Virus record (IMG/VR): IMGVR_UViG_3300045988_077276
Coordinates: 1-64,000 of that record
Direction: 5' to 3' (one strand)
Origin: a virus
DNA length: 64,000 nucleotides
Shown: positions 1 to 64,000 of the stretch, one piece after another
Numbering within the stretch: position 1 is the first letter of the stretch
Layout of the letters: every line of letters starts with the position of its first letter
Notes under the pieces: model-generated
What the model was told of the DNA's origin: nothing
Databases searched by the model: none
The model's input: the letters and a program-made list of their open reading frames with translations, nothing else
Position numbers and translations under genes: made by a program

Positions 1-621
1 ATGCACATAATGAGAATCACAAGCGGCAATCAATGGAACATCATACTTTGCACCCATTTCTGCAACCATTGCATTAAAACGCTTTTGGTCTTCATGTTGA
101 TACGTGTGTATTTCAAAATACAAGTCGTCACCGAAGATGTCTTTAAACTGGGGTATTAAAGACTCACGATTATCTCCTTTTAGCCATCCACCCATGCAAG
201 CAGACGTACAGATTAAACCCTCGGAGTACTGTTTGATTATATCTAAATCAATTCTTGACTTGTAATAATAATGTCTGTGTGCTTCCGTTGTCAACTTGAA
301 TAAATTTTCAAGACCAACTTGGTTCTTCGCAAGGAATAGTATGTGTGAATACGATTTATCCTTGATTGTGACATCATACGTATAGTACAACTCTGACCCC
401 ATCAACAGTTTTAAATCCGTGCCATGTTTCTTGTTATATTTCTGTAGATGCACATATGTGTCAATCAATCCAGAACAACCATTGTGGTCAGTCAATGCAA
501 ATCCACGTTGCCCCAATTCGTGTACACGCTGGATTATACCATCTACAGAACTGATTGCATCTTTCATTCCATAGTTCGAAAACTGTGAATGTAGATGCGT
601 ATGAATAAAGTTATCTGCCAT
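1..621 (-). CDS. dnaE: DNA polymerase III alpha subunit, N-terminal PHP domain (5' part only; gene continues beyond the left edge)
   Basis: Reverse-strand translation from ATG 621-619 gives MADNFIHTHLHSQFSNYGMKDAISSVDGIIQRVHELGQRGFALTDHNGCSG..., the HxH and DHN signature of the PolIII-alpha PHP domain. AGGAGG lies 5 nt upstream (626-631). The frame is open to position 1, so it is absent from the ORF track. Confidence 0.8.
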   Translation of the reverse strand, partial: MADNFIHTHLHSQFSNYGMKDAISSVDGIIQRVHELGQRGFALTDHNGCSGLIDTYVHLQKYNKKHGTDLKLLMGSELYYTYDVTIKDKSYSHILFLAKNQVGLENLFKLTTEAHRHYYYKSRIDLDIIKQYSEGLICTSACMGGWLKGDNRESLIPQFKDIFGDDLYFEIHTYQHEDQKRFNAMVAEMGAKYDVPLIAACDSHYVH

Positions 622-656
622 ATTTCCTCCTAGGTGAAAAATTTCAAAATCCACTA

Positions 657-686
657 TTGACAGTATACCACAACTTGTGCGATAAT
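657..686 (+). promoter_or_regulatory. sigma-70/SigA-type promoter for the ssb gene (divergent from dnaE)
   Basis: TTGACA at 657-662, an 18 nt spacer containing TG, GATAAT at 681-686. Confidence 0.5.
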
Positions 687-744
687 ACAAGTGCGGAAAG
701 TTTTACCGCAAGAGTATTTTTCAACAGAAAAGGAACAAAAGAAT

Positions 745-1347
745 ATGGCAAAAGAAAAACCACTTGACAAAATTACTGATGTAATGACACCTGTTGGTGA
801 AAGTGTGTTTGTAAAAATCAATGGAGTTATTGACGACTTCGCTGGTGGTCGCAAGTACACGGTAACAATGCACTTGGATGATGCAGATGCAGAAGCCTTG
901 AAAGAAAAGTTGGTTAAAATCTGGGAGTCTTCCAACACTTGTAAACAACGTGAAGAAAACGGTAAAGAAACAGACCGTCCAACATTCACATTGACCAAGA
1001 AAAAAGACTATGGTTATCAACTAAAGGCATCTACGCAAGTTGAGTTTACCGACAAAGACGGCAACACACACGAGAATGTGGTTCGTTTGGTTGACGGTGA
1101 CAAAAAACCAATGGACGAAAAAACTGCTATCTGGAGTGGCTCTAAAATTGCACTTTGGATTGGTGTACGTCCATACGAAACTGCTATGATGTACGGTGTA
1201 TCTCTCAAACTTAAAGGTATTCAAGTCATTGACCTTGTGACTGGTGGTGCTGGTGGTGCTTTCGGTGGCTCTGCATCCGATGATGTTGGTTCTTATGGTT
1301 CTTCCATGAGCGACACATTTGATACATCCGAAGACATCCCATTCTAA
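745..1347 (+). CDS. ssb: single-stranded DNA-binding protein (phage SSB with acidic C-terminal tail)
   Basis: In-frame ATG at 745 after AAAGGAA. The Gly/Ser-rich linker GGAGGAFGGSASDD and the C-terminal ...TSEDIPF match the DDDIPF-type SSB tail. It sits beside dnaE. Confidence 0.7.
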   Translation: MAKEKPLDKITDVMTPVGESVFVKINGVIDDFAGGRKYTVTMHLDDADAEALKEKLVKIWESSNTCKQREENGKETDRPTFTLTKKKDYGYQLKASTQVEFTDKDGNTHENVVRLVDGDKKPMDEKTAIWSGSKIALWIGVRPYETAMMYGVSLKLKGIQVIDLVTGGAGGAFGGSASDDVGSYGSSMSDTFDTSEDIPF

Positions 1348-1396
1348 CAAAAGAAATTACCTTGGTCTACAACTAAATATTGAGAACCAAAATCAA

Positions 1397-1426
1397 CCCA
1401 AGTCAAATACGGCTTGGGTATTTTGG
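1397..1426 (+). terminator. rho-independent terminator after ssb
   Basis: CCCAAG (1397-1402) pairs with CTTGGG (1413-1418), followed by TATTTTGG. Confidence 0.5.
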
Positions 1427-1533
1427 CGTTCAATCATTGGTTGTATATTGTGTGTAAAACATACAGTTAAAATTCATAAAAATACATAAGAAAACCCCTT
1501 GACAAAATTAGACTTTTGTGATACCCTATCAAA

Positions 1534-1680
1534 CCTAAGTTTAAAACATAAGAAATACTATAGTTTACCCCTTAGGTTTTAAACAAAAGTTTCATACAAG
1601 GGTTTTCTCTCTTATGTTTTTCACCTAGGTTTAAAACTTATGTCCATACCTAAGGTATGCTCCTAGGGTTAAAACATAAG
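1534..1680 (+). repeat. iteron-like direct repeats, consensus CCTA(A/G)GTTTAAAAC(A/T)TAAG
   Basis: Copies start near 1534, 1571, 1624 and 1662, with an inverted partial copy (CTTATGTTTTT) at 1611. The interval is ORF-free. Confidence 0.6.
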
Positions 1681-1694
1681 TGAATACTTGTTTG

Positions 1695-1741
1695 GTTATC
1701 TTTTGTATTCTTCACTTACGTTCAGAAATACAAAAGATAAC
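1695..1741. repeat. 15 bp perfect inverted repeat (GGTTATCTTTTGTAT / ATACAAAAGATAACC-type)
   Basis: Hand pairing of 1695-1709 with 1727-1741 gives 15 consecutive Watson-Crick pairs and a 17 nt loop. Confidence 0.7.
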
Positions 1742-1812
1742 ACGAAACTGGAGTAAAACGGCAAAGCCGTAACCGCCCTTGGCGGTTGTTACAAGTCAGA
1801 TAATAATTTGTG

Positions 1813-1841
1813 TTGACTTGTCCATTTACGTATGGTACAAT
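1813..1841 (+). promoter_or_regulatory. early promoter
   Basis: TTGACT 1813-1818, a 17 nt spacer ending in TGG, TACAAT 1836-1841. Confidence 0.65.
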
Positions 1842-1883
1842 GTATGTGTATCAAGTCGGAAAGAAATGAAAGGAGGTCATACA

Positions 1884-2225
1884 ATGACGGCACAAAACTT
1901 TATCGACAAGGACTTTAAAAAGAAAGCATGGACACTCGCTATGATGTACTTCAAGAAATGTACAACCAATGGTGCGTTCCATAACGGAAAACCGTCTTCC
2001 GAGTTCTTTAAAGTCCGTTCGTTCTTCATGCAGATTGACGAAAACTCTATGTTGAAATTGTATAAATACATGGACACACTAGAGAAAACAGATATGTCAC
2101 TAACTGACGTGTTCATCGCAGCAAACGAACTCAATGCTAAAGAATTTGCGAAAGCCAATACGAATACGGTCATTCGTGAACGGCAAGCCTTTGACCTAGA
2201 AAAGTGGTTTAACGACAATGCGTAA
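1884..2225 (+). CDS. hypothetical protein
   Basis: ATG 1884 lies 7 nt after AGGAGG, in frame with track ORF 1779..2225. Confidence 0.65.
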   Translation: MTAQNFIDKDFKKKAWTLAMMYFKKCTTNGAFHNGKPSSEFFKVRSFFMQIDENSMLKLYKYMDTLEKTDMSLTDVFIAANELNAKEFAKANTNTVIRERQAFDLEKWFNDNA

Positions 2226-2646
2226 GGTCAAACAACTTGGATTCTTGGTCGTAAACAAGCAACAACCAAAACCGAAACGGTACATTAAACGACTAACCGT
2301 AAATGGTCTAATCAGACGTAAGAAACAGTTTCGCTTTTGGTATACCTTGAAATGTACCAAAGAAGAAGACATTATGACCTCGTTAAAAGAGCCAAAGTCG
2401 GTTATCATCTTTGATGTATTTTCCGTTGGTTCTCTCATTCGATTGACACTTAACGGACGTGTAGAATCGTATACGTTAAATTCCGACAACTGTACATTCG
2501 GTTGGTATAAGCGTTGTGTGACAACGTATTTGTTTATCGTTGACCACAATCATAACAGAACATTCGTATTCGGTCACAGAAAACACAAGATTCGCACAGA
2601 ACGAGAACTATGGGAATCAAGCGACATTAATTATTGGGGAGGATAA
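2218..2646 (+). CDS. hypothetical protein (basic N-terminus)
   Basis: Track ORF whose start overlaps the upstream stop. No clear SD. Confidence 0.5.
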   Translation: MRKVKQLGFLVVNKQQPKPKRYIKRLTVNGLIRRKKQFRFWYTLKCTKEEDIMTSLKEPKSVIIFDVFSVGSLIRLTLNGRVESYTLNSDNCTFGWYKRCVTTYLFIVDHNHNRTFVFGHRKHKIRTERELWESSDINYWGG

Positions 2647-2652
2647 CGCAGC

Positions 2653-3291
2653 ATGGATTCATTTATTCGACTACAGTTGACAACGGCAACGATTGTCAGA
2701 CACAACTTGGTCAATCTACTGGAATTTATACGGACAAACCATATTCATTCCATACAGAAAACGGAAGATGGTTATCTCGTGTTAGGTAATGAAACATCTG
2801 TTTGGACAAAACGAGCAACTGATTTTACGTTTATTGGTATCAATGATGTTCTTCCAGATGGTGTTCTATCGGTTGAAGACTTTTACCAAAACCGATACGA
2901 GTTTTTGAACAAGATATTCACAACCAACGATGATATATCCAAAGTGATACATGATTTATACGACACCTTAATCAAACTATTGGAGATTTATCAAGAGCCA
3001 TACAATCCAAAGGATACATTGTTCTTGTATGACCATTCGTCTGTTTACAGTCTAGGTGGCAACGGAGAACAACACTTTATCACACATATTGAGAATGTAC
3101 CGCAGTATATTCCGTTTGATTGCATCTGCAAAGACAACGACATTATAGCCATTAGAACGGCAGTCAGTCAATTGTATGACTTAAAATGTTGCATTGACCC
3201 ATCTATTGACTATCAGTTGCAACAACAGTTGAAAACACTACAGGAGGAATACCCAGATGAATACAATTTCAACCTTAAAGTACAAGATTGA
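2653..3291 (+). CDS. hypothetical protein
   Basis: Track ORF with GGGAGGA upstream. Confidence 0.65.
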   Translation: MDSFIRLQLTTATIVRHNLVNLLEFIRTNHIHSIQKTEDGYLVLGNETSVWTKRATDFTFIGINDVLPDGVLSVEDFYQNRYEFLNKIFTTNDDISKVIHDLYDTLIKLLEIYQEPYNPKDTLFLYDHSSVYSLGGNGEQHFITHIENVPQYIPFDCICKDNDIIAIRTAVSQLYDLKCCIDPSIDYQLQQQLKTLQEEYPDEYNFNLKVQD

Positions 3292-4180
3292 CTTGCAAGA
3301 GTTGGTTGAAGAATATACGACCCTTTCACGAAACGGTGGTAAAATTCCAAGGGGTACTTGTCCAATATGCCACGGAGATAACCCAACAGAGTTTTGTATT
3401 CTTGGTGACAGATACTATTGTCACAAATGTGGTTCATCTGGTGATGCAATTGGTTTTTATTCCGAAGTAGAGGGTTTACCGTTCTATCAAGCGGTTGAAG
3501 CCTTGGCAGAAAAATACGAGGTATCAACGGACGACCCTGTGTATCAAAAACAAAAAAGCATCGTTGGTCAGAACACTAAAGTTGCCATAAAGTATCACAA
3601 AGCCGTTGATGCCGTTCGTGAATACATGAATGTCAAACGTGGTATTAATGATGAAATGTTGGAAGAATTTCTGATTGGATATGACAAGGGTGGATTCTTG
3701 GGTGTGCAATCGTCTGGTATTGTCATACCGATTCAAGATGCGTATGGTCGTATCGTTGGTTTCTCCAAAAGACGATTGGAAGAAACGAATGAACCAAAGT
3801 ATAAGAATACAAAAGAAGACGATGTGTTCGTCAAAAGACAACTGTTGTTTAATTACCATCGTGCGGTTAAGATGTTGCATCCGAATGGTGTACTTCATGT
3901 TGCCGAGGGTTATCTTGATGTCATGTCCGCACATCAACAAGGGATTCCATGCGTTGGGTATCTTGGTGGTCGATTGACAAAAGACCAGATTGGTTTACTA
4001 TGGGAGTTACAAAAGCGATACAATGGCGACATCACGTTTGCATTGGCAGTTGATAATCCAGAGTGTGATACAACTGGTCGCAAGGCATTACTAAAAACAA
4101 GGGAAGATATTAACAAGTACGCACCAGATTTAAACGTGCGTGTGGTTAAATATCCGAGTAATAACGGAAACGAGGAATAA
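3257..4180 (+). CDS. DNA primase, DnaG-like (CHC2 zinc finger + TOPRIM)
   Basis: CPICHGDNPTEFCILGDRYYCHKCGSSGDAIGF zinc-finger motif and a TOPRIM-like VAEGYLDVMSAHQQG segment. GGAGG upstream. Confidence 0.85.
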   Translation: MNTISTLKYKIDLQELVEEYTTLSRNGGKIPRGTCPICHGDNPTEFCILGDRYYCHKCGSSGDAIGFYSEVEGLPFYQAVEALAEKYEVSTDDPVYQKQKSIVGQNTKVAIKYHKAVDAVREYMNVKRGINDEMLEEFLIGYDKGGFLGVQSSGIVIPIQDAYGRIVGFSKRRLEETNEPKYKNTKEDDVFVKRQLLFNYHRAVKMLHPNGVLHVAEGYLDVMSAHQQGIPCVGYLGGRLTKDQIGLLWELQKRYNGDITFALAVDNPECDTTGRKALLKTREDINKYAPDLNVRVVKYPSNNGNEE

Positions 4181-4183
4181 GCA

Positions 4184-4441
4184 ATGGGATATGCACTATT
4201 AGATGGCACTTGCGTGTCTTCAATGATTAACAAAGAATATACTGTGAATGGGTATCGGTTTATTACACAATTTGACAACGGCTGGATTTCCATTCGTTTT
4301 CTTGATGATGTACCAACTAACTGTGTGAATCAATTCAGTAACATTGGTGCGTTTAATGAATACATCGAGTATTTAAAACGCAAGCCACATCATGATGATT
4401 ATGTTGCAATGGCTACATTAGCGGAGGAAGACAATGGATAA
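4184..4441 (+). CDS. hypothetical protein
   Basis: Track ORF with a GAGGA SD. Confidence 0.6.
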   Translation: MGYALLDGTCVSSMINKEYTVNGYRFITQFDNGWISIRFLDDVPTNCVNQFSNIGAFNEYIEYLKRKPHHDDYVAMATLAEEDNG

Positions 4442-4655
4442 ATACTTACAGGATAAGCTATTTGAGATTAATTCGATGTTTAACTTTGTAGAACCAATTA
4501 ATAATCCAACAGAATTAATCCTTGGTGATACGTTGTATAATATCCATGTTTACGCTGGATATAAAATCACGGCAGATAATACGGTGACACAACAATCAAC
4601 CGATTTTAAAGACTTTATGTCATTCTATGATTTCATCCTAGGAGAAAATAAATGA
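4434..4655 (+). CDS. hypothetical protein
   Basis: Track ORF with a GGAGGA SD; overlaps the upstream stop. Confidence 0.6.
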   Translation: MDKYLQDKLFEINSMFNFVEPINNPTELILGDTLYNIHVYAGYKITADNTVTQQSTDFKDFMSFYDFILGENK

Positions 4656-5146
4656 AGATAATACACATGGTTAAATACGGTTGTGGACAATGGGAAGACT
4701 ATCACGAAGATGTCGAATATATGTACGAATCATTTAACGAAGCCAAACAAAAATGTCTACAGTTGCAATCTGAAATCGACAAACGCTTACAAGATAATCA
4801 ACGTTGGTACGATACTTTGGATAAGCTAGACGAAGAAGATATCGAAAGTATTTATAATAGAACTGTTAGACGAACAACATTTGTTGTTGCGTTCTTTGAG
4901 TTTATTGAATCTCCAAAAGATTTTCCAGAAATCTTAGATTTGTTCAGTCAAGAGATGCAAGGCAAATTCTTATTGTATGCCGAAGCATCAGAGTATGTCA
5001 ATTCAATCAGTATCTTTGATAATGATTTTGATAATCCGCATTATTTTATGTCTGTATACAAATGGTTAGACGATGGTTCAATGAAATGGATTGATTCCTA
5101 TAGCTATGGACAACTGGAGGATATGCAATGCTTGAAACTGAATTAA
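4652..5146 (+). CDS. hypothetical protein
   Basis: Track ORF with an ATGA start/stop overlap and a GGAG SD. Confidence 0.6.
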   Translation: MKIIHMVKYGCGQWEDYHEDVEYMYESFNEAKQKCLQLQSEIDKRLQDNQRWYDTLDKLDEEDIESIYNRTVRRTTFVVAFFEFIESPKDFPEILDLFSQEMQGKFLLYAEASEYVNSISIFDNDFDNPHYFMSVYKWLDDGSMKWIDSYSYGQLEDMQCLKLN

Positions 5147-5874
5147 TCACACGAGTTGAGTTATCCACTCCAGTAAACCAATGCCAAGGTTTTTGCTGGG
5201 ATTCAAAACGTAAGCAATTCATCTTGGCTACCATCTCCAGTGACAATAAAACCCAAGATATTTACCGCATTAGTTATGATGGTTCTACCCTTAGTAATCA
5301 TCGTTTCAACGATAAACCACGCTTAGGACATATGAATACGTTGACTTATCGGCGTGATACCGATATTATTTATACCACAAATGCAACTGTAGATGGTTTT
5401 CTGTTGACGGCTTTGGATGCACAAGACTTTTCTATTAGGCAAGAAATAAAAATGCCATACAAGGTCTTTAACGTGGCGTATGACCCATATACACACAAGT
5501 TTGTATCCATTAGACCATACAAAAAGAACATTCGTTTGATTCAAGAATATAAGTGCGTGGCAAACGACAACAAACCACAGTTTGTGCGTGAATATGAACT
5601 TGATTGTGTAAACGAAGATATTAACAACAATGGTGCTTTTGTGTTTTTAGATAATATTGTTTTTACAACCTTGACACATCTCGTAATCTATGATACATTT
5701 AATAATGTAAAGACGATGGTTGAGTTACCAAAGAACTTTGAGGTAGAAGACATTGATATTGTCGATGGTCAGCTATACTGTAGTGTGTACAGACCAAAAG
5801 GCATTGTTGAAATCCATCGTATTTTGGGATTAGACTCCCAATTAATAAAAAATGTTCGTCCTATTGGGTTTTAA
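5128..5874 (+). CDS. hypothetical protein
   Basis: Track ORF with GGAGG about 10 nt upstream. Confidence 0.6.
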   Translation: MLETELITRVELSTPVNQCQGFCWDSKRKQFILATISSDNKTQDIYRISYDGSTLSNHRFNDKPRLGHMNTLTYRRDTDIIYTTNATVDGFLLTALDAQDFSIRQEIKMPYKVFNVAYDPYTHKFVSIRPYKKNIRLIQEYKCVANDNKPQFVREYELDCVNEDINNNGAFVFLDNIVFTTLTHLVIYDTFNNVKTMVELPKNFEVEDIDIVDGQLYCSVYRPKGIVEIHRILGLDSQLIKNVRPIGF

Positions 5875-5906
5875 ATCCAAGTTTTTAACGAAGTGAGGTA
5901 AAAATT

Positions 5907-6074
5907 ATGAAAGTTGTATCTATTAAAAACTTATTTGGCGATAATGACTTTAAGTGTTGTTGCGAAGAACACGTTCTTGTTAAAGACAATACTAAATATC
6001 TACCCTTAGAAATCACAGAATATAATGGGTTCTACTATTTACCTAGTTGGGTACAGGAGGTTGACTTTGAATGA
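5907..6074 (+). CDS. small hypothetical protein (55 aa, Cys-rich CCCEEH)
   Basis: Hand-translated MKVVSIKNLFGDNDFKCCCEEHVLVKDN... It is below the track size cutoff. GAGGT SD; its stop overlaps the next start (ATGA). Confidence 0.5.
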   Translation: MKVVSIKNLFGDNDFKCCCEEHVLVKDNTKYLPLEITEYNGFYYLPSWVQEVDFE

Positions 6075-6796
6075 ATGTATTAATCGCTTGTGAGGAGTCA
6101 CAAACCGTCTGTAAAGCCTTTAGAGAACTTGGGTTTAATGCCTATAGTTGTGACATCGTGAAATGTTCTGGAGAGCATCCAGAGTGGCACTTTAAGGTAG
6201 ATATATTCGATGTTATCAAACGCAAGGGTGGAGTTACCCAAAGTGGTAATCTTGTGTTTGTTGACAAATGGGATTTAATGATTGCACATCCACCGTGTAC
6301 GTTATTATCCTCTAGTGGTGCAAAATGGTATTATCATCCAGATGATAAAGATTTACCCATTGAACAACGTAGACCGCATCCACGGTTTCCACATCGGAAA
6401 CAAGACCAAGATGCAGCCGTTGATTTCTTTATGGCATTATACAATACGAACATACCATATATTGCCATTGAGAATCCTGTTGGTGTTATGTCTACGAGAT
6501 TCCGTAAGCCAGACCAGATTGTACAACCGTATATGTTTGGCGACTCAGCACGTAAGACCACTTGTTTGTGGCTAAAGGGTTTGCCATCTTTAGAACCTAC
6601 TAAGGTGGTATCCGAGGGCGAATCCATTGTATTCCGTAGTGGTAAAAAAATGCCAAAGTGGTACTGTGATGCGTTGACAAATGCAAAAACAGATGCAGAA
6701 CGCAGACGTTTACGCAGCAAAACATTTGATGGTATCGCACGAGCAATGGCATCTCAATGGGGAACATTTGTTAAACACGAAATGGAGAAACAGTAA
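6071..6796 (+). CDS. putative DNA cytosine-C5 methyltransferase-like protein (short phage variant)
   Basis: N-terminal VLIACEESQ, then MIAHPPCT (a PC catalytic-type motif) and IAIENPVG (an ENV-type motif). The assignment comes from motif memory only. Confidence 0.45.
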   Translation: MNVLIACEESQTVCKAFRELGFNAYSCDIVKCSGEHPEWHFKVDIFDVIKRKGGVTQSGNLVFVDKWDLMIAHPPCTLLSSSGAKWYYHPDDKDLPIEQRRPHPRFPHRKQDQDAAVDFFMALYNTNIPYIAIENPVGVMSTRFRKPDQIVQPYMFGDSARKTTCLWLKGLPSLEPTKVVSEGESIVFRSGKKMPKWYCDALTNAKTDAERRRLRSKTFDGIARAMASQWGTFVKHEMEKQ

Positions 6797-7062
6797 TGAT
6801 TGATTTTTTGGAAAAACATTATATCTTTTTCACACGATTTGTTTGGATTGCAACATATATTGTGTTATTGGGTGTTCTTGATTTTTACAACGTATATAAA
6901 ATCAACGATGTACCAACATTCGTATGTTTTATCTTTGGTGTCTATTGGCTTGCCAAGATATTGACTGCAATGATTGTGATTGGTATTGCAGCCTTGTTAC
7001 AAATCAATGTTGACATCGAATTAAAATCATCGTTTACAATCAACGATAAATATATTTTCTAA
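6796..7062 (+). CDS. small membrane protein (2-3 TM)
   Basis: Hydrophobic stretches FVWIATYIVLLGVL, FVCFIFGVYWLAKIL and MIVIGIAALL. Confidence 0.6.
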   Translation: MIDFLEKHYIFFTRFVWIATYIVLLGVLDFYNVYKINDVPTFVCFIFGVYWLAKILTAMIVIGIAALLQINVDIELKSSFTINDKYIF

Positions 7063-7091
7063 CCAACAGTATTCACCCCTAGGAGAAAATT

Positions 7092-8024
7092 ATGAAATAC
7101 AGAAACGGCAACGCTAGTGTGTGGCTTGATTTACAAGACGGCACACGCATTATTGAATACCCAGATAACGAACCATTGACACTTGATACGCCACTCAATA
7201 TTGATATTCGTGTATCTACACAATGTCCATACGGTTATAATTCTATTACTAAGAAGTCTACTTGTGCATTTTGTCACGAGTCTGCATTGGTTGATGGTCA
7301 AGAATGTCATTATGGCGTTCTGCAAAAAGTGCTGATGGACGCAAAATTACCACGTGGGACAGAAATCGCCCTTGGGGTGAATCAGATAACAGACAATCTC
7401 TTACAGTTCGTCAAGAATTTATGGAAACTTGGATTGGTTGTCAATATTACAATGAACGAGCGGTATATCTTGCAATATGGCGACACACGGCTTAAAGAGA
7501 TGATGCCATATGTATATGGTCTTGGTATCTCTTATCGTTCACTATATGGATGTTTATCGCTACCAGATTGGATTGCAGAATATCCACATACGGTTATCCA
7601 TGTGATTAATGGCATTGATGATTTTGACGATGTAAAAGAACTGGGTGTAAAATACCGTAAGTTATTAATCTTGGGCGAAAAAGACTTCGGTTTTAACCGT
7701 GGAAAGGTTGATTTAAACACTCCACAACATAAACAATGGAAGTCGAATGTAATGCAATTGACGGAAATCTTTGACATTGTATCCTTTGATAACTTGGGGT
7801 TGCAGCAATTAGAAATCCGTGGTAAGATAACAGATGAAGAATACAAATCGTTTTACCAAGGCGAACATTCCATGTATGTCAATGCGGTGGAACAATACTT
7901 TGCACCATCAAGCCGTACACGGAATAACATTAAACGTTTTGATGAAACCGATTTACGTTCGTATTTTCATTTTTGTGAATCACAGGAGGTGTCGCATGAT
8001 ACTAAAGAGAACAGGCGTGTTTGA
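7092..8024 (+). CDS. hypothetical enzyme with a CX12CX2C cysteine motif (possible atypical radical-SAM-like protein)
   Basis: STQCPYGYNSITKKSTCAFCHES near the N-terminus. GGAG SD. No canonical CX3CX2C. Confidence 0.6.
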   Translation: MKYRNGNASVWLDLQDGTRIIEYPDNEPLTLDTPLNIDIRVSTQCPYGYNSITKKSTCAFCHESALVDGQECHYGVLQKVLMDAKLPRGTEIALGVNQITDNLLQFVKNLWKLGLVVNITMNERYILQYGDTRLKEMMPYVYGLGISYRSLYGCLSLPDWIAEYPHTVIHVINGIDDFDDVKELGVKYRKLLILGEKDFGFNRGKVDLNTPQHKQWKSNVMQLTEIFDIVSFDNLGLQQLEIRGKITDEEYKSFYQGEHSMYVNAVEQYFAPSSRTRNNIKRFDETDLRSYFHFCESQEVSHDTKENRRV

Positions 8025-8490
8025 AACCAACAGTTCTTCTTGTCACTCAATGGCAATCGTTGGACGATTACAAAAGAAAACGCCAAAGGATGCAACCATT
8101 ACAGACATATACGGAGAACTTGGGTATACTCCAATGTTTGATAATGTTGTATGGACTGTAAAGTTTGAAGACTACCTGTGGAAAGAACAACAGTTATGCA
8201 ATTCCCAAGAAAAACTGTGGTTTTTGTTGTCTTACATCTATAGTGAATATAACTTTGACTCCATATTTGTCGATGAGTTTTACAAAAAAGTAAAGCGTTG
8301 GTTGTCTGACATTGGTATCACACTAAAAGAACCAGACTATAGTGAATACGAAGATTATGTCGATGAAGTTTTGTCACAATCTATTTTCAAACAGGAAATG
8401 TTTCAAACACCAAAAGACTTGTATGAATATTTGTTTGATGATGATTTAATTATTGATATTCGTTCTGTCGAGGTAAACGCAGAGTACTAG
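7996..8490 (+). CDS. GVFETNSSSxHS-family protein, paralog 1
   Basis: ATG 7996 follows AGGAGG. The N-terminus is MILKRTGVFETNSSSCHSMA, and the C-terminal block is MFQTPKDLYEYLFDDDLII. Confidence 0.7.
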   Translation: MILKRTGVFETNSSSCHSMAIVGRLQKKTPKDATITDIYGELGYTPMFDNVVWTVKFEDYLWKEQQLCNSQEKLWFLLSYIYSEYNFDSIFVDEFYKKVKRWLSDIGITLKEPDYSEYEDYVDEVLSQSIFKQEMFQTPKDLYEYLFDDDLIIDIRSVEVNAEY

Positions 8491-8502
8491 GGAGGAACAC
8501 TA

Positions 8503-8799
8503 ATGGATTCACAAAACCAACATTCCTTAGAATGTCTATTAGAATCCCCAGTTGGTATTCGTTGTGATACTGATATGATGCCGTCATGTTTAGACCGAGT
8601 TAAACATATTGTGTTATACTTTGATAGTCTTTATGCTAAGGTTCAAGATATATATATGTGTTCTAATGGTCGTTACTATATGCTAGAGTGTTACGAAGAA
8701 TACAATAATAAGAAAAGACATCTTATTCGTTTTATTGAAGTAGAACATAAGATTAAAATTATAGATTATTGGGTTGACGTAAAGGGGGCAAACAAATGA
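8503..8799 (+). CDS. hypothetical protein
   Basis: Track ORF with a GGGAGGA SD. Confidence 0.6.
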   Translation: MDSQNQHSLECLLESPVGIRCDTDMMPSCLDRVKHIVLYFDSLYAKVQDIYMCSNGRYYMLECYEEYNNKKRHLIRFIEVEHKIKIIDYWVDVKGANK

Positions 8800-16203: not shown

Positions 16204-16351
16204 TTATCGAACAAGCGAACTAAAGGCGGAAATTCGTAGACGAATGATGCAATCTGAATTATCAGAACAAGAAGCCGTTCATTTAGTGGACAAGGCTTGT
16301 GACGATATGACAGATGCCGTAAGTCGTTTGTATTCAAAAGCGGAGTTATAA
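16169..16351 (+). CDS. small hypothetical protein
   Basis: ATG 16169 follows GGGAGAA, in frame with track ORF 16127..16351. It overlaps the upstream gene end. Confidence 0.45.
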   Translation: MVKELHMIAIIDYRTSELKAEIRRRMMQSELSEQEAVHLVDKACDDMTDAVSRLYSKAEL

Positions 16352-16770
16352 TGAAGTTAATCTATTCTGGAGTTGTAATGGGCGACCCAGTACCACAGGG
16401 AAGACCACGGTTAAGTGGTCGAGGTCGTTTTGTAAGAGCCTATGACCCTCCAAAGTCTAAAGCGTATAAACAACTGATAAAAGATTCAATTGAACACCCA
16501 AAGGATTTAACGGACGTACCATTATTGTTTGAACTTGATGTGTACCGTAAAATCCCCTCTAGTGTTCGCAAAAAAGACCATCAAGATATGGTCGATGGAC
16601 TAATTCTACCAACGAAGAAACCAGATATTGATAATGTACTGAAAGGCGTTATGGATGCGTTATCTGGCGTAATATGGGTCGATGATAACCAAGTGTGCGA
16701 TGTAATCACACGCAAGCGTTATAGCGAGCATCCACGAATTGAATTTAAGGTGTACGATATTACACCCTAG
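16351..16770 (+). CDS. rusA: RusA-family Holliday junction resolvase
   Basis: GDPVPQGRPR... and KPDIDNVLKGVMDALSGVIWVDDNQV match the RusA catalytic Asp motifs. Confidence 0.85.
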   Translation: MKLIYSGVVMGDPVPQGRPRLSGRGRFVRAYDPPKSKAYKQLIKDSIEHPKDLTDVPLLFELDVYRKIPSSVRKKDHQDMVDGLILPTKKPDIDNVLKGVMDALSGVIWVDDNQVCDVITRKRYSEHPRIEFKVYDITP

Positions 16771-16780
16771 GGGGATACAA

Positions 16781-17338
16781 ATGTTAGAACAAAAATTGAC
16801 AAATACAGACGGTCTTGATAAAATGTGGGGTTTACATCTTGTGTGGTTCGATGGTGTTTCATACCAATTGACACCGATTGAATCCACAGATGCCGAAGAT
16901 ATTCGTGAATGTTGCCCTCATTGGGTGGTATACTTGACTGGTGACATTCAAGAAGATTGCGATGAAATCGCACGACAAACCTTTTTAAAGGGCGAAGCCT
17001 ATGATAAGTGCTTGTGCGACATCGGTTTAATTGAAGAAGACGATGTAATTGACGTAACAGATTTTAAAATTTATCTACAGGTGACAGATGATTTAAAACC
17101 ACATGAACATTGGGTTCTCAAAGAACATGAACACGTTGGAAACGACTACATCTGCGTGTATGCCGTAGATGAACCAAACAAATCCAAGGTCAATAAAATT
17201 ATTGCTGGTGCTTTGGTGAATGGCTATGATTTGGAAACCGCAGCAATCTGGGTCATGAAACTTGGGTATAAGGCACAAGATAGATTACAAAAGCAATTCG
17301 CTGATATTGCATCTACAGTTGAATCATGGACGGTTTAA
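16781..17338 (+). CDS. hypothetical protein (acidic)
   Basis: ATG 16781 follows AGGGGGA, in frame with track ORF 16739..17338. Confidence 0.6.
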   Translation: MLEQKLTNTDGLDKMWGLHLVWFDGVSYQLTPIESTDAEDIRECCPHWVVYLTGDIQEDCDEIARQTFLKGEAYDKCLCDIGLIEEDDVIDVTDFKIYLQVTDDLKPHEHWVLKEHEHVGNDYICVYAVDEPNKSKVNKIIAGALVNGYDLETAAIWVMKLGYKAQDRLQKQFADIASTVESWTV

Positions 17339-17428
17339 CCGCATTAATTTTATTAGTGATTGTGCAACGGATGTGTCTTGTGATACTGATGTTTGCACTT
17401 GGGTATTTATTATACATGGGAGGTAAGC

Positions 17429-17746
17429 ATGATTAAAAAATTATTGATTGCAGCTTACGTATTCTTTGGTATGTGTATGGGGCAAACATACGCATATCAA
17501 ATGCAAGCCGAGGTATCTGCATACACAGACCGTGGTACAATGGCAAACGGTGAATGGACTCACGATGGAGCAATCGCAAGTGATGATTTGCCGTTCGGCA
17601 CACGAGTAATTATCAATGGTCGAACGTATGTTGTCAAAGATAGATTCGGTGGTGGCTATTCCAATGCCATTGACATCTGGATGCCATCATACGAAGATGC
17701 AATTCAGTTTGGACGACAGTATATTACTGTTGAAGTCTTGGTATAA
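17429..17746 (+). CDS. secreted 3D-domain (RlpA/MltA-like double-psi beta-barrel) protein
   Basis: ATG 17429 follows GGGAGG. Signal peptide MIKKLLIAAYVFFGMCMGQTYA, then SAYTDRGTMANGEW...ASDDLPFGTRVIINGRTYVVKDRFGGG...IDIWM. Confidence 0.65.
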   Translation: MIKKLLIAAYVFFGMCMGQTYAYQMQAEVSAYTDRGTMANGEWTHDGAIASDDLPFGTRVIINGRTYVVKDRFGGGYSNAIDIWMPSYEDAIQFGRQYITVEVLV

Positions 17747-17762
17747 ATCACGGAGGGAAATT

Positions 17763-18245
17763 ATGATTACGGTAAGATTAAAAACACAAGAAGAACCAGC
17801 GGAGCGAGTACGAGGGTTTGAATACGTATCACGCCTAGGAGCAATCGTTAAGAAACCAACACGAGGGTCAATCCATAGTGCTGGTTATGATATTTATGCC
17901 TATGACGACTATGAAATTGAACCAAAACAATCTGTATTGATTAAAACTGGCATCAAAGCGTATATGCCACCAGATGAATACTTGGATTTACGTGTTCGTT
18001 CATCCTTGGGTATTAAACGCCAATTAATGCTTGCGACTGGTGCATCGGTTATTGATTCCGATTATTATAACAATCCAGATAACGAGGGTGAAATCATGGT
18101 TGTATTATATAACTATGGGGATGAACCCCAGACAATCGAAGCTGGCGAACGTATCGTTCAAGGTATTTTCACAAAGTATTTCTTGATTGATGATGATGAT
18201 ACCACAGACCAACGTACTGGTGGTACTGGCTCAACAAATAAATAA
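17763..18245 (+). CDS. dut: dUTP diphosphatase (trimeric dUTPase)
   Basis: Motifs SAGYDIYA, RVRSSLG, GASVIDSDYY and GERIVQGIF. ATG 17763 follows GGAGGGA. Confidence 0.9.
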   Translation: MITVRLKTQEEPAERVRGFEYVSRLGAIVKKPTRGSIHSAGYDIYAYDDYEIEPKQSVLIKTGIKAYMPPDEYLDLRVRSSLGIKRQLMLATGASVIDSDYYNNPDNEGEIMVVLYNYGDEPQTIEAGERIVQGIFTKYFLIDDDDTTDQRTGGTGSTNK

Positions 18246-18264
18246 TTGGAGATAAACACAATCC

Positions 18265-18582
18265 ATGAAACGATTTATGTATTTAGTGGATATGTTTAAG
18301 AATGGGGAATTATATCGTATCTCTATTTATGGGGAGAGTAGAGATACGATTCAACAATATTTATACGATATATCACCAGAGGTAATCTTTGTGAGAGAAG
18401 ACGAAGAAACCGAACGACAACAAAAGAAACGCCTTAAGGGTAATTTTCGTAAGATATATCACAATGGAGAATACATTGGTACAATCGTTCAATGTGATTT
18501 CAGAACAGACAGATGTCAGTCCATTGGAGAACGGTCAAAGAAAATTATTGGTATTGACAGTCGTTATAAGGTGGTTGAATGA
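18265..18582 (+). CDS. hypothetical protein
   Basis: Track ORF with a TGGAGA SD. Confidence 0.6.
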   Translation: MKRFMYLVDMFKNGELYRISIYGESRDTIQQYLYDISPEVIFVREDEETERQQKKRLKGNFRKIYHNGEYIGTIVQCDFRTDRCQSIGERSKKIIGIDSRYKVVE

Positions 18583-19232
18583 ATAGATTTACACAATTCA
18601 TGTGTTCAAACATGAGTAATTTAACAAAAATACAACAGTTTGAGAAACAATATTCTTTTGACGAGTTTGCACAGAACAAGCAGAAGCAGCGGATTTTAAA
18701 TCGCTTGAACCGTTTACGGTCAATTGATTATGCAGACTCACCAGAAGACATTGTGTTGCAACAAGAAGAATTTGAGAGAATGTCGTATGCACTCATTCGG
18801 TTACGTTCTGAATTGGGCGTTAAAAACACGCAATTGTTAATTCTACGTGCTGGTTACCGCAAGAAGTTAAAGGACATCGCAAAGGAACTGGGGTTGTCTT
18901 ATACATATGTCTGCTCCAAGTATAAACTGGTTAAGAAACAGGCGAAAGAAATCGTCTTGCAACTGATGGAAGAAAACACGGTTGACGTTGATATGTTTCA
19001 ACCAGTCAAGAATCTGTATTTTGCCACAACGCCAAAAGACAAACTGAATTATCCATTTGATTCTGCACGAAACACATTCAAGAAATATCACATCTATAAG
19101 GGTGAGCATCGTGAATCATTCCATTGTAAAGCCATTGAATATCTTGACGAGTGCTTTGGTGACAAGAAAACAATTTGTAATTATTGCGGTAAGCAATGTA
19201 CACGATTAAACGATATGGAGGAACGCATTTGA
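18579..19232 (+). CDS. putative transcription regulator with a sigma-70 region-4-like HTH and a C-terminal Cys cluster
   Basis: LLILRAGYRKKLKDIAKELGLSYTYVCSKYKLVKKQAKEI resembles a sigma region 4 HTH. The C-terminus carries CKAIEYLDEC...CNYCGKQC. Confidence 0.4.
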   Translation: MNRFTQFMCSNMSNLTKIQQFEKQYSFDEFAQNKQKQRILNRLNRLRSIDYADSPEDIVLQQEEFERMSYALIRLRSELGVKNTQLLILRAGYRKKLKDIAKELGLSYTYVCSKYKLVKKQAKEIVLQLMEENTVDVDMFQPVKNLYFATTPKDKLNYPFDSARNTFKKYHIYKGEHRESFHCKAIEYLDECFGDKKTICNYCGKQCTRLNDMEERI

Positions 19233-20026
19233 ACATCGCAGAACATTCTCTGAATACAAACAAATTAGATATGCGTGTGGATGCAGACCGTGCATACATT
19301 GCCGATGTATCCGATATACACGTTGGGAATATCTATCACAATAGACAAAAGTTTGAAGACTTTTTGTCCAAAGTACAATCCATTGATAATCTATATTTGA
19401 TTATCGGTGGTGATTCTACAGATAATGCAACCACAAACTCCGCATCATCTGTATTTGAACAATCGGAACATGGTGGCGACCAAGTGTTGACCGCTTATCA
19501 TTTATTACAACCGATTAAAGACCGCATCTTGTTTTGCCGTAGTGGCAACCACGGATATGAACGTGCGTTAAAACATAATAAATTAATACCAGAACAGATG
19601 TTAGCGGAACTATTGGGTGTTCCATTTTACCACGGTATGGCAAGCGTATTCTTTAATGTCAATAAGAATCTGTATGTTATTGGTACTTGGCACAATGCAA
19701 AGAAACCAACGGCAATGGAATGGTTACATACCGATATTACATTTTATGAACACTTGCATAAAACCAATTGGGAGAAAACTCATGTGGCAACACCAAACCG
19801 TATTGCTAAGGCTTGGTCAATGACTGAACATTATGATATACAATCTGGTTCATTCCTTGGTTGGGGCGGTTACTCCGCAGACAAGGGTTACAGACCATTG
19901 GATTGTGGTACATCCATCGTAGAGTTATCTGGTGAAAGAAACAAGAAGTCAATTCGTGTTCATTCCGACATTGACCATGTGTTGGAACTGGAAGAATTGC
20001 GAAAGTGTGTACATGATGCCACTTAA
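19229..20026 (+). CDS. calcineurin-like metallophosphoesterase
   Basis: ADVSDIHVGN, IIGGDSTDNA and CRSGNHGYE are the DxH / GD / GNH motifs. TTG 19229 lies 5 nt after GGAGGA and overlaps the upstream stop. Confidence 0.75.
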   Translation: MNIAEHSLNTNKLDMRVDADRAYIADVSDIHVGNIYHNRQKFEDFLSKVQSIDNLYLIIGGDSTDNATTNSASSVFEQSEHGGDQVLTAYHLLQPIKDRILFCRSGNHGYERALKHNKLIPEQMLAELLGVPFYHGMASVFFNVNKNLYVIGTWHNAKKPTAMEWLHTDITFYEHLHKTNWEKTHVATPNRIAKAWSMTEHYDIQSGSFLGWGGYSADKGYRPLDCGTSIVELSGERNKKSIRVHSDIDHVLELEELRKCVHDAT

Positions 20027-20258
20027 AGGAACACGTAAGAAGACAACTAAGACAACAAAGAAACCAACCAAGAATCAAATCAAGGTTGTAAAACCAAAAG
20101 CACCAACCAAACGTAAACGCAAGCCACCAAAACCCAAGACACCACTCGATGCCATTCACAAGAAATGTCGTGAGTGTTGTTGTGGTACTCTTGCGGAAGT
20201 ACAGGCGTGTGAAATTGATGATTGTGCATTATGGCATTATCGCATGACGGAAGATTAA
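20013..20258 (+). CDS. small basic protein with a C-terminal zinc-ribbon-like Cys cluster
   Basis: Lys/Pro/Thr-rich N-terminus followed by CRECCCGTLAEVQACEIDDC. Confidence 0.55.
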   Translation: MMPLKGTRKKTTKTTKKPTKNQIKVVKPKAPTKRKRKPPKPKTPLDAIHKKCRECCCGTLAEVQACEIDDCALWHYRMTED

Positions 20259-20278
20259 TTTCTTCCGTCTTTTTTTTA
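20247..20278 (+). terminator. rho-independent terminator
   Basis: ACGGAAGA (20247-20254) pairs with TCTTCCGT (20061-style arm at 20261-20268), then a run of 8 T. Confidence 0.8.
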
Positions 20279-20286
20279 TTTTGTTA

Positions 20287-20315
20287 TTGACATAAATGTA
20301 ATCATGTGATATTCT
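20287..20315 (+). promoter_or_regulatory. promoter
   Basis: TTGACA 20287-20292, a 17 nt spacer ending in TGA, TATTCT 20310-20315. Confidence 0.55.
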
Positions 20316-20354
20316 TATATCAGAACAACAAATGATTAAGCATTGGAGGTTCAC

Positions 20355-20492
20355 ATGAAAAGAAAATGCTATGTGGTGCCACATGGGTTTCATTATATGG
20401 ATGTTTTAAAACCATATTTTGAACAGGGTTGGTCTTTAACAAAAGTTATGCGTATCGGTAAAGATACCTCTGTTGTTATCACTCGTCTATAG
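20355..20492 (+). CDS. small hypothetical protein (45 aa)
   Basis: Hand-translated MKRKCYVVPHGFHYMDVLKPYFEQGWSLTKVMRIGKDTSVVITRL. GGAGG lies 6 nt upstream. It is below the track cutoff. Confidence 0.5.
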   Translation: MKRKCYVVPHGFHYMDVLKPYFEQGWSLTKVMRIGKDTSVVITRL

Positions 20493-20505
20493 AAAGTAGG
20501 TACAT

Positions 20506-20958
20506 ATGTTAAAATCAAAGTATTTAACACAACAAGGTTTAGAATATTTTCTAAAGGGTCTATATAACCAAGGATTTCGGTTTATATTTTATGACCCAAC
20601 TATAAAGATATATATCGCATCCGAACAAGAGCCATACTTTAAAGATAATAAATATATGCATTGTTATGGAAATAAAAAATCTGCTATTGTAAGTTCTTTG
20701 GAAGTTACCATTGTGAAAGAACTGTTAGAGATGTATTTGTATATTGAGATTGACAAATTCATTGATGTTGTTGACTGGAAAAATGTTCCTGTGGATACGA
20801 AAATAATCGTGTCACATTCAACAGGCAGTCCAGACTATTGTCGCTATTTTGCAGAATACAGTGATGGAAAAGTATATGCTTGGGATTATGGTGCAACCTC
20901 ATGGAGTAGTTCGGCTCAATCAAAAAGTTGGTGGGAACACGCAAAACTTGCGGAATAA
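20506..20958 (+). CDS. hypothetical protein
   Basis: Track ORF. Confidence 0.6.
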   Translation: MLKSKYLTQQGLEYFLKGLYNQGFRFIFYDPTIKIYIASEQEPYFKDNKYMHCYGNKKSAIVSSLEVTIVKELLEMYLYIEIDKFIDVVDWKNVPVDTKIIVSHSTGSPDYCRYFAEYSDGKVYAWDYGATSWSSSAQSKSWWEHAKLAE

Positions 20959-20962
20959 ATAC

Positions 20963-20991
20963 TTGACACAATTGCAATACTTTGGTATTAT
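20963..20991 (+). promoter_or_regulatory. promoter
   Basis: TTGACA 20963-20968, a 17 nt spacer ending in TGG, TATTAT 20986-20991. Confidence 0.6.
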
Positions 20992-21009
20992 ACCCATAGG
21001 AGATACAAA

Positions 21010-21294
21010 ATGGCATACAAAGGTTTTGGCGGTGGTCGAACACTACCAGATAAGCGAGAGTACTTTTTAGAGTATGGCGATGGGTTTGACCACATCTTAG
21101 ACCGATGTCAAACAACATTGGGTTGTCGCAAGTGTCACACTAAGCCTGTTGCCATAATCGAACATCGTAGAACTAAAGATTCACAATGGATTTATCTTGC
21201 GTGTCCAAAGCATCCCAAGAATAGAACCTATGTGAACTTGGATTACGATATTATGTTTAAATCTTGGGATTTGTTACAAAGGAGGAAATTATGA
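21010..21294 (+). CDS. hypothetical protein (Cys/His pairs CRKCH, CPKH)
   Basis: Track ORF with a TAGGAGA SD. Confidence 0.6.
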   Translation: MAYKGFGGGRTLPDKREYFLEYGDGFDHILDRCQTTLGCRKCHTKPVAIIEHRRTKDSQWIYLACPKHPKNRTYVNLDYDIMFKSWDLLQRRKL

Positions 21295-21503
21295 AACGAA
21301 AAGCACAAACTAAGAGGTATATCGAGGACGACATTTTACGGATGATACGCTTGGGTTCAATCGTATTGTTATTAGGGTCATTTATTCGATTATTTTGGTT
21401 TAATGATTCCGATTGGTTCGCAGCAATGGTTATGTCAATCATGTCAATTACATTGTTACCAACTAAGTTAGACCATCCACAGGAGGACGAAGATGAGATT
21501 TAG
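21291..21503 (+). CDS. small membrane protein
   Basis: ATG 21291 follows AGGAGGA. Two hydrophobic segments: LGSIVLLLGSFIRLFWF and FAAMVMSIMSITLL. Confidence 0.6.
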   Translation: MKRKAQTKRYIEDDILRMIRLGSIVLLLGSFIRLFWFNDSDWFAAMVMSIMSITLLPTKLDHPQEDEDEI

Positions 21504-21747
21504 TACTGCATTTGAACATATGTTAAACGGTAAAGCCATTCGTAGATACCACTGGAAACCAGAGTCTTGTTTAAGACTCAAACGAGGGAAAATATATGTG
21601 TGTACATCAACAGAACACAAGTTACTGGGGTCGCTTAATGCATCTGCTATTATGGCAAGTGATTGGCAAGTCGTTGGCGAAGAAATGTGCTATAAGAAAG
21701 ATGAAAGCATTATGCGATTCTTTGAAAGTTTAAATGGTATGATATAA
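21493..21747 (+). CDS. DUF2829-family protein (Tad2-like candidate anti-Thoeris sponge)
   Basis: MRFSTAFEHMLNGKAIRRYHWKPE...SAIMASDWQVV fits the F..A...L..GK.vrR..W ... DW.v pattern of DUF2829. Confidence 0.6.
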   Translation: MRFSTAFEHMLNGKAIRRYHWKPESCLRLKRGKIYVCTSTEHKLLGSLNASAIMASDWQVVGEEMCYKKDESIMRFFESLNGMI

Positions 21748-21765
21748 ACGAAAGTGAGAAAACAA

Positions 21766-22527
21766 ATGAACAACACAACAAAAACAACAATTTTATCCGC
21801 AGTATTCGCAATGGCAACAATGGGTGCGTTCGCAAATCCAGTTGCGTTTGGTTCTTTAGAACCATCTGCCGTAAACCCAACTGTGAGTGGTTACAATAGC
21901 GTTGCCGTTGGTGCAAACACAAGTGTAAACGGTACGAATACAATCGTTGTTGGTCGTGACAATACGATTAATGGTGACGATAATATTATCTTGGGTGGTG
22001 GCAACGGTACAGTTAACACAAACCAAACAACGGTGCTTGGGTATAACAATTATATTGGCAGCCACGTAGAACAAACCATCATTGGTGCAAACAATACAGC
22101 AGACATCCGTGCAAACGAACATACACTTCTTGACCATGACCAACGTATTACTACATTGGAACACTCTAGTCAACAATTGTTGGGTGACATTGACAATAAA
22201 CTAAAGGGGTTGGAACGTGGCACAAACACAGCCATTGCATCTGTATCCGCTTTGGGTGCATTACATTGGAATGGTTTTGATGCACATAACAAACTTGCTT
22301 TGAGTGCTGGCTTTGGTCATTACAAAAATGCAAACGCTGGGGCAATCGGTGCGTTCTATGCTCCGAATGAAAACGTAATGTTCTACGTTGGTCAATCTTT
22401 TGGTCACTCTCCAGTAACAAACGCATCTGTTAATTTCAAGGTTGGTAAAACAACGAATGTTAAACGTGATGAACTAAAAGACTTAAAAGAACGTGTTGAA
22501 ATGTTGGAAAACTTATTGTCTAAATAG
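21766..22527 (+). CDS. small YadA-type trimeric autotransporter adhesin (signal peptide, head repeats, coiled-coil stalk, beta-barrel anchor, extra C-terminal coiled-coil tail)
   Basis: Signal peptide MNNTTKTTILSAVFAMATMGAFA. Head repeats NSVAVGANTSVNGTNTIVVGRDNTINGDDNIILGG. Anchor AIASVSALGALHW...LALSAGFGHYKNANAGAIGAFYAPNENVMFYVGQSFG. Tail KRDELKDLKERVEMLENLLSK. Confidence 0.8.
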   Translation: MNNTTKTTILSAVFAMATMGAFANPVAFGSLEPSAVNPTVSGYNSVAVGANTSVNGTNTIVVGRDNTINGDDNIILGGGNGTVNTNQTTVLGYNNYIGSHVEQTIIGANNTADIRANEHTLLDHDQRITTLEHSSQQLLGDIDNKLKGLERGTNTAIASVSALGALHWNGFDAHNKLALSAGFGHYKNANAGAIGAFYAPNENVMFYVGQSFGHSPVTNASVNFKVGKTTNVKRDELKDLKERVEMLENLLSK

Positions 22528-22570
22528 ATTATATATGGGCGGTGTAAAACCGCCCTATGTGGAGAGTCAA

Positions 22571-23275
22571 ATGAATTTTAAGGGTAATTACGAGTTACTG
22601 AATGGTGACTGTATGGATATGTTACCAGATATTCGACACATATTATTCGAGGAGCGACAAAAATACATTATTGTCACAGACCCTCCATTCAATGTTGGAT
22701 ACAAATATAACACATACAAAGATAGAATGTCCGAAGAATCTTATAGAGAAATGTTATATGATATTTTTTCTGGTGTAAATCCATCTGTTGTTATACATTA
22801 TCCAGAACAGTTGTATCAACTTGCGGTTGACATCGGAAGACCACCAGCACGTGTTGTATCTTGGGTATATAATACGAATAACCGCAGACAACATCGTGAT
22901 ATTGCGTTCTTTGGTATTACACCAGATTTTAAACGTGTATTACAACCGTATAAAAACCCAAACGACAAACGAATTAAACGATTGATTGCCAATGGGTCTA
23001 TGGGTACACCGATTTATGATTGGTGGAATGTCAATATCGTTAAGAATGTATCGAAAGAAAAGACGGCACACCCATGTCAAATGCCACTGGAAGTGATGAA
23101 AAACATCATTGGCATATTACCGGATGATTATGTTATCATTGACCCATTCATGGGTTCTGGTACAACTGGCGTTGCGTGTCGTCAATTAAACCGAAAGTTT
23201 ATTGGTATAGAATTAGATAAAGAATATTATGAGATTGCGTACAAACGCATATCGGAGGTATATAATGAAGATTGA
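22571..23275 (+). CDS. DNA methyltransferase, N6-adenine or N4-cytosine (beta-class, motif IV before motif I)
   Basis: IVTDPPFNVGY (a DPPF/Y-type motif IV) and IIDPFMGSGTTGVACRQLNRKFIGIELD (motif I). ATG 22571 follows GGAGAG. Confidence 0.85.
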   Translation: MNFKGNYELLNGDCMDMLPDIRHILFEERQKYIIVTDPPFNVGYKYNTYKDRMSEESYREMLYDIFSGVNPSVVIHYPEQLYQLAVDIGRPPARVVSWVYNTNNRRQHRDIAFFGITPDFKRVLQPYKNPNDKRIKRLIANGSMGTPIYDWWNVNIVKNVSKEKTAHPCQMPLEVMKNIIGILPDDYVIIDPFMGSGTTGVACRQLNRKFIGIELDKEYYEIAYKRISEVYNED

Positions 23276-23627
23276 ATTGTATGGTAAAACATACGAGTTA
23301 AAGAAAACTGCAAAACCAGATGAGGTTATTGACTTATTGATTGATGTCTTATGCGAGCATACAGACGACCCAATCCAAGTCTTATCACAAGTGAAAGACC
23401 AATATCTACATGGACTCGTTCCAAGGTATATAAACTTAAGAACTGCATTGAACAACGCTGGTGTAATGCAAAAGGAATTAAGTGATATTCTATATATGAC
23501 ACCACAAGATGTTAACCGTAGATTCTCTGGTGTTACAAAATGGAAGCCACTGGAGAAACGTGCGATTATGCAATTTTTGGAAGACCGTGGTTTTGAATAT
23601 ACGGAAGAACAATTGTTTACAGAATAG
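23265..23627 (+). CDS. hypothetical protein with an XRE-like HTH segment
   Basis: ATG 23265 follows GGAGG. The segment MQKELSDILYMTPQDVNRRFSG resembles an HTH. Confidence 0.5.
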   Translation: MKIELYGKTYELKKTAKPDEVIDLLIDVLCEHTDDPIQVLSQVKDQYLHGLVPRYINLRTALNNAGVMQKELSDILYMTPQDVNRRFSGVTKWKPLEKRAIMQFLEDRGFEYTEEQLFTE

Positions 23628-23665
23628 TGTATATGTGATATAATGTATGTATTGGAGGTTTAATT

Positions 23666-24193
23666 ATGTCAGAATTTCAACAAGGTATGATTTTAAGAAA
23701 TGTTTGTAACGATACACATTGTATTTATATCCAAGATATTCCAGATGTTGGATATGGAAAGAATTGTATAGTTTATAATCTAAAGTTAAATAGATATATC
23801 GTTACTGATGATAGACTATATGAAAGAATCGAAGACGATTGTCCGATTGTCAACGTGTTACATACCCAAGCACTTATGATTGAGTCTTATAAAGCATACA
23901 TCCGTAATGCATCCGAGGGTTCTTTACTTATTGCAGAACAAGTGTTAAAACACTTTAAGCAATTACAGGGTTCTAATTTATTACTGACAGACAATAGCGT
24001 GTTTTCTGTGAAAGACGTAAGTCTTCTCACCAGCACATTGACAACAGATTGGACAAGTCGTATTCAATTTTATGGTGTTAGACGTTCTCCAGATGGTCAC
24101 AAAAAAGTTCAAATCGCTACTTTAAGAGATTTAAAACCCAACAATATTCTATTGGATGTCTTGTGCAAATCCACACAGGAGATGGACAAATGA
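23666..24193 (+). CDS. hypothetical protein
   Basis: Track ORF with a GGAGG SD. Confidence 0.6.
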   Translation: MSEFQQGMILRNVCNDTHCIYIQDIPDVGYGKNCIVYNLKLNRYIVTDDRLYERIEDDCPIVNVLHTQALMIESYKAYIRNASEGSLLIAEQVLKHFKQLQGSNLLLTDNSVFSVKDVSLLTSTLTTDWTSRIQFYGVRRSPDGHKKVQIATLRDLKPNNILLDVLCKSTQEMDK

Positions 24194-24417
24194 AGTACGG
24201 TGGCTACGTAATAGATAACAATGATGTAATGCATAAGGTTATGGCACGAGATTCATACGATGATGCTTGCCGTCAATTACAAAAATTGTGCATGGAACTT
24301 GGGTGTTACAAAACAGGATATGCCGTTGGTCAACACGAAGACCCAGATGGTAAGATTTTCTATTTTGAATACCTAGATGTGTATTGGATGGATGAATATG
24401 GAGAGTGGGTCGGTTAA
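24190..24417 (+). CDS. hypothetical protein
   Basis: ATG 24190 overlaps the upstream stop as ATGA. GGAGATGG upstream. Confidence 0.55.
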   Translation: MKYGGYVIDNNDVMHKVMARDSYDDACRQLQKLCMELGCYKTGYAVGQHEDPDGKIFYFEYLDVYWMDEYGEWVG

Positions 24418-24641
24418 TGTTTAATGTATATTGGGCAAAACCACAGAAACAAATCAAGGAATACCACGGTTCGTATGACACGTTTGAACAAGCGATGCAA
24501 TCTATTAAAGATTGGTGGAGAGAAAACGATTATCGACCACGGTATTATCGTGTGATTGAACACGGTCAATCTTTTACGATTGATTATGGATTATACAATT
24601 GTTTTTATGAAATTGAGTTTGAACCAAAGGAGAAAGAATAA
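24417..24641 (+). CDS. hypothetical protein
   Basis: ATG 24417 overlaps the upstream stop as TAATG. Confidence 0.55.
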   Translation: MFNVYWAKPQKQIKEYHGSYDTFEQAMQSIKDWWRENDYRPRYYRVIEHGQSFTIDYGLYNCFYEIEFEPKEKE

Positions 24642-24904
24642 TGTATGCAACACAAGAAGACGTGTTAGAAGTGGCACGGTCGTTAGCAACACAAGCAACG
24701 CTATTAAGAAAACAATCATCCCTCATCGACAGGTCAACAGAATTAAATAAGTTACAACACATTCGTATTTCTGCCTTGGAAGAACAATCGGATTTCTTGT
24801 TTAAACGCATCTGTAGAATCCATAAACAAATCTTTTGGTATCTGATTGCGATTATCATTGTAAATCTCGGTGGCTTAATTGCGTTCCATATGGTGACACC
24901 ATGA
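24641..24904 (+). CDS. hypothetical protein with a C-terminal TM helix
   Basis: AAGGAGA SD. C-terminal segment IFWYLIAIIIVNLGGLIAF. Confidence 0.55.
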   Translation: MYATQEDVLEVARSLATQATLLRKQSSLIDRSTELNKLQHIRISALEEQSDFLFKRICRIHKQIFWYLIAIIIVNLGGLIAFHMVTP

Positions 24905-25143
24905 CCAACGAAGAACAATCTATGGTCGGTCTATTGTTGCATGACTTTGAAACACGTTTCAATAATCACATTGAATGTTTACCAAAGTATTACGATAGAA
25001 CAAAGTCCATTGATAATCGTTTACGACAGGTCGAAGATGTTGTATCTAAACGCAAGTATAACAACTTATTGATTGTTATAAATGTGTTCTTTTGGATTGT
25101 CATTTTTGATACGATTGCGATTTTATATTTGTTGTTCTCCTAG
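24901..25143 (+). CDS. hypothetical protein with a C-terminal TM helix
   Basis: ATG 24901 overlaps the upstream stop as ATGA. C-terminal segment LLIVINVFFWIVIFDTIAILYLLF. Confidence 0.55.
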   Translation: MTNEEQSMVGLLLHDFETRFNNHIECLPKYYDRTKSIDNRLRQVEDVVSKRKYNNLLIVINVFFWIVIFDTIAILYLLFS

Positions 25144-25152
25144 GAGGTTTTA

Positions 25153-25815
25153 ATGCAAGTAACATTACAGAATTATACACCGCTTGATACGGCTGCACAC
25201 GCAATGGGTCAATGCTATGGTAAGACTTTAAGTGTTGATGCCTTAGTGCGAGCCGTTCATAGCGGTCATTTATCACTATTGGAACACACGTTGGTGACAT
25301 TCGATATTGAAATGTCGCAAAAATGCCTTGCACAAATTACACGACACAGACATTTGTCTTTCACCGTGAAATCTACACGTGGCACAGACTTTGCGGATTC
25401 CACATGGTTTGATTCAACCGAGCATCCAGAGATTACCAAAGACATGGGTCAACTCATGAATAAATTAATCGAGAATCAAATTCTGGAATACAGACGGTTG
25501 GTTCAATCTGGAGTGCCATATCAAGTTGCAGCCTATGTGTTACCATTGGCGACAAACGTGACAATGACCGTAAGTGGTTCATTGCGAACATGGATGGAGT
25601 ATTTACCGAAGCGATTATGCAAACGTGCATCTACGGAACACCAACAGGTGGCACGAGAGATTTACCATAAGCTAAATATGATTTATCCATCGTTGGTCAA
25701 TCTCACTACGTTGGGAATGTGTAACGGTTGTACAGAAACTTCATGTGATTTTACAACACATAAGAAACAACCGAAAACACCTGTTGTTATTGAATTACGG
25801 AAAGAAGACAAATAA
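25153..25815 (+). CDS. thyX: FAD-dependent thymidylate synthase ThyX
   Basis: ITRHRHLSFTVKSTRG is the ThyX RHRxxSxxxxSxR signature. Confidence 0.9.
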   Translation: MQVTLQNYTPLDTAAHAMGQCYGKTLSVDALVRAVHSGHLSLLEHTLVTFDIEMSQKCLAQITRHRHLSFTVKSTRGTDFADSTWFDSTEHPEITKDMGQLMNKLIENQILEYRRLVQSGVPYQVAAYVLPLATNVTMTVSGSLRTWMEYLPKRLCKRASTEHQQVAREIYHKLNMIYPSLVNLTTLGMCNGCTETSCDFTTHKKQPKTPVVIELRKEDK

Positions 25816-26090
25816 TGAATATTTTGAAAAACATTCTATTGGTTATCATTGGTATTCTTGGTAGTATCGGCGTTGTAGTCGTGGCACTTGCAACAAAATT
25901 CGCATGGCTTGCCACAGGTATTGCCTTTGTGTTGTATCTATTGCAATTTTATGTGACTGATTTCGCAACAGTTGCGATGATATTCTGGATTGCTGTCAAG
26001 TTGTCAATCGTACTTGGGGTTGTTCTTATTGTTCTTGCCCTAGGCAAAGTACTTGTTGATACGGAGGAACGTAATGGAAAAGGTCTATAA
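25815..26090 (+). CDS. membrane protein (3 TM)
   Basis: The sequence is strongly hydrophobic throughout. Confidence 0.6.
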   Translation: MNILKNILLVIIGILGSIGVVVVALATKFAWLATGIAFVLYLLQFYVTDFATVAMIFWIAVKLSIVLGVVLIVLALGKVLVDTEERNGKGL

Positions 26091-26301
26091 TGTCACCTAT
26101 AGTGGCACATTCTATGGTGAAGCACGGATTACCGCCCATAGTGAAGAAGAAGCATATGATATTGCATCTGACTTAACGGATTGTTTCGACATTCATACAA
26201 CCATCTGTCAATACGATGTGGATGGTCAGGTCGAAGAAGTGACAATTTCTGACATCGAAGAAGAAGAACCAGATTACGAGGAAGACGAGGAGGATTTATA
26301 A
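26074..26301 (+). CDS. small acidic protein
   Basis: ATG 26074 follows GGAGGA. C-terminal tail DIEEEEPDYEEDEEDL. Confidence 0.55.
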   Translation: MEKVYNVTYSGTFYGEARITAHSEEEAYDIASDLTDCFDIHTTICQYDVDGQVEEVTISDIEEEEPDYEEDEEDL

Positions 26302-26573
26302 TGCTTCGTGAAGTACTTCGTAATTTTCAGTTTACCGAGGGCGATTTAATTTATATTGAGGGTCGTCCAGCCCTAGTCATAAATGCATACACAACATGGA
26401 TTAAGGTTCTAATGCTTCGGAATGGCAAAATTGAAACCAGAAACATTGAAAGAGAGCGTATCGGTAACGCATGGAATAATGTGCATATTGACTATTATGA
26501 AACTATCAATTTAACACCAGATATGGAAAAGTTAATAGAGTTCTTAACTGGTGCTTCACACCTAGGGAGATAA
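26301..26573 (+). CDS. hypothetical protein (paralog of 26575..26838)
   Basis: Shares the GDL.Y..G.PA.V...........LML..G...T..I.R...GN pattern with the next ORF. Confidence 0.6.
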   Translation: MLREVLRNFQFTEGDLIYIEGRPALVINAYTTWIKVLMLRNGKIETRNIERERIGNAWNNVHIDYYETINLTPDMEKLIEFLTGASHLGR

Positions 26574-26574
26574 C

Positions 26575-26838
26575 ATGAATACGCATGATTTCAAACGTGG
26601 TGACCTTGTGTATGCCAATGGTTTGCCAGCCGTGGTATATTATGTGTCGCCACTACAGATACGCATACTAATGCTGAAGCGTGGTGACTTAAAAACATAT
26701 CGGATTAATCGTGACGAAACATACGGAAACATACGAAATGTCCGCATTGAGTTTATTAAAGCATCAAAAGAAAACTTGGTAATTGATTCTATTATGGATT
26801 CGTTACGTAAGATTGGAGAAAAGTATGAACACTATTAA
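26575..26838 (+). CDS. hypothetical protein (paralog of 26301..26573)
   Basis: See the previous feature. GGGAGA SD. Confidence 0.6.
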   Translation: MNTHDFKRGDLVYANGLPAVVYYVSPLQIRILMLKRGDLKTYRINRDETYGNIRNVRIEFIKASKENLVIDSIMDSLRKIGEKYEHY

Positions 26839-27268
26839 GCCAAAGTTTAAACATGGTGATATTATCTCATGTAAATCTGGGAATACATGGATTGTCGCCC
26901 AAGCAAGCAATGATACAGGGTGCTATTATGGGTTTAACGTAGACTCAACGTATACAATGCCATATGAAAGACAAGACAATTTCAAGAAGATTGGTGAGTT
27001 CCCATTAAAAACCATCAATGATGCCATTGACGATGCCAAACGACAATCACTTGATTTACAAACACAAGTCAATATAGCAGTCAATCTAATGGGGCAACTG
27101 TTGGGTACAAACGATGCGTTATTATTGGTGTTGACCGATATGCGTGTTGACAAAGATAAAAACATTGTGTTGGTCAAATGTTCTGATGGCATCGGAAGAC
27201 CAGACAGATGGATACCGATTGTTGACCTGTGTGAAGAATATGGAGTAAATACAGATGGACTTCGATAG
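26825..27268 (+). CDS. hypothetical protein
   Basis: ATG 26825 follows GGAGAA, in frame with track ORF 26783..27268. Confidence 0.6.
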   Translation: MNTIKPKFKHGDIISCKSGNTWIVAQASNDTGCYYGFNVDSTYTMPYERQDNFKKIGEFPLKTINDAIDDAKRQSLDLQTQVNIAVNLMGQLLGTNDALLLVLTDMRVDKDKNIVLVKCSDGIGRPDRWIPIVDLCEEYGVNTDGLR

Positions 27269-27776
27269 ACATAATCTATTGGTTCTCTGGGGTTTGCCAG
27301 CCAGTGGCAAGTCAACCTATGTGAGAGAACACAAGTTGGAAGACTATTGTGTATCTTATGACCACATTCGTGATATTATCGGTGGTAAACATTATGCGTT
27401 CCGATATGGTAAGCTGCAAATTGACCCAGATGTGGAACGTGCTGCACACCAGATGTCGTTATATGCAATCTCATGCCGTATGCGGACTGGGGATTTTATC
27501 GTGTATGATAACACAAATACATTACCGCAAGACGTTCTCAACCAAGAAATGCAATTCTTAAAAGACTTGTGTGATATACATGATTACACATTATGGTACA
27601 AGCGGTTTGATACCGATGTTGAAACGTGTTTAAAACGTTCTAAAGAACGCTCACGGTACGAACCAACGGAAGAAGTCATGCGACAACAAGAGTTATACTT
27701 TAGAAGCGCACGGATGCCATCGTTTGTACGTAATTTTGATTATAGTGGATATGATGGTTTAGCATTGGAGGATTAA
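27255..27776 (+). CDS. P-loop kinase, AAA_33 / polynucleotide-kinase-like
   Basis: LLVLWGLPASGKSTYV Walker A and FIVYDNTN, as in the T4 Pnk kinase domain family. Confidence 0.6.
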   Translation: MDFDRHNLLVLWGLPASGKSTYVREHKLEDYCVSYDHIRDIIGGKHYAFRYGKLQIDPDVERAAHQMSLYAISCRMRTGDFIVYDNTNTLPQDVLNQEMQFLKDLCDIHDYTLWYKRFDTDVETCLKRSKERSRYEPTEEVMRQQELYFRSARMPSFVRNFDYSGYDGLALED

Positions 27777-27778
27777 TT

Positions 27779-28180
27779 ATGGATTTTCAAATTGGCGATG
27801 TTGTCATGTATTGTGGCTATGGTTGTATTGTTGTTGACTTTGATGAGGACAATAATTTGTTGGTACTAACAGATGGCTCTTTAACAGAAACCGAAGTTGA
27901 TACCGAAGATGTTATTAAGATTGGTCATGACTATACGTTTGCACAAAGTATCGTAGATAAAATCAAGCATATTCAGTTGATACATGAACAAGACCTGTTG
28001 GAGAACAAGTTACATCTGATTGACTGCATCCAAGCCGAAGACTTTACCCATAATGGTAACACATATACTGTCACTGGTAAAAAAAAGAAAGACAACAAGT
28101 ATCTATATTGTCAGATACATGGTGAGAACGGCTATGAGTGGATACTTGTGGAAGATTTACTTGATAAATTCTTTAAGTAA
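27779..28180 (+). CDS. hypothetical protein
   Basis: Track ORF with a GGAGGA SD. Confidence 0.6.
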   Translation: MDFQIGDVVMYCGYGCIVVDFDEDNNLLVLTDGSLTETEVDTEDVIKIGHDYTFAQSIVDKIKHIQLIHEQDLLENKLHLIDCIQAEDFTHNGNTYTVTGKKKKDNKYLYCQIHGENGYEWILVEDLLDKFFK

Positions 28181-28209
28181 ACAACTTTTGTAAATTTCAA
28201 AATAAATAA

Positions 28210-28237
28210 TTGACATAAAACAACCGTATGGTATAAT
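28210..28237 (+). promoter_or_regulatory. promoter (first of a tandem pair)
   Basis: TTGACA 28210-28215, a 16 nt spacer ending in TGG, TATAAT 28232-28237. Confidence 0.7.
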
Positions 28238-28331
28238 GTAATCAACGAATGGGAAACAACCCATGTTGAAACATTATATTGTACGGTTTTTGTGTATCAA
28301 AATTAATCTTTAAAAATTCTCAAATTAATAC

Positions 28332-28359
28332 TTGACACATATATCAAATATGATATAAT
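28332..28359 (+). promoter_or_regulatory. promoter (second of a tandem pair)
   Basis: TTGACA 28332-28337, a 16 nt spacer ending in TGA, TATAAT 28354-28359. Confidence 0.7.
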
Positions 28360-28417
28360 GATTACAGAAACAGAAATTAGTATTATTAATGGGGTTCATC
28401 CCCTTTAGGAGGAAATT

Positions 28418-28747
28418 ATGTTATTCAAATTCTCAAACAACACAACAACAACTTTTGTAAGAACTTTCGTATTCAATGCCAAAACGGCAGACATTATCGT
28501 TCTCGACAATGAATTGTCAAACATGAAAATTCATGTGCCAGTCAGTAGAATTGATGCAGACTTGTTAAACAAGATGTTCAACACTATGACACATAAGTTA
28601 TTAAACGATGCATTGGACAATCGTATTCCATACGTATATGTCAACTTGCGATTGTTCGTTGAAAACTATGAAAAGTCACTTGCTGCTGGTTATGATTCTA
28701 TTGGATATGACCGTACAACAGGTTGTAAGAAAAGCGTCACCCTATAG
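28418..28747 (+). CDS. hypothetical protein
   Basis: Track ORF with an AGGAGGA SD. Confidence 0.6.
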   Translation: MLFKFSNNTTTTFVRTFVFNAKTADIIVLDNELSNMKIHVPVSRIDADLLNKMFNTMTHKLLNDALDNRIPYVYVNLRLFVENYEKSLAAGYDSIGYDRTTGCKKSVTL

Positions 28748-28758
28748 GAGGTTATAAC

Positions 28759-29097
28759 ATGGCAAGTCTACCAGAGTTTTTGCAACACTTGAAATGTTTC
28801 GATGGTTGGGAAGTCCAAAGTGACCCCAAAGAAGCCGTCAAACGGTACTATGAGAAACATCCAAACGAACTATTGAAGAAACAACGCAAAACAAAACCAA
28901 AGCCAAAACGAATGTATGGCAAGAGTTATGGAGCATTGGATTTACCACCAAGACCCTGTGAGGAGTGTGGTCAAATGTTTAAACCATCACAAATTCGTTC
29001 TCGGTTTTGTTCACACAAATGTAGCGGTCGTTACCACAGTCGCAAACAGTATGCAAAACTAAAGGAACAAGATTTAGATTTAATGGAGGGAATATAA
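28759..29097 (+). CDS. hypothetical protein with a zinc-ribbon-like CEECG...CSHKC
   Basis: Track ORF with an AGGAGG SD. Confidence 0.6.
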   Translation: MASLPEFLQHLKCFDGWEVQSDPKEAVKRYYEKHPNELLKKQRKTKPKPKRMYGKSYGALDLPPRPCEECGQMFKPSQIRSRFCSHKCSGRYHSRKQYAKLKEQDLDLMEGI

Positions 29098-29262
29098 ATG
29101 GTTTACATTACAGTTAGAGAATTAAAGGATACGCATAGAACATATGTGTACGAAGATGATACATATGTTATGATTGATGGTCAATTTATTATGGCAAAGG
29201 ATGTCAAACCCAATACATGGTGGGATGACGAGTATATTACGGAAACGGAGGTACGACATTGA
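29098..29262 (+). CDS. small hypothetical protein (54 aa)
   Basis: Hand-translated MVYITVRELKDTHRTYVYEDDTYVMIDGQFIMAKDVKPNTWWDDEYITETEVRH. GGAGGG lies 7 nt upstream. It is below the track cutoff. Confidence 0.5.
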   Translation: MVYITVRELKDTHRTYVYEDDTYVMIDGQFIMAKDVKPNTWWDDEYITETEVRH

Positions 29263-29456
29263 ATATTATAACACAAATCAAACATGATTGTTATTCTCGT
29301 GCCAAATGGATACGTGAACAAACCTTACTGGGGATTAAATTGGATGAACTAGAGTTACAATCTGCACGGAATCTGGCGTATAATGCCTTTAAATGGGATT
29401 TTGATTCCGCAGCAAGTGAACTACAGAAAGCCATTAAAGAAAACCAAGCATTGTAG
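29259..29456 (+). CDS. hypothetical protein (TTG start)
   Basis: Track ORF. GGAGG lies 7 nt upstream of TTG 29259. Confidence 0.5.
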   Translation: MNIITQIKHDCYSRAKWIREQTLLGIKLDELELQSARNLAYNAFKWDFDSAASELQKAIKENQAL

Positions 29457-29483
29457 TCGTTAGAATACAAAGGAGATAAAACA

Positions 29484-29933
29484 TTGTCAAATCGAAGCTA
29501 TACACCAAGAAATCTATTATTGGATGCCACTTGTGGTTATCCCCTTGCACACTATGTTGAAACTCTCGCCAGCAACATTGATATGAACAAAGATGATACC
29601 AATGTGGAACTCAATACGTTGCGTTTGTCCATCTACAAGGGTATTCTAAGCGTGTTGCAACAAGATGCCTTAAGCGTTGAAAAATTACAGGAGCAAATCG
29701 CTGGATGGAAAACCATTAAGAAAATCGAAGACATCTCCAAGTTGATTAATGATGTAGATACATCGACACTCACCAAAGACGACCTAAGGAATGTCAAACG
29801 TGCCATCAAAGAGTTAGACGAGGTTGTAACGGCTATTGTCGATGGTATGAACAAAGTAATCAACAAATGTGCCACTTTGGCAAACAAGCACGAAAAGGTC
29901 ATTGAAAATCACATGGATAAAACGGAGGAATAG
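29484..29933 (+). CDS. hypothetical protein (TTG start)
   Basis: Track ORF. AAGGAGA lies upstream of TTG 29484. Confidence 0.55.
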   Translation: MSNRSYTPRNLLLDATCGYPLAHYVETLASNIDMNKDDTNVELNTLRLSIYKGILSVLQQDALSVEKLQEQIAGWKTIKKIEDISKLINDVDTSTLTKDDLRNVKRAIKELDEVVTAIVDGMNKVINKCATLANKHEKVIENHMDKTEE

Positions 29934-29937
29934 AATA

Positions 29938-30297
29938 TTGTCATATAGAACTTTTAGCCAAGTAATGTATCGTGTGGAAAACGTGTATCGTTTGTTGCCA
30001 CCAGATTTCTTCGAGGGCAACTATGAAACGTATGTTGTCAATACGAACGATGGTCATATGCTGGCTTTCAATCGCAAAACCAAGCATTATGATGTTGTTA
30101 AACAAACAACTGAATTATTCTTTTATCGGAACAATGGTTTGTTGACACATTATTCCCATAGTCATGGAATTTTCGATGATAAACCAACAATGCATTGGGT
30201 CAAACGTGACGACCAATTTACGGACGAAGAATACGATTTCATTTGTCAAATCGAAGATGCGTTACTAATCGAAGCAACACAGGAGGGGTGGTTGTAA
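29938..30297 (+). CDS. hypothetical protein (TTG start)
   Basis: TTG 29938 lies about 9 nt after GGAGGA, in frame with track ORF 29869..30297. Confidence 0.5.
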   Translation: MSYRTFSQVMYRVENVYRLLPPDFFEGNYETYVVNTNDGHMLAFNRKTKHYDVVKQTTELFFYRNNGLLTHYSHSHGIFDDKPTMHWVKRDDQFTDEEYDFICQIEDALLIEATQEGWL

Positions 30298-30317
30298 TAA
30301 CCACCCATGATACACAC

Positions 30318-30632
30318 ATGGATACACAACAATTGATGAAAACCATCGAAGAACAGAACCAAGTGATTATTGCCAAGGATGCCACAATTGACATTTTACA
30401 AAAAGACCTAAGGGATGCCAAAGGTGAATTACATGATATGTGTTTCGACAGGTCATGGCAAAAGATGCATAACGAATGGGTGACAGAAGCCATGCGACAA
30501 AAGTCAGTCAAGGTTGTCGGTGGATTTGAATACAACACTCGGTATGTACCGTTGCATCTATGTATCACGTTAAACATTGCGATTATTGCCTTTGGATTGT
30601 TTATGTTGTCTACGATGGGTGCGTTCAAATGA
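30318..30632 (+). CDS. coiled-coil protein with a C-terminal TM anchor
   Basis: In-frame ATG 30318; the start is uncertain because there is no clear SD. C-terminal segment LHLCITLNIAIIAFGLFMLSTMGAF. Confidence 0.45.
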   Translation: MDTQQLMKTIEEQNQVIIAKDATIDILQKDLRDAKGELHDMCFDRSWQKMHNEWVTEAMRQKSVKVVGGFEYNTRYVPLHLCITLNIAIIAFGLFMLSTMGAFK

Positions 30633-31054
30633 GTCATCATAGTAAACCAATGGACGACTTTTGGGAACAAATGTTTGACGAATTGGAAAACACAACGAGT
30701 AAACAATGGATGCAGTTTGTTGAAGATTACGAAAGGGAGAACCGACCAATGTTAGAAGCCATAGAATTATGCAATACGATATTAGAACTGATTGAATCTT
30801 TGGGAGAGCCATCGTTTTTACGTTTTGATGATATTTCAATTGTAAACGAATTTGGTGAATACGATTGTTATGGTGACAAATGTTCTGATATGTACATTAG
30901 AGTCTACAGAGAAGAAAAGTTGGTTTTATTTATTGACAAAACAACGTATGATGGTGTAGTCTATGATTACGACAGAACAGTCGATAAAATACCATTCCTA
31001 CAACACATTATTGAGTTGTTAAAACTAAAGTTGGAGCGTAACAAACATGAGTGA
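30629..31054 (+). CDS. hypothetical protein
   Basis: ATG 30629 overlaps the upstream stop as ATGA. Confidence 0.55.
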   Translation: MSHHSKPMDDFWEQMFDELENTTSKQWMQFVEDYERENRPMLEAIELCNTILELIESLGEPSFLRFDDISIVNEFGEYDCYGDKCSDMYIRVYREEKLVLFIDKTTYDGVVYDYDRTVDKIPFLQHIIELLKLKLERNKHE

Positions 31055-31322
31055 TATCCATAGACCATCTGGAGAACAGTCTATCGTTGCCGTATTCCAC
31101 AACCAACCGAAACATAGGTACAAGATTACTGCTAAATACGATAATTTTCCCCAAAGTATTATCTATTACAGTAACAAAACCGCAGATGAATTAATGCGTT
31201 GGTTCTTATCAGATATACGACATGGCAATCCTTGTCTTGTTCAAGATATAAACAGTAAATACCCTGTGGTTTTAAACCTAGGAAAAGCCAATGTTATTAC
31301 AATAGACATATTGGAGGAATAA
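31047..31322 (+). CDS. hypothetical protein
   Basis: Track ORF with a TGGAG SD. Confidence 0.6.
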   Translation: MSDIHRPSGEQSIVAVFHNQPKHRYKITAKYDNFPQSIIYYSNKTADELMRWFLSDIRHGNPCLVQDINSKYPVVLNLGKANVITIDILEE

Positions 31323-31324
31323 TC

Positions 31325-31723
31325 ATGTATATCACCGACAAGAAAACCTACTGTTGGACAACCGATGATTCTTGTGGACAACCGCAAGCAACTATTCAGG
31401 ATGCCATTCAAGACTTCTATGAATACGATTGTCAAAATCTTGATTGTCCAGCGGTTCTCATTGGACATCCATCGTATTATATCCCAGAGATGTTTAACGC
31501 AGAGCAATTGATGTGGGATATGAATGACAAAATCGAAGAAGATTATGACATCACATTAAACGATGAATTGACCGTTGACCAAGACCAAGAATTGGAAGAA
31601 CGGTTGCAACAAACATTATACCAATTCTTGAAAGAACACAAGTTGGACAAGCGTATATGGACTGTGTTTGAATCAACGGAATACAAACCAAAAGACTTTG
31701 GTATTGATTTATCTGATTTTTAA
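31325..31723 (+). CDS. hypothetical protein (acidic)
   Basis: Track ORF with a GGAGGA SD. Confidence 0.6.
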   Translation: MYITDKKTYCWTTDDSCGQPQATIQDAIQDFYEYDCQNLDCPAVLIGHPSYYIPEMFNAEQLMWDMNDKIEEDYDITLNDELTVDQDQELEERLQQTLYQFLKEHKLDKRIWTVFESTEYKPKDFGIDLSDF

Positions 31724-31737
31724 CCAACGGAGGAAAC

Positions 31738-32049
31738 ATGGAAGTTTATATTTTTCAAAAGAATAAACGATGTCCATATCTACACTATGCCTTTCTGACA
31801 ACAGAAATAGAGCGGTATGCCAATGAGAACTTAGACTGGCAAACTAAGTCAGAACACCAAGTAGATATTCCGTTTTTATACAAATGGTTAGCCGATGTAC
31901 ACCAACGCAAAGAATCTTATCTAAAAGATTGTAATGAAACACAAGGTTTAATTTATCGAATATCAGCAGAAACGTTGCAAGATATTATTGATATTGTAGA
32001 ACCTATGAGTGGAGAAAGTTGGTTTGAGGTTTATTTAACACGATTTTAA
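31738..32049 (+). CDS. hypothetical protein
   Basis: Track ORF with a GGAGGA SD. Confidence 0.6.
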   Translation: MEVYIFQKNKRCPYLHYAFLTTEIERYANENLDWQTKSEHQVDIPFLYKWLADVHQRKESYLKDCNETQGLIYRISAETLQDIIDIVEPMSGESWFEVYLTRF

Positions 32050-32066
32050 CCCTAGGAGGAAAACAC

Positions 32067-32852
32067 ATGACACCATTAGACATTATCGAAGAATATTTTA
32101 CTAAGAGTGACTATGTTGCATTTCTGCGAGGTAGCATCATAATGTATCTATTGGAAGACAAACCATTGGATACTGTAAAATTTAAGCTGCATACAGACAA
32201 GTTGGTGGATGCCTTAGATAAAGAACAAGTCGAAAAGATAGATGTTTATCGCCCAACGGTTACACCACAGATTAAATCTTTTGATTATACTGAGGTGGAA
32301 CCAACGGTTGACCTTGATGAACCACAAGTGCAACCAACCACAATAGACGAGCCACGTGCGTATGAATTTAAAATTGGCGACCGTGTTGTTGTTTCTAAAG
32401 GTACCGATGATGAACGAACAGGCACAATCATTAGATTGCCTAGGGATAATAGTCGATACCAAGAATATATTGTTGAGTTAGATGATAAAACACTTGGTTG
32501 GGAAGCCACGATTGCAAAAGAGGGTGTGTCTTGTAAAAACGCATGGTATGCCTGTAAAGGAACCATGACTCTTTTAGAACCATCTATAAAGGGTTCTTTG
32601 GAAGTCGGTAAATGGTATCATACCACAGATTTCACGGTAGAAGAATTATCCGCATTGTTACCAAAGGGAACAATCGTTGAAACCGAACAAGAAGTATTGT
32701 ACGCTGGTATCGAAACAGAGCCACCAACAAAAACGGTAACAAAGGTTGTCGAGGAAGTCACAATATCTATGTTCGGTGATAAAGCACTTATTGTAGTTAC
32801 CGAAAGCAGCTTCTTAAAAGAATGGTTTAAAATCCTACAGGAGAACAAATAA
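32067..32852 (+). CDS. hypothetical protein
   Basis: Track ORF with an AGGAGGA SD. Confidence 0.6.
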   Translation: MTPLDIIEEYFTKSDYVAFLRGSIIMYLLEDKPLDTVKFKLHTDKLVDALDKEQVEKIDVYRPTVTPQIKSFDYTEVEPTVDLDEPQVQPTTIDEPRAYEFKIGDRVVVSKGTDDERTGTIIRLPRDNSRYQEYIVELDDKTLGWEATIAKEGVSCKNAWYACKGTMTLLEPSIKGSLEVGKWYHTTDFTVEELSALLPKGTIVETEQEVLYAGIETEPPTKTVTKVVEEVTISMFGDKALIVVTESSFLKEWFKILQENK

Positions 32853-33151
32853 TGGTACTGACAGAAACACAACAAGAAGAATTAAATCGTTTATTAATGG
32901 AAGATGGCGACCTATTGGAAGAATTGGTATGGGATGCACCAGATTATCTACAGAAGATTGATGAAAAACTTGTGGATGTAGACGAGTGGTATCACACCAA
33001 AGATTACATATTCCAGTGTGTTGACAATAGATACTTTTGTTTGACAATCACCAAGCACAGTTCCATGGGTGATGTCGAAAGTGCATATTTCTATGAAGTA
33101 TTCCCAAAAGAAATTTTAACAACTGTTTATGTGTCAGCGGAGGACTTATAA
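32852..33151 (+). CDS. hypothetical protein
   Basis: Track ORF with an AGGAGA SD and a TAATG overlap. Confidence 0.6.
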   Translation: MVLTETQQEELNRLLMEDGDLLEELVWDAPDYLQKIDEKLVDVDEWYHTKDYIFQCVDNRYFCLTITKHSSMGDVESAYFYEVFPKEILTTVYVSAEDL

Positions 33152-33567
33152 TGGATATTACAAACCAATGTGCAGCCGTTAAAGAACCAGAAAATAAGAA
33201 CTCAAAAATGCCATTGCGGTATCAACTAGAGATGGAACTGTTAGGCAGTCAAAACGCACGTTTGATAGACCAACGGAATAAATTATTGGATATGGTCGAA
33301 CGGTTACAATCCGTAGAAGAACCAAAACCAATGAATAAAATCGAAATGATACAAACACCAGCTGGTTATGTCAAAGTCGGTGATGTGATTGGGTACGACC
33401 GCAGCAACAAACGTATTCGCTTTGGTACTGTTAGTAAGCTAAATAAAGATGGAGTGATTTGGCTTACACATTCGTATTGCGTTGTGTTTGGTGACGATGG
33501 TAAACAGGAGATTTACCAATCAATGGATGGTTCTATTGAACACTATCGTGTTTGCAAAGTATTGTAA
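33151..33567 (+). CDS. hypothetical protein
   Basis: Track ORF with a GGAGGA SD. Confidence 0.6.
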   Translation: MDITNQCAAVKEPENKNSKMPLRYQLEMELLGSQNARLIDQRNKLLDMVERLQSVEEPKPMNKIEMIQTPAGYVKVGDVIGYDRSNKRIRFGTVSKLNKDGVIWLTHSYCVVFGDDGKQEIYQSMDGSIEHYRVCKVL

Positions 33568-33661
33568 TCCAATTACACAAAACCCAATTCCAAAAAATTA
33601 AAAACCAAAAAATAAAAAACAAGATTTCAAAAAATAAAACGCAGAATTTTCAAAATTCGTG

Positions 33662-33690
33662 TTGACGTTTATAATCTTGTGTGCTATAAT
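33662..33690 (+). promoter_or_regulatory. promoter of a stand-alone ncRNA, preceded by phased A-tracts
   Basis: TTGACG 33662-33667, a 17 nt spacer, TATAAT 33685-33690. Runs of A5-6 lie across 33590-33650. Confidence 0.7.
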
Positions 33691-33696
33691 GTGTTT

Positions 33697-33880
33697 GTCG
33701 GTGGTTAGTCAATCTAATAATCACCAAAACAATACAGCTAACAAAACTACAGAACAAAAATCACCTTCATCAACTCGTTGTGTAGTCAATAACCACCGAC
33801 AACCATTTTATATAAACCACGGTATATAATGTAGCACCACCGTCTATGGTGCAACCGTCCACGATACCGTGGTCTTTTTT
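33697..33880 (+). ncRNA. candidate ~185 nt small RNA (promoter, two long helices, intrinsic terminator, no ORF)
   Basis: A 12 bp helix, TGTCGGTGGTTA (33696-33707) with TAACCACCGACA (33790-33801), encloses a G-poor C/A-rich ~80 nt loop. A 10 bp helix, ACCACGGTAT (33816-33825) with ATACCGTGGT (33864-33873), is followed by C + T6. Confidence 0.6.
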
Positions 33881-34167
33881 ATGTCCACACATATGAATGG
33901 TTGTTCATGTGTTCATCAATGTGTGGCATCCGTGGTTTGTCTATGGTGCGTACTATTGGGATATACATACGCACATACCGAACATATCTATTGTTATTAT
34001 CTATTGTAGTCCACAGAATTTATACGTTGACCGCATCATACGCTGCATCCATATGTGATACCACGAATAACATCGTGTGTGGTAACGGTGGACACCATGT
34101 GTGCGACATACAATACCACATACGTATACCACATGATATTCCGTGGTTATAATACCTATATAATTCA

Positions 34168-34262
34168 TTCTATGGCGTTCTGTGGTGCGTTTACACCGAG
34201 CCACATATGTTTATATACCCCATCTATTAAACACGCCATATAACGCAAATAAATCAATTTTT
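34168..34262 (+). repeat. accessory-region repeat unit, copy C1 (degenerate, forward)
   Basis: Contains GCGTTCTGTGGTGCGT and AAACACGCCATATAACGCAAATAAATCAATT, matching blocks of C2, C4 and C5. Confidence 0.5.
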
Positions 34263-34730
34263 GTATATCTCCACGGATTTTTTACATCTATATATATCTA
34301 TAATACATAATAAACAATAGTAATAACCGTGGATTTTATATGTGTATATACATATATATATACATATGTCCACCATTTTTATATGTATATATGTGTATTT
34401 ATATTTTCGATTTATATATTTTGTTTTTTCACATAATATTATTGTTGACCGCCCAAGTCGTTCTCAATGCGTTCTCAATCGGTTGCCACACGCTGCACAT
34501 ACGACCATTTCATGAATTACATTTTGTAATGCTTACCATGCGTTTTAATCAATCGAATAAATTCAATCAGTTTGAAAACTTTAGATAACTAAAGGGTGAA
34601 AACTTTCGATATAATCACACATGATTAAATTGTATGCAATAATATGAATGTTTGAACATATGAATATATTGTCATGTATTCATCTATAGGGGTATAACTT
34701 TAGGCTATGGCTAGCAATAGATTTTTTCTA

Positions 34731-34759
34731 TTATGCAATCAGTCGTATTCGTGATATAA
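34731..34759 (+). promoter_or_regulatory. cassette 1 promoter (extended -10)
   Basis: TTATGC, a 17 nt spacer ending in TGA, TATAAT 34754-34759. Confidence 0.5.
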
Positions 34760-34829
34760 TGAGTGTAACGAAAGATAATAAATGTCTTTCATAGGTCTTT
34801 AATAATTGAATAAGAAAGGATAATAAAAA

Positions 34830-35207
34830 ATGTTTAAAAATTACAATGCTAACCCAAAGGGGAAAAAGGTTGCGGACTGTGTTATACGTGCTATAAGTAC
34901 GGCAATAGGTGAAAGTTGGCAAGATGTTTATAGAGATATGGTTGATCACTCTATAAAAGAATGTACCGTATTCAATGATAAGAAATTCATTAAGAAATAT
35001 ATTACAAACGTACTAGGGTTAGAGATGCAAAAACAACCACGATTTACAAACGGTAAAAAGTTAACTGTATCAGATTTTGCGACATGGTACGATAGCGGTA
35101 CATACATAATCACTATTGCCAATCATTTAACAGTCATAAAAGATGGTATTATCTTGGATACTTGGAATTGTGAAAATAAATGTGTTGGTAACTATTGGAA
35201 AGTATAA
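34830..35207 (+). CDS. hypothetical protein, possible papain-like Cys-His peptidase/amidase fold
   Basis: N-terminal NPKGKKVADCVIRAISTAIG (candidate catalytic Cys) and C-terminal ANHLTVIKDGIILDTW (candidate His/Asp). It has its own promoter and terminator. Confidence 0.6.
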   Translation: MFKNYNANPKGKKVADCVIRAISTAIGESWQDVYRDMVDHSIKECTVFNDKKFIKKYITNVLGLEMQKQPRFTNGKKLTVSDFATWYDSGTYIITIANHLTVIKDGIILDTWNCENKCVGNYWKV

Positions 35208-35217
35208 GGGTTGTAAC

Positions 35218-35250
35218 GGCGGTATACTAAAGGTATACCGCTTTTGTTTT
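35218..35250 (+). terminator. cassette 1 terminator
   Basis: GCGGTATAC (35219-35227) pairs with GTATACCGC (35233-35241), then TTTTGTTTT. Confidence 0.8.
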
Positions 35251-35254
35251 GCCC

Positions 35255-35425
35255 CTGTATTCTCAATTAGTCCTATTAAATGAGAATATGCAACATAAAT
35301 GAGAATTACTATCAATAAAAAACTGCTTAAAATCGTCTATACGCCCCTTTTTAGGTGTTCCGCTTATGATTGTACATAAGAGTGGCAAAACGCCATACAA
35401 GCGAAAATACACAATTATAACATAT
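35255..35425 (+). repeat. accessory-region repeat unit, copy C2 (forward)
   Basis: Shares AAAATCGTCT(A/G)TA, CGCTTATGATT(G/A)TAC and AAAACGCC(A/G)TACAA..CAATT blocks with C4. Confidence 0.6.
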
Positions 35426-35980
35426 ATGATAAAAACATAAATTTCACGCAAGCCGTAAACCATAGACAAAGCACATAGAAATGTACGCCTATAGTAGACA
35501 TCACTATAAAACGCTACAGGATTGATAAACATTCTCAATACAATAAATCCAGCGTAGTGCCACAATTTAATTGTGTACAACCAATGTTACATACCATATA
35601 TGAACATATGTACATATACTAATATACAACATATGAACAGTTATTCATATGTTCAATCATACGTTTTTCTAATATGTACACATGAGCATATATTCATATA
35701 TGAAAACGATTGTATACAATTGATACACACCACAAATAAACATATGTGATTTAATTGTATAAAACATAATTGTGTAACCTATAGTATAGACCCTATTTTA
35801 AATTGCATACAATTGTTTATACATATGCATTAATTGCATAATGCTATATTGATTTTTATAGGTATAAAACAATAATGAAAACATTTGTCAATAACACATT
35901 TAAAACATTCGATATACAACAGTATCCACCACAAATAAACAAAAATACGCCTTATGTATGTACACAAAAGACACACGCCG

Positions 35981-36135
35981 TATTCTCATTTAGACAATAG
36001 CCGTAAAATTGATTTATTTGAGTTGTACGGCGTTTTTAGTCTTTTGCATATAATCATAAGCGAAAACATTTACACGCACCATAGAACGCAAATAAATAAA
36101 CTACTAGTTGAGAACAATTATCAAATACGCTGGGT
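35981..36135 (-). repeat. accessory-region repeat unit, copy C3 (inverted); core 35995-36076 is the left arm of an 82 bp inverted repeat
   Basis: The reverse complement of 38536-38617 aligns to 35995-36076 with 72 of 82 identities by hand alignment. Confidence 0.8.
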
Positions 36136-36148
36136 TTTCTCCTAGGTG

Positions 36149-36177
36149 TTGACAAATTCGCTAAAATGTGGTATTTA
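36149..36177 (+). promoter_or_regulatory. cassette 2 upstream promoter
   Basis: TTGACA 36149-36154, a 17 nt spacer ending in TGG, TATTTA 36172-36177. Confidence 0.5.
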
Positions 36178-36245
36178 TATATATCTATTAAATATATGAA
36201 AAACTAATAGAAAAAAAAATATTTTTGAAAATTTCTATTTTAGTA

Positions 36246-36274
36246 CTTGCGTTATATCGTAAATATGTTATAAT
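36246..36274 (+). promoter_or_regulatory. cassette 2 promoter (homologous to the cassette 3 promoter)
   Basis: TAGTACTTGCG...TGTTATAAT. The same TAGTACTTGC -35 context is seen at 38765-38776. Confidence 0.6.
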
Positions 36275-36402
36275 GTAGCCATAGGGAACAATAAAACATA
36301 TTCCCTAAGGTCTTTGATAATTTCATACAGATATAACCGCCGTTAAGATATGGCGGACTTGCGAACAGATAGACATAGTTATTTATGAAAGGATGAGGAT
36401 AC

Positions 36403-36669
36403 ATGAAAGTATATAACTTTGATAGTCTTTGTTTATGGTTGTATGATTATAATAGACTTATTGATTATGTAAAAGTTACCAATATCAAGAAAATTGGGTT
36501 TAATACTTTAGAGGGTAGTCGCTATATTGGTAATGTAAAGATCATCACTAAAGATGGTTACAAAAATAAACTATTAAGTTTTTATATTAACTCAAGTTAT
36601 TTAGATGATAGCCTAACAGAAATTACATCTACAGTATTAAACGAATATTTGAACAACTGTTTATTATAA
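36403..36669 (+). CDS. hypothetical protein (AT-rich cassette 2)
   Basis: Track ORF with a GGATGAGGA SD. Confidence 0.6.
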   Translation: MKVYNFDSLCLWLYDYNRLIDYVKVTNIKKIGFNTLEGSRYIGNVKIITKDGYKNKLLSFYINSSYLDDSLTEITSTVLNEYLNNCLL

Positions 36670-36680
36670 AGGGGTATAAC

Positions 36681-36788
36681 ATGAATTATCTTGAAATTTT
36701 TCAAACTGTAGGCGGTTTTATATTCGCCTTATGTTTTTGGTATATGTGCTATAGGCTAGAAAAAACTGTATCAAGTCTAAAGAATTAA
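36681..36788 (+). CDS. 35 aa single-TM peptide
   Basis: Hand-translated MNYLEIFQTVGGFIFALCFWYMCYRLEKTVSSLKN. AAAGGGG SD. It is below the track cutoff. Confidence 0.4.
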   Translation: MNYLEIFQTVGGFIFALCFWYMCYRLEKTVSSLKN

Positions 36789-36806
36789 ACGAAAGGAACA
36801 AACAAC

Positions 36807-37070
36807 ATGAAAATTGAAAATATGACTAGTGCACAAGGGAATAAAGTCCCTAACCAATTTAAATTATACTATAATAATTTTGTGGCTTTTCAATCATATG
36901 AAACCTTAATAAGTGTATACGATTGTAAAAATGATACGATGTATACAGATAAAGACTTCTACAGTAACACCACATCAAAATATAGAAATTTATTTAATGG
37001 TGAATTTCAACCATTAGTAGTTATTGAAGTAGATAACGAAGAATTACACAAAATCATTGAAAGGGGTTAA
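36807..37070 (+). CDS. hypothetical protein
   Basis: Track ORF with an AAAGGAA SD. Confidence 0.6.
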   Translation: MKIENMTSAQGNKVPNQFKLYYNNFVAFQSYETLISVYDCKNDTMYTDKDFYSNTTSKYRNLFNGEFQPLVVIEVDNEELHKIIERG

Positions 37071-37073
37071 ATA

Positions 37074-37388
37074 ATGGATATTTTGGAACAAATAAAGGAA
37101 TACCACGAAGAAAACGCAACAAATATTATGAATATTTTTGAGTTACTAATGAAAGAAAATAAATTACAAGACTATACTGTAATCGAAGTTTTGGAACAAA
37201 CGGCGGATAATAACCGATTAGGGAACGAAAAAATTCCACATTGGTTTTATGATGTCGTAGATTATAACGACTTTTGCGAATATATCGAAAGTCTAAATAT
37301 TATCGAATTAGGGAACGATTTTATAAAAGTATCTGACAATGAATATTATTATATTCGTGATATTGTCGAATTAGCAGAGGGGTTATAA
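37074..37388 (+). CDS. small acidic protein, weakly ArdA-C-terminal-like
   Basis: Asp/Glu-rich. NEKIPHWFYDVVDYNDFCEYI resembles the IP..L..YIDYE.F motif of ArdA antirestriction proteins. This comes from memory only. Confidence 0.55.
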   Translation: MDILEQIKEYHEENATNIMNIFELLMKENKLQDYTVIEVLEQTADNNRLGNEKIPHWFYDVVDYNDFCEYIESLNIIELGNDFIKVSDNEYYYIRDIVELAEGL

Positions 37389-37693
37389 TGAAAATAAAAG
37401 GGAATATACACAAAGTTATAAACATGAATAATTATATCCATAGTCTACAAAATGAACATAATATCATTACTTATGCAGAAAGTAGCTATTTATACAATTA
37501 TATTGACTATGATAAAATGAATGTTATATTATGTGATGATTATGATATTTATTTATTTGTAATGAAAAATAAATATTGTTTGTTTTTTAGTGGTGCACGT
37601 TATGAATACGATACACTAAAAGAGTTAAATAAACAACTATATAGAATATTAAATATTTTGTATTATTTAGAGGTTGAAAGAGTACAACGTTAG
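37388..37693 (+). CDS. hypothetical protein
   Basis: Track ORF with a TAATG overlap. Confidence 0.55.
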   Translation: MKIKGNIHKVINMNNYIHSLQNEHNIITYAESSYLYNYIDYDKMNVILCDDYDIYLFVMKNKYCLFFSGARYEYDTLKELNKQLYRILNILYYLEVERVQR

Positions 37694-37812
37694 GCGGTGA
37701 AAAATTGACTATAGTATTATTAGCTTTGATCGTTTGTTTTATCAAACGAAAACAAAGCGAACAAAATAAACTCTTAAAATAATTTTAGATGATACGAAAG
37801 GAACAAATTATT

Positions 37813-37992
37813 ATGACACGTGCGGAACAATTACAAGACATCAAAGAAATTTTATTAGAGGAATTAGAGTATCGTGTATCTATTGGCGAATTGTCGGAAG
37901 ATAACTCTTTATTCGATATGCTAGAGTGGAATAACTTTCAAGCACTCAAAGGATTATACCGCCGTTTGTTTGGTTATGGTTATGAATGTTAG
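37813..37992 (+). CDS. small hypothetical protein
   Basis: ATG 37813 follows AAAGGAA, in frame with track ORF 37789..37992. Confidence 0.5.
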   Translation: MTRAEQLQDIKEILLEELEYRVSIGELSEDNSLFDMLEWNNFQALKGLYRRLFGYGYEC

Positions 37993-38004
37993 GAGGTTAA
38001 AATT

Positions 38005-38385
38005 ATGGAATTTAAAGAGTTATTATCTTATGCAAGAGAATATAGGGAAGAAATGAAAAATGATAAATATTATGACTTAAGAGACTTTTTAGAATTAATA
38101 CAAGATTTTGACACGGAACAATGTAATACTTTTGAATACATTAGGGAAGACATGAATATTCAAGATAGTGCAGAAATTTGTTGTAATGGCAATTATCGTT
38201 ATTATAATGATATTTACGACCTAGTGGCGGAAGAATTAGAATTGTTCACGGCTAAAAGTGATATTTTACCAAGTTGGTTAAATATCGACTATAGAGGAAC
38301 ATTTGACGATTTAAGCTATTATAATAATTATGTCGTATGTGGTTCTGATGTCATGTATTCTAAAATTTTAAATTATTGGTATTAA
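38005..38385 (+). CDS. small acidic protein, weakly ArdA-C-terminal-like
   Basis: AGGAGG SD. SDILPSWLNIDYRGTFDDLSYYNNYVV resembles the ArdA IP..L..YIDYE..ARDL motif. Confidence 0.55.
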   Translation: MEFKELLSYAREYREEMKNDKYYDLRDFLELIQDFDTEQCNTFEYIREDMNIQDSAEICCNGNYRYYNDIYDLVAEELELFTAKSDILPSWLNIDYRGTFDDLSYYNNYVVCGSDVMYSKILNYWY

Positions 38386-38391
38386 ACCTTT

Positions 38392-38420
38392 GGCGGTGTA
38401 CTTATGTATACCGCCTTTTG
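38392..38420 (+). terminator. cassette 2 terminator
   Basis: GGCGGTGTAC pairs with GTATACCGCC, then TTTTG. The stem sequence is homologous to the cassette 1 terminator. Confidence 0.75.
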
Positions 38421-38430
38421 TATGCACTCA

Positions 38431-38620
38431 TATTCTCATTTAGGTTTTCTTATTAAGAATTGCTGCATAAGTCAATACGCTGGTTAAATGAGATTAATTC
38501 TCAAATAAAAATCGTCTGTATTCGCTTGTGTGGTACGTCTAAAGTTTTTCGCTTATGATTATACCTAAAAGAATAAAAACGCCGTACAACGCAAATAAAT
38601 CAATTCTATGGCTATTGTTA
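38431..38620 (+). repeat. accessory-region repeat unit, copy C4 (forward); 38536-38617 is the right arm of the 82 bp inverted repeat
   Basis: See C3. It also shares blocks with C2 and C5. Confidence 0.8.
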
Positions 38621-38770
38621 TATCTTGCGTATTATTGGCGGTGTTTATACAATAGACATTCCCTATAGTATGTCTTTATGTGGTGTACATCGGTATTTCT
38701 TGCGTTTGTCATTGGTTTAAACGATAGATATTCTCATATAAAATATTTTATTAAATTCTATAATTAGTAC

Positions 38771-38798
38771 TTGCATTTTTTCGTGTATTTGATATAAT
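38771..38798 (+). promoter_or_regulatory. cassette 3 promoter
   Basis: TTGCAT 38771-38776, a 16 nt spacer ending in TGA, TATAAT 38793-38798. Confidence 0.6.
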
Positions 38799-38857
38799 GA
38801 TAATAGAAAAGCGGTTATATTAAACACCGTTTATAATGTTGAAAGGAATAAATAAAG

Positions 38858-39451
38858 ATGAATACACAAAATAAAATAGTTGAATTATACAATAGAAATA
38901 ATCCTTATTATTGGAACGTTGAAAAATTCGTAACGGAACAGGGTTATAAAAATGTTTGTGAATATTGTGCGGACGTTTTAGACCGATTAGGATCGGTTGA
39001 ATGGTGTACAGAAAAAGCAACGGAAGATATGTATAATCAACAATATACAGACTTTGATTTTTTATATGAAGATACATTGGAATATCTAAACAGAAATTAT
39101 AATATTGTATGTATACCCACTCAAGGGCGTTGGAATGGAACATATAAGGGAAATTTACAAGATTGTAATAACATTGATATGTGTATTCATGACGATGTAC
39201 AAAAGGTTTCTATAGATGGTAAAGCGTTAATAATTGACGTTGCACATCATGACGGCAACAATCAATATATTTTATACTTTGTTGAAAGTCATAACCCTAA
39301 TATTGAAGAATATTATAACGAATTACAAGACAATGATTATTATGATTATGAATGTGGTGTAACACTAGATAATGAACAGGATGCAGAAAATTATATAAAT
39401 ACATATGCTATTGATTTATACGATATGTGGAATAAAGGCAAATTACAATAG
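38858..39451 (+). CDS. hypothetical protein (AT-rich cassette 3; acidic, Tyr/Asn/Asp-rich)
   Basis: Track ORF with a GAAAGGAA SD. It has its own promoter and terminator. Confidence 0.65.
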   Translation: MNTQNKIVELYNRNNPYYWNVEKFVTEQGYKNVCEYCADVLDRLGSVEWCTEKATEDMYNQQYTDFDFLYEDTLEYLNRNYNIVCIPTQGRWNGTYKGNLQDCNNIDMCIHDDVQKVSIDGKALIIDVAHHDGNNQYILYFVESHNPNIEEYYNELQDNDYYDYECGVTLDNEQDAENYINTYAIDLYDMWNKGKLQ

Positions 39452-39457
39452 ATATAA

Positions 39458-39486
39458 ACGGCGGTTATCATACCGCCGTTATTTTA
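39458..39486 (+). terminator. cassette 3 terminator
   Basis: ACGGCGGT pairs with ACCGCCGT, then TATTTTA. Confidence 0.7.
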
Positions 39487-39554
39487 TACCCAACATATGA
39501 ACATATGAATATGCATTCATATAAATATATGTCTACGACATACGAATAATGCAG

Positions 39555-39675
39555 CAATTCTCAATTATAAATCCTAATTGATAACGCCAGCGTAAACCAT
39601 AGATAAATGAGAATGTCTATCACTTAGAAATTCGTTTATTTGCGTTCTATGGTGCGTATGGCGGTTTTCACATGT
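39555..39675 (+). repeat. accessory-region repeat unit, copy C5 (forward, partial)
   Basis: CCAGCGTA and TTTATTTGCGTTCTATGGTGCGT match the reverse complement of C3 at 36075-36105. Confidence 0.6.
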
Positions 39676-39727
39676 ATTTATACGTTGGAGGTCTAATGTT
39701 CCATATAGGCGAATATACTACGTTATA

Positions 39728-39770
39728 TATACAATCGTTATATTTCAATCGGTTATACAATCGTTATATA
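39728..39770 (+). repeat. three tandem ~14 bp CAATCG iterons
   Basis: TATACAATCGTTATA / TTTCAATCGGTTATA / TACAATCGTTATATA. Confidence 0.7.
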
Positions 39771-40593
39771 TCCATTGTTTGAAAACATATAAAGCCATTT
39801 TGTGTACATCAGATAGACACAAGAAATAAACACGACTATTTGACAATCGTTATCATCAATAGAATGTGTATTGTGTATGTACAGATGTATGTATTGATGT
39901 ATGTTATTGTGTTGTATCTTGCGTATGTGCTTATGTTGGTGCTTTGGTATGTGTTGCGGTATGTGGTAAGTACTATAGAATTTTACAATATATATAAATA
40001 TGCATGGGACAAATACCGCCCAACGTGGGACGCTTTAAGTCCCAACATAGAACACGCCCAAGCCAATTACAAAAACTCATAACAAACATGATTTAAACGC
40101 ATGATACCACTATATCGAAAACAATAGATATGTTGCCATGGCTACACAATGGGATAATACAATATATAAACATATGAAAATACATTCATACGTATAGCCA
40201 CGATACAAACAATTATAAATGATAATGATTGAGAATGAATGTACTACTATAGGTATTCTATTACATTGTGCAAGCGTTCGCCGTTGGTTGTACCTAGTGT
40301 TATGTACTTATGTTATACCCCTATACAGTCCAATCATAGGGTACATACTACATCGAAAAATTTAGAAATTCCAAAAGGGATAACCATTATCAACTGGGGG
40401 CGGTTATATCATAACAAACCCAAGCCATACAAAAGTTACATACCCAAGACATACCCATGCTGCATACCCCAATACAAACAATGGTCTATACCAATGTCAT
40501 ACACTTTTGTTCCATACATAACACCCATCACTATAGGTATCATCTATATGTTTTAAAACCATACATATCAATACATATGTATTATGCAATTGA

Positions 40594-40717
40594 ATATACA
40601 ATCGCTATCTACAATCGGTTACTACAATTGAGATACATATGTTACATACATAATCCGTTATATGTTTGAAAACAATTGAGTATCCAATCGACCATACAAT
40701 CGTTTAAAACGATTGGT
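40594..40717 (+). repeat. second cluster of CAATCG-type iterons
   Basis: ATATACAATCGCTATC, TACAATCGGTTAC, TACAATTGAGAT, TATCCAATCGACC, and CATACAATCGTTTAAAACGATTGG (palindromic). Confidence 0.6.
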
Positions 40718-41360
40718 TAAAATTTATGTATAAAATTTTTATGGTAAACATATGTGTTAAACATATAAGGTAAAACGTATATTACATACACTAGAGTATT
40801 GTATTTGAAATTACAAATGTTTGATGCTATATGGACATACATATATTGTTCTGTTTTAACAATCGTTAGTTTCAATCAGTTTAATAGAAGTATGTGATAA
40901 TATGTTTGTGTCATACATACTTAACCATTTTACAAAATGGTAATCATCTCTCTATGGAGATGATTGACTATGTTCTTGATAGTCGGTTACATAAGATGGA
41001 AAAATATCAAACATAAACCGTTTGCCGTCCTATGCGTTACACTATAGGGGCGTACTTATGTCTGCCTTGGCGGTGTATACAATCGCTGCACAACACTAGA
41101 AATCCCATAAGACAAGCCAAGTGGCATCCATCGTTATCGCAGCGTGGTAAACTTGTGTGAACATAAAAATAAGCCATCGTTGACACCGCTGGTGGCATCA
41201 AGAATGACCCTATAAATGGTATATGTAATTTCCAATAGTTACACTAATGTGTAAAAACTTACGCATATATACTAAAAAGAATTTTATGGCGTTCAACCTA
41301 GATGGTTACTGGGTTTATGACGTAACGGAGAATCATTATTACTTCCGATAATTGAAAAAT

Positions 41361-41402
41361 ACCACAACTTACCATAACTTTTTGACACTATATATGAGGG
41401 GT
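41361..41402 (+). promoter_or_regulatory. conserved ~42 bp element ACAACTT-N9-TTTTTGACACTATATATGAGGGGT (copy 1)
   Basis: Near-identical to 57281-57323. It contains TTGACA (41382-41387). Confidence 0.5.
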
Positions 41403-41672
41403 TCCCAAATTGGGTACTTAAGTTTGAAACCCAAAAACAACAACAAGAAAAACATAACAACCGTTTATAGTCCAAACTGTTTAACCGACTTTGAAAAATA
41501 CTTAAGCCGTAGGCTTATTGCGAAGCAATGTGAAAACAAGTTTGAAACATACAGAACGGTAAACATAAGTTTTAAAACATATAAGATTTCTCTATCGAGA
41601 AATAATACTTCGTATTGATTATGTTTGTCGCTTATGCTTTAAGACTCAAACCGTATAACAAACCATATGCAA

Positions 41673-41741
41673 CAAAGGGCATACATAAGTATTAAACATA
41701 TATCATTCATATGTTGACACTTATGTATGCCCTTTGTTTTT
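41673..41741. terminator. 18 bp perfect inverted repeat, likely a bidirectional terminator
   Basis: CAAAGGGCATACATAAGT (41673-41690) pairs with ACTTATGTATGCCCTTTG (41719-41736), followed by T5 on the + strand. It lies about 10 nt beyond the stop of the reverse-strand gene at 41752. Confidence 0.7.
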
Positions 41742-41751
41742 CGTTTGTATT

Positions 41752-41997
41752 CTATTTTAATAATTCTTCTTCTGAACCACGTTTGGGATACGCATCTGTA
41801 ATCTTACCACCGATGCTCCAAAGAATGATTGCCAAGACAAAGAACCCAAGGAATCCATATGGTTCTCCAGAAACGGCACTGGCGATACCCAAGCCAAAGG
41901 ATGCACTACCAATCCACTTAAATAACATACCGACAAAATGTGCCGATGTAAAATATCCGATGATTAACGTCAAACCGACCATTGCAAAAATAAACAT
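41752..41997 (-). CDS. small membrane protein (3 TM) co-oriented with the recombinase
   Basis: Track ORF. TAGGAGGTAGC lies directly upstream of the ATG on the reverse strand. Hydrophobic segments FIFAMVGLTLIIGYF, SFGLGIASAV and FLGFFVLAIILWSIG. Confidence 0.7.
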   Translation of the reverse strand: MFIFAMVGLTLIIGYFTSAHFVGMLFKWIGSASFGLGIASAVSGEPYGFLGFFVLAIILWSIGGKITDAYPKRGSEEELLK

Positions 41998-42007
41998 ATG
42001 CTACCTC

Positions 42008-42538
42008 CTATAAGGACATGATGGCGTATACTTTAGAATTTAATTCTTCGGTTGTAATCCCAAGATAACGCATGGTGATTGCTTCTGATGAATGATTGAA
42101 TACTTGCATAAGGTATGCGATTGGCACACCCTTACGGTACGCATGATACCCAAATGTCTTACGCATGGAATGTGTACCGATGTTTTCAAGACCGCACTTA
42201 ATGGATGCAGCCTTGATTTTTCTCCATGCTTGGGTGGTCGTGATATGACCATCGCCAGAACGACTTGGGAATAACCAATGTTTGCAACGAGATGCGTATT
42301 CGCATAACATCTCATAGATTTCTTTAGACAATGCAAATCGTTTGAACTTGCCTGTTTTTTGTTCTCGTAATTCCATCATTGGTTTGACATCATCTACGGT
42401 TAAACCGACTAAATCGCTAATGCGTAGACCAGAGTTGATACCCAATGTGAATAACATTTTATCACGGTCGTTGGTCAATGCTTTACGCATTTCATTGACT
42501 TTGGCTAAATCTCTAATTGGTTCTGTTACTGTTGACAT
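42008..42538 (-). CDS. minimal tyrosine recombinase (catalytic domain only, 176 aa; FimB/FimE-sized)
   Basis: GLRISDL (Arg), GTHSMRKTF (HxxR) and NHSSEAITMRYL (His...Tyr). AGGAGGATAAATT lies upstream. There is no N-terminal core- or arm-binding domain. Confidence 0.85.
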   Translation of the reverse strand: MSTVTEPIRDLAKVNEMRKALTNDRDKMLFTLGINSGLRISDLVGLTVDDVKPMMELREQKTGKFKRFALSKEIYEMLCEYASRCKHWLFPSRSGDGHITTTQAWRKIKAASIKCGLENIGTHSMRKTFGYHAYRKGVPIAYLMQVFNHSSEAITMRYLGITTEELNSKVYAIMSL

Positions 42539-42665
42539 AATTTATCCTCCTAATGGGTTGTTCTAATATGACAACCACTATTGTTTCTACATATAGAATA
42601 CACCATGTATGGAAATGTGTCAACACTTTATTTTGTAATTTTTGAAAATATTTTGGAGGTTCTTT

Positions 42666-43274
42666 ATGGAAGAACTACAATTAAAACGAAAGAAGTCGTT
42701 CGAGAATCGAATTGATTTCTTTGGATTGCAAGACTCTGTGACCGAACAGAGAAACGCTGGTAAGTCTTATGTTGCCATCGCACGAGCGTTAAACAAGGAC
42801 AACCAGCAACATCTACAAGGGATTGTCATTACGCCTAAGATGGTTGGTGACTGGTGTCGGTCAAACCTTGTGGAAGAAAAACCCTCTAGCAAGGAATACG
42901 AGGTTGTCAACACATACAATGAACAAAAGAATTTGTTGGAGATGGTTGAAACACAAATCGAAATGATTCAAGTGTTCATTGATGATTTACAATGTCAACA
43001 AGCCGAGGGAACAATGTCGCCAGACATCTTGTATAAACGCATGAAAGACCTAATGAGTGACCAAGAAAAGTACTTTGGTCGTAAACAAGCGATTTTAAAA
43101 GATATGCAAGCAACAATGGAGAAAATCTTTACGTTCCAAGCAATGAACTCTATTATTGTTGAAATCATGCGTATTATCACGGAAAAAGACCCTAAGTTGG
43201 CAGAACAAATCACTAAAGAAATAAAAACAAATCAAATATTATTGTCTAATTACGCAAAAATCCAACAAAATTAA
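42666..43274 (+). CDS. putative terminase small subunit
   Basis: ATG 42666 follows GGAGG. HTH-like GKSYVAIARALN. It sits immediately upstream of TerL. Confidence 0.5.
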   Translation: MEELQLKRKKSFENRIDFFGLQDSVTEQRNAGKSYVAIARALNKDNQQHLQGIVITPKMVGDWCRSNLVEEKPSSKEYEVVNTYNEQKNLLEMVETQIEMIQVFIDDLQCQQAEGTMSPDILYKRMKDLMSDQEKYFGRKQAILKDMQATMEKIFTFQAMNSIIVEIMRIITEKDPKLAEQITKEIKTNQILLSNYAKIQQN

Positions 43275-43366
43275 GAATATTTATCTAAATATTATCGAAA
43301 AACCTTAACTTTTTACTGGATTTTTTCACTATAAGTGAGAACAATTACCACTTAGGAGGTGTGTCC

Positions 43367-45046
43367 GTGGCTGAAAACATTTTGGACTCGCTATTGGGTG
43401 TGTCCGTGGCGAACACAGAGCCATCAAGTGACACTCCATCTGATAAAGATATTGGTGCAACAGACTTGGAATATTTTGCCAAGACATATTTTCCGCATAT
43501 CTTCTCAACGCCATTCTGTGAATTTCATCACTCAATGTTCCGTGATGCGGAGAACATGATATTGCACTTTGACAATCTACACAATAAGTTCGTTCGTGCA
43601 GCACCACGAGGTCACGGCAAAAGCCGTATTATATCCGTTGTGTTTCCGATATGGCTAATTGTGTATGGTTACCGCAAGAACATACTGATTATTTCAGATA
43701 CCTTTGAACAAGCCAAAGAGTTTATCCAAACAATCAAGGATGAACTAGAAGATAATGAACGCTTGAAAGCAGACTTTGGTCTTCTTAAAGGTGATAAAAC
43801 ATGGGCGAGCGATAAGATTGTCACCAAGAATAAAATACAAGTGTTTGCAAAATCAAGTGGTCAATCCTTGCGTGGTTCTTCATATAACAACATTCGTCCA
43901 GAAGTTGTAATATTAGACGACTTAGAAAATGACGAAGCGGTGGAAACTGAAAATCAACGCAAGAAATTATACGATTGGTTTATGAAAGTATTAATGCCAA
44001 TCGGCAACCCAAGAACCGTATTCTTGTATGTCGGTTCGGTTTTGCATTATGAGGCTTTGTTATACAAAGTACTGACCGACTCCAAGTTTAACAACTGGAA
44101 TCGTGCCATATATAAAGCCGTATATTCTTTTTCTGAAAGTCCACGATGGACTGTATGGGAAGAATTGTTTAACGACTTGACAGACCCTAATGCTGCACAA
44201 AACGCATCTGATTACTTCAATGAACACAAAGAAGAAATGATGGATGGCGTGGAAGTAATGTGGGAGGGTCGAAACTTTGGTCTGTTTGAACATTTAGATT
44301 GCTCGTTTGACGAGAAGATGAAACTATCTAGGGATAACTGGTATCAAGAACTCATGATTCTAAAAATGCAAGATGATGAAGCATTTAACTCTGAGTACCA
44401 AAATAACCCTATGACCGAAGCTAGTCGAATATTTAAAGAATCGTGGATTAAATCCAATTATTATGACGAAACAAATTTACCGCATATGAAACAAATTTAT
44501 GCTGCGGTCGATGTGTCAATGGGGAAATCACGAACATCTGATTATTCGGCAATCCTTATTGTTGGTCGTGGCGTTGATAACTACTTTTATGTACTAGAAG
44601 CAGATGTCGAACGTAGACCACCAGATGCAATCATTAATGATATTCTCTTGTATCTTGACAAATACAACGGAAGATTGGATGGATTCATTGTCGAAGAAAA
44701 CGTATTCCAAGAGTTCTTTTCTAAAACATTACAACAAACCGCACTTGACATGGGTTTATATGTCAACTGGGTATCCGTTCGGTCTACCGCAAGTGACAAC
44801 AAAGGCACACGCATCCGTTCGCTTGCTCCGAAGATTAAACAAGGGTATATCAAGTTTAATAAAAACCATCGTATCTTGGAAAGTCAACTTAAGAACTTCC
44901 CAAAAGACCACGATGATGCACCAGATTGCTTAGAACGATGTATTGCGAAGTTCTTAGAAAACTCTGCGACTATTGCAGTCGGTTCTATTGGCAGTCAGAA
45001 CAAACGTAAAAACATTTTATCATTCATGAAAGGTTGGAAACGATGA
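43367..45046 (+). CDS. terminase large subunit
   Basis: Walker A-like AAPRGHGKSRI, Walker B VVILDDLENDE, and nuclease-domain AAVDVSMGKSRTSDYSAILIVG. GTG 43367 lies 7 nt after AGGAGG. The alternative start is GTG 43361. Confidence 0.9.
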   Translation: MAENILDSLLGVSVANTEPSSDTPSDKDIGATDLEYFAKTYFPHIFSTPFCEFHHSMFRDAENMILHFDNLHNKFVRAAPRGHGKSRIISVVFPIWLIVYGYRKNILIISDTFEQAKEFIQTIKDELEDNERLKADFGLLKGDKTWASDKIVTKNKIQVFAKSSGQSLRGSSYNNIRPEVVILDDLENDEAVETENQRKKLYDWFMKVLMPIGNPRTVFLYVGSVLHYEALLYKVLTDSKFNNWNRAIYKAVYSFSESPRWTVWEELFNDLTDPNAAQNASDYFNEHKEEMMDGVEVMWEGRNFGLFEHLDCSFDEKMKLSRDNWYQELMILKMQDDEAFNSEYQNNPMTEASRIFKESWIKSNYYDETNLPHMKQIYAAVDVSMGKSRTSDYSAILIVGRGVDNYFYVLEADVERRPPDAIINDILLYLDKYNGRLDGFIVEENVFQEFFSKTLQQTALDMGLYVNWVSVRSTASDNKGTRIRSLAPKIKQGYIKFNKNHRILESQLKNFPKDHDDAPDCLERCIAKFLENSATIAVGSIGSQNKRKNILSFMKGWKR

Positions 45047-46362
45047 ATCTTAAACAACGAATCTTATCATGGATGAGTAAAACTATACTAAGGGATACGG
45101 TTGCCAATCTAAAGAATACTTGGTTGTCTTCTTTTAGATTTAACAATCGAGCAACCGAAACAAAACTTAGTGTAGAAGAACTACGGAATCTATCAAGAAC
45201 ACCGATTGTACGTTCTGCAATCAATCAAATCCGAGAGGGTATTCTTGCGTTGCCTTGGGAAGTTGTTTCCATTGATGGTAACGCAAACAAGAAACAAATC
45301 AAACAGGTCACACAGATTATTCAAAATCCGAATCCTGTTGATGATTACAACGACTTCATTGGTAAGCTATTTGAAGACTTGATTGTCTTAGACCTTGCGT
45401 TCTTTGAACAAAAGGTAGTCAAAGGATATAGACCTTTGTATTTATTCCCAATCGACACAGAAACAATCGAGGTAGCAACCAACTGGAGTGGTGACTTAAA
45501 TCAACCACGATTTTTACAATCCGTAAATGGACATCAAGAATGGTACAAGGTTGATAAAATCGCCATGTTGCAACGCACGAAACTGACATATGATGAGTTT
45601 GGTTTATCACCATTAGAGCAAGCATATCGGCATATCAAATACCTAGCAGAAGTACAAGAGTATGCAAACGATATTTCCTCTAATGCGATGCCAAAGTACT
45701 TAGTCAACATGGGTGCATCCGCAAGTGAAGAAGAAATCGAAAAAATTCGGTTATACATTGCGAATGAAATCCAAGGTCAATCTGCGGTTGCAATCGTTGG
45801 TTCTGCACAATTGGATGCCAAACAGATTTCACCGATTGGTGATGAAGCTGCATCCTTGAATTGGCAGAAAATGTTGCTACAGATTATTGCGACTTGTTTC
45901 AATATCCCTCCAGAACGATTAGGTGTGGCGATTTCAAATGACCGTTCTACCTCATCTGAAAAAGATAATGAAATGTTGGAATACACAATTAAACCTTGGG
46001 CGAAGATTTTTGAACGAGCGTTTAATAAATACGTGATTGCACGTTTGGGTTATTCCGATAGTATTAAATTCCAATTCGTATTTACTCCAACCAAGGCACA
46101 ACAGGCAGATGCCGTTGAACGTGTTCGTAAACTCGTTGATGGTAATATTATCACATTAAACGAAGCACGTCAAGAGTTAAATGGTGTTCTTGGTATCGAA
46201 CTGAAAGATATTCCGTCTGGCGATTCATTGCTGGAAGAATATAAATCATCTTTGATTCAAAAGCGTGTACAAGACGATGAACAAGAAATTGACACGACCG
46301 ATGAACCGAAGAAATCTACAGAGAAAGGAGAAGCCGATGGAAAAACAAAAAGTACAACTTAA
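45043..46362 (+). CDS. portal protein
   Basis: Position after TerL (ATGA overlap), size of about 440 aa, and a portal-like central region ...SAVAIVGSAQLDAKQISPIGDEAASLNWQKMLLQII... Confidence 0.8.
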   Translation: MNLKQRILSWMSKTILRDTVANLKNTWLSSFRFNNRATETKLSVEELRNLSRTPIVRSAINQIREGILALPWEVVSIDGNANKKQIKQVTQIIQNPNPVDDYNDFIGKLFEDLIVLDLAFFEQKVVKGYRPLYLFPIDTETIEVATNWSGDLNQPRFLQSVNGHQEWYKVDKIAMLQRTKLTYDEFGLSPLEQAYRHIKYLAEVQEYANDISSNAMPKYLVNMGASASEEEIEKIRLYIANEIQGQSAVAIVGSAQLDAKQISPIGDEAASLNWQKMLLQIIATCFNIPPERLGVAISNDRSTSSEKDNEMLEYTIKPWAKIFERAFNKYVIARLGYSDSIKFQFVFTPTKAQQADAVERVRKLVDGNIITLNEARQELNGVLGIELKDIPSGDSLLEEYKSSLIQKRVQDDEQEIDTTDEPKKSTEKGEADGKTKSTT

Positions 46363-47254
46363 CGCCAGTGCAATTAAAGTTATACTAGATAATCAACATA
46401 CGAATTCCATGCGTTTTACTGGTACGTGTATGTTCTTAAATGAACCATCTGATTATATTCCCGGTGGTGTTGATAAACCTGTGATGTTATCATCTGAAGT
46501 TGCCGAAGCGTGTGCATCTACGATGAACCTTATGGGTATCAATTGTGATTACGACCCTTGGTTATTTCCAGATGAAGTCATGATGGCACATGACCGTAGA
46601 AATAAAATTGGTGTAGTTGAAAAATGTTGGGTTGACGGTAATGAACTTAAGTTCACTGGTATTATCTACAAGAATGACTTTCCAGACGTTGCAGAGTTTA
46701 TCAAAAAGACTGTAGACTCTCTAGGATTCTCTGTGGAAGCCATTTTCAATATCCACGAGTTTGAAGACCATATTGAAATGGCGGATGTTGAATTTACTGG
46801 TGTTGCTATGTTGTTTAAAAACGCAGCCGCATACCAAAATACGTATATTGCAGAAATTGCCGCAAAGGCGAAAGGAAAACAACTAATGAACGAACAAGAA
46901 ATTAAAGCCTTGGTTGATGAAGCCGTTAAGGCATCCATTGAAGCACAAGCGAAAGCACAAGCACAAGCGGAAGAAGCTAAAGCACTAAAAGATGCAAAAG
47001 CCGAAGTTGAACGCTTGACTGCCGAATGTTCCGCTAAAGATGCATTGATTGCTGAAAAAGATACTAAGATTGCAGAACTTGAAAAATCTGTTGAAACAAA
47101 AGATGCAGAAATCGAAGCTGGTAAAGCAGAAGCCGAAAAACAAACTGTAATTTCCGATGTTAAAAACTTGGAAACTAAAGCTAAGTTGGAAGCTGGTAAA
47201 GCTGACAAAGAATTTGATAACTTTGCAGATGGCATCGAAGCTATGTGTAAATAA
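46337..47254 (+). CDS. prohead protease (HK97/S78-like) fused to an Ala/Lys/Glu-rich scaffold-like coiled coil
   Basis: MAHDRRNKIGVVEKCWVDGNELKF and DSLGFSVEA resemble the His and Ser blocks. The C-terminal ~110 aa is AKAQAQAEEAKALKDAKAEVERL... Confidence 0.7.
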   Translation: MEKQKVQLNASAIKVILDNQHTNSMRFTGTCMFLNEPSDYIPGGVDKPVMLSSEVAEACASTMNLMGINCDYDPWLFPDEVMMAHDRRNKIGVVEKCWVDGNELKFTGIIYKNDFPDVAEFIKKTVDSLGFSVEAIFNIHEFEDHIEMADVEFTGVAMLFKNAAAYQNTYIAEIAAKAKGKQLMNEQEIKALVDEAVKASIEAQAKAQAQAEEAKALKDAKAEVERLTAECSAKDALIAEKDTKIAELEKSVETKDAEIEAGKAEAEKQTVISDVKNLETKAKLEAGKADKEFDNFADGIEAMCK

Positions 47255-47306
47255 TTACGCATAATATATTTTGTTGATTTGATTTTATATCATAGGAGAA
47301 ATAACT

Positions 47307-48326
47307 GTGGCAGTAACAAAATCCAAATTTATTACAGCAGCTGCCGTTGCTGATTATAACCAATCTCATTACATCGAGTTGCCTAAATTCCAAAACTTGA
47401 TGGTTGATTTACTAAATCGTAATGTAACAATCCGTAATCGTATCACACCTGTTATGGCGACTGGCTACCCATCTCGTTACTGGGAACAAACAAAAATCGC
47501 ACACAATGCGAAATTCGTAAATCCACGCACAGGTGATGCTGGTAAATACGGCGTTGACACTTACGATGAAGATTACGGTCGTGTAGAAAAGGCAGTATAT
47601 CTTAAAGCTATCACATCTGGTATTAAATACTCTTTGTTTGATACAGAAGTTGTAGCACAACAAGGTGATGCCTTGGCAAAAGCCTTATTGAATAAAGATA
47701 TGGAAGACATGATTGTTGACTTGCTTCAAACTTCCAACAAAGGTATCTGGACTGGTGCAGCAACTGCGGCAGACGATTCTACATCTGTTGAATACTGTGG
47801 TTTGGCAACTCAAATTACCGATGCAGTAACTGTGGCTAACCCTTATAGCTTTGCAACTGGTACAGGCGAGTTTGTAACTGATACAATCCGTACTAAGATG
47901 GCATCCAACTTGGCATCCACAAAATACATCGGTATGCCTACTGCAATCTACGCTAACCCATTGACAATCGACTACTTAAGCCGTGCTGAATTAAAACGCC
48001 CGGGTTTTGCAGTTAACCAATCTGCGGATAAAATGGACTTGGGTAATGGTTTCGTGGTAAATACAATCCGTACACAAGCTGGTTATTTACCATTAATTCC
48101 AGACAACTATATTCCATTTGACCCAACTAACAAAAAACATACATTGTATGTAGTCAACGAAAACTTGATTGAACGCCATTACTTGACTAATGCAGAACCA
48201 CGCATCTTCAAAATGGGTCTTACTAAAGGTCTATTGGACGAATACGTTGCAGTAATGTTCGATGCAATTGTTGCCAAAGGTGCAAGTGCTGGTGCTCACT
48301 TCAAAGTTGAATTTACCGAAGCGTAA
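47307..48326 (+). CDS. major capsid protein
   Basis: GTG 47307 follows AGGAGAA. 339 aa, placed immediately after the protease/scaffold gene, with a strong terminator downstream. Confidence 0.75.
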   Translation: MAVTKSKFITAAAVADYNQSHYIELPKFQNLMVDLLNRNVTIRNRITPVMATGYPSRYWEQTKIAHNAKFVNPRTGDAGKYGVDTYDEDYGRVEKAVYLKAITSGIKYSLFDTEVVAQQGDALAKALLNKDMEDMIVDLLQTSNKGIWTGAATAADDSTSVEYCGLATQITDAVTVANPYSFATGTGEFVTDTIRTKMASNLASTKYIGMPTAIYANPLTIDYLSRAELKRPGFAVNQSADKMDLGNGFVVNTIRTQAGYLPLIPDNYIPFDPTNKKHTLYVVNENLIERHYLTNAEPRIFKMGLTKGLLDEYVAVMFDAIVAKGASAGAHFKVEFTEA

Positions 48327-48353
48327 TACGCCTAATTCAAACGATTAATCACA

Positions 48354-48381
48354 GGGGTGTCTTTTGACACCCCAATGTTTT
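48354..48381 (+). terminator. terminator after the capsid gene
   Basis: GGGGTGTC-TTTT-GACACCCC, followed by AATGTTTT. Confidence 0.7.
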
Positions 48382-48402
48382 AACCGAATGGAGATTTTTA
48401 CT

Positions 48403-48621
48403 ATGTTAGTAACATTAAAAGACAGTAATGCAACACGTATTTATCTGTGCGGTCGCATTATCGAGTCTGATAACGGTCGCTTTGAAGTTTCCGAGGAAGA
48501 ATATGCTTTAAATGAAGCAGTATTAGAGCCTGTGGATAAAAAAGCTGGCAAGGTTATCAAACCAAAAACAAAATCTACGGAAGACGTTGTAGACGAAGTA
48601 GACGAAGATTCTGCCCAATAG
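48403..48621 (+). CDS. hypothetical head-associated protein (acidic C-terminus)
   Basis: In-frame ATG 48403, about 9 nt after GGAG. Confidence 0.5.
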   Translation: MLVTLKDSNATRIYLCGRIIESDNGRFEVSEEEYALNEAVLEPVDKKAGKVIKPKTKSTEDVVDEVDEDSAQ

Positions 48622-48631
48622 GAGATAAATC

Positions 48632-49201
48632 ATGGTATACTTAGATGCAACAGAAATTGACGAATATTGTCAAATGATTCCAGTTGATGAAAGTCATGTT
48701 CAGTTTGCATCGACTATGATTGATGCCTACGTTGGAACAAACAATGGACAATCGAAATTTACATCCAACGAAATCACCGAAATTGTCAAACCGAATCGCA
48801 AAGGCGTGTTGATTCTAAAGAATGACCCTGTGATTAATATTCTGTCAATCCAAGCAATTCACACACGAGATATAAACGAAGACGGAGTTGAGATTGAACC
48901 GTACTTGTATGACTTTGATGGTAGCAAGTATGTATATTTATTGAATAACACATCCGCCATGACATATTCTCAAATATTCTCGCATAATGCAAGATTTTAC
49001 AAAGTACGTTACAACTATGGGTTCGCTGAAATTCCACGAGAAGTAAAAACGGCTTGTGCAATGCTTGCGATGAATATATCACAGGTTTCTACATTCACCG
49101 CTTTAAATTCCATGACAACTTTGGATGCTCGATTTTCATTAACTGACCCAAACTTATTTACAAACGAAATCAAATCATTGTTATCACGATACAGATTCTA
49201 A
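48632..49201 (+). CDS. head-tail connector (gp6-like adaptor), positional call
   Basis: AGGAGA SD. The position and an N-terminus MVYLDATEIDEYCQMIPVDESHVQFASTMIDAYVG are typical of head-tail adaptors. Confidence 0.5.
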   Translation: MVYLDATEIDEYCQMIPVDESHVQFASTMIDAYVGTNNGQSKFTSNEITEIVKPNRKGVLILKNDPVINILSIQAIHTRDINEDGVEIEPYLYDFDGSKYVYLLNNTSAMTYSQIFSHNARFYKVRYNYGFAEIPREVKTACAMLAMNISQVSTFTALNSMTTLDARFSLTDPNLFTNEIKSLLSRYRF

Positions 49202-49213
49202 ACGGAGGTATAT

Positions 49214-49801
49214 ATGCGAGAAAAATATACACCAAAGTTTGACTGTACACGGATGTTCGCATCATGGCGTGAAACCATTAAATGCGATGGTAAAAAACCA
49301 GAGTTTGTGTTATTTACACGAATCGGTCGTGGTACAAAACGGTTTCTTGTAAACAATGTTCGTTGGGGAAACCTTATGTCAGATTCCTCATTGGAAGCTG
49401 GTGATATATGCGAACGTAGAAACGGTGATACGTTATTCTTGGTCGCAAAAACAAACTCATTCAATGGTGACAAGGGTGAGTTCTACACAACAAATACAAT
49501 CGTAAATATCTATGACATCGAAACCACAACAGACGAGTATGGCAATACCAGTGGTACATCAACAACGCTTAAGGTGAAAGACTTAAAGTGTGTCTATGAA
49601 GATGTGTCCGCTAAGATGCACTTGTTCGATTATGGTTTGCTACCAACTACTACAAAGCGATTTATTCTACCAAGGGATACGGATGTTGCACTATTGGATA
49701 GAATCGAAATCAATGGACAGTTTTTACAAATAGATGTAATTAACAGGTTCGATTTTGCACCATTCCTGTATGTGCAATGTTCACCAGACGAGCGTGGCTA
49801 A
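49214..49801 (+). CDS. head closure / head-tail joining protein (positional)
   Basis: Track ORF with a GGAGG SD. Confidence 0.45.
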   Translation: MREKYTPKFDCTRMFASWRETIKCDGKKPEFVLFTRIGRGTKRFLVNNVRWGNLMSDSSLEAGDICERRNGDTLFLVAKTNSFNGDKGEFYTTNTIVNIYDIETTTDEYGNTSGTSTTLKVKDLKCVYEDVSAKMHLFDYGLLPTTTKRFILPRDTDVALLDRIEINGQFLQIDVINRFDFAPFLYVQCSPDERG

Positions 49802-49802
49802 C

Positions 49803-50396
49803 ATGAAGACAATGCAAGATGTAATCGCTAAGGTATTAGAAGACCATTTAGATGTACTGACTGACCGTATCAAACAAATATGGGCAGTTGCAGACGAGGG
49901 CATCTATACTGACCACCATATAGTCCTTAGAAGATTCACACCAAGCGTCAACATGGTTAGACTTGGCTTAGACATCACAGGTCTTGGGGCGTTCATCCTA
50001 GAGTATGGCTCTGGTTCGTTCATGGTAACGAATACAAGTGCGGAACTTGGGGAGTTTGGCAACCCAGACTTACCAGAATACATGGCATCATCTTGGTATA
50101 ACGATAATCGTTCATCGAACGGCAATGCAATCATGGGTCGCAATCAGGGAGAAACTGTACATTCACCAACGATGGGTGTACCAGATTATAAATCCAAAGG
50201 TCACTTCAAGGGTATCAACTTAGAAGAACCTATGAAGAAATCCAAGCTAAAGCCTTTAGAACCAAAAGAACCGATGTTTGTTGTCGAAACAGAAATCGTT
50301 CATTGGTTGAAAGAATTGGATGAGGCTATTGACGATGCAGTATCTGATTATATCGAAACCCAACTAGATAATGCTTTTAAAGGAGTAATCGCATGA
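49803..50396 (+). CDS. tail-completion / neck protein (positional)
   Basis: In-frame ATG 49803, directly after the upstream stop. Confidence 0.45.
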   Translation: MKTMQDVIAKVLEDHLDVLTDRIKQIWAVADEGIYTDHHIVLRRFTPSVNMVRLGLDITGLGAFILEYGSGSFMVTNTSAELGEFGNPDLPEYMASSWYNDNRSSNGNAIMGRNQGETVHSPTMGVPDYKSKGHFKGINLEEPMKKSKLKPLEPKEPMFVVETEIVHWLKELDEAIDDAVSDYIETQLDNAFKGVIA

Positions 50397-50812
50397 AGTA
50401 TACGGTACAACTATTGGACGAACTGTGGAATATCTTGCGACAAGACGAAGAAATGGCTTCGTTATTACGCATAAAAGATACACAATCAATCCAAGAGTGG
50501 AACTCTAAGATTAGGCGTGGTCTTGCTGGTGCGGAACTCGTTGACGAAAAACAAGATATTTACATAATCATGTCATTCATTCCATCTGTTGGTAATACCA
50601 AGAATTGGATGGTCAACAAGAATCTGTTAGAATTTAGAATCATCGGTCGTTCTAACAACAGAAAACTTGTGAATGATTTATACATACATTTGAATAAACT
50701 TTTAAAGGAACATTATCAAGAAATGTCCATCTATACCGAGGGTTCATTCTCTACTGGTACGGCTGGCTTAATCGGTTATATGTTTCGTGTTAGACCTTTT
50801 ACATGGTCATAA
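50393..50812 (+). CDS. tail terminator-like protein (positional)
   Basis: ATGA overlap with the upstream gene. Confidence 0.45.
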   Translation: MKYTVQLLDELWNILRQDEEMASLLRIKDTQSIQEWNSKIRRGLAGAELVDEKQDIYIIMSFIPSVGNTKNWMVNKNLLEFRIIGRSNNRKLVNDLYIHLNKLLKEHYQEMSIYTEGSFSTGTAGLIGYMFRVRPFTWS

Positions 50813-50828
50813 TCATAGGAGATAATTA

Positions 50829-51632
50829 ATGGCACAACAAACAGGCAAAAACTTTGTATTGAATGGTGTTGGCGAAGCATGGGCAAAACGTATCGTAAAC
50901 GGTAAAGTTGAAGCCTATAAACTTGGTACACTTCAAACAATGAAACTATCTTTCAGTTCCTCTGATGAAAAAGTCTATGGTTCTGATGCTTTACCACCAA
51001 TCTATATCTTGAATAAAGAATCCAATGTTCAAGCATCTTTCACCGAAGCACGTTTCAACCTTGATTACTTGGGTGTAACTGCTGGTGCTGATGTAGACAA
51101 CAACGGTACTTTAATCTTTAGTGTAAAACCTACATTGATTGCAAGCGGTACTACATTTACTGTTCCAAGCGTATCCAATGTTATCCCAGAAGATACAATC
51201 GTTGTACTTGCGAATGACAATCAAATGGAAGACGAACGTGAAACATTAAAGTACACAAAAAGTACAACTCCATCCGCTGGTGAATTTACAATTGATGCAA
51301 GTGGTCAAATCACTTTGGGTCAATCTGTAACAAACAAATTCATTGAAGTATCTGGTCTTCGTACTGATACTATGAGCCGTAAAGCTACAATGAAAGCAAC
51401 TAGCGTACCACAATTCGTTGAAATTCGTCACGTTTCCAATCCTGTTGATATGGGCGATGGTAAGAAAGTTATCTTGCATACTCATATCTTCCGTGCTAGA
51501 GCGACTGGCAAAATGGATATTGACCATGAACGTCAAAAAGCATCTGCACCACAACTTGAATTTGAAGTTATGTACGATACAACTCGTACAGACGGCAAAA
51601 TCTTGGAAATCACACAAGAAATCCAAGGCTAA
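50829..51632 (+). CDS. major tail (tube) protein
   Basis: AGGAGA SD. It sits immediately upstream of the chaperone/tape-measure pair, with a strong terminator downstream. Confidence 0.65.
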   Translation: MAQQTGKNFVLNGVGEAWAKRIVNGKVEAYKLGTLQTMKLSFSSSDEKVYGSDALPPIYILNKESNVQASFTEARFNLDYLGVTAGADVDNNGTLIFSVKPTLIASGTTFTVPSVSNVIPEDTIVVLANDNQMEDERETLKYTKSTTPSAGEFTIDASGQITLGQSVTNKFIEVSGLRTDTMSRKATMKATSVPQFVEIRHVSNPVDMGDGKKVILHTHIFRARATGKMDIDHERQKASAPQLEFEVMYDTTRTDGKILEITQEIQG

Positions 51633-51639
51633 TATCATG

Positions 51640-51667
51640 GGGGCATCTTCGGATGCCCCTATTTTTT
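51640..51667 (+). terminator. terminator after the major tail gene
   Basis: GGGGCATC-TTCG-GATGCCCC, followed by TATTTTTT. Confidence 0.8.
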
Positions 51668-51686
51668 ATTATATGGAGAACTTTAG

Positions 51687-52094
51687 ATGTCAAATACTTT
51701 AATTCCACAAGAAAAATACATTATGTTAAACGGCAAGGAATATAAAATTTATCCAATGTTGCTAAAAGATTACAACAAAGTTGAACGTCTATTGTCTAAA
51801 ATAAATGACCAGTATTTATATTTGAACTTACCATCACCAATTTTAGACGAAGATGGCAAAGAAGTGTTAGATGCCAATGGCAAGGTGAAATATGACTATG
51901 TGGCATTTAACTCCATGTGTGAATTGTTTGAGATGGCGTTACGTATTCCACGAAAAGAATTAATTAACGCAATCGACTTAGACAATGGTGTACAACTGTT
52001 GGATGAATATTTGTCTATTAGTGGTCTAAAAAAAAAGATGATGGGTCTAATGGCACAGGAACTGCCAAGGGTGAATCTGGAGGACTTGACCTAG
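51687..52094 (+). CDS. tail assembly chaperone (G-like, zero-frame product)
   Basis: Position directly upstream of the tape measure. It contains the A9 slippery run near its 3' end. Confidence 0.75.
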   Translation: MSNTLIPQEKYIMLNGKEYKIYPMLLKDYNKVERLLSKINDQYLYLNLPSPILDEDGKEVLDANGKVKYDYVAFNSMCELFEMALRIPRKELINAIDLDNGVQLLDEYLSISGLKKKMMGLMAQELPRVNLEDLT

Positions 52095-52300
52095 TAATTG
52101 CATCTTTGGTACAACACACAAGTGAAACCAGAGAATCACTAATGAGATATACTTTACCAGAACTAGAGGGGTTATCTGTTGCATTAAACGAAAATAATAA
52201 AACAGATACAGACGATAATAATAATACTTTTGTTGACTCTGATTCCGTCACAGGGGCAGATGCGGTACGTGGTCTTTTGAGTTCTGGGTACGCATCATAG
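51687..52300 (+). CDS. tail assembly chaperone GT-like product via -1 programmed frameshift at 52028-52034
   Basis: After a -1 slip on A AAA AAA, I hand-translated the -1 frame as open from 52034 (AAA GAT GAT GGG TCT AAT ...) through track ORF 52106..52300, with no stop. Confidence 0.7.
52028..52036 (+). promoter_or_regulatory. slippery sequence for -1 ribosomal frameshifting (A9 run)
   Basis: CTA AAA AAA AAG in the zero frame. Confidence 0.7.
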
Positions 52301-52311
52301 GAGAATAATTA

Positions 52312-55300
52312 ATGGGAAACAAAAAATTCGGATATGACATAAAAATAGACTACAGTCAAGCAACCGAGAATACCAACCGTGTAACCTCTAGTATTCTACA
52401 GTTGCAACAAGCTGTAGAACGACTAAAAAGAAACTCTGACATTCAGATTAAATTCACAGGTCTTCCAAGACAACTTGATAGCATCACAACAAAAACGGCT
52501 ACATTGGCTAATGCTTTGGAAAGAACGGCACAAAGCGGTAATCTTGCATCTAAGTCTTTTGACGGTATGTCTGCTAAAATGCAATCGCTTAAAAAAGATG
52601 GCGAAGCACTTGCCAAGGGTCTACAGGATTCTGCCAATGCCATTAAAAAGTTAGAATCATCGAATCATAATACCTTAAGAGATGGCAACAAAGCTGCAAC
52701 GGTTGGTACTCAAATCAACCAACTTAAGAACCAAGCCGATGTACTCTATCAAGCATGGAAAGCGAACAACGTAGGTAAAGAACAATATCTTCAACAAATG
52801 ACTGCAATCCAAGGTAAGTTAAACACATTGTATGGTCAACAACGAAGAATCAACGAAATCACACAAGAACATATCCCAACGCTAACTAGATGGGGTTTTG
52901 AACTAGATAAGGTTGGTTCACGACTTGGGTATTTTGCAACACGTTGGGCGGCATTATGGGTCGGTGATAAAATCATGGATTCATTTTCTGCTTTTCCAAA
53001 AGTTGAACAAGATATGGCTGGTTTCGCCCAAGTTATGAAACATGGTACAGGTGCTACAAATGCGTTTGCTAAGAGCCTGTTAGAAGTTGACCCATCGAAT
53101 TTAAAAAACAGTCTTCAACTTGGTGGTTCGGAAGCAGAAATCTTTAAGTCTGAACTAGAGAGTATGCAAGGAAAACTACAAGGACTTGCGGTTCAATACG
53201 GCACAACAAGCCATGAAATGATTGAGTCTGCTAAACTTTGGGGTCGTGCATACAAAGATAACAATACTGTTCTTGCGTTGACAGATGCAGCAACCAAACT
53301 AGCAGTTGCCGATGCGTTCGATATTGTGTCTGCAAACAAAGCGTTGGAATCCTCGATTATGCAATGGGGTTTTCAAATTAATAATACCAATGATGCTATG
53401 AGTGTATCAAACCGTATTATTGACTCTTGGACATCTCTTGCACATAACTATACGGTTTCTGCACAAACATTATCCGAAGCCAATAAACGTATGGCACAAT
53501 CCGCAGCCGAAGTTGGTGTATCATTCCATTCTGCACAAGCACTCGTTGCCGTTATGGCACGTAAAACACAGGCAGACGGCGGTGAAATCGGTAACGCCCT
53601 AAAATCTATCTTCGGTTCTATCCACTCTAAGAAAGCCGTTAAAGCATTACAAGAGTTTGGTATCGAAGTTTATAAAGTTGGTGAAAACGGAGAACGGTCA
53701 TTCCGTAAAGTAGACGATGTGTTGCTTGATTTGATGATTAAGGCACAAGGGTCAAAAGAATCCATGGAAGACTTGCTAAAAGCAATCTCTGGTGGTAAAT
53801 GGCAATGGAATAAAGCCGATGCCATGTTGGATTTAAAAGAATACTTAGAAGCCTTACGATTGTCTTCTACATCTATGGGTTTCACAAATGCACAAGTTGG
53901 GATGCAACTTGATACAATCCAAAAGAAAATACAACAGATTGCCGCACAATGGGAAAAGATGATGACTACTGCTGGAAACGGCACAATGTCAACTGTAATC
54001 AAGGGTATGCTAGATGGTGTTCTTGCATTGTTTAAGTGGATAGAACGCTTACCATCGTCTATTGCTATGGTTTCATTCGCTATGCTTGGGTTATTGGTTA
54101 TTCACCGTAAATGGGGTTCTGTTTTCAACATTATGAAAACGAGCGTTGTTTCTGGTTGGAACAAAATGACTCATGCGGCTGAAAAATACGCAAGAGCATC
54201 AAGAATTGCAAGCGGTAACACAACAGGCTTTAAAGGTAAACTCCAAGGACTTAAGGGTGCAGCTGGTGGACTTGCTAGTGAAATTGGCACACTCACAGGC
54301 TTCATGGGTGGTTGGGTCGGTATTGCCGTATCTGCCATTGCCATCGCTGGTCAACTTGCATTGTCTTGGCGTTTTAATCGTGAAGAAGTCCAACAACAGA
54401 TTGATACACATTCTCAATTGTTACAATCTTACGAAGAAACATATGGACGTTTAAAAGAATCAACTGGTGTCTTAGAGCAATTTATCAACGCATACTACAG
54501 TTTGAACCAAAAACAAAAAGAGTATGCCGAGGGTTCGGAAGAAGCGAAACAAGCTGCGGAAGAAATTCAAATCGCACACGATGGCATTATTCAAATTCTT
54601 GGCGAGGAACAAACAAACTTTGTGTTGACCGCAGATAATTCAGACGAAGCAAACCAACGTATGACCCAAGCGGTACAAAAGCGACAAGATGAATTAGCAC
54701 AACAAATCAAACACGAAAAAGCACAATTGTTCCAAGCTGCACAAGCCGTTCGACAACAAACACAAGACAATCTTGATTCTTTACAACATGAGAAAAAAGG
54801 TTGGTTAGACCGTATTGCCGTAATCGTTCAATTTACAAAGGCTATTGATTTATGTCGTTTGGCTTACTATTCGTTGATGCACGCTTTCCAACAATGGAGA
54901 GCAGATAGAGCAGCCGCACGATTACAACAAGCAGATGGGGCAGTCGGTCAAGCCGAAAGCGAATTAAATGCTTTGAAAGCAGCTGGTGCAAACAATAGTC
55001 AAATCGAAGCAGCCGAACGAAATCTTGCAATGGCTAAATATACCGCATCACAAGTCAAGGATGAACAAACGCATTTACAAGAGGATGCTAACCAATATGG
55101 TCAACAAGCAGACCAAATCTTGGCGACTACCGCAGCCAAAGTGCAAGCCGATGGAGCAGAGCAACTCCAGAGCATTAATTCTGCATTATACGGTAATTCT
55201 GGTGGCGGTGGTACAACTGGTAATTATCCACGTAGTGAACTGCCAGATGGTGGTGGAGATGCTGGTAAAAAGGGTAAAACTGGCAAAACAACCAAGGCTA

Positions 55301-57282
55301 AGAACCCCTACAGTGGAACACCAGAGGGTGAAGCCATTGACTTCTTGATTAAACAAGGGTTTACCGCAAACCAAGCCTATGGTATCGTTGGTAATCTAAT
55401 GCAAGAATCTGGAATGGATCCAACCATAGTAAATGCATCTGGACACCATGGTTTAGCACAATGGGATGGTGACCCCGGTGGTCGTTGGGAACAACTCGTG
55501 GCTTTTGCTAATGCGAATGGCTCTGACCCAAACAATCGTGCGACACAAATGGCTTTCCTTGTTCACGAGTTACAAACAACAGAACATGATAATTGGCTTA
55601 AAGTGTTACAACACGCAACCAATGGAACACCAGAAGAATACGCACATTACTTTGATATGTTCGTTGAACGCTCTGGTGGTGCAGAAACTGCGAATAGACA
55701 AGCGTATGCACGCCAATTGGCTAATTCACAATACGGCGATGAAACTAAGACGGATGCAGAACGAGCGAATAAACTTGTTGAGAAACAAAACAAGATTGAT
55801 GAACTTGTGAAGAAGTTATCCAAAGCGGAAGCCGAAATGGAAAACGCCATGAAGCCAAAAGAGCAAGCTGACTTGGCGAAAGAATCTCAATCTTTAAAAG
55901 AAAAACTTCAAGGGATTCAAAAAGAGATTGATGATTTAATTAAACTCAATCCAAAAGCAGATGTCAAGAAATTGCAAGAAACGATGAAAAAATACGACAC
56001 AGTAATGACACATCGTATGCAAGACAAGTACCGTGACAAAGACTATGATGAAGCCGTTCAAATGGCAAAAGACCGCCATGAGAATGAAGATTTAGACCGT
56101 GAAATCGCTGGTACATCTGAAAACTTTTGGACAAAAGATATTCGTGATGCACAACGTTTGGTAGAACTGTATATAATCAAAGTAAAACAATACAATGATA
56201 TGGTTGCAGCCTTTAAGCGTGGCGATTCAGAATATACCGAAGCGGACATTCGCAAAGCTGGTATCGAACTTAAGAAACTACAAGTACAAATCAACAAGAC
56301 TGGTAATGACTTAAATAAAAACATCCGTCAACAAACTCACGATGTATTCCATTCGATGATATTTGAGGGCAAAAAGTTTAAAGACGTTTGGAAAGACCTA
56401 TGGAAACAACTTGCGGAAGACACATTAAAAATGTTGTTTAAAATCCAAGATGGTAACGGCGGTCTTATCCAGAATCTACTAAAGAAAAAAGACAAGAAGT
56501 ATCAAGATGGCATCAACCCATTGAAGAAGCTGGTGGGTAAAGATGGCAACATCGGTGGTGTTGACGAAACACTAAATCAACAACTATTGGCAACCCAAGC
56601 CACACAAAATCTTGATAAAAACTTTGCTACATTCTTGGCTAATACTCAAAACGGTACTGCATGGAGTCAAGCGACATTTACCGATGCCGTAATCTATGGC
56701 AATGTCAATGGTGATAAAAACAGTCTTAACTTACCAGAGGGCAACAAGGATTCCAAAGATAATAAAACCGATGTATCCCAATATATCAACGCTGGTATGA
56801 AAATTGCTGGTGGTAATAACAAATGGATGGGAACACTCGGTACTGTCATGGGTTTTGCAAAACAGTTCGGTCTTCTAAAGTTCGCTAGCGGTGGTGCAGT
56901 CAATAAAGACCAATTGGTGCGTGTTGGTGAGGGAGATAAGAAAGAATGGATTATTCCAACCGCCGATAAAAAGCGTGGTATTCAGTTGCTAAACCAAGCT
57001 GCACGTGACCTTGGGGTTGGTGAAACCAAAGGTATTGAACCTAATTGGAAAAATCCGAATACATCTACAGGGGCATTATCGGAACAAACCAAACGACAAG
57101 ACCGAATGATGAATCAAATGGTCGCAAACACATCGGCTATGACTAAGGGGATGAACTATATGGCAAACAATGGTTCTACACATGAATCCATTGCACAACC
57201 TGTGTTTGTTAAACAAACGATTTCTGACCAAGACTTCTTGGCGAAATACAACAAGTTGGTGGCACTTGGCAAGATGAAATAA
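52312..57282 (+). CDS. tape measure protein (1656 aa) with internal TM segments and an embedded phage-tail-lysozyme-like domain
   Basis: Size, position and long coiled coils. TM stretches IAMVSFAMLGLLVIH and GWVGIAVSAIAIAGQLAL. Lysozyme-like block AYGIVGNLMQESGMDPTIVNASGHHGLAQWDGDPGGRW at about 55306-55730. Confidence 0.9.
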   Translation: MGNKKFGYDIKIDYSQATENTNRVTSSILQLQQAVERLKRNSDIQIKFTGLPRQLDSITTKTATLANALERTAQSGNLASKSFDGMSAKMQSLKKDGEALAKGLQDSANAIKKLESSNHNTLRDGNKAATVGTQINQLKNQADVLYQAWKANNVGKEQYLQQMTAIQGKLNTLYGQQRRINEITQEHIPTLTRWGFELDKVGSRLGYFATRWAALWVGDKIMDSFSAFPKVEQDMAGFAQVMKHGTGATNAFAKSLLEVDPSNLKNSLQLGGSEAEIFKSELESMQGKLQGLAVQYGTTSHEMIESAKLWGRAYKDNNTVLALTDAATKLAVADAFDIVSANKALESSIMQWGFQINNTNDAMSVSNRIIDSWTSLAHNYTVSAQTLSEANKRMAQSAAEVGVSFHSAQALVAVMARKTQADGGEIGNALKSIFGSIHSKKAVKALQEFGIEVYKVGENGERSFRKVDDVLLDLMIKAQGSKESMEDLLKAISGGKWQWNKADAMLDLKEYLEALRLSSTSMGFTNAQVGMQLDTIQKKIQQIAAQWEKMMTTAGNGTMSTVIKGMLDGVLALFKWIERLPSSIAMVSFAMLGLLVIHRKWGSVFNIMKTSVVSGWNKMTHAAEKYARASRIASGNTTGFKGKLQGLKGAAGGLASEIGTLTGFMGGWVGIAVSAIAIAGQLALSWRFNREEVQQQIDTHSQLLQSYEETYGRLKESTGVLEQFINAYYSLNQKQKEYAEGSEEAKQAAEEIQIAHDGIIQILGEEQTNFVLTADNSDEANQRMTQAVQKRQDELAQQIKHEKAQLFQAAQAVRQQTQDNLDSLQHEKKGWLDRIAVIVQFTKAIDLCRLAYYSLMHAFQQWRADRAAARLQQADGAVGQAESELNALKAAGANNSQIEAAERNLAMAKYTASQVKDEQTHLQEDANQYGQQADQILATTAAKVQADGAEQLQSINSALYGNSGGGGTTGNYPRSELPDGGGDAGKKGKTGKTTKAKNPYSGTPEGEAIDFLIKQGFTANQAYGIVGNLMQESGMDPTIVNASGHHGLAQWDGDPGGRWEQLVAFANANGSDPNNRATQMAFLVHELQTTEHDNWLKVLQHATNGTPEEYAHYFDMFVERSGGAETANRQAYARQLANSQYGDETKTDAERANKLVEKQNKIDELVKKLSKAEAEMENAMKPKEQADLAKESQSLKEKLQGIQKEIDDLIKLNPKADVKKLQETMKKYDTVMTHRMQDKYRDKDYDEAVQMAKDRHENEDLDREIAGTSENFWTKDIRDAQRLVELYIIKVKQYNDMVAAFKRGDSEYTEADIRKAGIELKKLQVQINKTGNDLNKNIRQQTHDVFHSMIFEGKKFKDVWKDLWKQLAEDTLKMLFKIQDGNGGLIQNLLKKKDKKYQDGINPLKKLVGKDGNIGGVDETLNQQLLATQATQNLDKNFATFLANTQNGTAWSQATFTDAVIYGNVNGDKNSLNLPEGNKDSKDNKTDVSQYINAGMKIAGGNNKWMGTLGTVMGFAKQFGLLKFASGGAVNKDQLVRVGEGDKKEWIIPTADKKRGIQLLNQAARDLGVGETKGIEPNWKNPNTSTGALSEQTKRQDRMMNQMVANTSAMTKGMNYMANNGSTHESIAQPVFVKQTISDQDFLAKYNKLVALGKMK

Positions 57283-57323
57283 CACAACTTTTGTGTAATT
57301 TTTGACACTATATGTGAGGGGTG
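57281..57323 (+). promoter_or_regulatory. conserved ~42 bp element ACAACTT-N9-TTTTTGACACTATATGTGAGGGGT (copy 2), with a GAGGGG/CCCCTC hairpin
   Basis: Near-identical to 41361-41402. It sits between the tape measure and distal tail genes. Confidence 0.5.
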
Positions 57324-57357
57324 ATAAACCCCTCGCATTATTACTATGGGAGGTCAT

Positions 57358-57774
57358 ATGGAAGACATTACGAAATACTTGGGTCTGAAATACGGCTTTA
57401 ATCATAAAAAGAATCAATATCATTGTGTTGATGTTTGTCGTATGTGGTATAAAGACCACGGATACAAACATTGTTTTGACGATGGAAAGAAAGACCCAAC
57501 ATCATGCGAAGATTTTCACAAAAATCATCAACTAAGGGTGTTACGGTATTTATTGAAACATTTCACAAAAGTTCGTGATATTGACAAGTTACAACATGGC
57601 GATGTGATTGTTTTTAATGTAGATGGCGACTTACATACTGGCGTATATCTACAGAATGGACAGATACTTGCGATGCAAGTTCCTTGTATTGAAAACGTAT
57701 CACTATCTGCCGTATTTAAACGTAGCTATTGGCAACCATTGTTTTACTGTGGTTTCCATCAAGAAAGGAACTAA
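57358..57774 (+). CDS. tail-associated NlpC/P60-family cell-wall peptidase
   Basis: ATG 57358 follows GGGAGG. YHCVDVCRMWY is the candidate catalytic Cys and HGDVIVFNVDGDLHTGVYL the candidate His. Confidence 0.6.
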   Translation: MEDITKYLGLKYGFNHKKNQYHCVDVCRMWYKDHGYKHCFDDGKKDPTSCEDFHKNHQLRVLRYLLKHFTKVRDIDKLQHGDVIVFNVDGDLHTGVYLQNGQILAMQVPCIENVSLSAVFKRSYWQPLFYCGFHQERN

Positions 57775-57776
57775 TA

Positions 57777-58151
57777 GTGGCGACATATCCAAAGTTTCCA
57801 TTGCCGTATATATTTGAAGTAGAAAAAGGTCTAAAGTTTGCCACACAAGAAGTCACATTTGAATCTGGTAAGAAACAGGTGCGACAACTTGCGGTGACAC
57901 CAAAGAGAACTTGGTCAATCAGTCTACGTGGAACAACAGAACAACAAAAGATATTTGAAGACTTTTGTGAATCTGTTGGTGGTAACACAAGACCATTTTT
58001 GTTTACCGATGAGTATGGCAAGGAACAATTATGCAGATTCGCAACCAACGAATTTAACATGAAAGTACTACGAGATTTTACAATTGAGAATGGTACTCAT
58101 GGTAATGCCGTTGGGTTTACTGCGAACATACAAATCGAGAAGTTATTGTAG
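57777..58151 (+). CDS. minor tail protein (lambda gpM / DUF2460-like), positional
   Basis: GTG 57777 follows AAAGGAA. It is small and precedes the gpL-like gene. Confidence 0.45.
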   Translation: MATYPKFPLPYIFEVEKGLKFATQEVTFESGKKQVRQLAVTPKRTWSISLRGTTEQQKIFEDFCESVGGNTRPFLFTDEYGKEQLCRFATNEFNMKVLRDFTIENGTHGNAVGFTANIQIEKLL

Positions 58152-58160
58152 GGAGTATAC

Positions 58161-58982
58161 ATGATTAATTTACCTGTGGCGTTTAGAGAAGCATTAGAAA
58201 GTGGCTCGGTATTTGACATTGAGTTATACGAAGTACATATACCGAATCTAACACTTTATTTATGCTCTTGCGATGTCAACATTCAATTCAACGGTCATAC
58301 ATACTTGGCATTGCCAATTAGACGTGGCGAGATTGATAAAACGGTAGATAATTCGATTGACTCTTGTGAGTTGCAGATTTCTAATGCAACCGATAAATTT
58401 ACTCAATTGCTATTTAAGGGTATTCCATTCACAGGCAGTCGAGTGTATATCTACCGAATTTTATACCCAGATTCATTAACGAACGCAAACATGATTAAGC
58501 CTGTGTTTATGGGTCGTGTTGATGCACCAGAATTAACAACAGATGGTGTCTTTAAAGTCACGGTAACAACAGATGTTCCAAACGTGCGTGGCGGTCGTAG
58601 AACACAATATTCTTGTACATCTGTATTCGGTGATGAATCATGTCAAGCACAAATCGAAACATTGCAAACAACCGTTGATTCAATCACACAAGATGAACAT
58701 GGTTTCCGTGTTGGTATTCGCAACCCAGCAGACCAAAAGACATTCACAAATGGTGTCTTAATCATTAGCGGTGAAGCACGTAAGATTGTTGACTTTAAAG
58801 ATGCTGGTGCTAGTGTGTACTTGGAATATCCGTTGTTGCAATCACCAGATATTTTAATCGGTCAACAAGCGACAATCCAATCTGGTTGCGATAAAACACC
58901 TACGGATTGTAAACGACATGGCAATCAAAAGCGATATGCTGGGTTCTTATCTGTACCGTTTGAATTTACGGTACGTACTTAA
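58161..58982 (+). CDS. minor tail protein, DUF2163 + BR0599-type C-terminal domain (lambda gpL / GTA g13-like)
   Basis: YSCTSVFGDESCQAQ and the C-terminal SGCDKTPTDCKRHGNQKRYAGFLSVP match the BR0599 Cys motif pattern. Confidence 0.65.
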   Translation: MINLPVAFREALESGSVFDIELYEVHIPNLTLYLCSCDVNIQFNGHTYLALPIRRGEIDKTVDNSIDSCELQISNATDKFTQLLFKGIPFTGSRVYIYRILYPDSLTNANMIKPVFMGRVDAPELTTDGVFKVTVTTDVPNVRGGRRTQYSCTSVFGDESCQAQIETLQTTVDSITQDEHGFRVGIRNPADQKTFTNGVLIISGEARKIVDFKDAGASVYLEYPLLQSPDILIGQQATIQSGCDKTPTDCKRHGNQKRYAGFLSVPFEFTVRT

Positions 58983-59008
58983 ATTGAAACGAAGCGAGGT
59001 ATTAATAT

Positions 59009-62000
59009 ATGGGTAAAGGCGGTGGCAAGGGCGGTAAAGGTCGTATTGGTAAAATCATTGGTCTTGCTGCTGGTATTGCCTTTGGTTTTGGCGGCGGTGC
59101 TTGGGCGTTCTTAAAGGGTGTATCGGTATTTAGCCGTGTTATGTACGGTTTATCCCTTGGTATGTCCATCGGTGGTCTATTTGATAAATCACCAAAGCAA
59201 TCAACACCAGAATCAACATTCGATTCCAAGAATAACCAAGTAACATCCGAGGGTACAATCCCAATTGTCTATGGACAGACAAAAGTCGGTGGTTTACAGA
59301 CATTCCACAAGATGGACGTTGGTGGTAAACGCTTGGACAAAGACGTGGTTCTTTGCGAGGGTAAAATCCACGACATCTTCGGTGTTACTGCTAATGGTTA
59401 CTTAACAAGCGTACAACGCTTGAATGAAACTAGGCAGACGAAAATACCTGTGTTTGGTATTCGTAATAATAAATATCCAGATGCAAAAGTATCAATTGAA
59501 ACTGGCAAAGCTGAAAAGCGTGGTTTCCTTGGTCATGCATCAAACGCATCTCAACAATCAATCTATCAAGACAACGTAGACTATGGTTCGTTTAACAAGT
59601 TTAAAAAGCTAAAGTTGACTGCCAATGGTAAAACTGTATATATCTTCTTAACAGATGATAATACAACGATTGACTTACAGTATTCATTGGCTTGTAATAC
59701 GTTTGGTAAAATCTATCAAATTATCTTGGGTGACACATATTTATCCGACTTACAAACAGACGGATGGGAACTTGTGAATCCTGTGATATGTCAAAACTCT
59801 CCATCTTGTTTAGAAACCTTTGGGGAATCACCATGTTATAAACGAGATGTGTACTGTGTTACGAACGGTAGCCAAGACGGTAGCAATTCTACTGTTTATA
59901 CATACTTGGGTGGCAAACAACAAGATGCACCAGACCAATATCTCACAACAGGTGGTTATCCAAACATGGCATATGTTCATGCTGACTTACGATATTCAGA
60001 AAAGATGGGTGCTGGCAATCCAACTGTTACTGCTATTGTACAAGGCATGATTGTATACGATTGGCGTGACAAACAATACAAGTACTCTAAGAATCCTGTT
60101 GTATGTTTATATGATTACTTGACAAATAAAGTCTATGGTGCTGGTCGGTACGTTTCACCAGAGATTCTTGATATGGAATCATTTACCGATGTGGCAAACT
60201 ATTGTGACGAAGAAATTACGTATAATGACCCATACGGTGTCACAAAAACAGAACCAAGGTATCAACTTGATATATGTTTAAACGAAACAAAAACACATCA
60301 AGAAAACATTCAATCAATCTTAAACTCATTCCTTGGGTTTATCGTGTTCTCAAACAATTCAATTAAACTACGGTGCGAACGATTAGAACAACCTGTGTAT
60401 GCGTTCAATGACGATAACATCGTGGAAGAAACCCTTAGTTATAAATCTGCATCTATTGACCAAAGTCCAAACAAATTTAATTTAACGTATGTAGAACCAG
60501 CATTGGATTATACTGCGGTTAAATTAATCGTTGAAGATGCCACAAATCAATTACCTCCGCCAATCGGCATTGGTAGACCTGTGGAACAAGATATTGACTT
60601 CAAGGGTGTACGCAGACAAACACAATGTTTACGACTTGGGAAGATTGCACGAGATATTATTCGCTTGTGTCCGATTACAGTTACATTTAAAACAGGTCTT
60701 ATGGCTTCTCACTTGGAAGCTGGGGATGTCGTAACAATCTCCAAAACATACATTGATGAAAACGGCGAAAAACAAGAGTTGTTTACCAATCAACAAGCAC
60801 GTATCACAGAAATTAAAGAAGAAGATGGTACATTTGAAATTACCGCACGTCAATATAATCCATCAATCTACGATGATACATTCGGTGCATCTTTAAAAGT
60901 ATTCGGTACAGTTGGTAACAACAACCCAATCAGATTAACACCAGCAACTGTTAAGCCTGTTGAGAACATTCAATTCAATCAAATCTACCGTGGTAAAGCC
61001 GATGGTTTACCAACATATGATATAGTGTTATCTTTTGACGAACCAGACGACATTGAGTTCCGTTCTGCATCGGTTTATATTCAAGTCGTACACAATGGTG
61101 TGGCTGGTGAATGGAAGAACTACGGTGAATCCAAGGGTATCACAACTATCATGGGTCTTAAACGTGGCGACACAATCAACGCACGTATTATACCAAACGA
61201 TTCCAAGGGTATTGAACATGAAGAATCCATGTCTGCTCCATCGTATACCGTGGTTTCCAAGTTTGGCACACCAGAGATGCCACAAAACTTACGCTTAAAA
61301 GTGACAGACGAAGCACGAATCACATGGGATATAATCAAGAATACCGATATAGACCATTATGAGATTTCCACAACAGGATTCTTTAATAATGGTGCAGTTG
61401 TATCTGTTGACAATGAAGCACCTGTGACATTAACCATGCGTACTGGCAAGATTTATGTTCGTGGTGTCAACATTGATAATGTCGCTGGTCCAGCCAATTT
61501 TGTAGAATACGATTATCCACAATTAAGTGTTCCACAATTAAATTACATCAAATCACAATCTGGTGCGTTCCAAGTTGTTCTAAGGGATACACCAAAGACA
61601 AATCCACCGATATTAAAGACTGTGTTCCGTGTCAATGATAAAGACTTTAGAACGGATACCAATGTGTTTACATATGTTGACGACCCAGCGGTATACAACG
61701 TGTCTTACGCATATGAAGACTACTTTGGTACTGGTGCATTTTCCAGTGGTCAAAGTGCGGTGATTAAACAAAATATCAATCAAGATTTAATCAACCGTGC
61801 AACCGCAGCCATCCAAAGTGTTGAACAGATGCAAGCAAACATTGATACAATCAACACACGGATTCAAAATGCGGTCACAGAACAAATCCAAAATTCAATT
61901 GGTGGTGCAAAATTAGAAATCACCAAAGCAGCCGAAGCCATGAAGCAACAAATCACGGATGCACAACATAAGATGGAATCCACGATTACACAAACGGCAA

Positions 62001-64000
62001 GTGCTTTGGATGCAAAAATTAGAGATATTGATTCACAGGTACAATCTCGTGTAACACAACTTGCAAGCACAATTGAATCTTCCATTAAGTCTTTGTCTGG
62101 CGATGAAATTCTAAGTAGAATCAATCAATCAAGCGGTGGTACTCAAATTGATGGTAAATTGTTACACGTTACATCAGATTCGGTTTTCGATAAAGGCGTT
62201 GTGGCAAAGAACATTGAAGCTGGTACAATCAGTACCGATAAACTCATGAGTTCCATACTTGACTTACAAGAATCTGGTATGCAAATCAAGGGCGGTGGCG
62301 TTCGGATTGACTCTAGCGGTATTCGCATGAGTAATGAAAACGGTTCATTCACCGCATTAACCAAAGATGGCATCAAGTGGTATGACTCCAAGGGTGTTGC
62401 CTATAGTGCTATCCAACAAATGGTCTTTGGTATTGCAAACGATGGCGACCATATCGACTTGAATTGGGATTCAGAACCGATGGTGTTCGTTGTTCCCCAA
62501 AAGATGGAACTTGGTCAAAACATGAGTGCAGCCGATAATTACATCCAAGGAACAATGGAAACCAAGGCAGTCAATGTTTCCAAAAAAGGCTTTGACATTC
62601 ACGCACGTATCACCCAATATTGCAACGGTGAGATGTACTATAATGGTAGACCTTGGGGAAGAACAAATCTTGACAACTTTGCACCGTCAAGATACTCTAC
62701 AGGAACACTTACCAACAGAGTTTACATCTATAGTGAATCCGATACATATGTTTCCATGGAGATACCAGAAGTAGGTGTTGACGTTTGGACAAGCCTTGGT
62801 AAACAATACGATAGTACCAATGTCGAGGGTGCTGGATGGGAAAATCCACCAGAAAACTCTAAGAAGTGGTTATCACCAATGGCATCTGGCAAAGGTAAAA
62901 ACGTTTTTACTGGTAGCGGTTCTGGGTCAACCTATAGCGGTCATTACGAGTTCCAACAAGCTAAACAATGGATGATTGACTATGAAAAAATACCACGAAA
63001 AGTAATCGCAGTAAGAGTCCGCAAGGGTCAAAACGTATTGGCTTGTGCCATTCCATCGTTTGCCATTACACCAAGTAATCCTTGGTTTAAAATTGCGAAT
63101 ATACCATCGCTTCCAGATGGAACATACTTTGGTATTCGTTCTCCAGAGCCTGTTCAATGGTTTGCCGTGAATGTACCAAAAGAAAACTATTTTGTAGCAT
63201 CACACGCAAACTATAAGACAACAAAATTCACAGGTCGTGGAACATACACGTTTACACCGACTGGTAAACGATTTAAGATTACCATGGTTGGTGCATCGGT
63301 TGCATCTCGTGGTACAAGACCACAATCTTCCGAAACAAGAATCGTTGGCAATGGTATTGATTATAAAACCTCTGGATATGCAACTAATTTGTCATTAAAC
63401 AATCAACAACCGTATAAACAATCGTTCCATTCTGTGCATGGCGATGCGAAGCACAATGAAAAGGGTTGTTTGTATTTTATGGCTAATGCTTTTAAAGTCG
63501 GTACAGATTCAGTATCTACTTGGGGTGGCGATGGCTTGTCAATGCCTTGTTATGTCTTGGCTGGCAACAATGTGTCATTCTTTAACGCAAACTTTACCAA
63601 CAGACGTAATCTAAGCGGAAATCCAACAGAGTTCTTGCGTTTCCCAGATGGCAATTACCAAGGACGTGGCGATGTAAATGACGATACTAAAAACCTTGGG
63701 GTCTTTGGCGAACTCGTTGGTTGTCCATCGTTTACCTTTAGTGGTAACGGTGGTGGCAATCCATCTAATTACGGACGTGATATGTGGTGGAACATTGAAT
63801 GGCAGATGGGTTTATCCAAAGTTGTAACATATAACGTCAATGTACCAACAGGCGTATCAAATTATACGATTACTATTGGTGAATGTCCAGATGTTACCGT
63901 TGGTAAAGAAATCCATTTCCCAGCTGGACCATATAATGACGATGGTGGCTCACTTAGAATAACCAACACCAAACCATTTGATGGTGCAGTATTTATTACG
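59009..64000 (+). CDS. host-specificity / central tail fibre protein (lambda gpJ-like), 3' end beyond the right edge
   Basis: ATG 59009 follows GAGGT. The N-terminus is MGKGGGKGGKGRIGKIIGLAAG...TSEGTIPIVYGQTKVGGL. The frame was checked open at 60002 and 63962 and never closes inside the window, so it is absent from the track. Confidence 0.8.
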   Translation, partial: MGKGGGKGGKGRIGKIIGLAAGIAFGFGGGAWAFLKGVSVFSRVMYGLSLGMSIGGLFDKSPKQSTPESTFDSKNNQVTSEGTIPIVYGQTKVGGLQTFHKMDVGGKRLDKDVVLCEGKIHDIFGVTANGYLTSVQRLNETRQTKIPVFGIRNNKYPDAKVSIETGKAEKRGFLGHASNASQQSIYQDNVDYGSFNKFKKLKLTANGKTVYIFLTDDNTTIDLQYSLACNTFGKIYQIILGDTYLSDLQTDGWELVNPVICQNSPSCLETFGESPCYKRDVYCVTNGSQDGSNSTVYTYLGGKQQDAPDQYLTTGGYPNMAYVHADLRYSEKMGAGNPTVTAIVQGMIVYDWRDKQYKYSKNPVVCLYDYLTNKVYGAGRYVSPEILDMESFTDVANYCDEEITYNDPYGVTKTEPRYQLDICLNETKTHQENIQSILNSFLGFIVFSNNSIKLRCERLEQPVYAFNDDNIVEETLSYKSASIDQSPNKFNLTYVEPALDYTAVKLIVEDATNQLPPPIGIGRPVEQDIDFKGVRRQTQCLRLGKIARDIIRLCPITVTFKTGLMASHLEAGDVVTISKTYIDENGEKQELFTNQQARITEIKEEDGTFEITARQYNPSIYDDTFGASLKVFGTVGNNNPIRLTPATVKPVENIQFNQIYRGKADGLPTYDIVLSFDEPDDIEFRSASVYIQVVHNGVAGEWKNYGESKGITTIMGLKRGDTINARIIPNDSKGIEHEESMSAPSYTVVSKFGTPEMPQNLRLKVTDEARITWDIIKNTDIDHYEISTTGFFNNGAVVSVDNEAPVTLTMRTGKIYVRGVNIDNVAGPANFVEYDYPQLSVPQLNYIKSQSGAFQVVLRDTPKTNPPILKTVFRVNDKDFRTDTNVFTYVDDPAVYNVSYAYEDYFGTGAFSSGQSAVIKQNINQDLINRATAAIQSVEQMQANIDTINTRIQNAVTEQIQNSIGGAKLEITKAAEAMKQQITDAQHKMESTITQTASALDAKIRDIDSQVQSRVTQLASTIESSIKSLSGDEILSRINQSSGGTQIDGKLLHVTSDSVFDKGVVAKNIEAGTISTDKLMSSILDLQESGMQIKGGGVRIDSSGIRMSNENGSFTALTKDGIKWYDSKGVAYSAIQQMVFGIANDGDHIDLNWDSEPMVFVVPQKMELGQNMSAADNYIQGTMETKAVNVSKKGFDIHARITQYCNGEMYYNGRPWGRTNLDNFAPSRYSTGTLTNRVYIYSESDTYVSMEIPEVGVDVWTSLGKQYDSTNVEGAGWENPPENSKKWLSPMASGKGKNVFTGSGSGSTYSGHYEFQQAKQWMIDYEKIPRKVIAVRVRKGQNVLACAIPSFAITPSNPWFKIANIPSLPDGTYFGIRSPEPVQWFAVNVPKENYFVASHANYKTTKFTGRGTYTFTPTGKRFKITMVGASVASRGTRPQSSETRIVGNGIDYKTSGYATNLSLNNQQPYKQSFHSVHGDAKHNEKGCLYFMANAFKVGTDSVSTWGGDGLSMPCYVLAGNNVSFFNANFTNRRNLSGNPTEFLRFPDGNYQGRGDVNDDTKNLGVFGELVGCPSFTFSGNGGGNPSNYGRDMWWNIEWQMGLSKVVTYNVNVPTGVSNYTITIGECPDVTVGKEIHFPAGPYNDDGGSLRITNTKPFDGAVFIT

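What the first reader, a model, noticed from the sequence alone, without database searches (positions are those of the whole stretch)
35995..38617. 82 bp inverted repeat (72/82 identical) bracketing the 2.3 kb AT-rich cassette 2
The reverse complement of 38536-38617 aligns without gaps to 35995-36076, with 10 mismatches by hand count. Weaker similarity extends to about 150-170 bp. The two arms are the inverted (C3) and forward (C4) copies of a repeat unit. That unit also follows cassette 1 (C2, 35255-35425) and cassette 3 (C5, 39555-39675), and it occurs in degenerate form at 34168-34262 (C1). The pattern is promoter, gene(s), terminator, repeat unit. One cassette is flanked by inverted copies, and a small tyrosine recombinase gene lies 3.4 kb away. 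The options are an invertible segment, the footprint of a cassette-mobilising mechanism (attC- or PeSL-like recombination sites), or homology-driven shuffling.
Basis: seen in the sequence. Interest (0 to 1): 0.75.

Follow-up and report, generated by a model that had tools for sequence, protein, structure and literature searches.

The report
Repeated spacer modules in phage gene island
The inverted repeat is real, but it is two of five copies of a ~170-bp spacer that follows each small gene cassette in a fast-changing region of a probable Veillonella phage, and related genomes show cassette swapping but never flipping.

Summary
Observation confirmed. rc(38536-38617) matches 35995-36076 at 72/82 (shuffles reach at most 52/82), and the repeat extends to ~100 nt at 85%.

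It is one pair from a five-copy family of a ~170-bp intergenic unit: 34160-34261, 35260-35419, 36000-36139 (inverted), 38433-38612 and 39558-39727. The family is confined to a 5.6-kb island of three promoter-gene(s)-terminator cassettes. The island lies between the replication and packaging modules of an uncultivated ~68-kb siphophage whose nearest genome hit is a Veillonella prophage.

About 40 related loci show a hyperplastic island. Cassette content, number and order vary, while the scaffold (terminator, unit, promoter) stays conserved. Every cassette-gene homologue is on the terL strand (78 of 78), so no inversion is seen. The inverted copy is absent from 4 of 7 fully spanning close relatives.

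The unit cores do not fold as hairpins and show no covariation. What is conserved are palindromic boxes built on ATTCTCA/TGAGAAT.

The 176-aa tyrosine recombinase belongs to a family that sits beside terL in many phages lacking these repeats.

Best reading: regulatory spacer modules that also serve as homology patches for PeSL-like cassette shuffling. It is not an invertible switch and not an integron. Moderate interest.

The parts
34160..34261 (+). Unit copy C1: core only, lacking the left-hand boxes. It marks the left border of the variable island and is present in 7/7 fully spanning relatives.
   Evidence: nhmmer profile positions 69-168, E=5e-16; aligned in 7/7 relatives at 83%
34731..35246 (+). 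Cassette 1. Extended -10 promoter (TGATATAAT ending at 34760), gene c1A 34830-35207 (125 aa, putative small papain-like Cys hydrolase), intrinsic terminator 35218-35242 plus T-run.
   Evidence: Sequence read; terminator; phrog_3754; invariant C17/H99/D110; AF2 pLDDT 93.9 with only weak papain-like fold hits. Present in only 1-2 of 7 relatives.
35260..35419 (+). Unit copy C2 (full). Box A ATTCTCAATTA-GTCCTAT-TAAATGAGAAT at 35259-35287; box B at 35300-35314.
   Evidence: nhmmer E=7e-28; boxes
35420..35999 (.). Non-coding 580-bp spacer between C2(+) and C3(-), with an imperfect palindrome at 35569-35721. Spacer length is conserved (478-608 bp) wherever the inverted copy exists.
   Evidence: Self-blast; spacing; the ORFs there are junk translations with stops in the window
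36000..36139 (-). Unit copy C3, the inverted copy and left arm of the reported inverted repeat (35994-36094). Box B at 36109-36123, lone half-site at 35982-35993. Best-preserved palindromic core (16/18 arm pairs).
   Evidence: nhmmer E=3.7e-33 on the - strand. Present in window, L001, L002, L006, L012, L018, L019, L021; absent in L004, L005, L010, L027.
36247..36402 (+). Cassette-2 promoter (TTGCGT-16-TGTTATAAT, 36247-36274) and structured ~125-nt 5' leader. A weaker promoter-like TTGACA-17-TATTTA lies at 36149-36177.
   Evidence: Sequence; direct repeat with the cassette-3 promoter region (D5); aligned in 6/7 relatives; retained in genomes that lack C3. Promoter activity is inferred, not shown.
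36403..38415 (+). Cassette 2: six small ORFan genes (88, 87, 104, 101, 67, 126 aa), two tiny hydrophobic ORFs, and terminator 38392-38415.
   Evidence: no significant Pfam or PADLOC hit, only sub-threshold Pfam matches; c2b = phrog_21575; homologues 30-91% identical in relatives whose terL is 99-100% identical
38433..38612 (+). Unit copy C4, right arm of the reported inverted repeat (38519-38618). Box A at 38432-38460; box B at 38489-38503.
   Evidence: nhmmer E=1.4e-37. The scaffold T2-C4-P3 is alignable across 10 relatives while the flanking coding DNA is not.
38625..39485 (+). Cassette 3. Promoter-like TTGCGT-17-TACAAT (38625-38653), promoter TTGCAT-16-TGATATAAT (38771-38798), gene c3A 38858-39451 (197 aa, no family), terminator 39457-39480.
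   Evidence: The whole cassette is absent in L001 and its gene content is replaced in L004, L006, L007, L010.
39558..39727 (+). Unit copy C5, right border of the variable island, present in 7/7 relatives. Box A at 39557-39585; box B at 39608-39622.
   Evidence: nhmmer E=2.4e-31
41752..42538 (-). Small tyrosine recombinase (42008-42538, 176 aa, catalytic domain only) and a co-oriented 81-aa two-helix membrane protein (41752-41997). Considered as a possible partner of the repeats, but probably belongs to the packaging or genome-end module.
   Evidence: neighbourhood in cultured phages; no unit near 70 homologues

Best explanation
The window comes from an uncultivated ~68-kb siphophage. Its host is probably Veillonella, and its gene set looks lytic.

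Between its replication/nucleotide-metabolism genes and its packaging genes lies a hyperplastic island. The island is built as U + n x [promoter - small ORFan gene(s) - intrinsic terminator - U]. U is a ~170-bp non-coding module placed 14-80 nt after each terminator.

U carries two palindromic boxes built on the same half-site: box A (ATTCTCAWTTA-N7-TAAWTGAGAAT) and box B (TGAKAAT-N-WTTMTCA). After these comes a ~100-bp quasi-palindromic core. The near-invariance of the half-sites in copies that are otherwise only 70-85% alike indicates that a dimeric DNA-binding protein binds there. I infer that this protein is a transcriptional regulator or insulator of these independently transcribed early cassettes.

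The reported inverted repeat is simply copy C3, which lies in reverse orientation just upstream of the cassette-2 promoter, paired with copy C4, which follows the cassette-2 terminator. It is a fixed structural feature, not a switch.

Over evolutionary time the conserved scaffolds (terminator + U + promoter/leader, ~400 bp) act as patches of homology. General recombination between co-infecting relatives at these patches replaces, deletes, adds or reorders cassettes without breaking neighbouring transcription units. The phage's own Gp2.5-like annealing protein and exonucleases would help. This is the logic described for PeSLs in T4-like phages.

Shown: the repeat family, the architecture, the island's variability, the constant gene orientation, the lack of hairpin conservation, and the box conservation.

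Inferred: protein binding, the regulatory role, and homologous exchange as the mechanism.
For: Repeat family and its restriction to the island.

Architecture U | [P-genes-T-U] x 1-3 in 11 fully or largely spanning genomes. The alignability profile alternates between scaffolds (5-7 of 7 genomes) and genes (0-3 of 7). In the T2-C4-P3 alignment, identity jumps from unalignable to mostly identical exactly at the terminator and is lost after the -10.

Recurrent breakpoints at scaffold edges (34567, 36169, ~36394-36409, ~38369-38390, ~39447-39452).

L001 lacks cassette 3 and keeps one hybrid unit, with a C4-type left arm and spacing to the terminator and a C5-type remainder. Alternative centre segments (CGCTTATGATT / CCCTAGGGTTT) are shared among copies at different positions, and four-gamete incompatibilities are scattered through the units.

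Cassette proteins are 30-91% identical where terL is 99-100% identical, and gene order is permuted in L018, L028 and L040.

Box conservation: positions G2 A3 A5 A6 / T11 T13 C14 A15 are fixed in 38-39 of 39 copies. The degenerate box B pattern occurs 8 times in the window against 0.32 expected. Eleven of the 22 ATTCTCA heptamers fall within 5 kb.

The phage encodes a Gp2.5-like annealase and two exonucleases, and the window ORFs searched against PHROGs or Pfam include no large integrase or repressor.

The distant Veillonella prophage relative has the same multi-cassette island, with a repeated promoter/leader instead of U. So the island design is ancestral and the repeated scaffold is what recurs.

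PeSL properties used for comparison: PMC2839356, PMC4122927.
Against: No protein that binds the boxes has been identified, and no transcription data exist. The promoters rest on extended -10 motifs with poor -35 hexamers, and the consensus scan did not list them.

The boxes lie 120-330 bp upstream of the next promoter rather than over it, which is unusual for a simple operator.

Scaffolds are not better conserved than the genome backbone (about 77-85% against 86-96%), so 'conserved' is only relative to the cargo genes.

Four-gamete incompatibilities per informative site are no higher in the scaffolds (0.39-0.47) than in terL or the recombinase gene (0.41-0.52). At 10-20% divergence some of them may be homoplasy. 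The units are therefore not demonstrated recombination hotspots.

Within one genome the copies share only 8-23 bp perfect runs, so exchange must be mainly between orthologous scaffolds of different genomes.

Why one copy is inverted remains unexplained.
Confidence: 0.6

Rival explanations
1. The units are recombination sites of an integron-like cassette system. The small tyrosine recombinase (42008-42538) binds the 11-7-11 box A that follows each terminator and inserts or excises circular [P-genes-T-U] cassettes by site-specific crossover in the 7-bp spacer.
For: Box A has the classical geometry of a tyrosine-recombinase core site, two 11-bp inverted arms around 7 bp. The array U + n x [cassette-U] is what serial single-site integrations would give. 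The hybrid unit of L001 changes type within or next to box A. A catalytically intact recombinase of unknown role lies 2.3 kb from the last unit and is conserved in all relatives.
Against: The spacers of box A differ between all copies of one genome (GTCCTAT / GGTTTTC / TAAATCC) and vary among orthologues. By established tyrosine-recombinase rules, non-identical overlap regions block strand exchange.

Homologues of the recombinase sit divergently beside terL, ~1 kb from the genome end, in phages Lietuvens and PK2. Seventy homologue loci (723 kb) contain no unit. The Veillonella prophage relative has the recombinase and the island, and its genome gives only one weak partial unit hit (E=5e-5).

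Box B uses the same half-site in a 7-1-7 arrangement that cannot be a crossover site. Incompatibilities are scattered through the unit rather than focused. The L001 evidence rests on one nucleotide plus spacing. The recombinase scores 28.9 bits against the integron-integrase model, whose cut-off is 265.
Confidence: 0.08
2. The 2.4-kb segment between C3 and C4 is an invertible element (phase variation). It is flipped either by the small recombinase, in the manner of the small FimB/FimE-type invertases, or by homologous recombination between the arms.
For: A 93-101-nt inverted repeat of 85-86% brackets the segment. A small catalytic-domain-only tyrosine recombinase is nearby, with a faint match to the tyrosine-type invertase model (25.8 bits, cut-off 222). 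Two IMG/VR contigs break inside the inverted copy.
Against: No cassette-gene homologue is reversed: all 78 in about 40 loci lie on the terL strand, and all 10 further clade loci recovered through the C3 flank agree. Four of seven fully spanning close relatives lack the inverted copy altogether yet keep cassette 2 in the same orientation. Promoter, leader, genes and terminator are all inside the segment, so inversion would not change what is expressed. The longest perfect match between the arms is 18 bp. The arms have no shared short core with identical spacer. The recombinase family is not tied to these repeats.
Confidence: 0.03
3. The units have no function of their own. They are decaying relics of old tandem and inverted duplications of an intergenic region, or of a MITE-like element that once spread within the island, and they are retained only because they hitch-hike with terminators and promoters.
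For: Copies within a genome are only 72-86% alike. Some copies are truncated: C1 has the core only, and L113 has the left part only. Several copies are dispensable, since C2 and C3 are absent in four of seven fully spanning relatives and C4 in two. The unit is confined to one phage clade. There is no consensus secondary structure.
Against: The half-sites of boxes A and B are almost invariant across 39 copies from two sub-clades whose terL genes differ by ~23% at the nucleotide level, while neighbouring positions vary freely. Position 4/12 of box B toggles G/T with C/A in a palindrome-consistent way. Copies keep position-specific subtypes that are orthologous across genomes, which indicates long persistence under constraint. 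There are no target-site duplications and no near-identical dispersed copies as expected for a recently active MITE.
Confidence: 0.2

Closest known systems
PeSLs (promoter-early stem-loop cassettes) of the hyperplastic regions of T4-like phages (Arbiol et al. 2010, PMC2839356; Comeau et al. 2014, PMC4122927)
   Same: Conserved intergenic regulatory sequence (host-type promoter plus terminator) flanks small ORFan genes in a plastic region. Close relatives differ by insertion, deletion or replacement of the genes between the motifs. A deletion leaves one chimeric motif. Each cassette is transcriptionally insulated. The proposed mechanism is homologous exchange using phage recombination functions.
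   Different: PeSLs are compact (~100 bp), with the stem-loop placed in, overlapping or immediately next to the promoter. Here the scaffold is ~400 bp, with a separate intrinsic terminator, a ~170-bp unit carrying palindromic boxes, and promoter(s) 120-330 bp further on. The host phage is a siphovirus, probably of a Negativicute, not a T4-like myovirus. One copy is inverted. There are only 5 copies in one island, against ~50 PeSLs per genome. Mini-circles have not been shown here.
Morons of lambdoid and other phages (autonomous promoter-gene-terminator units)
   Same: Each cassette is a self-contained transcription unit of accessory genes with lower GC than its surroundings.
   Different: Morons are thought to insert by illegitimate recombination without conserved flanking sequence (as summarised in PMC2839356). 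Here each cassette is followed by a conserved repeated module.
Integron gene-cassette arrays (IntI + attI + attC)
   Same: A tandem array of small variable cassettes, each followed by a partly palindromic repeat, with a tyrosine recombinase gene in the neighbourhood.
   Different: The recombinase is 176 aa without the IntI-specific insertion, and is far below the model cut-off. The repeats are conserved in sequence, not in structure, and do not fold as ssDNA hairpins. The cassettes have their own promoters and terminators. No attI was looked for.
Host-takeover module of Bacillus phage SPO1 and similar multi-operon early regions (from my own knowledge, not checked here)
   Same: A cluster of many small genes of unknown function in several short operons, each with a strong host-type promoter and terminator, near the genome end or packaging region.
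   Different: No ~170-bp repeated spacer module is known to me there. The comparison is by recall only.
DNA inversion switches (Fim, Hin/Gin, shufflons, C. difficile RecV switches)
   Same: An inverted repeat brackets a DNA segment, with a small recombinase nearby.
   Different: Those switches have short near-identical repeats, both orientations coexist, and inversion changes a promoter or coding junction. None of these holds here.

Membership tests
PeSL-type regulatory cassettes | Conserved intergenic motif combining a sigma70-type early promoter and a terminator stem-loop | tested here: inconclusive
   A terminator and an extended -10 promoter are both present in each scaffold. They are 200-380 bp apart with a unit in between, not a compact ~100-bp composite. 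Promoter activity is not shown.
PeSL-type regulatory cassettes | Located in a hyperplastic region, flanking ORFans that differ between close relatives | tested here: met
   Cassette genes have no significant Pfam or PADLOC family.
PeSL-type regulatory cassettes | Indels between relatives are bounded by the motifs and leave a single chimeric motif | tested here: met
   L001 lacks cassette 3 and has one unit with a C4-type left edge and a C5-type remainder. This is a single clear case.
PeSL-type regulatory cassettes | Formation of cassette mini-circles during infection | not testable with these tools
   Needs inverse PCR or read data.
Integron | IntI-type integrase (~320 aa with the IntI-specific additional domain) | tested here: not met
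   176 aa; TIGR02249 scores 28.9 bits against a cut-off of 265.
Integron | attC sites: imperfect palindromes conserved as single-strand hairpins rather than in sequence | tested here: not met
   ssDNA folding z-scores of -1.4, 0.0, -0.5, +1.3, -2.1. RNAalifold finds no consensus structure. Arm pairing is 61% against 32-48% in slid registers, without compensatory changes.
Integron | Promoterless cassettes expressed from a common Pc | tested here: not met
   Each cassette has its own promoter-like element and intrinsic terminator.
Invertible DNA switch | Inverted repeats bracketing the segment | tested here: met
Invertible DNA switch | Both orientations occur in natural populations | tested here: not met
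   All 78 cassette-gene homologues in about 40 assembled loci are on the terL strand. Assemblies show only the majority state, so a rare minority orientation is not excluded.
Invertible DNA switch | Inversion alters expression (a promoter or coding junction crosses the repeat) | tested here: not met
   Promoter 36247-36274 and terminator 38392-38415 both lie inside the segment.
MITE / small mobile repeat | Near-identical copies at unrelated sites, terminal inverted repeats with target-site duplications, and presence/absence independent of the flanks | tested here: not met
   Copies are 72-86% alike and confined to one island. Subtypes are positional and orthologous across genomes. The unit was not found outside this phage clade in IMG/VR by exact-pattern scans.
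Small terminase-adjacent tyrosine recombinase of Firmicutes phages (phrog_216) | ~175-aa catalytic-domain-only PF00589 protein encoded next to the terminase genes | tested here: met
   phrog_216 E=2e-53. 225 phage records carry homologues. The same divergent arrangement with terL is seen in Lietuvens and PK2. The function of this family is unknown to me.

The most novel reading that the evidence does not exclude
The island is a phage-borne, integron-like cassette platform. A minimal (176-aa) tyrosine recombinase captures and excises self-expressed [promoter-genes-terminator] cassettes at the 11-7-11 ATTCTCA box that follows every terminator. That would be a cassette-exchange system unrelated to IntI/attC, possibly shared in other guises by the many phages that carry this small recombinase beside their terminase.
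Probability: 0.07. Interest if true: 0.85.

Novelty: new variant of a known kind. Interest (0 to 1): 0.4.

Why it matters
If the reading is right, PeSL-style modular evolution is not confined to T4-like myoviruses. In that model, conserved regulatory scaffolds act as docking points for swapping small accessory genes. Here it would also operate in an uncultivated siphophage clade of the human microbiome whose host is probably Veillonella, using a longer and differently built scaffold.

The island offers a compact natural library of fast-evolving early genes, likely host-takeover or counter-defence functions. One of them looks like a miniature papain-like hydrolase. It also offers a sharply defined palindromic box whose binding protein could be sought.

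For the original question the result is mainly corrective. An inverted repeat plus a nearby recombinase is not enough to call a switch, and comparative genomes argue against one here.

Tried and rejected
- A megablast of the region against GenBank phages found nothing. The closest cultured terL is ~36% identical.
- One IMG/VR pattern scan was wasted on a wrong spacer length.
- RNA or hairpin reading of the unit: RNAalifold gave no structure. My first arm register was wrong and was corrected. ssDNA folds are not better than shuffles.
- A promoter inside the unit core: a TATAAT on the reverse strand has no usable -35 or TG at the right distance (read). Dropped.
- A small protein encoded in the unit or the spacers: the ORFs are not conserved and carry stops in orthologues.
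- The C2-spacer-C3 palindrome as a replication origin: rejected because it is absent from 4 of 7 relatives.
- The 68-bp palindrome 41671-41738 as a recombinase target: it is a long hairpin plus T-run between convergent genes, so most simply a terminator.
- Four-gamete analysis as a hotspot test: not discriminating, because incompatibilities are equally dense everywhere.
- The metagenome scan with the recombinase added only ~10 close loci.
- The fold search for c1A gave no significant match.
- Literature searches found no description of Veillonella phages of this type, of PeSL-like elements outside T4-like phages, or of the small recombinase's role.

Full report
**1. The observation**

The reverse complement of 38536-38617 matches 35995-36076 at 72 of 82 positions without gaps. 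In 20 shuffles of 33-41 kb that keep local composition, the best 82-nt inverted window reached only 46-52. The repeat finder extends the pair to 93 nt at 86% (35994-36086 / 38526-38618), and blastn to 101 nt at 85% (E=2.5e-26).

An nhmmer profile seeded on the forward copy and iterated on the window plus relatives defines five copies of a ~170-bp unit (U) in the window:

| Copy | Coordinates | Strand | Note |
|---|---|---|---|
| C1 | 34160-34261 | + | core only |
| C2 | 35260-35419 | + | full |
| C3 | 36000-36139 | - | inverted |
| C4 | 38433-38612 | + | full |
| C5 | 39558-39727 | + | full |

Its characteristic words occur almost nowhere else in the 64 kb; the few matches outside 34-40 kb are at the mismatch limit and within chance expectation.

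The 'promoter, gene(s), terminator, unit' order is correct. Strong intrinsic terminators lie at 35218-35242, 38392-38415 and 39457-39480. Extended -10 promoters (TGnTATAAT) end at 34760, 36274 and 38798 (sequence). These promoters are inferred from sequence. The consensus scan did not list them because their -35 hexamers are poor.

**2. What genome this is**

All large ORFs run on one strand. The window encodes:
- primase, a DnaB-like helicase, a Gp2.5-like ssDNA-binding/annealing protein, and two exonucleases;
- several DNA methyltransferases, dNMP kinase, dUTPase and ThyX;
- a tRNA cluster;
- then terS?/terL/portal and a 1656-aa tape-measure-sized ORF.

The ORFs I searched included no large integrase or repressor. 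No GenBank phage is close.

IMG/VR holds 31 related contigs, mostly of about 45-73 kb, in two sub-clades with terL 99-100% or ~90% identical. The only hit in the species-representative genome collection is a 63%-identical terL inside a 232-kb contig of Veillonella sp. 3310. So the host is probably Veillonella. That is an inference from a fairly distant relative.

**3. Comparative anatomy of the island**

Against the close relatives, 39.45-45.1 kb is collinear at 87-93% and 33.1-34.57 kb at 77-82%. The stretch 34.6-39.45 kb is a mosaic.

I mapped units, terminators, promoters and ORF families in each locus. The common design is U(core) followed by one to three blocks of [promoter - small genes - terminator - U(+)].
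- Cassette 1 is present in only 1-2 of 7 fully spanning relatives.
- Cassette 3 is missing in L001 and has different genes in L004, L006, L007 and L010.
- Cassette 2 varies gene by gene.

The alignability profile shows the alternation. The promoter/leader 36.2-36.4 kb aligns in 6/7 relatives, T2 + C4 in 5/7, and T3 + C5 in 6-7/7. By contrast c2f (38.1-38.3 kb) aligns in 0/7 and c1A in 1/7.

In the alignment of the T2-C4-P3 scaffold, the sequences change from unalignable to mostly identical exactly at the terminator, and diverge again just after the -10. Cassette proteins are 30-91% identical in genomes whose terL is 99-100% identical, and gene order is permuted in L018, L028/L037 and L040.

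L001, which lacks cassette 3, retains a single unit. Its left arm and its distance to the terminator are of the C4 type, and the rest is of the C5 type. Twenty of 31 IMG/VR contigs end within 10 kb upstream of terL, several exactly in C3 or at T3/C5. I read this as assembly breaks at a repeated, polymorphic region.

The distant Veillonella prophage has the same kind of island. It has six tandem cassettes upstream of a 177-aa recombinase, terS and terL. There the repeated element is an 83-89-nt promoter + leader, and the unit gives only one weak partial hit in that genome. So the island design is old and the unit is lineage-specific.

**4. Is the segment invertible?**

The evidence says no.
- Every tblastn hit of every cassette gene in about 40 related loci is on the terL strand: 78 hits, none reversed.
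- Ten further clade loci recovered through the specific outer flank of the inverted copy all show cassette-2-type genes downstream in the forward orientation.
- The inverted copy C3 is absent from L004, L005, L010 and L027, which still have cassette 2 in the same orientation. L005 keeps a fragment of it, suggesting deletion.
- Promoter and terminator are inside the bracketed segment, so a flip would not toggle expression.
- The arms share at most 18 bp of uninterrupted identity, which is poor substrate for homologous inversion.

Assemblies report only majority states, so a rare minority orientation cannot be excluded without reads.

**5. Is it an attC-like or recombinase-driven system?**

The unit core matches the profile on both strands, so it is an imperfect palindrome. 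The palindrome is not maintained, however.
- RNAalifold finds no consensus structure in 39 copies.
- The arm-arm pairing is 61% of cells against 32-48% in slid registers. Only C3-type copies pair well (13-16 of 18), and there are no compensatory changes.
- ssDNA folding z-scores are -1.4, 0.0, -0.5, +1.3 and -2.1.

The recombinase (176 aa, catalytic residues intact) scores far below every curated family cut-off.

Its family (phrog_216) is widespread: 225 phage records and more than 565 metagenome stretches. In Sporosarcina phage Lietuvens and Bacillus phage PK2 it sits divergently beside terL, about 1 kb from the genome end. The unit profile finds nothing in 723 kb around 70 homologues. In this window it is co-oriented with an 81-aa membrane protein and followed by a hairpin terminator. 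The simplest view is that it belongs to the packaging or genome-end module. Its function there is unknown.

**6. What is conserved in the unit**

The left part of every forward copy carries two boxes.
- Box A is ATTCTCAWTTA-N7-TAAWTGAGAAT, at 35259-35287, 38432-38460 and 39557-39585.
- Box B is TGAKAAT-N-WTTMTCA.

Across 39 copies that are otherwise 70-85% alike, box B positions 2, 3, 5, 6, 11, 13, 14 and 15 are fixed in 38-39 copies. Positions 4 and 12 toggle G/T and C/A. The degenerate box B occurs 8 times in the window against 0.32 expected, six of them in the island. Eleven of the 22 ATTCTCA heptamers lie within 5 kb.

The 7-bp spacer of box A is different in every copy of a genome and varies among orthologues. 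This is the pattern of a dimeric DNA-binding protein's sites. For a tyrosine recombinase, the differing spacers would block exchange between copies.

From memory only, and untested: box B resembles the 7-1-7 boxes of Fur-family regulators, and the box A geometry resembles the phi29 p4 sites.

**7. Mechanism proposed**

U is a regulatory or insulating spacer module bound by an unidentified dimeric protein. It forms part of a ~400-bp scaffold (terminator + U + promoter/leader) that separates autonomous early cassettes.

The reported inverted repeat is the accidental pairing of the one reversed copy (C3) with the next forward copy (C4).

Cassette turnover proceeds by general recombination between orthologous scaffolds of co-infecting relatives, aided by the phage's annealase and exonucleases, as proposed for PeSLs (PMC2839356, PMC4122927).

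Caveats:
- Four-gamete incompatibilities are scattered through the units, but they are equally dense per informative site in terL and the recombinase gene. The units are therefore substrates, not proven hotspots.
- The scaffolds are less conserved than the backbone.
- Why C3 is reversed is unexplained.

**8. Cargo**

The cassette genes have no significant Pfam or PADLOC family. c1A belongs to a widespread unannotated family (172 hits) with invariant C17, H99 and D110. Its AlphaFold model is confident (pLDDT 93.9), but the only fold matches, all weak, are papain-like deubiquitinases and a papain-like toxin. It may be a miniature cysteine hydrolase; this is not established.

**9. Verdict**

The switch and integron readings are not supported. 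The homology-driven shuffling option is supported and sharpened. This is a new variant of a known kind (PeSL-like scaffolds in a siphophage whose host is probably Veillonella) and of moderate interest. The residual novel possibility is site-specific cassette exchange at box A by the mini-recombinase, which I put at about 7%.

Noticed in passing
window 33662-33882: An ORF-less transcription unit. It has a near-consensus promoter (TTGACG-17-TATAAT) and a 186-nt transcript that folds far better than shuffles (z = -6.3), ending in an intrinsic terminator. In 10 orthologues the closing stem GTCGGTGGTT/AACCACCGAC and the 3' domain are invariant, while the ~80-nt interior is hypervariable. Only 2 pairs covary. 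This is a candidate phage small RNA.
   Followed up: partly
window 39728-41350 (and L032 6100-8160): A 1.6-kb stretch without credible genes is aligned in 7/7 relatives at about 70-95% identity per 100-bp bin (mean 86%). It contains TACAATCG-type repeats. The Veillonella prophage relative has an analogous 2-kb non-coding stretch with about a dozen CTATAGAT repeats at the same place, just before the recombinase and terminase genes. It may hold the packaging site, genome ends or an origin.
   Followed up: no
window 40697-40761; L004 4843-4905, L005 4439-4502, L010 5252-5316: A 65-bp motif containing the palindrome CAATCGTTTAAAACGATTG is found once in the long non-coding region of all genomes. 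In three relatives it is additionally inserted immediately after an ATTCTCA box upstream of the cassette-3 promoter.
   Followed up: no
window 36681-36788 and 37706-37780: Two tiny hydrophobic ORFs inside cassette 2 (35 and ~25 aa) are the only parts of that cassette alignable in about 7 of 7 relatives (means 7.0 and 6.7). They are either conserved membrane peptides or internal linker sequences.
   Followed up: no
window 36374-36386; L032 733-745, 1204-1216, 2603-2615, 4412-4424: The 5'-leader motif AGTTATTTAT, just upstream of the ribosome-binding site, is shared between cassette 2 of the window and four cassettes of the distant Veillonella prophage, despite otherwise unrelated leaders. The preceding CAT is shared with three of the four.
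   Followed up: no
window 33800-34440: Many CCGTGG/CCACGG words (about eight) are followed by a very AT-rich stretch (34280-34440). The pattern is origin-like, with iterons plus an unwinding element. It is conserved in 7/7 relatives.
   Followed up: no
window 13130-13188 and 14031-14087: Two short (57-59 nt) Rfam tRNA hits flank the four-tRNA cluster, but ARAGORN does not call them. They may be truncated or unusual tRNAs.
   Followed up: no
window 41671-41738 and 41752-41997 (-): The 68-bp near-perfect palindrome is a 20-bp-stem hairpin followed by a T-run, between convergent units. The + strand 'ORF' 41711-42013 is a shadow of a - strand gene for an 81-aa two-helix membrane protein with an AGGAGG site, co-oriented with the recombinase.
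   Followed up: partly
window 34830-35207: c1A belongs to a widespread unannotated ~130-aa family (172 database hits) with invariant Cys17, His99 and Asp110 and a confident predicted fold. Its only structural neighbours, all weak, are papain-like deubiquitinases and toxins.
   Followed up: partly
L001-L031 contig ends: Twenty of 31 related IMG/VR contigs terminate within 10 kb upstream of terL, several inside the inverted unit or at the cassette-3 terminator/C5. This is far more than expected for random break points, and suggests strain heterogeneity or repeat-induced assembly breaks in the island.
   Followed up: partly
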